Assembly: GCF_963853765.1 (NCBI RefSeq)
Contig: NC_088859.1
Span: 51,708,001-51,772,000, forward strand
DNA: 64,000 nt
Reading direction: 5' to 3'
Source of the DNA: Magallana gigas
Lineage: Eukaryota
Part shown: positions 1 to 64,000 of the stretch, one piece after another
How positions within the stretch are numbered: the first letter of the stretch is position 1
Layout of the letters: every line of letters begins with the position of its first letter
Translations under genes and position numbers: made by a program
The notes under the pieces: model-generated
The model's database searches: none
Told to the model about the DNA's origin: nothing
What the model saw: the letters and a program-made list of their open reading frames with translations, nothing else

Positions 1-2719
1 GACCGTATAGGTCTAGTTACTGTCTAACGGTAAAAAGTGGTAGGGGGGTCCATATAGGGGGTCCTTATCAGTCCACAATGTAACGGGCAATTTATTATTT
101 TTTTGTGTCAGTAGAATTCACGTTCCTACCTTGTAGTTTCGATGATTCGTCAGTAGATTAAAATTTGACCGAAAGGTTTCACACATTAACAGTTGCTCTT
201 TAACAAAGTAGTTCAATTGCTCAAATTCGTAAAGTAAGGAAATGCGCGAACGCGATCAAATATTAATGTTTGAATGTTTTGAGAAGATATTAAATAGACT
301 TGAAAGGTTAAATTAAAATAAAATACTAAAATCACTGAATGAAATAGCGTTTTGGTCACGTTTGAAAGCAAACACCATTAGCAAACACTATCATTTCAAA
401 CCATGAGCAATGAATGTTGCTTAATTTCCGCTTTCACTTCGATTTCTATACTAAAAGCTGTTTTTAAAAAGAACACAAACCTCAACAAAATTCGAAATAG
501 AATACATGGCAATTTCACGACGCAAAACAAAAATTACAATCAATAGAGAGTTCTACTGGCAACTTTTTGGTCAACATTTGTTTTACGAGACACGAGTTTC
601 TGTTTATGGAAATTGTCATTTGCGATAGAAATTATAGCTAACGTTAAGTGAAAAGCACGCTAGCAAGTGCAAGGGTAATGTATTCAAAAATCAGACTCTT
701 TATCTGCGGGAAGCCAGGGGGAATTCTCTTTAATAATTCCAAATGTCTTGTGGAGCGACTATTTACAACTTAATGTCATTTGTTGGCTATGTGAACGACT
801 CGCACAGTCTGTCGTGATTTGCGAAAAACAGGAGAATTATAATTACATAAAACATCATTTCTGTAAGATATATGTCCAATATCTTAATAATTGCCTTTCT
901 AGATCCAATTGAAACTAGAAAAAAACCGCGTCTGGCATTGTTTCAAATAGAATTAACTTGTAGGATTTTGTATAAATCGTTGGAAATAAGTTAAAGTGAA
1001 GTCATCAATTTCACAATCATAATGTAAACAGTCATATTATTCATATTTTACATACATGTACCACGGAAATAATTTTTATATACTAGAATCAAACTCCTCT
1101 GATCTTTTATTTGAGATTTTGATATAACCACTACTTATTACATTCATAACTGCAGAATAAAAGCCCGGGCCATATAGTAAAAATGGTGATTTAAATTCTT
1201 CAGTTTCCAATCAATCAGACCTGTCAGTACTCTCGATTCTTTGATTTGGTATTTATGTATAGTTTGGGCGTGGTTTTCAACTAAGATCATTTCGTAGAGT
1301 AGTTTGTTGGGAGAAAAATTAATTTACTAGCATACAATAAAATTCTCAATGCGTGTTGGTTCATGCGGGTATGAGGGCTTCGGTCATTACAGATAGAGAA
1401 ATGCCTGACCCTCGTCAGAGGGTTATGTCATTTGTATCCCGGTAAAGGAACAAAAATGTTTTGATTATATTTATTTCTCTTTTCTCTCTTTGACTTTCAA
1501 TCGTATACAGTTAGTAAGATCATTACGCTACATAGAAGGACGAGTCAATTCTGTGCAAATGTGGGCAATTCTGGCGTCAATACGTGATATCTGCGTTTGA
1601 ATTAATGCTTGCTAAGTGTATCGATTAAGGTTGGTTAATGTTTGACATTGAAGAACAAAGAAGAAAATGTATCCAAAAAATTCTTAGAAAGCCATTTATG
1701 GAATGTGTACTTTTAAACAAGGACAACTTGGTTTATAAACCGGATTTTAAAATCCTAACAGTTTATTTTTTGATATATCAATCGGTGTTTTAAAAAATTA
1801 AGAAACAAAAAATACCCTGTGTATTTTTAATCTAAGTTATTCTATAGCAATATACAATATACTTGTCTCTCTAGTATGTTTATTTGGGAAATAAAAACAC
1901 TTTGCAAAGTTAATGAAGAAATTAGGTGTTCTGCTATGGAAAAGTTTAATACTTAATAAGGTCGAGATCCTTTGGATGATACAGGAGTCTTCTGGAAATC
2001 ATATACAAGTTAGAACCCAATGCAAACCGGGTCTTGAATAATTAATCGGTATAATTTAGACGTATGTCTCCGGAATACGACTATATATCTCATATTATCC
2101 CATTTCCTTCATGTGAGTACTATTAAGAAACTTTATTTCTTTTCTTAAATTGCTGGCAAAACAACAGACCAATTCATTGTTTTTGGGACCACTGTAAGTC
2201 AATTTGGGCTTCATTATCATCCACCCAGAGGATATGACGTCACTTATTGGTCTGTCCCTACACTAAAACCTCCGCTCTGGTTTGCACAGAGCCATATCTC
2301 CTGTATTGTTGCAACGGGGCCATTACCTGTCTTATTTTGTTTCTTAACCTAGTTATATCCACTTCATGTACAGCGGTTCGTTGCCGGGGCAGAAAAAGTC
2401 TGAGGATTGCCGATCGGTTCTGCCCAGTAGAGACCGTAAACGCCATCAAGTTACTCTCGTTTTGTCGCTAATTACTTCTAATGTCATTATTATCTAATCT
2501 CGCGAGAACAACTGCCAATATTCGCCCTTTAATGTGTTTAATTCCAGAAGTTCTCAAAGCGTTAAGTTGCAGAGCCGGGTTTTGAGAGAGTTGACTTTGC
2601 TTCGTCTGGAAGGTTTTAAAGGTGTTTTTTTTTGTGAGTGAACGCTGTTAAGTGTCATTGACAAGTTTCACCTGTGAGTCTGACGAACATTTCCGCGCTT
2701 CAGGGACATAGGGGCTGCT

Positions 2720-2727
2720 ATGAATCG
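2720..2727 (+). other. Candidate first coding mini-exon of SYT15-like gene (ATG AAT CG | GTAAGT)
   Basis: Consensus donor GTAAGT at 2728 after an ATG. Phase 2 fits exon 15081 (gives M-N-R-M-K-Q...). Lies in a CpG-richer region. Not proven. Confidence 0.35.
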
Positions 2728-4611
2728 GTAAGTAACCAACCTACCGGAAGTCAGCCTGCCATCTTGTGCTGGTCTTTTGTACCACAATGCTTTGTCGTGA
2801 ATGGATTTTCTTGTAATTATGATAGAAAGTTTTAATTTTAAAAAATGACGGATGTTAGGATGATTTTACATGCAACGTATTAATGAAAGTGAAAATTAAA
2901 GGCAATCATTAAGATTTTTTTTTAACGAGGCCGAGTACAGATCGAGTACGCACGCTTTCGCGAAGCGTTTCATTTGTATTGTGACGTCATCTTTTTGCTT
3001 GGTTGACGCCATGGCGTGATAGTTTCAACTGCAGACATTCAACAAAATTTTTTGAAAATAGCTCGTTTGATGCGTAAAATTGATATAATATTGTGGAATA
3101 AACATAAATGTCTCGAAGTATAAGCTATATTTGGGCTCGGGTCGAAAACGTAAAGAGGGTTCAGCAAGCCTAGCCCTCTGTCACGTGTTCTTAATTAACC
3201 CGCCTAAATATAGCTTAATTCATATATTTCAAGACAGTAACCATGTATTTTATACAATTGCCCCTAATAAGTGATGTTATATATTTATTTATTTCTTAAA
3301 TATGTCTGAATGTCTTAATAATACTATAAAGATCACCATTTCCGGCTTTGTCAAATAAAGAATAGCCATTATCTGAAAATCTGGGAAATCGGGCATACAA
3401 AAAACAACTTTAAAAAGATCCCTGGAACAAACCAGGAGGTAAAAGGGTTTTTTTACCATTTGATGCCTTTTAGCAATAATTTTAATATGTAGAACAGAAA
3501 AAAATCCTTAGGGCAGAAGTTTTTAAAAATTTCAAACAAAATCCCATAGGGTCCTATGTTAAAAATTAACAAACTTTGAGATGACCCCTTAAACAAACGG
3601 TGTGGTAAATGTCTTATTTTTTTTATCTTAAAATAATAATTATAGCGAGCGCAGCTCGCCGGCGCGCAGCGCCGGCGCGAAGCGAGCTCTACCGGCAAGG
3701 CGTGTGTGAATAGAAAATTCGGACTATTTGCACATTCATTCAACGGATTTTTTTGGCGTCAGTAAATCGGACCAGTAATGCATCGTTTTAATCGTCCCAG
3801 TAGTTCCCTGTAATCATGGCAATTTTTATCACTTCACACTCTCACGAGAATCAGCAAGACAAATTTAGACAGTAAAAACAATAACGATGTAAGCGACATA
3901 CAGTCAATGTTACCTCTAAAGTTCACCTCAGTACACTTTCAATCAAAAATAATCGTGTGACGTCACAAACGTTTACACATTGATATATTTTTTCGGAGTC
4001 AGTAAATTTTGACCCACAATTCATAGTACCAATGGTTTCCAACCTCACGTTCCAACATCACGTTCTCCCGAGAATCAAAGTAAAACCTTTGAAAAGCTTA
4101 TAAGATGTGTAATTTTAAGAACATCATGCTTTTTAAGTAAATAAAACAGTATACTTCGCATACTTTTATTTCTCAAGGGAATTTTAAAGAGTAAGACGAC
4201 ACTTAACCAACGTCAGCTTTGACGTCACAATAAGCACTGATAAGGGGAAATTACTCTAATTGAAGTTATTGTAAATCTGCTGAAATGACCAAAATCCTCT
4301 CAAAATCTTGCAAAGGCTAAGATAAAGAACAGCTGACGAATAAGGACATTTCTTCAGATACAGGAAACAGTTGTAAATTGCACTTATTTGGATGAATGCT
4401 CACAAATATTTTATTCACTATAATTACGGTAATTTCCTGAAACGTAACGTTATACGTAGCAGCGCCTTTTTTTAAAGGGGTGGGTGGGTGGATGGCAGCC
4501 TCATCCAAAAAATCTTTGCAAGCAAAAAGAAAAATAAATCATGAAAATTCTAATCCTTCAGCTCTTTAGCAGTTCAATGGTTTCTTTATTTTCACTTCCA
4601 TTTATTACATG

Positions 4612-4644
<33 letters not shown>

Positions 4645-7105
4645 AACACCATGTTCTTTTAACATGATAAGCAAATATTTTAAAGCGTAAACTAAAAATA
4701 AAATTAAACATTAATTATTTTTTTTAAGTGGAGGGGCAAATCCATGGTAAGTCGATTTTCTATGTATAAATTGACAAAAATGAAAAAATTTTTAGCATGG
4801 GGGGAGCTCTATGATGAGTCAAGTTTTATATGTAAGTTTAAGAAAAAATGTCTACTGCAAAAAAAAAAAAAGGGGGAAATCAATCAATCAATCATAATCA
4901 CAATCACTTTAAAAGAGGAGATGCAGTGCAATGAATATTTATATATTAAAATCTTTATTATTTAACAACATTGTATCTGAGATTAAACTATTGTTCTACA
5001 TATAAATAAATAAATTATAAGAAATCTTATAAACTATGAATAATGAAAATTTACTGAAAAATAGGTATGTTTTATTTTTTGGCATTCAAATTTCACGTTG
5101 TTAATTTTATTTTATTAATTTATTATAATTCATTGTTTGATCACATGCTGTGCTCGCCCCAACGGTCGCACCGTAAAACATATTATTAGTAGAAATTCAT
5201 GTAAAAAATTTCATTAAAAAATCTAGGGCAGAACAAATTAGACCCGGCCTCGTTAGATTAAAGAATAGTCTGAACTTTTTACTGAAATCTTTCAAGCAAC
5301 AAACTGTTACATGAATATGTATAGCGGAAGGGAGAATGATTCACTTCCGGATAAGGTTTTTGGATGGTACAAAAGGATAGACTTTAGTTAATTTGATACA
5401 CAAATTATAGATTTGAGGAATTAGTTATAAGAATTAGATTATGCCAAATAGAAAATCTGATTTCACCAACAAATAAGAATTTCAGTAAATAACCGTATCT
5501 TAATCACAGACATAAACATGATGTGCTCTATACAAGCATTTCATTTGGAACAAAACCCGTATGAAATGGAATCAGATATCGGTTTGGAGAAACTGTTTAT
5601 TCATCTTCCTTACCAATTAGACGTATAATGTCGATGCGGGGTTCTGACGTACCTGGCTCTAAAGTATAGTAGGTGCGCGTTAGTAGGTGCGCGGCGGACT
5701 GTCTCCGTATTAATCTAGTCGCTATTTGATCCTTCCCTTTTTTTATCAAAAGCCGTTGACATTAAACCTATCAAATTTTGTTTATACAGAATGGATAACA
5801 GATCTTTATACCAAAAAATAGCTGTTTCATTCGATTGTCTTCACAAAAATGAACTCTCTCTCTCTCTCTCTCTCTGTGCGTGTGTGTGTGTGTACATGTA
5901 TAAGTAGGTATTATTTAGCAGTGTCATTTGTTTAATTAAATGGAGGAAAAAATATTATACACGAGTTAGTAATGCTAATAACACAAATAGTGCATGTTCA
6001 TTACATTTTTTCAAAAATGGATAATTAGATTTGGAATAATCAAGATCTTCGTTGTCCCATTGCATTAAATACCGCTAAACTTAATCTGAACCTGTTGTAT
6101 GATTATGTGTAAAGTTTCTTCAAGGGTATTGTTTTTCTGATTTCGAAATACCAAACGATTATTTTATGTAACAACCCAGAGTTTGCATGGAAGAATAACG
6201 TACAATTTGATTGACAAACCTACCTTTGAGATATCAGTTCACTGGTAAAAAGGGAAAAATTGTTCAACGACGAAATGGGTTTTTACAGTAATATTATTAA
6301 AAGATCATCAGTTCGATCCTCTTGTTTGGGTATCGGTAGAAATAATAATAGTGTTTTAATCGAGTACTTTTGAAAATAAAATTTGGTGTAGGTGCTGGTT
6401 GAAAGCTTGTTATAACACTGGACAAACAGCAATCTAATCGAGCACTTCTTTAGGCAGTTCGATAGGTGTGTAGTTAGGGAACTTGAGTTGTTATAATAAA
6501 GTTATACAGCATTACATGTATAATCAACCAGTAAGCACCGCTATAAGTGGTTTGTTGTAGGTATCTCGACGGATATTGTTTTAAATATTGTGGCAACGTT
6601 CTATCATGGTTTCATAGCAGTATAACGGAACACTGCTTCGGGTGATTTAGAATGGGTATGGGTAAAGAGGTGATTGAAACGAAGTTGAACAAAAGAGCTT
6701 TTGTGATTTTTTTAATATGTCAAACCGAGAGTAATTTATGCTATTTTTGTGGATGGAAAAACGCTTGCCCAGATTCATGGCCGGGAATTCTAGGAAACAT
6801 GAACTTGTATCCTTAGTAATTCGTACGTTGGTCAGATTGCACTCCATATCACACTTAGGCCATGTTATTAATTTTTGGAACATTATTACGAAAAAAAAAA
6901 CTCTTTTTGTAAGTCATAATACCCAGGATTATTTTTTTAAATAGATAAATGTAAAATTAAAAAAAAAAGATTTTTAACATACTTAAAATAAGCAGTAGAC
7001 TATCCATTTTACGGTTGTTAACTCGTACGACTTAAAAACAAAATAATTTGTATGGAAACTCTATGTAAAATAAAAACTTTGTTAACTAATTTTACTTTTT
7101 CTGTT

Positions 7106-9127
7106 TTTAGCTAACATGAACCGACGGTCTAAGTCAGCCTTTTCTGATCACCTGTTGTCCGTCGTCCATCTGTCTGTCCTCTGTCTCTAAACTTTTCACA
7201 TTTTTGACTTCTTCTTTTGAACCCCTTAGTCTAATTTAACCAACTTTGATACATAGCATCTTAATGGGAAGGAGATTCTAATTTTTTTAAAATAAAGGGC
7301 AAATCCTGTTTTAAAAGACGGATAATTGCAAAACAGTAAAACTAGCTTGGTGTCTTTAAAAATCATTTAGTCAAGAAATACTGCACCAAAAATGCCAATA
7401 CTTACACACCAAAGCTTGTATATACAGTGAAAATTTTAAATGAATAAAATTGTGACGCCTGGACTAATAATGGGTCCACCAGAGGAGTTCCAAGTTTGAC
7501 ATAGAAATAAATAGAAATATATAAGGAAAATATTTAAAAATCTTCTTATCAAAAGCTTCAATGCTACAATTTGGCAGATTACTTTGCAAGCATCCTCAAA
7601 TAATGTAGACTCATAATTGTTGAAATCGTGAGCCATGTACTAATAATGGGGCCTCAAGAGGGGTTTATAGTTTAATCTAGAAATATATATAGGGAAATAT
7701 TTACAAATTTTCTTAAAGGGACATGGTGACGCACAAACCCATGATTCAGCAAATATCAAATTTTTACACGATTTCCCCAATTTTATATATCATATGAAAA
7801 TATGAACTTTTGAAAAATTACGGTGTTCCAAAGTAAATAAATCAAATCAAAAAAAAAGAAAAATGGAATTACACGTTGGACCACCACAAAGTATTGAGCT
7901 TTTCTTCCGCTTCATAGACACGCAAGCGCAGGGGGATATACCGGTAAGTACTGCAGCGTGGCATACATCATGAGCAAGGAGCCTTTCATTAAAACATGAT
8001 GTCTTTAAGTACCTATATATTTATGAAGATGCATTCTCTATTAATGCATATATCTTACCACAGACATCGATTAGCTTCAAATTCAATTTTTTTTTCAGAG
8101 TGGCAATCCCATTGTAACTATATTTAGACAGAAATTTTAACCACGTGACACTAAACCAATGTCCGAAACAACTCGTTTACATGTGCTATTTCAGGATGAG
8201 TTTTAATGACCTGTAAATTGATAGGTAATATCTTATGATGCGTGAAACCTTCCGTATGAAGACATTTCGAATAGCTCTTTTAGTTTCCGTTGTCATACTG
8301 TAAACCAACATTTATTCGCGGCGACTTAATTTCGCTATTTACTTCCAATAATCTAATTTGCGATGACTAATGTTCGTGACCAAGCCTTATCCAGACCCGT
8401 ATTTCGTTATAACAACCATACGATAAAGACTTGTTCGTAACGAGAAATATTCGCGACGACGAGGCTCTCGCGATCCTCGCGAAAATTTCTCGCACGCGAA
8501 TAAAAGTTGGTTTTCAGTATTCAAAAAGTAAAACATCTATTTTGAGTCACCGTGCCACTTTAAAAACTACAATGCTACAATTTTTAAGATTACTTTGCAG
8601 ACATCCTCAAATAATTTAGATTTTTATTTGTGACAATCGTGACAGCCAGACTAATACTTAGACCCCAAAAGGGGTTCAAAGTTTAAAGCAATATGAACTG
8701 TATTTTTTAGAATTTTATTTTGCTGCCAAAATCCTGCTAGTATGATAAGTCTACATGTAACTTAAACTTTTATGATCGACAAGATTTGAAAAAATCATTA
8801 AAAGATTAGAGATTAAAGATTTCTCTTCTATGAAATATATAGCAGATCAATTTTTGTACAGCAACACAAAAATTCAATTTTGCTTCTATTAAGGCTTCTT
8901 AACGGCCTTTTCCACAACAATATGGCTAAAAGAAATTTAAAAACCATGGTATTTTTGTCATTTGAGTAGAAAATAACATTTTCGTAAAAAAAAAAATTAA
9001 ACATGACAATTGCAGCTCATATTGCATTAACTTGGACATATATTGGGGAAAATATTTAAAACCTGCAATAGAATTATACAATAGAACTCTTTTTCAGGTG
9101 AACAATGTGGCCCATTGGTCTCTTGTT
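7106..9127 (-). mobile_element. Helentron/HINE-like non-autonomous element with nested insertions
   Basis: Ends tttttagctaacatgaacc...(gtcc/gtct microsatellite) and ...caggtgaacaatgtggcccattggtctcttgtt are reverse-complement relatives of the element at 56306-57150; no ORF. Confidence 0.6.
8296..8519. mobile_element. Small MITE with TIRs tactgtaaaccaac...gttggttttcagta (TA-flanked); related decayed copy at ~29780-29980
   Basis: Terminal inverted repeats visible; the second copy shares tctcgcacgcgaataa.agttgg. Confidence 0.65.
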
Positions 9128-11512
9128 ATTCCTGCGTTGGCTGTTAATTTAGCCTTTGATCAATTACATTAAAGTTTGGGGGGATATCTGACCTTGAACT
9201 GGCGGCGCATAGGGTCTTATTTTCCTATTATCAATGAACAAAAAGATTGAAAAACAACTGAAGATTTCATTAAGTAGGAATGTAGTAATAAAAAAATACA
9301 CAAAGATCAATGCTTTCATCGATAATTTAACAAGAAGCGATATTTGCTTTAAAAAAATACAAAAAAAAAAACCAACAAAACAAAACATCGAGTTGGAACA
9401 GTGACAACACCTTTTGTTCACCGTGTGTCAGACGCAAGAAAATAGTCCGTATACCTGTGATGGGATCGGCGAGGTGTGCCTTTGATATCTGAGACCGGCG
9501 CAGAGATTCGTCGGTCTTCATGTTTCTTTGATATCTTTAGTTCTATGGTGTAATTTCTCCGATTACGAATGGTAACTACAAATGGCCCACGTTTCGACGC
9601 CAATACCAGGTGATTTATTATTGCGCCATCATCACGTTGTAACTTTTCTCCGGTATAGCACAAGAGAAAATCACTAGGACTTGCAGGATATAAGTTCTTT
9701 TTTTATTAATAAAATTTCAATAAGATTATCGTGCACGAGATAAAAAGTGGGAGTTTGCAACCAAGTCGAAGAGCGGACCTTGGGTGCTTAAAAAGTGGCG
9801 ACTGTCCTTCAGAGAATTGTTATAACTAAAATTCTGAGAGACTGGCGAAAGATCCCCAAAAATTTATAAATTCACTTAAATAACAATTTTTACATTTTTA
9901 CATTTGTATAGGACATTTTAAACCATGCCATTCTTGCCAATATCTGTTTCCACAACCTTACACTAAATTTTGTAGTTTGGTTAGGACATGTAGGTTGGCA
10001 AATGATTTTTATCAGACTTATGAATAAATCGAACATTCGACTGAAGAAAAGTTTGGTTTTAATAAAAAGTTTCATAGAAAGTTAAACTAAATATAATTAA
10101 ATACATAAAAAATGTCTTGAAACGAAATATATATATAGTCTGCGACAATTAATTGGGTCAGCGTCGATGAAGGAATGCATGTTTTCTACATAGGTCTCAG
10201 GTGTAACCACTGGTCTCCAATTGCTGAATTGGTGAAATAAGAGGAGTTGTGGTAATCTTACGGAGATGTGACAAAGATGTATACATAACAGGGTGGGCCC
10301 GATGTTCATACTAGCGATGTCACATCTCATTTTGTTACAAGGATGACTTTCTTGTTATAAAAAGGGCATTTTATGACAGAGATTAAAATCCTTTTTCTGG
10401 GAATTGCATCAGAAAAGAAACACCAGCTTCACTGCACTTTGGATTATTGAATTAATATAAAACACACCAATCATTTTAAATTCGCCACTAGTTACTGGTG
10501 TTTACCAAGCAGAGCGTATGTCGGTCCTCCAAGGACGTGGCGTGATCGCTCTTTCAGGTAGAGTCTCCGATTCTTGGAGACCCCGATTCTTGGCCCTGGG
10601 ATTACCGAAGAGCTCTCCCCCGAGAGAATCTGCTTTGTAGTGAATTGTCAAAGTCTCACTCCGCCACTTGAATAATATTTAATATAGTGATCTACCCGAT
10701 GGTTAGGTAGATGGTCAATGTTCAATCTTAGGGGTGCGGATTAACAATGCATCGGGTGGTAGAAAGGTAGGATATCTATAACATACATTATACATTGAAT
10801 GTTGTTGACTAAGTTTTAGCTGAAAATCTGGATTTAATGGATAAAAGTACATGTTTCTACAAGGAGGACAGTAGCATACTCGGTTGAACGAAATACAAAA
10901 CACGGCTCTTACAAGTGCAGTGACGGCTCGTGAGAGGGAATCTTCATTAACGTCTAAAGCGTCTAGGAGTCAAGCTTCCTGATTTGGTTTTGTAAACTAG
11001 CTATTTAATTAACCTCCGCTTTAATGAATTTCCGATGTTTCTACAAACATCTAGATGCCGGTTATACCCATTTCGTCGCTTGTACTGACCAAACAATGAA
11101 TATTTTATTGGTTTGGTGTGAACAGGATGTTTTAATGTAATAGGGAATTTTCTCTTTATATATTATGTATAGCCGGAAAAGCACCATGAGTTTTAGATTT
11201 TTGCATACTTTTGACTTTCTTCACGGTTGATTGGTAATAGTGTACTTTACTGATTTCTTAATCCGATAATTGATTTCTTGTTCCGCATTCGATGCACTAA
11301 AAAGTGAATAATTTGAAATTTACAAAATCATTATTTTTGTTGTGTTGTTGGGTTTTTTTTTGAAATATTAAATCCCTTCAGTTTATTGTGCGTTTAAAGC
11401 GAGAAATGTTATAAAAGCACAGGTGATTCAGGTTTATAAAGATCAAGCACTTGTTACAAGGAACCTTTTGTGTGTAGGATTTTTTCTTTGTAATTTCCCT
11501 CTTATTTTACAG

Positions 11513-11614
11513 ATTACCGCGATGCTTTGATGTCAGAGCGATATCCAAGTACATCTCTCTAAAAGCAAATTCTTTTTAGTCAATGCCAGCGAACATTTAC
11601 CCGACCAAAGGCAG
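11513..11614 (+). other. Second candidate upstream exon of SYT15-like gene (ATG 11583, MPANIYPTKG, phase 2)
   Basis: ttttacAG acceptor at 11511-12 and GTaatc donor at 11615; phase fits exon 15081. Confidence 0.25.
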
Positions 11615-12103
11615 GTAATCAAATAAAGATTTCTGCTGTCGCCCACCGCGATATGACTTAATCGTTTCGGAGCCTTCATTTCTGACCCATGTCTCCAATA
11701 CTGAAGTCAGTAAGGGGAGATTATTGCGCACCTCCGCCAGTCGGCTCTGTACCGAAAACACAGCTTGTTAATCACATAATGACTCACTATAATGTTGGTT
11801 AGACTAATTGTTGGGAGGAAATATTTCACACAATCCTGATTTGATAGGTTTGCATTTGATGACAGGGAAGATTTAGTATTCTCTAATGTCCAAAGGAATT
11901 CCTTTGAATGCATTGTTAATCAACAACTGTTGAAACATTGTTGTAAAACAATTAAAGATGAAAAAAATTGAAAATACGAAAAATTATGATTGTAATTAAA
12001 ATCTTTATTTCCTTGGCGTAACAAATGAGCATAATCGTCCAATAATAGTCGGACGTGTTATCATCATGAGGTTTATCCTGTATACGGACAGAATCTTTGA
12101 TAT

Positions 12104-12238
12104 NNNNNNNNNNNNNNNNNNNNNNNNNNNNNNNNNNNNNNNNNNNNNNNNNNNNNNNNNNNNNNNNNNNNNNNNNNNNNNNNNNNNNNNNNNNNNNNNN
12201 NNNNNNNNNNNNNNNNNNNNNNNNNNNNNNNNNNNNNN
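12104..12238. other. Assembly gap (N run)
   Basis: 135 N. Confidence 1.
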
Positions 12239-15080
12239 GGGTTTTCACTACCTAGAAAGCATCTTTATCTTTGACAACCTTGTAATTATTAGAGGTCGTT
12301 CGTACAGGATACATATATACTGTATACTTGGCCTTACTTGTTTGAATGTCTCGATCACTGTATCTTGTTTCATGTTCGTAAAAAACAGATGTTTACTGCA
12401 TTGTTGTTTTTGAAGTTGTACTCATATCTCTTGAGGATATCTGCCTAGTGTTGATTACCAGCGCCATCTTTGTTGTACCCACAGGTGTAGTACTTGAGTC
12501 GAGCTGATTGTTTAACGCTGTTTCCAAGGTGACAATGGCTGCTCTGACCCCCTGCCTCCTCCGCATCAGTTATATGGCCTCTGCGACTTATCGTCGCCAT
12601 TTTGTTCCAGTTTTTGGTAAATGGTAAAACTCGGGTGTAATTTAAGAGTCGTTGTTACAATTGGGGGTTTGTTTCCTGCAGTCATTATGTAATAGTTGAT
12701 TTCCATTAGGTTTTTGGTGCATATCTTATAACCACTGCGAGGAAATGTCACGATACGGCTTTATGAATTTTTAACGAAATTGGATTTTAATCCGTTCTCT
12801 GGAGAAAATTAAATTTCATCCTAAAAACATTCTATCCAGCTACTATGTACGTATATGTGCATTATTGCATCAAGCTGTAAGGAGGGGTTGGCTGATCTCT
12901 TTGGCATAGTGAGAAATGAGCAAAAACCGTTACAGTAGCAAAATGCATGTAGTTTGAAAGAATCGGAAAAATAAATTTAACCATGTGATAACTAGTCATA
13001 TTATTCAAGACAGTATGTGGCACAGTTATTTATATTTCATACCTGATAAGAGATGAAAGACAATATGTTGATTTTATAGTGTATGCACTCTTTTGCAGTG
13101 ATATGTGCAGGAAATTACAATAAACAAATCTTCCGCCAGAGTTGGTGCGGAGACGCAGCGGACTCTGGGTACTTTGGGAAATTACAGGTCATCTATGACG
13201 TCATAGACTGTTACCTGGAAGGCGGTACTTGTCAGTGGCAGACACTCTGCTCCCGACGATGTGCTGCTCTTGTAGGCTTGGTAGATCAAAAAATCCCCAA
13301 GTGTTCACCTGTCATTTACACTCTTACTGGTCACTGATGACGTAATATACTCACTCACTGTCCACTGTTCTGTCACGTCCTCAAAACGGTGCTTAATTTG
13401 ATATCGAGGACCCTATCATTTTTTCTTGAAAATTATTATCAAACAAAGAATGGACATTTTGAGTTTAATCACGTGACTTACTAATAAATGGTACGTGTTA
13501 TTTAACCAAGGAAAAATACAATCAATAAAATCCTACTCCGTCGGAAAGTTCATGCACATTAAATTTTCAATTACTTTATCCTTGTCTTATAAAGTAATTG
13601 AAACGTTCGGAATAATTGATTTGATTTCAATTTTTTTATGAAATACATTGCAGATTGCTTTTTTTTCTATTTTACATTAAATGACAATTCTCTTTATCCC
13701 CCTAAATACACACTAGATATGAAACGCAACTGCAAAAAAAATAAAGAAAAATTCAAAAGTCTTTAATTCTACGTTAGTTTGTTTCAAAGTGGTTGTAACT
13801 GGGGTATTATCACTTGTTACAACAGCACTATTCGGAATGCAGTTCACTTTGCTTAAGATCAAAAATCAGGAATTAAAATAATGACTCGTTTAAAACGTAT
13901 TTCACCATAACTGATAAGTTCTTAATGGTGTGCATGTTTAAGCTAACTGACTTGTTTTAAGCGAAAACCCCTAATGAGTCTGATAACTGAAACAACGTTT
14001 TACTGTAATCTTGCAATTATTTAAATTAAAAAACAGTGCTTTTAGTCCTTTTTTGGGTTTGATTTCAATTTTTTTCTACCTTAATCAATTCTTTGGCAAT
14101 TTTTGTGCGCCATTGTGTTGTACTGTAACAAGCGCTATGGATAAATATCGTTTCAATTTTTTTATCATTTAAGATAAAGAACGGTACTTTAAAATCAAGG
14201 TTTAAATAATGTAATGAAAACATTTTTATACTATTTATCTGTTTGATTGAAACCAAAGTGGGAAAATCTTTAACGCGTGTTGATAAATGACGCTGATTTC
14301 TGCGTTATGTAGCACGCACTGTCAGTAACTCAATACCGGGTAACGAGAGAGTAATCCGAAAGTACGCGACTTGTGACACGACGGCGTGATTGACGACCGA
14401 ATCGTCCATCCGGGCAACCGAACACGATGTTTGGTTAATAAAATGTATTAATAAAACGTTGGTTCACGGTAGATCCTCCAGTTACGCCAAATCTTGTTCT
14501 TCGGAAACAGCAACATGTTTGCTATTTAGTGTGTGCTTATTGCTTTGCAAACAACATTTTCGTCATGGTCTGTAACATTACGGTCGAATTCTATTAATCG
14601 AAAAAATAACCAAGAGAGCGATCGAAATCTGTCACCAATTACATTATTTGTCTAAAATGAAGCTTTGCAGTATTGGTATAACACAATCCTTGGATCAAGC
14701 TCTCTCAGAACGCAATCGGGTTGGGAGGGTGGAGAATTAAGATACAGAGCCGAGTGCGCCTCCCTGGTGTCCGCGGTGCGTTCGATTGAGATCACTGTGA
14801 CAGAAACCTCGCGAGCAGCTGCGCGCTTCAGCCTCCTCTAGTTAATGCACGGTTTGGAATTCTAGAATTCTAAAGCATATTAAAACGGGATTACTCTTGT
14901 ATTGATTCAGAGGAACACATGAATAAGAATTTAAACTAGATAGGAAGAATAAGACTTAAGACGACTTGACATCAATATTTCCTGACTTTGTGTGGTTGGA
15001 GGATTCCATAGTGACATGTGCGGACTATTCGAGGACTCAGCGATGAAGCGTTATCATTCTATGATTCTTCTTCCTTGTAG

Positions 15081-32404
<17,324 letters not shown>

Positions 32405-32407
<3 letters not shown>

Positions 32408-32470
32408 GTGTCCGTGTGTCTGGTTGTCCGTGTGTCTGAGTGTCCGTGTGTCTGGTTGTCCGTGTGTCTG
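32405..32470 (+). repeat. 16-bp tandem repeat x4 immediately after the SYT15 stop codon (3' UTR)
   Basis: tgtccgtgtgtctg(ag/gt) repeated. Confidence 0.85.
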
Positions 32471-44327: not shown

Positions 44328-46136
44328 TTAGCCGTTATCAAAAGAGGAGAGACGGAGTCTGTTATCGTCGTCAGATAATATTTCGTGAGTAGACAAAGTC
44401 CAACAATTTCTGTCTTGTTCAGTGACCACTTGGTTTACATGTGGGTCATTTCTGTAATTTAATATCAAAGAATCTAATTTTGTAGCATCTTTAATTTCAA
44501 GCGCCGAGTATAAATCTTGTGGAATGTTCTGTACTGGTTCGATAGAGTTCCTAGGGCAATCCAAACACAGTCTGGGACGGTGAGTCTCTTGTACCGGTTC
44601 CTTGGAAATAATACTATATTCCACTGAATCATCGGACTGTTCCGAAGACGAAGCGGACGGAAACTGTCCCCCCAGCACTGACCACGAGTTATACGGACTT
44701 GGTTCTAATACAACACCGTCGACATTGTGGGGTTGGTTACCAACTTTGTCAACCATATATGGTTCCACCTTCACTGAAGTCTCTTCGGAGTCTCGAGTCT
44801 CTGTTAATCCTAGAGATTCAAGAGATGGGATCAACAAAGATGGTGCATCAGCTAAATCTTCGTGTTGTTCATCGAGGACTGTTTTGACCTCCGTTTCTGA
44901 GCCCAACTTTTTAAGGAAAGATCTATATTCCATTATCGAGTCAATCTCCTTGAAGTTTCCAGACTGTGCTATAGCTTCTGCCCTATCAATTTCCGTGTTA
45001 GCATCATCAAACATTCTTCTGAGCTGTTTTATCCTGGCCTTAGCAATGTAGTACATCATTTCTCGTCTTGCTTCGATGTCTTTAAGATCGATCTCGTTCA
45101 TATACTTTTCTGCCCTGTCCACGTCCTCTTCGCAAATAACGCAACCCGGAATACAACGACCCTTGTTACTTAATCCCACCAGACAAAATATCATCCTTAG
45201 GAGAAACATCCTCTTCCACAGATTCCTGATTTCTTCCTCCTCCTCGCTAAGTGCCCACAGTCCTTTGCTGCCTTCGTAAAGAAGCGATTCCTTCAATTCC
45301 GTCGTAGGCGTCTGTTCGAACTGCCACAGCTTGAAGTACACGTCAATGTAGATCATGTTTGCTATCTCTAGACACGGCCCGGTGAAGTTCGCGCAACAAT
45401 GGGCCTGTTTAACCATGTCTTCCCCTTCTGAAAACTTCTTAGCAATAGCCAAAGCATTAGCTTTTCTCCCGAAGAAAACGACTTCAGATATTGAGGCGTC
45501 TGTCGAGTTTACAGCAAGCGATTTTAGTTCTGTGAAAATGTCTTGATCAGGTAATGTTACATCATAAGTAATAGCAATTGCGTCAATTTCTGCTCCCAGT
45601 AAAGCAATATATTTGTCTGAGAGAAACTGCCGTTTAGATTCTGCTCTCTCGTGTTGAATCTGGTTTTGCAAAAGACGAGCCTGTTTCCGGAAAAAACTCC
45701 GTGGATCTTTAAACTGAGCATTATGAACTAAACGTTTGAGATTCTTAAAATACAAATGTATCGACTTTTTATTGATGGGAACCGACCGTTTTACAGTGAC
45801 CAGCGACTGAGAATGTGATTCTGCGTATAAAAAATGCATATAAAGACTCCTGGCCAGTTCCTGATAGCCGTGGTCAAAGAAACGTCTACAAAGATCGTCT
45901 GATGACACGAAACTGTAGTCCCTGAAGACCAGGGTCCGAAATAGTTCTCCCCACGTGATATCACCCACATCCAATCGTCTATCCAGGCACCCCGTAATCT
46001 GCAACGCTAAAGCAACTGTCCTGGTGTCAGTGTGTTTCAAGAATTCCCTCAAAGCTTCAAGATCCTGTTTCCTGGGCATGCGCGGTCGGCATCGTTGTGA
46101 GATAGATATGATAGGAGTCGGAGGAATAGGATCCAT
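44328..46136 (-). CDS. Uncharacterised 602-aa intronless protein: putative death-fold N-terminus, TPR-like helical core, acidic disordered tail with PVQET motif
   Basis: 1809-nt uninterrupted ORF with elevated GC in an otherwise stop-rich AT background and globular-protein-like composition. No transposase or RT motifs. Domain calls are pattern inference only. Confidence 0.85.
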   Translation of the reverse strand: MDPIPPTPIISISQRCRPRMPRKQDLEALREFLKHTDTRTVALALQITGCLDRRLDVGDITWGELFRTLVFRDYSFVSSDDLCRRFFDHGYQELARSLYMHFLYAESHSQSLVTVKRSVPINKKSIHLYFKNLKRLVHNAQFKDPRSFFRKQARLLQNQIQHERAESKRQFLSDKYIALLGAEIDAIAITYDVTLPDQDIFTELKSLAVNSTDASISEVVFFGRKANALAIAKKFSEGEDMVKQAHCCANFTGPCLEIANMIYIDVYFKLWQFEQTPTTELKESLLYEGSKGLWALSEEEEEIRNLWKRMFLLRMIFCLVGLSNKGRCIPGCVICEEDVDRAEKYMNEIDLKDIEARREMMYYIAKARIKQLRRMFDDANTEIDRAEAIAQSGNFKEIDSIMEYRSFLKKLGSETEVKTVLDEQHEDLADAPSLLIPSLESLGLTETRDSEETSVKVEPYMVDKVGNQPHNVDGVVLEPSPYNSWSVLGGQFPSASSSEQSDDSVEYSIISKEPVQETHRPRLCLDCPRNSIEPVQNIPQDLYSALEIKDATKLDSLILNYRNDPHVNQVVTEQDRNCWTLSTHEILSDDDNRLRLSSFDNG

Positions 46137-47769
46137 CGTGGAAAGTATTTAAATAATTGTCTGTATTTTAGACCAACCAAGAGTCTAATCAGACGTTGTT
46201 TTAAGTTACATCTGGAATAAAACGTATAGACCAAAAAGTCATTTTAATACTCTGATTCTCAGGTGCACTAAAACATTTAAATTTTACCGTATTTTAATGA
46301 ATGGATAAATAACAGGTTTAATTTTAATTTAATGACAAAGAATTAACACAAAGATAATCAATTGATTTATGATTGTTTTATTTACTTGGACGTTACTTGG
46401 ACGTTTTGTTTCCCCCTTATCATCGGGGGTTGTTTATTCAACATTTTCAACTTATAATTTAATACCCAAATAATTCGTATGTTCATTGATAGATAATATT
46501 ACGTTTAAGATGGAAATACCCACAGGGGTACCTTACCTTTCTCCCCTCCCTTCTTGTTATTCTCACAAGTCTTAATTGATGAAATGGACGATGAAAATCT
46601 TATGGAAAAAATCCCGGAAATTTACAGTAGCTATACATGTATTCTATTTATAGGTGCAAATCATGTGTTAGTTTCGGTTTATGAGAAGGAGTTACAATGT
46701 AATACTAGATCGGTATTTAAAATACCAAATCTCTCCTTTGTTGGGGGAAATTCAATGACTGAATAAAGGTTTTAAAAAGATATATGGATATATAGATTTA
46801 AAATTCAAATTCCAAATATTTCCAAATAACCTACATATTTATCGATCCGTACGGCACGTGTAAAAATCTATCATCTATGAAAAGCCATTACCTGCTATTC
46901 AAAGGTATCAATAACGGACACGTTTCATATCCTACAGCGGACAAAAGTGAAAACATTAAATAGGTAACATAAACTTAACAATACCACAAAATAATGAACA
47001 TAACTGTAGCGTGATATATCGACACAAAATATTCCGTTGATCGAAATTCAATCTGTATGGAAGCAGGCAGTTCAATCGCAAAGCAAACCTACAGACGACA
47101 TATTCTTGATGTAATCCCGATACCCATAGTCAATTTGACATCATTCTAGAGAGGAGGTCAAAAGCTTGTTTATTTCCGTTTGGGGGAGACTGTAGGCATT
47201 CTCAATATATTTTATTATTCAAAAATGGACAAAACTCCGAAATTTCTTCATATTTTATTGAAAATGACAGTTTAAAACATGATTTTTCATTGTGTGTACC
47301 AAACATTTAAGCCCCGCTACACCATATCAAACAAAGCTATTGTTATGAGGCATCATTGAAAGGAATTATATCTTAAATTTCATGAACCTGTAGGCACCTT
47401 TTATTTACTAGATCTTACATATGGTAATGGCCGTCCCCTCCCCTACCTGTAATGGACGTCCCCTCCCCTACCTGAAATCTTGCAACAAGGACTATAAAAT
47501 TATTATGTTGAAAAACTTTAGAATAATAAAAATGCCTCACTGGATATTCAAAAGGTGCAATAATCATATGATAGGTAATGATTTCCCATTAATTTCTTCA
47601 CTGTCAAGATAGCTTTTTGTCTATATGTTTTTATATCCAAACAACCCTCCCCAATGCCTAAGCACCAAACAGAAACCCTCCCCGGGGCATCTAAATAGGA
47701 AAACAAACAGTAGACTACCTTATTGTCTCACTTCAACTGCATTCATTCTTATGTCCGCATATCTTAAAA

Positions 47770-48115
47770 GAACAGATAACACATCCCCACATCCCACCCC
47801 GCCCTCCCCAACACAGACACAAGACTAAACTATCGCCTATCTTAAATAATAACACATTTCCCCACCCCGCCCTCCCCAACACAGACACAAGACTAAACTA
47901 TCGCCTATCTTAATAACACATTTCCCCACCCCGCCCTCCCCAACACAGACACTTGACAAGACTTAACTATCGCCTATCTTAATAACACATCCCCCCATCC
48001 CAACACAGACACAAGGCTAAACTATCGCCTATCTTAATAACACATTTCCCCACCCCACCCCACCCTTCCTATTGCAGACACTAGACTGAACTATTGCCTA
48101 TCTTAATAACACATT
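47770..48115. repeat. ~60-bp minisatellite, 5-6 copies (aataacacatttccccaccccgccctccccaacacagacacaagactaaactatcgcctatctt)
   Basis: Direct tandem copies. Confidence 0.9.
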
Positions 48116-48969
48116 AGATCCATAAGAATATCAAAAAATGTGTTTTATTAGTGTTTATATTAACATCTTTCTGTTAAACAATTATATTGAGTTAATCGTA
48201 AAGAGGATACAAAAGTTACTAAATTATTTGTATATGTACATCACGTAAGACAAATAGAAAGGACTGGCTTGGAAATGGTTTTCCATGCCATACTAGGTAA
48301 TCTGTCATTAGGAATTTACATTGTAAAGTACGGAAAGTTTTGGAGATAATGCCAGAATGTGTGTTATATTTAGGGAGATAATGCCAGAATGTATGTTATA
48401 TTTAGGTTGGGATTTATATCCTTATACACCTGGGGCCCGTTTCTCAAAAAGGCGTAAATCTGGGCTTAAGTTAGTCCGACTAACAAAGTTACGCCAATAT
48501 TTAGTCGGGTCTAAGTTGCGTTTCTGAAAGAGTATTTTGTTTTGCTTTGAGGCTATGATTATATGTGGTGGATCAATTTTCCAATTCATAGTACATGCAG
48601 TACCCGAAAGTACGCATGTTATACATGTACTTTACCACTGAATGTGCATAGTTCAAGCTTTTCATGACATTTTATATTAATAAAAGTAGAACAAATGCCT
48701 ATACACTTGTTAACATAATGAAATTTTAGAGAAAAACAGATGATATGAAAGCGGCATATATAATAGGTTTTAGAAACCAAATATGTGACAATTAAATGCA
48801 TTGTAGATGATATTGAGGCACAATCTTACATATAGATTGAACGAAACAATACATAGAAATTAACTCCAATGTTCGTGTAAACTTCAAATATTTTTAGAAT
48901 ACATGCAGAATGAGAAGTATGCTTCATAGACACTGTAGGTCTTTAGACATTTTCAGATGCTGGGATAAG

Positions 48970-48998
48970 TGTCATGTTGTAAATTTTGAATTTACTGG

Positions 48999-49030
<32 letters not shown>

Positions 49031-49041
49031 ACAACATGACA
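48970..49041. mobile_element. 72-bp perfect-hairpin micro-MITE, TGT...ACA ends, 4-bp TSD TAAG
   Basis: 31-bp arms are exact reverse complements; TAAG at 48966-69 and 49042-45; the paralogous site near 52560 is empty. Confidence 0.85.
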
Positions 49042-49660
49042 TAAGGCTTGATTCTTTTTTATCAATTCACTGTATTATTTATAGAAAATAATATGACCAT
49101 GAGTATAACAGCAACCAACTGAAATCGAAAATATCTACTGTATAAATAATATCACATGAACCTTGTCCATCCTCTGTTCCAATATTGAAAGAATGTAGAC
49201 AATGACATGGAAACGATTCTTGATTTTCTGCGATTCAAATGATAATAGTTTTGAAAGATATTAATAGTCAACAACTAACAAGACAGGAATTATCAACATT
49301 TGAGGCCGGGGTCTCCCCAACTCCCTTTCCTGTTTTTGGTTTAATCGATGGATTGTTTTGTTTTGTTTTTTTAGGCCGGGGGGGGGGGGGGGGGGGGTGG
49401 AGGTTGAAAGTAATATACACCATAAACAGGGAATAATTCGCCCTGTCTAATTTTTAATAATTTCACCCTCGTTGTCAGCGGGCAAATTTATGTTGATTTT
49501 CAATATCTAATATTAAGTAACAGCTGTGACTTGGCGAAGTCACGACCGAGTGAAACTGTTTGCAAGTGTAGAAGGACGGAAACTACACGGGACCAAAATA
49601 ACCCTGTATACAGTATCTTGATTAAAATAAAGTTATAAAAGCAGTTATCTAAGAACACCC

Positions 49661-49945
49661 TTCCTATTGAAGGAAAGTTTTATAAATAAAAAGTTTTTAC
49701 AAGTTTAATGGAAAAGGCATCTAAAAAATCACCTATCCCCTTCCGGATAAGACATTTTGCATCTTTGTGGTTTTAACAAGTGCATGTGAGTTTTACTTTC
49801 TTCCTATTTAAAGAAAGTTTTATAAATAAAAGGTTTTTACAAGTTTAATGGAAAAGGCATCTAAAAAAAATCCCCTATCCCCTTCCGGATAAGACATTTT
49901 GCATCTTTACGGTTTTAACAAGTGCATGTGAGTTTTACTTTTTTC
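49661..49945. repeat. Tandem duplication of ~140 bp
   Basis: gaaagttttataaataaaa...gtgcatgtgagttttacttt occurs twice in succession. Confidence 0.85.
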
Positions 49946-50130
49946 CCTATCTGCTTTGGGTTATTGGGGTGGGGGTGTATACAATTGTTTATATAATAAG
50001 TATGACAAATGCAAGCTAGTTAAATTTGTAAATAATGCACACTGTTGTAAAACTGCTAAAACAACGCTTTTGTATTTCAAGTCGACAACTTCGAAATAAA
50101 GAAAAATCCCTTGATATACGTACATCTTAA

Positions 50131-50913
50131 GATCAATTCTATGTAAGAATCAATGATTTATAAAAGGGTCTGGCCACGCATAGTCACCAATTTTCCTTAT
50201 ATTTCATACATGGACACACCTAGGTGTAAAACGCAAAAAACCACTAAAGGTTGGTTGCTAGGGGTAACCGTTGCCATGGTAATCGAGGCTAAAGATGGGA
50301 AAATAGCAAAACATACCTACTTTGAAGCCATATTAGAAGGTTTTGCCCACTAATGTAAACTATCAAAGACATAAAACAGCCTTTTTCCTATTTTCAATTA
50401 TTTAATTATATAAGAAAATTGATGGAGAAACCAATACTTTTAAAATATTACCATGGAAACCGTTGCAAATTTTTGAAATCAGTTTTCTGCGGTTTTTTTA
50501 ATTGCACAATCATAATAGTATTTACCAAAAAATCCAAGATTTGCACTATTTATTCAAACTAGATGAAGAAAACATATTTTAAAATTTCTGTTTAGTAACC
50601 ATGGAAACGCTCTAAAAATATGCGTTTCTACATGAATTTTTTTGTTTCATTTGAAAAATGACAACTATTTTTAATAATACATTCTACCCTGGAAACCCCA
50701 AGTTCTGCACATTACTCACAATATGTTCTCAAATAAGCATTAAAATGCCATATTTACATCTTTACCCTCGGTTACCATGGCAACGGGACCACATAGCAAC
50801 AAACAAATGGTGTAAGGCTTTATTACTCACCAAAGTCTATCAAATTGTCAAGTATGAAGAAAATCCGTGACTATGCGTGGCCACCGAATGTTGATTCTTA
50901 CATAGAATTGATC
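50131..50913. mobile_element. MITE with 23-bp TIR GATCAATTCTATGTAAGAATCAA and TTAA target duplication (Kolobok-like)
   Basis: TTAA at 50127-30 and 50914-17; subterminal ggccacgcatagtcac / gtgactatgcgtggcc. TTAA plus purine-purine ends fits Kolobok better than piggyBac. Confidence 0.75.
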
Positions 50914-52204
50914 TTAAATATGATGAAACAAAACTATCATGAATTCAAGTAATTAAAGATCAATTCAATTAAATGAGTACAAATAAACAATGCATATGAA
51001 TATGCACGGGGATCATTGATAGTACATGTGCCCCATACTTTTTTTTTAAAAGAATTACGATCGATGTTAAATATGAACGCAATTGACCACTTCATCCTAG
51101 AATTAATAAGATTAATGATTTTGATTACTAAAAATTCAAGGTTTGCATGTGAAATTTTATAATATTCGATAACCTTGACAAACGCTTGTCAACAGATCTA
51201 AAATTGATGCACACTCTGCACGCTTCTAAAACATATTTTTAAGTAATATTTTAACAAACAAAAATTTATTGTATCTAAATGCGAGTTCATAAACATTCCA
51301 AAATACATGTAGCTTTCATACGGTTTTGTAAAGATACTAGGAGCAAAAAAAAAAAATGAAAATGACAATGCATACCTGTTGTAAAGTTTTCAGTAATACA
51401 TGTATATGTAAGGAACAAACAACCACACACAAGGACAAATTACAAATGTAAACGTTTTGAGTTGCTCCTATTCATAATTTTGAAATCAGTTTCGTTTCAC
51501 AGGTTCAAATTTGATTAGAAACATTAAATTCTAGTTCATGCTTACTGAGAATTGATAAAAAAAAAAAATCAATAATCTATTCGTACTTATATACATCTAT
51601 CTTGTTGGGGATTAAATGTTTAATTTAGAAATAAAGCATTTTTTAATAATTGTGTTTATATCATTTATTGGGGTATACCCATTCTTCACACTTTAGGTAA
51701 ATTTCATTACGAGTAGTAATATATATTATATACGTTTAATAAGGTGAGCCCATTATTTATCAAATTGATTTAATCTTAATTATTTTAGAAATAGAAACAG
51801 TTATCGAACAATAAGTATCTCTTAAAGTTATACGTACATGTACAAATAACACATAAAACAAACCAAAAAATAAAATTATCTGTATATTTTGCCTTAGAAA
51901 CAAAACACTCGCCATTTTTGTGCACAGATTAAGGACTTACGCCTACCCATTAGCAGGCGTAGATTTAAACCCAAATTTAGTCCCGACTAAGTTTCCGCCT
52001 TTTTGTGAAACGCAGCTTAGTCTGGTTTTGAGGTTTAGTCCCTGATTTAGTCCGGACTAAGCTTACGCCTGGACGTAGGCCTTTTTGAGAAACGGGCCCC
52101 AGGTGTGGATACAGGGGCCAAGGGTTCAAATACTTATGACTGATTCTTAATTAATGGGAAATATACACTTCTTCCGCTTCATTTTAAGCAGTGTTCTTTA
52201 ATAG

Positions 52205-53175
52205 CTTGAAAAAAACAAAACAAAACAATCGATCGATTTAAACCAAAAACAGGAAAGGGAATTGGGGAGACCCCGGTCTGAAATGTTGATAATTTCTGTC
52301 TTGTTAATTGTTGACAATATCTTTCAAAACTATTATCTTTGAATCGCAGAAAATCAAGAATCCTTTCCATGTCACTGTCTACATTCTCTCATTATTGGAA
52401 CAGAGGATGGAACTTTTTTTCCTTTTGTAGACATGGACAAGGTTCATGTAATGTTAGTTATACAGTAGATATTTTCTATTTCAGTTGGTTGCTGTTTATA
52501 ACCTATGGACATATTATTTTCTATAAATAATATAGTGATAGGGTAAAAAAGAATCAAGCCTTATCCCAGCATCTGAAAGTGTCTAAATATCTACATGAAG
52601 CATACTTATCATTCTGCAGATGTATGCGGGTATATCTACTGTACCCTGTCCCTGTATTCTATAAATATTTGAAGTTTACACGAACACTGGAGTTAATTTC
52701 TATGTATTGTTTCGTTCAATTAATATGTACGATTGTGCCTCAACATCATCTACAATGCATATATTTGGTTTCTGAATCCTCTTACATATGCCTTTTTCAT
52801 ATCAACTGTTTTCTCTAAAATTTCATTATGTTAAGAAGTGTATAGGCATTTGTTCTACTTTCATAAATACACACTGTTATGAGCGACTTGAACTATGCAC
52901 AGTGGTATAGAATAGCATGCGTACTTTCGGGACATGTATTATATATATGAATTGGAAAATTGATCCACCACATATAATCATAGCCTCAAAGCAAAACAAA
53001 ATAGGATATGCGCATGCTTAGTACTCAGCGGAGATGTCTAAGTTCTTCTACATTTAAACCCTAACTTACGCCTCTTTCAGAAACGCAACTTAGACCCGAC
53101 TAAATATTGGCGTAACTTTGTTAGTCGGACTAACTTAGGCCCAGATTTACGCCTTTTTGAGAAATGGGCCCCTGG
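52205..53175 (-). mobile_element. Inverted ~1-kb copy of the left part (48432-49372) of the preceding element
   Basis: Blocks such as tgatccaccacatataatcatagcctcaaagcaaaacaaaata and aagccttatcccagcatctgaaa are reverse complements of left-arm sequence. Confidence 0.8.
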
Positions 53176-53636
53176 TCGGTTTCACAAAATGAAGCAGAAC
53201 GCGGAAGTATAACGTTTGGCACTAAATTCATTTTCAAGGGTATTATTTTATATTTGCTGACCAACGTAACAAAGTAGCACTACCTTGTTGTGTATCAATA
53301 TGTGAACAAAATACGCTTATCGTCTGCACAATATATCAATATTGTAGAAATATTGTTCAATCCCTTGCTCTCAATATAGTTACAGGTTCTACTATATTTC
53401 CAATGTTTTAACAACAAGCAAGAGATGAAATAAAAATTACAGTTTTTTTGTTTATTGTAATAAACATACAAAATAACTATAACGTTAAAAACCACAACTG
53501 ACATTAATGCTCATCTCGAAAAGTGGCGGGGTTCAAAACATATGATTGGCGAAATGACTTATTATCAGACTACAGCGACCAAAATGAACTACTGGAATGA
53601 TGGTCTTGATGCTGACGTCATGAATATCAAATAACG

Positions 53637-53695
53637 TCATTCTACGAGAGCTCTGTTCGTAGCGTCACGTATACTCTTCAAAAATGGAACGAGAC
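53637..53695 (-). CDS. IDO: IDO last coding exon 14 ([19 protein letters not shown])
   Basis: ctttcattttAG acceptor; matches LMNFLKTVR; TGA at 53637-39. Confidence 0.9.
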
Positions 53696-56600
53696 CTAAA
53701 ATGAAAGGTGAGACATTGATTGTAATGATCATGGGAAGAGAATATGGAGAAGTCCATTTTACAAGAGAATATGGAGATGTCCTTTGTACAAGAGAATATG
53801 GAGAAGTCCATTTTACAAGAGAATGTGGACAAGTTCATTTTACAAGAGAATTTGGAGAAGTCCATTTTACAAGAGAATATGGAGATGTCCCTTGTACAAG
53901 AGAATATGGAGAAGTCCATTTTACAAGAGAATATGGACAAGTTCATTTTACAAGAGAATATGAAGATATCCATATACAAGAGAATATGGAGAAGTCCATT
54001 TTACAAGAGAATATGGAGATGTCCATTTTACAAGAGAATATGAAGTGCATTTTACGAGAGAATATGAAGAAGTCCATTTTACAAGAAAATGTGGACGTGT
54101 CCATTTTACTAGAGAATGTAAACAAACTGTCCATTTTACAAGAGAATATGGAGATGTCCATTTTACAAGAGAATATAGAGAAGTCAATTTTTCAAGAGAA
54201 TATGGAGATGTCCATTTTACAAGAGAATATGAAGAAGTCCATTTTACAAGAGAATATGAAGAAGTCCATTTTACAAGAGAATATGAAGAAGTCCATTCTA
54301 CAAGAAAATGTGGACGTGTCCATTTTACTAGAGAATGTAAACAAAATGTCCATTTTACAAGAGAATATGGAGATGTCCATTTTACAAGAGAATATGGAGA
54401 TGTCCATTTCACAAGAGAATATGGAGAAGTCCATTTTACAAGAGAATAGGGAGATGTCCATTTTACAAGAGAATATGAAGATGTCCATTTTACAAGAAAA
54501 TTTGGACGTGTCCCTAAACCAGTACTTACTAGATCCACCAGTTCCCTTGTTAGACACGGACTCAAAGTCTCTGTTCCTCGCCTCGTTGTTGGACGTAATA
54601 ATTATATACCTGTAAATATTCATAAAATATCGTATCATGTACCTGTAATGTTTTGGTACCGTAATCATTAAGTGTATGCCATAAATGCATTGTTAAAATT
54701 AACTGAAATTTCAAAGCAAATGATCTGCTCTGCTTACTTTGTGACGATCTGTATGTGGTAGGAACGGAAGTCTATCAGTGACTGTACTGCCTCGTTATAG
54801 GAAGTCTTCACATCTTCACAGGCCTGGGCTAATCAATTGGACAACACAGTAATTAAATTTAATTTAATCCTTATTATATTTTGCTATTAATTATAGAAAA
54901 CGGTCATTTGACATAAAATTGACATTTTCATTGTTTTGCCTCAGATTGATTGTTTTAAACATGGCACGCGATTGCCGAATATATTTTTATGTCCGACTGG
55001 TGGGATTAATATCATGCAATATGGCCGAGGCTTTGCCTATCTATCTCGACATTTAATATTATTCAATACAGAAAACGTGTTTCGTATACGTCTTTGAATT
55101 AGGAGTGGTTGCCTTTTAAAATTACTTTAAAAATTGAGTTGTTGCCCTTAAAATGATGTTAAATTGTTGTTTTTGAAGCAGAATAAAATGGCAGCGTCGA
55201 TATTTGCTCAAACTTCTGCGGAGGAAAGAGAAAAAACGCTTAAAATTAAATAGCAACAAAACTTTGAAAATGAACAATAGTGCACCGAAGATTTTCAAAG
55301 AGTATATTTACATGTATTTGCGAAGATCTTTTTGTGAATAAGTATCTCACGTGATAGTCCTCGGGGGAAAATTCACTTATTTGGTTTGTTACAGACTGAC
55401 TACAGATGTATATCGGGTTGATCAATCTCATAGACGGCTCGCTTCGTCTTGTCGTCTATGAGATTGGTCAATCCGATATATTTTCGTAGTCAGTCTTCGA
55501 CCCGCCGTCTATGAGATTGATTAACCCGACAAATTTCCCGTAGTCAGTCAAACCTAATAAGTAATATTATATATTGTACAAAATTCAAAGAAACGTCATG
55601 CGGATTAATATGTTTTCTGTGACGTTGGCAACTGTTGTTATATATTTTTCCGCCAATCAGATTGCGCGTTAGAAACGGAATTAAGACCCAGAGTGCCTAA
55701 AAATATATATTACAAAGAGGGAATTTTGAACGAGTTTAGCAATCATAATCCGTGTCAGACTGAAATTCTGAAGTGATCATTAATTGAAAATACAACTTTT
55801 AAGTTAATTACTTGAGGTTATGAGGTGACCTTACCATACTGCCTTAGACTGGTCTCCCGGGAAATCAGCTCGATAAACGCGGCGTGTTTGGGAGGCATGT
55901 ACGACCGCATTTTGTTTAAAAAGTCTTCTATGTCTAAAATACAAAACAGAACCAATACACCACAAGAATTAATGTTTCGAACAAGTCCACCATTGAGTTA
56001 CTTAGAGTGAGTCTTGGGGAGTACCTTGATCGTGTTTGACCCCTAGTGCAGCATCCATCAACTGCATCGTGCTGCTCTGTGCCGCGCTTCCTCCGATCAT
56101 CTGTAACCATGGCAACATGAATCTTTATTTCACACAAAATAATACTATTGTGTTGTCTTTTAATATGTTTGGACACTGATGTATACACACCTTTTGAGGT
56201 TTCTCCGATACTCCTTCGTAAATTAGTCCTTCCGGTAATGAAGATCCATTCCCGCCCCATCTTCAAATATTGGATCCGGAAATTATTTAAAAAAAGGAAT
56301 ATATTAACAAGAGGCCCATGGGCCATATAGCTCACCTGAGGAACGATAGGTATGATAATATCGGCTAAATGGAACATAATACAAACTATCTGGACAATGT
56401 TGTGTAATGCATGTAGATCCTGGATAAATAAAAATCCCATTGCTTCTCAAAAAGATCCTTAACAATTTTTATGTATATATGGGATACAAACCTACATCAA
56501 ACTCTGACGCTCAAGAATTGTCCACGCGGGCCTTAGTCTACACAATTTAAAAGAATCACCCGGCTGATAAGTTTCTGAGAAGAATATTTTCAAAGATTTA

Positions 56601-57007
56601 ATCATGTGTAAAACTTCGACACCCCCCCCCCCCCAATTGTGGCCCAATCCTACATCCGGGGTCATGATTTTAACAAATTTACATTACCTGAGGATGCTTT
56701 CACACAAGTTTCAGCTTTCCTGGCTAATTAGTTCCTGAGAAGAAGATTTTTAAATATTGATAATATAAATTTTTATGTAAAACTTCGACCCCCCTCCATT
56801 GTGGCCCATCTTTCTCCCAGGGATCGTAATTTTCACAACTTTAAATCCACACAAGATTCAGCTTTTCTGGCCAAATTGTTCTTGAGAAGAAGATTTTCGA
56901 AATTTTCTTAAAAATTTTCAATAATTCCTAAGTAACTCCCCTTGAAATAGGGCGTGGTCTTTAATTTTCACTATCAATCCTCTTTGCCTAAAGATGCTGT
57001 GTGCCAT

Positions 57008-57040
<33 letters not shown>

Positions 57041-58777
57041 CGATGTCGAAAATTTGAATAGTTTAAGGACAGACAGATAGACGGACAGACAGACGACAGA
57101 CAAAATGTGATCAGAAAGCTTACTTGAGCTTTCAGCTCAGGTGAGCTTAATGCCCTTTTTTCCAAAATAACCTATAAACATCGTGCATTTATCTTCAGTT
57201 AACATTGTATTTTGAAAAGGAGATTTCCTTACCCATTAAGATAGGGACGCAAAACATTGTAAAAGACATCTGCATCAAGCTCATCTAAAACAAATCAAAG
57301 TAAATAATCTTTGATCACCTAATGGACGTGTACAAAATCATGTGGCTTAATAGAACACCTAGCATCTTAACTTTAGGTACACTGTTTTTCTTTATGAGAC
57401 TGTGAGATGAAGAATTGTATATTATATATTATTTTAATACATATTTTATATATAAGTTTAAAAATTCAAATAAAAAATATAGAGGTTCAACTGGGGATTG
57501 AACCCTGGCCGCTGGAAGTGATGACCACTGTCTTATCCAGTAGGCTACGGATGCTTATGTAACAAGATGTGTTTTATTTTATTACATCATACTATTGTTA
57601 GTTAATCTATAGGAAAATGGTTTGAACATTTTGAACACATATGTGAATTAGTATTATTTTGAATATGATAATGTAAGGTACTTTTCATATAGTGTATGGA
57701 TATTAATAGTTTTTTTTGAAAGCAATTTTATAAAGAAATTGATTTTGTTAGATTTTCAATTATCATAGAGATTATATTACTAAAACCGATTTGGTTTGAC
57801 TTTTCCGATCGCGTCGCGTTCAACTTTTTCAGCTACGTCATACATAAACAATACCCACACCTTAACCACAGTTTTTTTATTGGTGGATTCAGCTTACCGC
57901 TGATTGGCTGCTGGTTAACTAAGACTAAATTATGCACGAACAGAACAACAACATATCAGAGAATGAAAAATTCACATGGGTACTCGTGACTGTCGAAATT
58001 GGGCTATTTTAAACAATACATACGGTACATAACATATATAGCTGTAGCTCTGTGTATAAATTTTGGGTTAGAAAATATAAAGCTACAGTGCATACAATAC
58101 TTACATGTACAAAAAAACTTTACGGCAATTTGCCGCGTATAAAAATAACACTATTTTTAAAAAATATTTACATCATACCATACCACATTTTGTGCAAATA
58201 ATCCCTTTAAATAATTCTTCATTTAGTTTACTACTGTTAATAATTGTAGCTTTACCCGCCCCAAACTTTCTCCTATTAAACAACCTTTAACCGTACTCGG
58301 AAAGCGGATCAAGAACTGTATTTTTTATGTATGTAAACAAACCAGTGTTCATGTATGGAGCGGGTGATCGGGGGTTCAGAGACAGGTAAAATAAAGAAAT
58401 CTGCAGTAAATGGTTTGTGGATATTTTAGTATATATATTTACACCGAAAGTGATAGGGCAACAGAAGAGAAACGAATCGGACACTTGCCTAATGAAGACG
58501 CACATGTACAAACCTCCTTGCACTCTCCACTTCCGTCTCGTTCTTTCACACCATCGTTCAATACTTTTATTGACTGTCGATTGCCGATCGAAAGGTGTAG
58601 AAATCGAGGAATTCATACCTATCACTTTGACTGGCAAGTTAGTAGGTAATACATGTGCATTATACATTTACGGTATTTACATGAAATGAACGCTTAGCAC
58701 ATGCAACTTTTAAATATTATATTTTTTATAACGCCGTACTCTGGACCGTAGCTTGAGGCTATGGTTTAACGCCCGTT

Positions 58778-58821
<44 letters not shown>

Positions 58822-61800
58822 AGCACAGAATTTAAACATACGGGATAGTCGATTTTTAATGAATAATATTGGGGGGAAATAAACTTCTGAGAAATCCTTC
58901 AGCTCTGGCATTGCATAAGCGTATACTGATAACTCGGCCTAAAAATAGTTTTCACACCGGCGGCGTGTATAATTTATGCATGACGTAGCTGACAGAAATG
59001 ATCGTGACGCTATAGGAAAAGTCAAACCAAATCGGTTTTCATAATAAATTTCGGACAATAGCCATTTTGTTTGTGACCATTGCTGAGGCCAGTTGTGAGT
59101 TGAGAAAACTTTTGTAAGTAAAATAATTGTACTGCTACTATATTGTATTGAAGTAAAGTTAGTTTTTTTATCAGTAATTATATCAAAGTAATCATTGTAT
59201 CACAGATGAGAGTATATGTTGAAATTATCAAGAAAGTTTACAAAGTTTAAAGGTTTCACAGTGAATTGTACTCATGATTTGAATACAGACTAATGTTTGA
59301 AAAGGGTACAGTGATATTGATTTTACATATATTTTTATACAATTATAGACATGCATATTTTGCATAGTTACATGTCTAAATGGTTTGTTTCAGATATTAT
59401 CTACCAGTACATGTAATACAGTTCCTTTCACCCTTATTCAGGGTAGGTACATGTGTACTTGAGAAATTATTGACTATGGCATTTACATATTGTCAGAGTA
59501 TATTTTTAATCTGCAACATTGCATATTCAATATTGTAATAGGGTTATTTCTTTTTATGACCATCATTTATTAAATATAAGATAATTAGAAAAACAATATT
59601 TCGTAATTGAACATATGTGTCATTATAGTAATTGAATCAATTGTGATGCTTTATGATTGTGAAGTTTATATGTGTATTATGTTTTGTAGGAGCGTCACCA
59701 TAATAATAATAATATCAACAATAAACGAAGTACATCTACCGGTATACCATACTCGTTTGTTACAAGACAAAACAAAGACATGGCACATCAAACAAGAATA
59801 ATTACCGTGCATTCTAGAAAATGTCTCCTTTAGTATTGTCATCACATTTTTGATTTCCGCCATGGAATTCTGGTATCCTTTGACGTCATCATTGTACGCA
59901 GTGGAAATAGCTTTGATGATGTGCTTTAAAGAACCAATATGAACACTGATGCATAATAAATTAAATCAAATTCCTGTTAATTATTATGAAAATATTAACT
60001 GCACTCTCTCCCTAAAGCAACAAAAGAAATACAAACAAACAAACCGTAATGGCAGGAGCGAATTTGTATTCTATCATGGCGGTGACTATGATGAACCATT
60101 CGGCCTGCCTACCCCCCGGAACGACGTGATACAGACAGCTGAGGTTCCTGTTACACGGACAGACAGACGTACACCGATCACAAACAACATAACAAACGAA
60201 CTGTGGTTTGTGTTAAAAAGATATCATCTCAGAGACTTTAAAATGAAGCAAGGTACTTACGATAAATCCACAGGCCTGTAAAATGAGAGTTTAATAAGCT
60301 TTCAGGCATTTTGTTTGTGTGACATTTCGCATAAAATGTAAAGGAACATATGACAGACTGTGGTGTGAGTTTACCTGTTTGGATCTTTGATTTTGACGTT
60401 AGCGAGACAAAGTGCGGGATGGCAAATAACTGGTTGGAGACCAAGACGTTTAGACACCGCACACCAAGGCACTGCCAGGGCCCGGGGTAATACCTGATAC
60501 AATAAAACAATATATCAGGAATGTGAAATGGAAAAGGCAATGAGAAGGCTTGGTAAAACATCTGACACAATGTATAATATATATAAGGAATATACTTTTG
60601 AAAACTTTAGGCACTGTATTTAAGGGCCCAGGGTAAAAACTGATGCAATATAATAGCGTTTACAGAAACCTTAGACCGCAACTAATACATCATACAATGA
60701 TACATCAATACACCATGCAACTCTCCAAGAATATTAAGTCGGTAGATGGAGAACCTTTGGAACCCCTTGGTCGCCTTCCTGCCAGATGTACCCAGTGGCA
60801 ATGGCACCCAGCACTACATGAGCGAGTCGAAGTTCACGGTACGACGTCAGGCGCTCGTGATCAAGTAATGGCAGCTAAACAGAAAAACCGAGTGGTCAGT
60901 GTGTAAATAGTCATCAGGTTTACGAGAGATTTCGGAAACTAATTAAAATTCTATCGTCCGAGCATAATTAACTGAGTGACTTTACAGCTTTAGGTATCTG
61001 CAGTATTTATTATCTTCACATTAATTTACATTTAAAGTAGATCCAGTGTTCTGTGACGTCATACTTTTTTGTAAAACTTTGAATTCTTTTAAAATTGTGC
61101 AAGATGGTTTTATTTATTTTATTTGAATATAATCACATGGATGTAATTAGAATTATTGGTAGGTTCAAGATATTTTCGCACTTAATTTTATACTAAATTT
61201 CCAAATTTTTATATATTTTATCTATGCAAAAGGGAAATAACTCTTTTTCTGACTTTTCTCTCAGGTGTATGTCTAAATGCTATAGTTTTTCTTATTCCAA
61301 CGATTAATTTTGAAATATTTTTGTAATTTTAGTTTTCTGATAAAGTTGACATTAAAATTAAACAAGAAAAACAAATTTCTGCCTACAAGATTTTACTTTA
61401 AACAGAATAAAATACATTTTTCTAATGGTAAAATATGCTTTAGTTTATGTTTATCTGGCATCCCAAAAAGTGTGATGACATATATATTTTTTCTAACAAT
61501 TGATGACATTTAAGTCTATTAAGTCGAAATCAGTTCGGTTTTTCAACTTTCCTCAGAGAATTTTACGAGTATGGAGCTACCTTAATTGATTTTGTGAAAC
61601 TTGCTGATTGGTCTATGAAAATTAGAAAAAAAGAATATATGAAAATTAAAAAAGAATATCATCGATTACCTTTTGAACTTTTTCCCGCAAAGTTTTATCC
61701 TGGCTTGATAACTTTGGTGCCTCTTTTGCAAGAGAGTTCCATTCCCCAAAGTACTCGGGCAGTCGTTCCTAGAATATTTCAATCGGTATAAGTTTTTGTC

Positions 61801-61917
61801 CCCTGTTGTCCGCCTTAGTTTTAATAGTTGTATACATACCAGTGGTTTGTCGAGAAGAAACCCCATAGTACTAGATATCCCATAATCCTTGAGGTTTACT
61901 CCAGTGAGCTTAGCCAT
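53637..61917 (-). CDS. IDO: Indoleamine 2,3-dioxygenase family heme protein, 14 coding exons, 392 aa. Exons 61840-61917, 61670-61768, 60755-60874, 60375-60493, 60261-60275, 60045-60147, 59806-59923, 57233-57284, 56191-56260, 56025-56100, 55835-55933, 54738-54828, 54530-54609, 53637-53695
   Basis: All 13 introns are GT..AG; lengths sum to 1179 nt in one frame. Motifs: [69 protein letters not shown] (proximal heme His), [13 protein letters not shown]. These align with human IDO1 as I recall it. Confidence 0.95.
53735..54512. repeat. 27-bp minisatellite (caagagaatatggagaagtccatttta), ~28 units with higher-order duplications, filling IDO intron 13
   Basis: Direct periodicity; accounts for the repetitive ORFs 53665-54668 in the ORF track. 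Confidence 0.95.
54530..54609 (-). CDS. IDO: IDO coding exon 13 ([26 protein letters not shown])
   Basis: ttacAG / GTaagt; KGTGG motif. Confidence 0.9.
54738..54828 (-). CDS. IDO: IDO coding exon 12 ([31 protein letters not shown])
   Basis: attAG / GTaagc; proximal His (human H346 equivalent). Confidence 0.92.
55000..55720 (+). mobile_element. Crypton-like non-autonomous remnant in IDO intron 11
   Basis: Frameshifted reading [18 protein letters not shown]...[19 protein letters not shown] resembles the N-terminal segment of animal Crypton ORFs as I recall them; internal inverted repeat tcaatctcatagacgg / ccgtctatgagattga. Boundaries approximate. Confidence 0.45.
55835..55933 (-). CDS. IDO: IDO coding exon 11 ([22 protein letters not shown]...RQY)
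   Basis: ttttAG / GTaagg. Confidence 0.92.
56025..56100 (-). CDS. IDO: IDO coding exon 10 ([25 protein letters not shown])
   Basis: ttacAG / GTactc; GGSA-QSS distal loop. Confidence 0.92.
56191..56260 (-). CDS. IDO: IDO coding exon 9 ([23 protein letters not shown])
   Basis: tgaAG / GTgtgt. Confidence 0.9.
56306..57150 (+). mobile_element. HINE-like element in IDO intron 8
   Basis: aacaagaggcccatgggcc start; subterminal inverted repeat gctcacctgag (56330) / ctcaggtgagc (57136); GACA/GACG microsatellite. Confidence 0.7.
57233..57284 (-). CDS. IDO: IDO coding exon 8, 52 nt ([18 protein letters not shown])
   Basis: ttttAG / GTaagg; carries the substrate-binding Arg (human R231 equivalent). 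Confidence 0.92.
57775..59047. mobile_element. TIR element in IDO intron 7 (aaaaccgatttggtttgacttttcc ... ggaaaagtcaaaccaaatcggtttt), contains (AG)n
   Basis: 25-bp perfect inverted repeat plus subterminal cagctacgtca / tgacgtagctg. Confidence 0.7.
59806..59923 (-). CDS. IDO: IDO coding exon 7 ([10 protein letters not shown]...ETFSRMH)
   Basis: ttaaAG / GTaatt. Confidence 0.88.
60045..60147 (-). CDS. IDO: IDO coding exon 6 ([34 protein letters not shown])
   Basis: taacAG / GTttgt. Confidence 0.9.
60261..60275 (-). CDS. IDO: IDO 15-nt micro-exon 5 (R-PVDL-S)
   Basis: cattttacAG | GCCTGTGGATTTATC | GTaagt; phase 2/2. Confidence 0.85.
60375..60493 (-). CDS. IDO: IDO coding exon 4 ([39 protein letters not shown])
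   Basis: atcAG / GTaaac. Confidence 0.92.
60755..60874 (-). CDS. IDO: IDO coding exon 3 ([23 protein letters not shown]...GVPK)
   Basis: gtttAG acceptor; weak GTtctc donor at the position homologous to the human junction. Confidence 0.9.
61670..61768 (-). CDS. IDO: IDO coding exon 2 ([14 protein letters not shown]...LREKVQK)
   Basis: ttctAG / GTaatc; matches ENLPDFYNDW...LRERVEK. Confidence 0.9.
61840..61917 (-). CDS. IDO: IDO coding exon 1 ([26 protein letters not shown])
   Basis: ATG at 61917; donor GTatgt; GF(L/A)L motif of the IDO N-terminus. Confidence 0.88.
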
Positions 61918-62239
61918 TCACTAACTTTTGCTGTGTAAATGATCAAGAGCAAATCTATCTGAAAATTATTTAGTGTGTAGGTGAACAACGCACTACGAGG
62001 GACATCGTGACATTAGAACCAAGAAATACGGAAGCTCTTCTCCCCGTGAACAAGGACTCCATTCACTATTTACTAGTGTTTAATCGAGTCGCCAAATTGC
62101 TTCCTGTTTCCTTTGATATAACGAGAAATAGTCCGTAGAGTTAACTTTTGTATTATGAAATTTTCTTTAAGGGGGATGTGCGGCCATTTTTTGTACATTT
62201 TAGGATAAGAATGTAAATATTTCTTAATCTGGCTTGTTT

Positions 62240-62504
62240 CACAGGGGCTCGGTTGTTAGACACTGAAATGTATAACAATTTATTCCCGAATAAAAAAAAT
62301 ATACATAATGGTCATTCAATATATGTTCTATGGTATCGAAATAAAATCCGCCGTTAAACATTTTTTAAAACGACGATAAAGGGCGATTTTAACGGCGGAT
62401 TTTTTTCGATACCATAGAACATATATTGAATGACAATTTATGTATATTTTTTATTCGGGAATAAATTGTTATACATTTCGGTTTCTGACAACCGAGCCCC
62501 AGTG
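62240..62504. repeat. Long near-perfect palindrome (~115-bp arms, ~30-bp loop) upstream of the IDO start
   Basis: ggggctcggttg...aatccgccgttaaa pairs with tttaacggcggatt...caaccgagcccc. Confidence 0.9.
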
Positions 62505-63399
62505 CACCAGACCGGTCTATTGTGTGTACATCGAATCGCACCTGTAAATACAGTATACTTGAAAATACCACTCATTTTGACTTCCGTACAGATAGCCTTG
62601 TAGCTGTAGACAAAATTCGTCACACTAATTCAGCTTAAGAGTGCAAGCTAATCGGCAACTTCGTTACTATTTATAACACCCCACAGTGAAAGGGGGAGGC
62701 TGATGATGTCATAGACAGGGGCGGATCCAGTTTTAAGCAGGGGTCCTGGGGGGCAAAGCCTCCGGAAGCTCTTGGATTCTAGAGATTTTGTTGAGGTTAA
62801 AATGAAGCTTTCAAAATTAGACTTTTGCGATATTTACAATTTAAAGGTTTACATTTAAAGGTTTGCAAGGACAGATCCAGGATTTGAAGTCAGTGGAGGT
62901 GCTCGTTTTAGGCAGGGGGTCTGCCGGGAGGAGGGGGGCGCCATGGGGCCGCCAGTGGATCCAGGGCAAAGCTTTGGTGGCACTGGTGGTCCTGGGGCGA
63001 AGCCTCTGGAGGCTCCTAGATTCTATGGATTTTGTAGGGTAAATGAAGTCTTCAAATTTATCTTTTTGTGCATGATGTTTCTTCTTATGAGTATTATTAC
63101 ATTAAAGTAAAACAATTGTTTACAATTGTTAGAGGTTTGTATATTTAAGACCTGTAGTCATCCCATCAAAATACTATGCCTTGCAGAAATATAAGAAACA
63201 TTTCCTACTACAGTATTTTTTTTCTCACGAATAGCTGTAAATTAATCGGTTTATAAAGATTCTAGTTCAATGGGACGATGTGAGTGAAGTTTATAAAAAG
63301 ATAACGATGCCAGCTTGTATAATAATAAACGTGGAAGAGTCGTTAAAAACACTAGCTAGTCCAACCGATTACTTTAAAGTGGGCGATTGGTCACATTTG

Positions 63400-64000
63400 A
63401 ACCCAATAACAAGGAATATTGGAAGCTAAAAACGTCGGTCCATTTTGATACACAATATTGTAAAATTATTAACGAATTTTTTATTGATTTGTTTATATGG
63501 TATTAAGCTAGAAATAAATCCAAACATTAAGTGGGAATTTGCCAAACTTTAAGTGACTTAAAGTGAACAATTAAAGTGTCAGTTATTGCATAGAAAAAAG
63601 CAAAAATACGAAACGAAAAACACAACTTATTGAGAGTGAATTAGAGCAAGTAGAAAATCAACATCATTCAAATATCAATATGGTACGGAAAAAGATTTAG
63701 ATAATCAATTAGACACTTTATATGAAATTAAATTAAAAGGAGCACAAAAAGGACAAGAACCAAATGGATAGAAGAAGGAGAAAAAAACATTAATCGTACT
63801 TTTTAAGACTCGAAAATAAACATCAGTGGAAAAATGTTATCAATCGAGTCAGTAGTGCGGGATCAACCAATGTAAAAAATTTGTGAAATTTTAAATCGGC
63901 TGTGCAATTTCTCTGTAAATTATTACTCATCAAAAGATATACCGATAAATGAAATTCAATCATATCTTGTCCAAATTAATACAACCTCTGTGTTGTCAGA
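63400..64000 (+). mobile_element. Decayed L1/Tx1-clade LINE ORF2 fragment (endonuclease-RT linker)
   Basis: Frameshifted peptides YWKLKTS, NIKWEFAK, LDTLYEIKLKGAQ, RTKWIEEGEKN, YFLRLENK match the L1/Tx1 pattern WKLN..., GA.IRSR.KW.EEGEK..KYF..LE. Confidence 0.75.

What the first reader, a model, noticed from the sequence alone, without database searches (positions are those of the whole stretch)
44328..46136. Orphan intronless 602-aa protein built like an innate-immune adaptor: death-fold-like head, TPR-like core, tail with an exact PVQET TRAF motif
Seen: an intact 602-aa ORF. Residues ~20-105 form short amphipathic helices (LEALREFL...WGELFRTL...GYQELARSL) and residues ~170-410 are helical with TPR-like signatures (YYIAKARIKQLRRMFDDANTEIDRAEAIA). 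The last ~190 aa are acidic, Ser/Pro-rich and probably disordered, with PVQET at aa 514-518 (nt 44583-44597), a second PVQN at aa 534, and a CxxC between them. Established: PVQET is the P-x-Q-x-T TRAF2/3/5 docking site of mammalian CD40 and MAVS. Inference: a death-fold + helical scaffold + TRAF-recruiting protein of a family I cannot name, potentially an undescribed invertebrate signalling adaptor. This is my best candidate for a novel system in the window. The death-fold and TPR calls are by eye.
Basis: partly seen in the sequence, partly recalled or inferred. Interest (0 to 1): 0.75.

Follow-up and report, generated by a model that had tools for sequence, protein, structure and literature searches.

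The report
Oyster CARD–TPR adaptor-like gene
The 602-aa ORF is a real, transcribed oyster gene of an undescribed mollusc-wide family that joins a divergent CARD death-fold head to a strongly conserved TPR body, but its PVQET "TRAF motif" occurs only in oysters and nothing here shows that it binds TRAF.

Summary

- **Head:** aa ~20-110 is a death fold, CARD by sequence. Family N-terminal profiles hit only CARDs in the PDB (RIG-I 2e-8, Apaf-1 6.5e-6). Structure search returns almost only PYD/DD/CARD/DED entries.
- **Core:** aa 122-410 is a TPR solenoid (Z 19.4).
- **Tail:** acidic, Ser-rich and poorly modelled.

- **"Orphan":** at least 280 cluster representatives exist, and all named ones are bivalves or gastropods. 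The same genome holds about 9 paralogues. Microsynteny (IDO - gene - galactosyltransferase) is shared with Ostrea edulis.
- **"Intronless":** only the CDS is. A contig shows a 325-nt GT..AG intron in the 5'UTR, which also shows the gene is transcribed.

Selection differs by part (dN/dS): core 0.05, tail 0.25, head 0.68.

[PA]VQE[TS] is conserved only within oysters, and TRAF-type motifs are not enriched in family tails. The recurrent tail feature is instead a C-terminal [DE][LM]FG[D] or SSFD motif.

Some relatives, one in this genome, end in a transmembrane anchor (MAVS-like topology).

Most likely reading: a cytosolic CARD-TPR adaptor or scaffold. TRAF recruitment remains unproven.

The parts
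46537..46611 (-). Exon 1 (5'UTR). At least 75 nt were seen; the true transcription start was not determined.
   Evidence: The X1 contig has 75 letters upstream of the joint 46211->46537. The donor reads AAAG|GTAAGG at 46537|46536.
46212..46536 (-). 325-nt intron in the 5'UTR, GT..AG on the gene's strand
   Evidence: the joint skips 325 nt, with ends CT..AC on the + strand, which is GT..AG on the - strand. The acceptor reads ttattccag|A at 46212|46211.
43903..46211 (-). Exon 2: 75 nt of 5'UTR, the whole CDS and at least 425 nt of 3'UTR
   Evidence: X1 contig piece 43903-46211, depth 14.8, 1 mismatch. An AATAAA lies just upstream of 43903 on the - strand. Contig L009 runs colinear on to 43555.
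44328..46136 (-). CDS, 602 aa plus stop. Met20 aligns with the start Met of most relatives.
   Evidence: Alignment A6 places the family's start Met at the window protein's M20.
45807..46079 (-). Divergent CARD (death fold), aa ~20-110. Helices at 23-34, 38-48, 62-74, 79-88 and 92-109; helix 3 is reduced to one turn (aa 57-59).
   Evidence: AF2 model pLDDT 85.8. VIA top hits are PYD/DD/CARD/DED, Z up to 8.4. Family profiles A3 and A6 hit PDB CARDs: RIG-I 2e-8, Apaf-1 6.5e-6. Relatives hit Pfam CARD/CARD_2.
44907..45773 (-). TPR-type alpha-solenoid core, aa 122-410, 13 helices. This is the most conserved part.
   Evidence: AF2 model. VIA Z 19.4 to APPBP2, then Rap, LGN, PlcR, APC subunits and MalT-III. 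There are 74 invariant columns across 8 bivalve sequences. dN/dS is 0.05.
44331..44906 (-). Acidic, Ser-rich, probably disordered tail, aa 411-602
   Evidence: Composition. pLDDT 30-32 for aa 495-545. 37-39% identity to Ostrea-type orthologues against 82% in the core. dN/dS is 0.25.
44652..44702 (-). Best-conserved tail island in oysters, Y-N-S-W-S-V-L-G-G-Q-F-P-S (aa ~479-495). It contains a W-x-x-L core.
   Evidence: Alignment A4: Y, W, S, L, G, G, Q and F are invariant in 5 Ostreidae sequences.
44583..44597 (-). PVQET (aa 514-518), a TRAF2/3-type motif by pattern only
   Evidence: Position. Conserved as [PA]VQE[TS] in Crassostrea and Ostrea only. No enrichment across the family.
44337..44360 (-). 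C-terminal motif R-L-x-L-S-S-F-D (aa 593-600). It is the oyster form of the family's recurrent C-terminal acidic-Phe motif.
   Evidence: R, L, S, S and F are invariant in Ostreidae. [DE][LM]F[GE] occurs 14 times against 1.2+-1.1 expected, 9 of them within the last 11 residues. [SN]SF[DE] occurs 15 times against 2.5.

Best explanation
**What it is.** A genuine, expressed cellular gene (5'UTR exon, 325-nt intron, one coding exon). It encodes a cytosolic adaptor- or scaffold-type protein of an undescribed mollusc family, which I call CARD-TPR here.

**Shown**
1. The N-terminal ~90 aa are a divergent CARD with a shortened helix 3.
2. aa 122-410 are a TPR solenoid under very strong purifying selection.
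3. The last 190 aa are a fast-evolving, probably disordered acidic tail with a few conserved short islands.
4. The gene sits in a bivalve-wide clade of close relatives, with conserved synteny shown for Ostrea. Paralogues carry the same CARD-TPR body. One relative with the TPR module carries a HEPN head. Some relatives have a C-terminal membrane anchor or an ectodomain plus a transmembrane segment.

**Inferred mechanism**
- The TPR body is the constant partner- or ligand-binding platform.
- The CARD head couples it by homotypic death-fold assembly to other CARD proteins: RIG-I/MAVS-type CARDs, Apaf-1-like proteins or CARD caspases.
- The tail supplies short docking motifs.
- The family-wide motif is the extreme C-terminal acidic-Phe motif. 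PVQET is an oyster-specific addition that may or may not bind TRAF.
For: **Gene reality**
- A spliced GT..AG joint lies on the gene's strand in contig X1.
- dN/dS is 0.18 overall and 0.05 in the core.
- The order IDO - gene - Galactosyl_T is shared with Ostrea edulis.
- No transposon-type flanking repeats were found.

**CARD**
- Profile A3 (70 N-termini) hits only CARDs among natural PDB chains down to about E 0.05, at near full length: RIG-I 2e-8, Apaf-1 6.5e-6, caspase-9 3.6e-5, BCL10 and MAVS about 0.01.
- The subfamily-only profile A6 gives RIG-I 2.7e-5 and Apaf-1 3.6e-5.
- Pfam CARD hits in relatives: 1.2e-10 and 4.5e-9, and 8 of 70 N-termini at E<0.01.
- Close relatives give sub-threshold CARD_2 hits, best 3.7e-5.
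- The model has pLDDT 85.8, and VIA ranks mostly death-fold domains, Z 8.4 downward.

**TPR**
- VIA gives Z 19.4-12.4, and all 50 listed matches are TPR proteins.
- Foldseek, the Atlas and AFDB also return TPR proteins.
- Paralogues give weak Pfam TPR_MalT/TPR_2/TPR_12 hits.

**Family and modularity**
- 280 representatives at E<=1e-3.
- Every named member is a mollusc.
- 12 matches in this genome, and a supporting tree.
- HEPN_DZIP3 joined to this TPR module in a Mercenaria protein.
- Tail-anchored members, one of them in this genome.

**C-terminal motif enrichment:**
Against: - The window protein itself has no Pfam or PDB sequence hit. The CARD call rests on family profiles and a predicted structure.
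- Foldseek E-values for both models are not significant.
- Z 8.4 is within the range that helical bundles can reach by chance, according to the tool's own note.
- The head lacks about 15 residues relative to other bivalve relatives and evolves fast (dN/dS 0.68). It may have lost CARD-CARD competence.
- No binding partner, ligand, localisation or induction was tested.
- Three polyA RNA runs show almost no reads on the gene, at about 1% sampling.
- An immune or apoptotic role is inferred only from what CARD proteins generally do.
Confidence: 0.6

Rival explanations
1. One reading: a TRAF-recruiting innate-immune adaptor. PVQET in the tail would dock the TRAF-C (MATH) domain of oyster TRAF2/3-like proteins, in a MAVS/CD40-like way, and drive NF-kB/IRF signalling.
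For: - PVQET fits both PxQx[TS] and the (P/S/A/T)x(Q/E)E TRAF2 consensus (established knowledge).
- PxQE[TS] arises in only 1.1% of tail shuffles.
- [PA]VQE[TS] is kept between Crassostrea and Ostrea, although the tails are only 37-39% identical.
- The genome encodes at least 4 TRAF3-like MATH exons, E 1e-89 to 1e-93 to human TRAF3.
- The head is a CARD whose close relatives lean towards the RIG-I/MAVS-type Pfam model CARD_2.
Against: - The motif is absent from Pinctada, Mytilus, Mya and Dreissena relatives.
- The Pro is replaced by Ala in one Ostrea-type sequence.
- Across 82 family tails, PxQx[TS] occurs 11 times against 7.2+-2.7 expected, and [PSAT]x[QE]E 55 times against 55.6.
- Other tail islands and the C-terminal motif are better conserved.
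- The second site, PVQN, does not fit the consensus.
- No binding evidence of any kind was obtained.
Confidence: 0.12
2. A TPR scaffold whose CARD-like head is vestigial or regulatory. The protein would work through its conserved TPR groove, for example as a substrate receptor, a co-chaperone-like peptide clamp, or an autoinhibited scaffold binding its own acidic C-terminus. It would not act as a death-fold signalling adaptor, and might act as a decoy that damps CARD signalling.
For: - The core has dN/dS 0.05 against 0.68 for the head.
- The oyster head is shortened around helices 1 and 3.
- The best structural match is the CRL2 substrate receptor APPBP2 (Z 19.4).
- aa ~235-410 superpose on EEVD-clamp TPRs (FKBP38, Sti1, CHIP, Cpr7) at rmsd 2.0-2.8 A, Z 13-14.
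- A conserved acidic C-terminal [DE][LM]FG[D] motif recurs in the family.
Against: - The CARD is retained at the N-terminus across most of the 104 family members whose N-terminal region aligns to the profile and still models confidently (pLDDT 85.8).
- Swapping the head for a HEPN domain, and adding membrane anchors, looks like effector/adaptor modularity rather than a housekeeping scaffold.
- Matches among TPR proteins are generic.
Confidence: 0.22
3. Not a host gene: a transposon-borne or viral accessory ORF, or a chance ORF.
For: The CDS lies in a single exon in an AT-rich intergenic setting, with satellite repeats on both sides.
Against: - Conserved microsynteny with Ostrea edulis.
- Purifying selection.
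- A spliced 5'UTR.
- No terminal repeats.
- A placement among bivalve relatives broadly in line with species relationships; some deeper forks are weakly supported.
Confidence: 0.01

Closest known systems
MAVS, including oyster CgMAVS (PMC5557890)
   Same: - N-terminal CARD.
- A long, poorly structured region carrying a TRAF-type motif.
- Some family members, though not this one, end in a C-terminal transmembrane tail anchor.
- Close relatives' heads give sub-threshold hits to the RIG-I/MAVS-type Pfam model CARD_2.
   Different: - The window protein has no transmembrane segment.
- A 290-aa TPR solenoid sits between the CARD and the tail.
- CgMAVS is CARD + Death domain + TM, and was reported to bind TRAF6 but not TRAF2 or TRAF3 (PMC5557890).
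- There is no detectable sequence relationship outside the CARD.
Apaf-1 / CED-4 and NLR-type STAND sensors (CARD + NTPase + repeat sensor, e.g. NACHT-TPR proteins of bivalves and cnidarians, PMC9646362)
   Same: - A death-fold head followed by a repeat solenoid.
- Family CARD profiles hit the Apaf-1 CARD at 6.5e-6 and 3.6e-5.
- MalT domain III, a STAND sensor TPR, is among the structural matches.
   Different: There is no NB-ARC or NACHT NTPase. Only about 12-17 low-confidence residues link the CARD and the TPR. Any oligomerisation switch must therefore work differently.
BCL10 and CARD9/10/11/14 adaptors
   Same: - A CARD head plus a non-catalytic body and a Ser-rich tail.
- BCL10 CARD is hit at E about 0.009 by the family profile.
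   Different: The body here is a TPR solenoid, not a coiled coil or a Ser/Thr-rich tail alone. There is no sequence similarity outside the CARD.
RRNPP-type receptors (Rap, NprR, PlcR, AimR) and other 'effector head + TPR sensor' proteins
   Same: - The layout is a small N-terminal output domain followed by a TPR body of about 250-300 aa.
- These receptors are among the top structural matches: Rap Z 17.7, PlcR 17.1, NprR 15.3.
   Different: - These are bacterial or phage proteins with HTH or phosphatase heads.
- Sequence identity is only 5-12%.
- The resemblance is of fold and layout only.
CD40 / TNFR-family TRAF-interacting motifs
   Same: The pentapeptide PVQET matches the PxQxT TRAF2/3/5 docking pattern (established knowledge).
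   Different: Here it lies in a cytosolic CARD-TPR protein, it is conserved only in oysters, and nothing shows that it binds TRAF.

Membership tests
CARD (death-fold superfamily; Pfam PF00619 / PF16739) | Compact antiparallel six-helix bundle of about 90 aa | tested here: met
   - The AF2 model has pLDDT 85.8, with five helices plus a one-turn helix 3.
- VIA-wide top 50 are almost all PYD/DD/CARD/DED, Z 8.4-5.0, with 76-91 residues aligned.
- The Foldseek top hits are also death folds, but their E-values are not significant.
CARD (death-fold superfamily; Pfam PF00619 / PF16739) | Sequence match to a CARD profile | tested here: inconclusive
   - The window protein alone has no Pfam or PDB hit.
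- At family level the feature is met.
  - Profiles A3 and A6, which include the window protein, hit PDB CARDs at 2e-8 to 1e-5.
  - Relatives pass Pfam CARD at 1.2e-10 and 4.5e-9.
CARD (death-fold superfamily; Pfam PF00619 / PF16739) | Homotypic CARD-CARD binding or filament formation | not testable with these tools
   This needs Y2H, co-IP or EM. Helix 3 is shortened in oysters, and the head evolves fast (dN/dS 0.68).
TPR superhelix (Pfam clan CL0020) | Tandem helix-turn-helix repeats forming a right-handed solenoid | tested here: met
   13 helices span aa 123-409. VIA gives Z 19.4-12.4 to 50 TPR proteins.
TPR superhelix (Pfam clan CL0020) | 34-residue TPR sequence consensus detectable by Pfam TPR models | tested here: not met
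   The window protein has no TPR Pfam hit. Paralogues give only sub-threshold TPR_MalT, TPR_2 and TPR_12 hits.
TRAF-binding adaptors (TRAF-interacting motif) | Presence of PxQx[TS] or (P/S/A/T)x(Q/E)E in an accessible region | tested here: met
   PVQET at aa 514-518 lies in a low-confidence tail. The chance of PxQx[TS] in tail shuffles is 0.10.
TRAF-binding adaptors (TRAF-interacting motif) | Motif conserved in orthologues or enriched in the family | tested here: not met
   It is kept only in Ostreidae, with a variable Pro, and absent from other bivalve relatives. It is not enriched in 82 tails.
TRAF-binding adaptors (TRAF-interacting motif) | Physical binding to a TRAF-C / MATH domain | not testable with these tools
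   The one complex prediction gave no verdict and counts neither for nor against. Biochemistry is needed.
MAVS | C-terminal transmembrane tail anchor | tested here: not met
   A hydropathy scan over 152 family representatives flags several relatives and the paralogue L020. The scan did not include the window protein itself. Its C-terminal sequence ends ...RLRLSSFDNG and shows no hydrophobic stretch.
MAVS | N-terminal RIG-I/MAVS-type CARD | tested here: inconclusive
   Close relatives give sub-threshold CARD_2 hits, best 3.7e-5, 24.1 bits against a cut-off of 28.2. The profiles hit RIG-I and Apaf-1 CARDs about equally.
Apaf-1/NLR STAND sensors | Central NB-ARC/NACHT P-loop NTPase | tested here: not met
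   No NTPase domain was found by Pfam. The CARD and the TPR are joined by a short low-confidence linker, aa 103-120.

The most novel reading that the evidence does not exclude
CARD-TPR proteins may be a mollusc-specific class of NTPase-less death-fold adaptors or sensors. Their tail-anchored members (CARD-TPR-TM, found in Crassostrea, Haliotis and Patella) would act as MAVS-like membrane platforms. They could be the 'missing' RLR adaptor in gastropods, which are reported to lack MAVS (PMC11103948, PMC9334734). The window gene would be the soluble member, coupling a RIG-I/MAVS-type CARD through its TPR body and tail motifs (PVQET and the C-terminal acidic-Phe motif) to TRAF or other downstream effectors.
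Probability: 0.12. Interest if true: 0.8.

Novelty: new variant of a known kind. Interest (0 to 1): 0.5.

Why it matters
CARD adaptors organise apoptosis and antiviral or inflammatory signalling, and mollusc versions of these pathways are only partly mapped. Oyster MAVS is atypical, and abalone and Aplysia are reported to lack MAVS altogether.

The family described here has three features that make it a concrete target:
- It joins a CARD directly to a strongly conserved TPR body.
- Some variants are membrane-anchored and one relative has its head swapped for a HEPN domain.
- It is mollusc-wide and multi-copy, yet appears in databases only as 'uncharacterized' or, automatically, as 'CARD domain-containing protein'.

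These genes could be tested in work on OsHV-1 and Vibrio disease in farmed bivalves. The family also raises a general question: how can a death-fold adaptor be regulated without a STAND NTPase?

The specific TRAF claim that made the finding attractive is the weakest part.

Tried and rejected
- **Pfam and PDB sequence searches with the window protein alone.** Only sub-threshold noise came back (Cytochrom_B562 at E 0.0028, below the cut-off), and there were no PDB hits.
- **ESM Atlas feature search.** Scores were 0.87-0.88, to cohesin-loader/MAU2 and TPR clusters. These are below the trust level and serve only as a lead towards TPR.
- **Foldseek against the PDB, both models.** No E-value reached 1e-3, so VIA-align and sequence profiles carried the argument.
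- **Complex prediction.** An oyster TRAF3-like MATH domain (L013:1381-1893) was folded with tail aa 495-545. The result was no verdict, score 0.00, and the controls were not run. It is not evidence either way.
- **The search for homologous proteins with a profile of distant members (A5).** Only 4 hits came back (Patella, Lottia) because of the word index. It says nothing about non-mollusc relatives.
- **Raw polyA RNA runs X21-X23.** Almost no reads fell on the gene at about 1% sampling. This cannot show silence. Transcription rests on the spliced contig of X1, a run that is only guessed to be RNA.
- **Identity with CgMAVS.** Rejected, because CgMAVS is CARD + Death domain + TM (PMC5557890).
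- **Transposon or viral origin.** Rejected.
- **The CxxC (CLDC).** Not conserved in the 91%-identical congener, so it was dropped.
- **TRAF6-type PxExx[FYWDE].** It occurs 28 times against 14.8+-3.8 expected in family tails. I did not rely on this, because shuffling destroys acidic clustering and the window tail has no such site.
- **Literature searches for CARD-TPR or Death-TPR architectures.** Nothing was found.
- **Earlier scan notes.** None near this locus. One note elsewhere in the genome, on a CARD + TRADD-N-like protein, was not used.
Full report
**Observation.** The ORF at 44328-46136 (-) is intact: 602 aa, ATG start, and an in-frame stop five codons upstream.
- PVQET is at aa 514-518 (nt 44583-44597).
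- PVQN is at aa 534-537, and CLDC at aa 524-527.
- The quoted helical stretches are at aa 26-33, 62-69, 90-98 and 362-390.
- The last 192 residues are 18.8% acidic, 7.3% basic and 24.5% Ser+Pro+Thr. The stretch aa 495-545 folds with pLDDT about 30.

**It is a real host gene, and it is not an orphan.**
- A protein search found identical or 98-99% identical copies, and a 91% group from another Crassostrea. It also found annotated relatives in Ostrea edulis (62% identity) and in Pinctada, Dreissena, Mya and Mytilus (38-50% over about half of the protein).
- A profile of aa 1-410, run over 1.84 billion cluster representatives, found 280 proteins at E<=1e-3 and 117 at E<=1e-30.
- Every member that carries a source name is a mollusc.
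  - Bivalves: Magallana/Crassostrea, Ostrea, Pinctada, Mytilus, Dreissena, Mya, Mactra, Mercenaria, Sinanodonta.
  - Gastropods: Haliotis, Patella, Lottia.
- The window's own genome holds 12 matches, 9 of them long open frames on other chromosomes.
- In a tree, the window gene groups with Crassostrea sp., Ostrea and Pinctada, and then with other bivalves. The in-genome paralogues fall in other clades that have their own cross-species members.
- In Ostrea edulis the orthologue also has a single-exon CDS. It lies between an IDO gene and a galactosyltransferase gene. The same neighbours flank the window gene: the Galactosyl_T ORF at 36720-37826 (+), and IDO exons at 53637-56107 (-).
- No terminal or inverted repeats bracket the gene. 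Only satellites lie at 42196-43334 and 47799-48134.

**Transcription and gene structure.**
- A contig of run X1 covers 43903-46211 with one mismatch. It then jumps to 46537, skipping 325 nt whose ends read CT..AC on the + strand, which is GT..AG on the gene's strand.
- The genome reads AAAG|GTAAGG at the donor and ttattccag|A at the acceptor.
- The gene is therefore transcribed and spliced. Only the CDS is intronless.
- Three polyA raw-read runs, sampled at about 1%, put almost nothing on the gene. Expression in those samples is low or undetected. Induction could not be assessed.

**The head is a CARD.**
- The window protein alone hits nothing.
- A profile of 70 family N-termini hits CARDs at near full length in the PDB: RIG-I 2e-8, Apaf-1 6.5e-6, caspase-9 3.6e-5, and BCL10, MAVS, MDA5 and CED-4 at about 0.01.
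- A profile restricted to the window gene's own subfamily gives RIG-I 2.7e-5 and Apaf-1 3.6e-5.
- Relatives pass Pfam CARD outright, at 1.2e-10 and 4.5e-9, and 8 of 70 N-termini hit at E<0.01.
- A paralogue in this genome scores 0.011. Close relatives give sub-threshold, full-length CARD_2 hits, best 3.7e-5.
- With the 70-sequence alignment, AlphaFold models aa 1-112 at pLDDT 85.8.
- An exhaustive structural comparison ranks almost only PYD, DD, CARD and DED domains, Z 8.4-5.0 with 76-91 residues aligned. Foldseek ranks the same folds, but without significance.
- Oyster orthologues lack about 7 residues after helix 1 and about 8 around helix 3 relative to other bivalves. Helix 3 is therefore a single turn.
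- Met20 aligns with the start Met of most relatives.

**The core is a TPR solenoid.**
- The model of aa 1-410 (pLDDT 73.9; above 85 for most of aa 310-410) has 13 helices from aa 123 to 409.
- All 50 best structural matches are TPR proteins: APPBP2 Z 19.4, Rap 17.7, LGN, PlcR, BtubC, APC subunits and MalT domain III. Three-repeat EEVD-clamp domains match aa ~235-410 at rmsd 2.0-2.8 A.
- The Atlas and AFDB searches put an uncharacterised mollusc cluster first (TM 0.70 and E 4e-14). Generic TPR proteins follow.
- No Pfam TPR model reaches threshold.

**Selection.** Against the 91%-identical congener, dN/dS is 0.05 in the core, 0.25 in the tail and 0.68 in the head. Identity to Ostrea is 82% in the core, 59% in the head and 38% in the tail. 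The TPR body is the constrained part.

**The tail and the TRAF claim.**
- Within Ostreidae the tail keeps a few islands: S-L-E-S-L, Y-N-S-W-S-V-L-G-G-Q-F, [PA]VQE[TS], E-[PS]-V-Q-x, and R-L-x-x-S-S-F at the C-terminus.
- The Pro of PVQET is Ala in one Ostrea-type sequence. The CxxC is not conserved.
- Outside oysters the motif is absent.
- Across 82 family tails, PxQx[TS] occurs 11 times against 7.2+-2.7 in shuffles, and [PSAT]x[QE]E 55 times against 55.6.
- By contrast, [DE][LM]F[GE] occurs 14 times against 1.2+-1.1, nine of them within the last 11 residues. The oyster-type [SN]SF[DE] occurs 15 times against 2.5. These counts are not phylogenetically independent.
- The genome does encode TRAF3-like MATH domains.
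- The single complex prediction gave no verdict and is not used as evidence.

**Family architecture.**
- A Mercenaria protein that matches the core profile carries a HEPN_DZIP3 domain at its N-terminus.
- A Mytilus member has a Cys-rich N-terminal region and a transmembrane segment ahead of the CARD-like-TPR part.
- Seven of 152 representatives end in a hydrophobic tail anchor. Three are named: Crassostrea virginica, Haliotis rubra (Pfam CARD 4.5e-9) and Patella caerulea.
- This genome has such a paralogue on another chromosome (L020).
- Oyster MAVS is a different protein (CARD + Death domain + TM; PMC5557890). Abalone and Aplysia are reported to lack MAVS (PMC11103948, PMC9334734).
- I found no paper that names a CARD-TPR architecture. 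Some members are auto-labelled 'CARD domain-containing protein'.

**Verdict.** The death-fold and TPR calls made by eye are right, 'orphan' is wrong, and the TRAF claim is unproven and weakened. The most likely reading (0.6) is a cytosolic CARD-TPR adaptor or scaffold. In it, the conserved TPR body binds a partner, the CARD couples to other CARD proteins, and the tail adds short motifs.

The rivals are:
- a TPR scaffold with a vestigial or regulatory head (0.22);
- a non-host gene (0.01).

I class it as a new variant of a known kind, with moderate interest.

Noticed in passing
L020:1837-3174 (-) = G000:C6:36506500-36511500: A paralogue in the same genome has the CARD-like head and TPR body but ends in a hydrophobic C-terminal segment, a tail anchor. 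Tail-anchored relatives also exist in Crassostrea virginica (P0144), Haliotis rubra (P0152, Pfam CARD 4.5e-9) and Patella caerulea (P0156). This is a MAVS-like topology, found in taxa that include gastropods reported to lack MAVS.
   Followed up: partly
Family tails (P0046, P0047, P0048, P0052, P0054, P0059, P0063, P0064, P0069); window 44337-44360: A recurrent extreme C-terminal motif, [DE][LM]F[GE](D), occurs 14 times against 1.2 expected. In oysters it is replaced by S-S-F-D. It loosely recalls acidic C-terminal peptides that dock into TPR clamps, so it might bind the protein's own TPR groove. This was not tested.
   Followed up: partly
P0115 (Mytilus galloprovincialis) and P0170 (Mercenaria mercenaria): Both relatives match the family core profile but carry other N-terminal parts. 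P0115 has a Cys-rich ectodomain-like region and a transmembrane segment ahead of the CARD-like-TPR part. P0170 has a DZIP3-type HEPN domain ahead of the TPR module.
   Followed up: partly
window 42196-43584: Satellite-like tandem repeats with units of about 134-157 nt, plus a (CCGT)n microsatellite near 43500-43545. PolyA RNA reads lie on them at high depth, but only at 95-99% identity and with many loose ends at 43584. This points to a dispersed, transcribed repeat family rather than the 3'UTR of the gene.
   Followed up: no
window 47799-48134: Five tandem copies of a C-rich unit of about 68-75 nt lie roughly 1.2 kb upstream of exon 1.
   Followed up: no
window 36720-37826 (+) and 53637-56107 (-): The neighbours are a single-ORF galactosyltransferase (Pfam Galactosyl_T, 4.5e-41; 83% identical to the Ostrea edulis neighbour) and exons of an indoleamine 2,3-dioxygenase gene. 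The gene order is conserved with Ostrea edulis. The ORFs listed at 53701-54615 (+) and 53948-54668 overlap the IDO exons and are probably not genes.
   Followed up: partly
L010-L013 (G000:C6, four loci): Four TRAF3-like TRAF-C/MATH domains, each encoded in one exon. The two that were checked score E 1e-89 to 1e-93 to human TRAF3. Two lie about 41 kb apart (56.60 and 56.64 Mb).
   Followed up: partly
window 46079-46136 (-), aa 1-19: Most relatives start at the Met that aligns with the window protein's Met20. The 19-aa N-terminal extension is shared by Crassostrea and Ostrea, but it may be an oyster-specific addition, or Met20 may be the start that is actually used.
   Followed up: no
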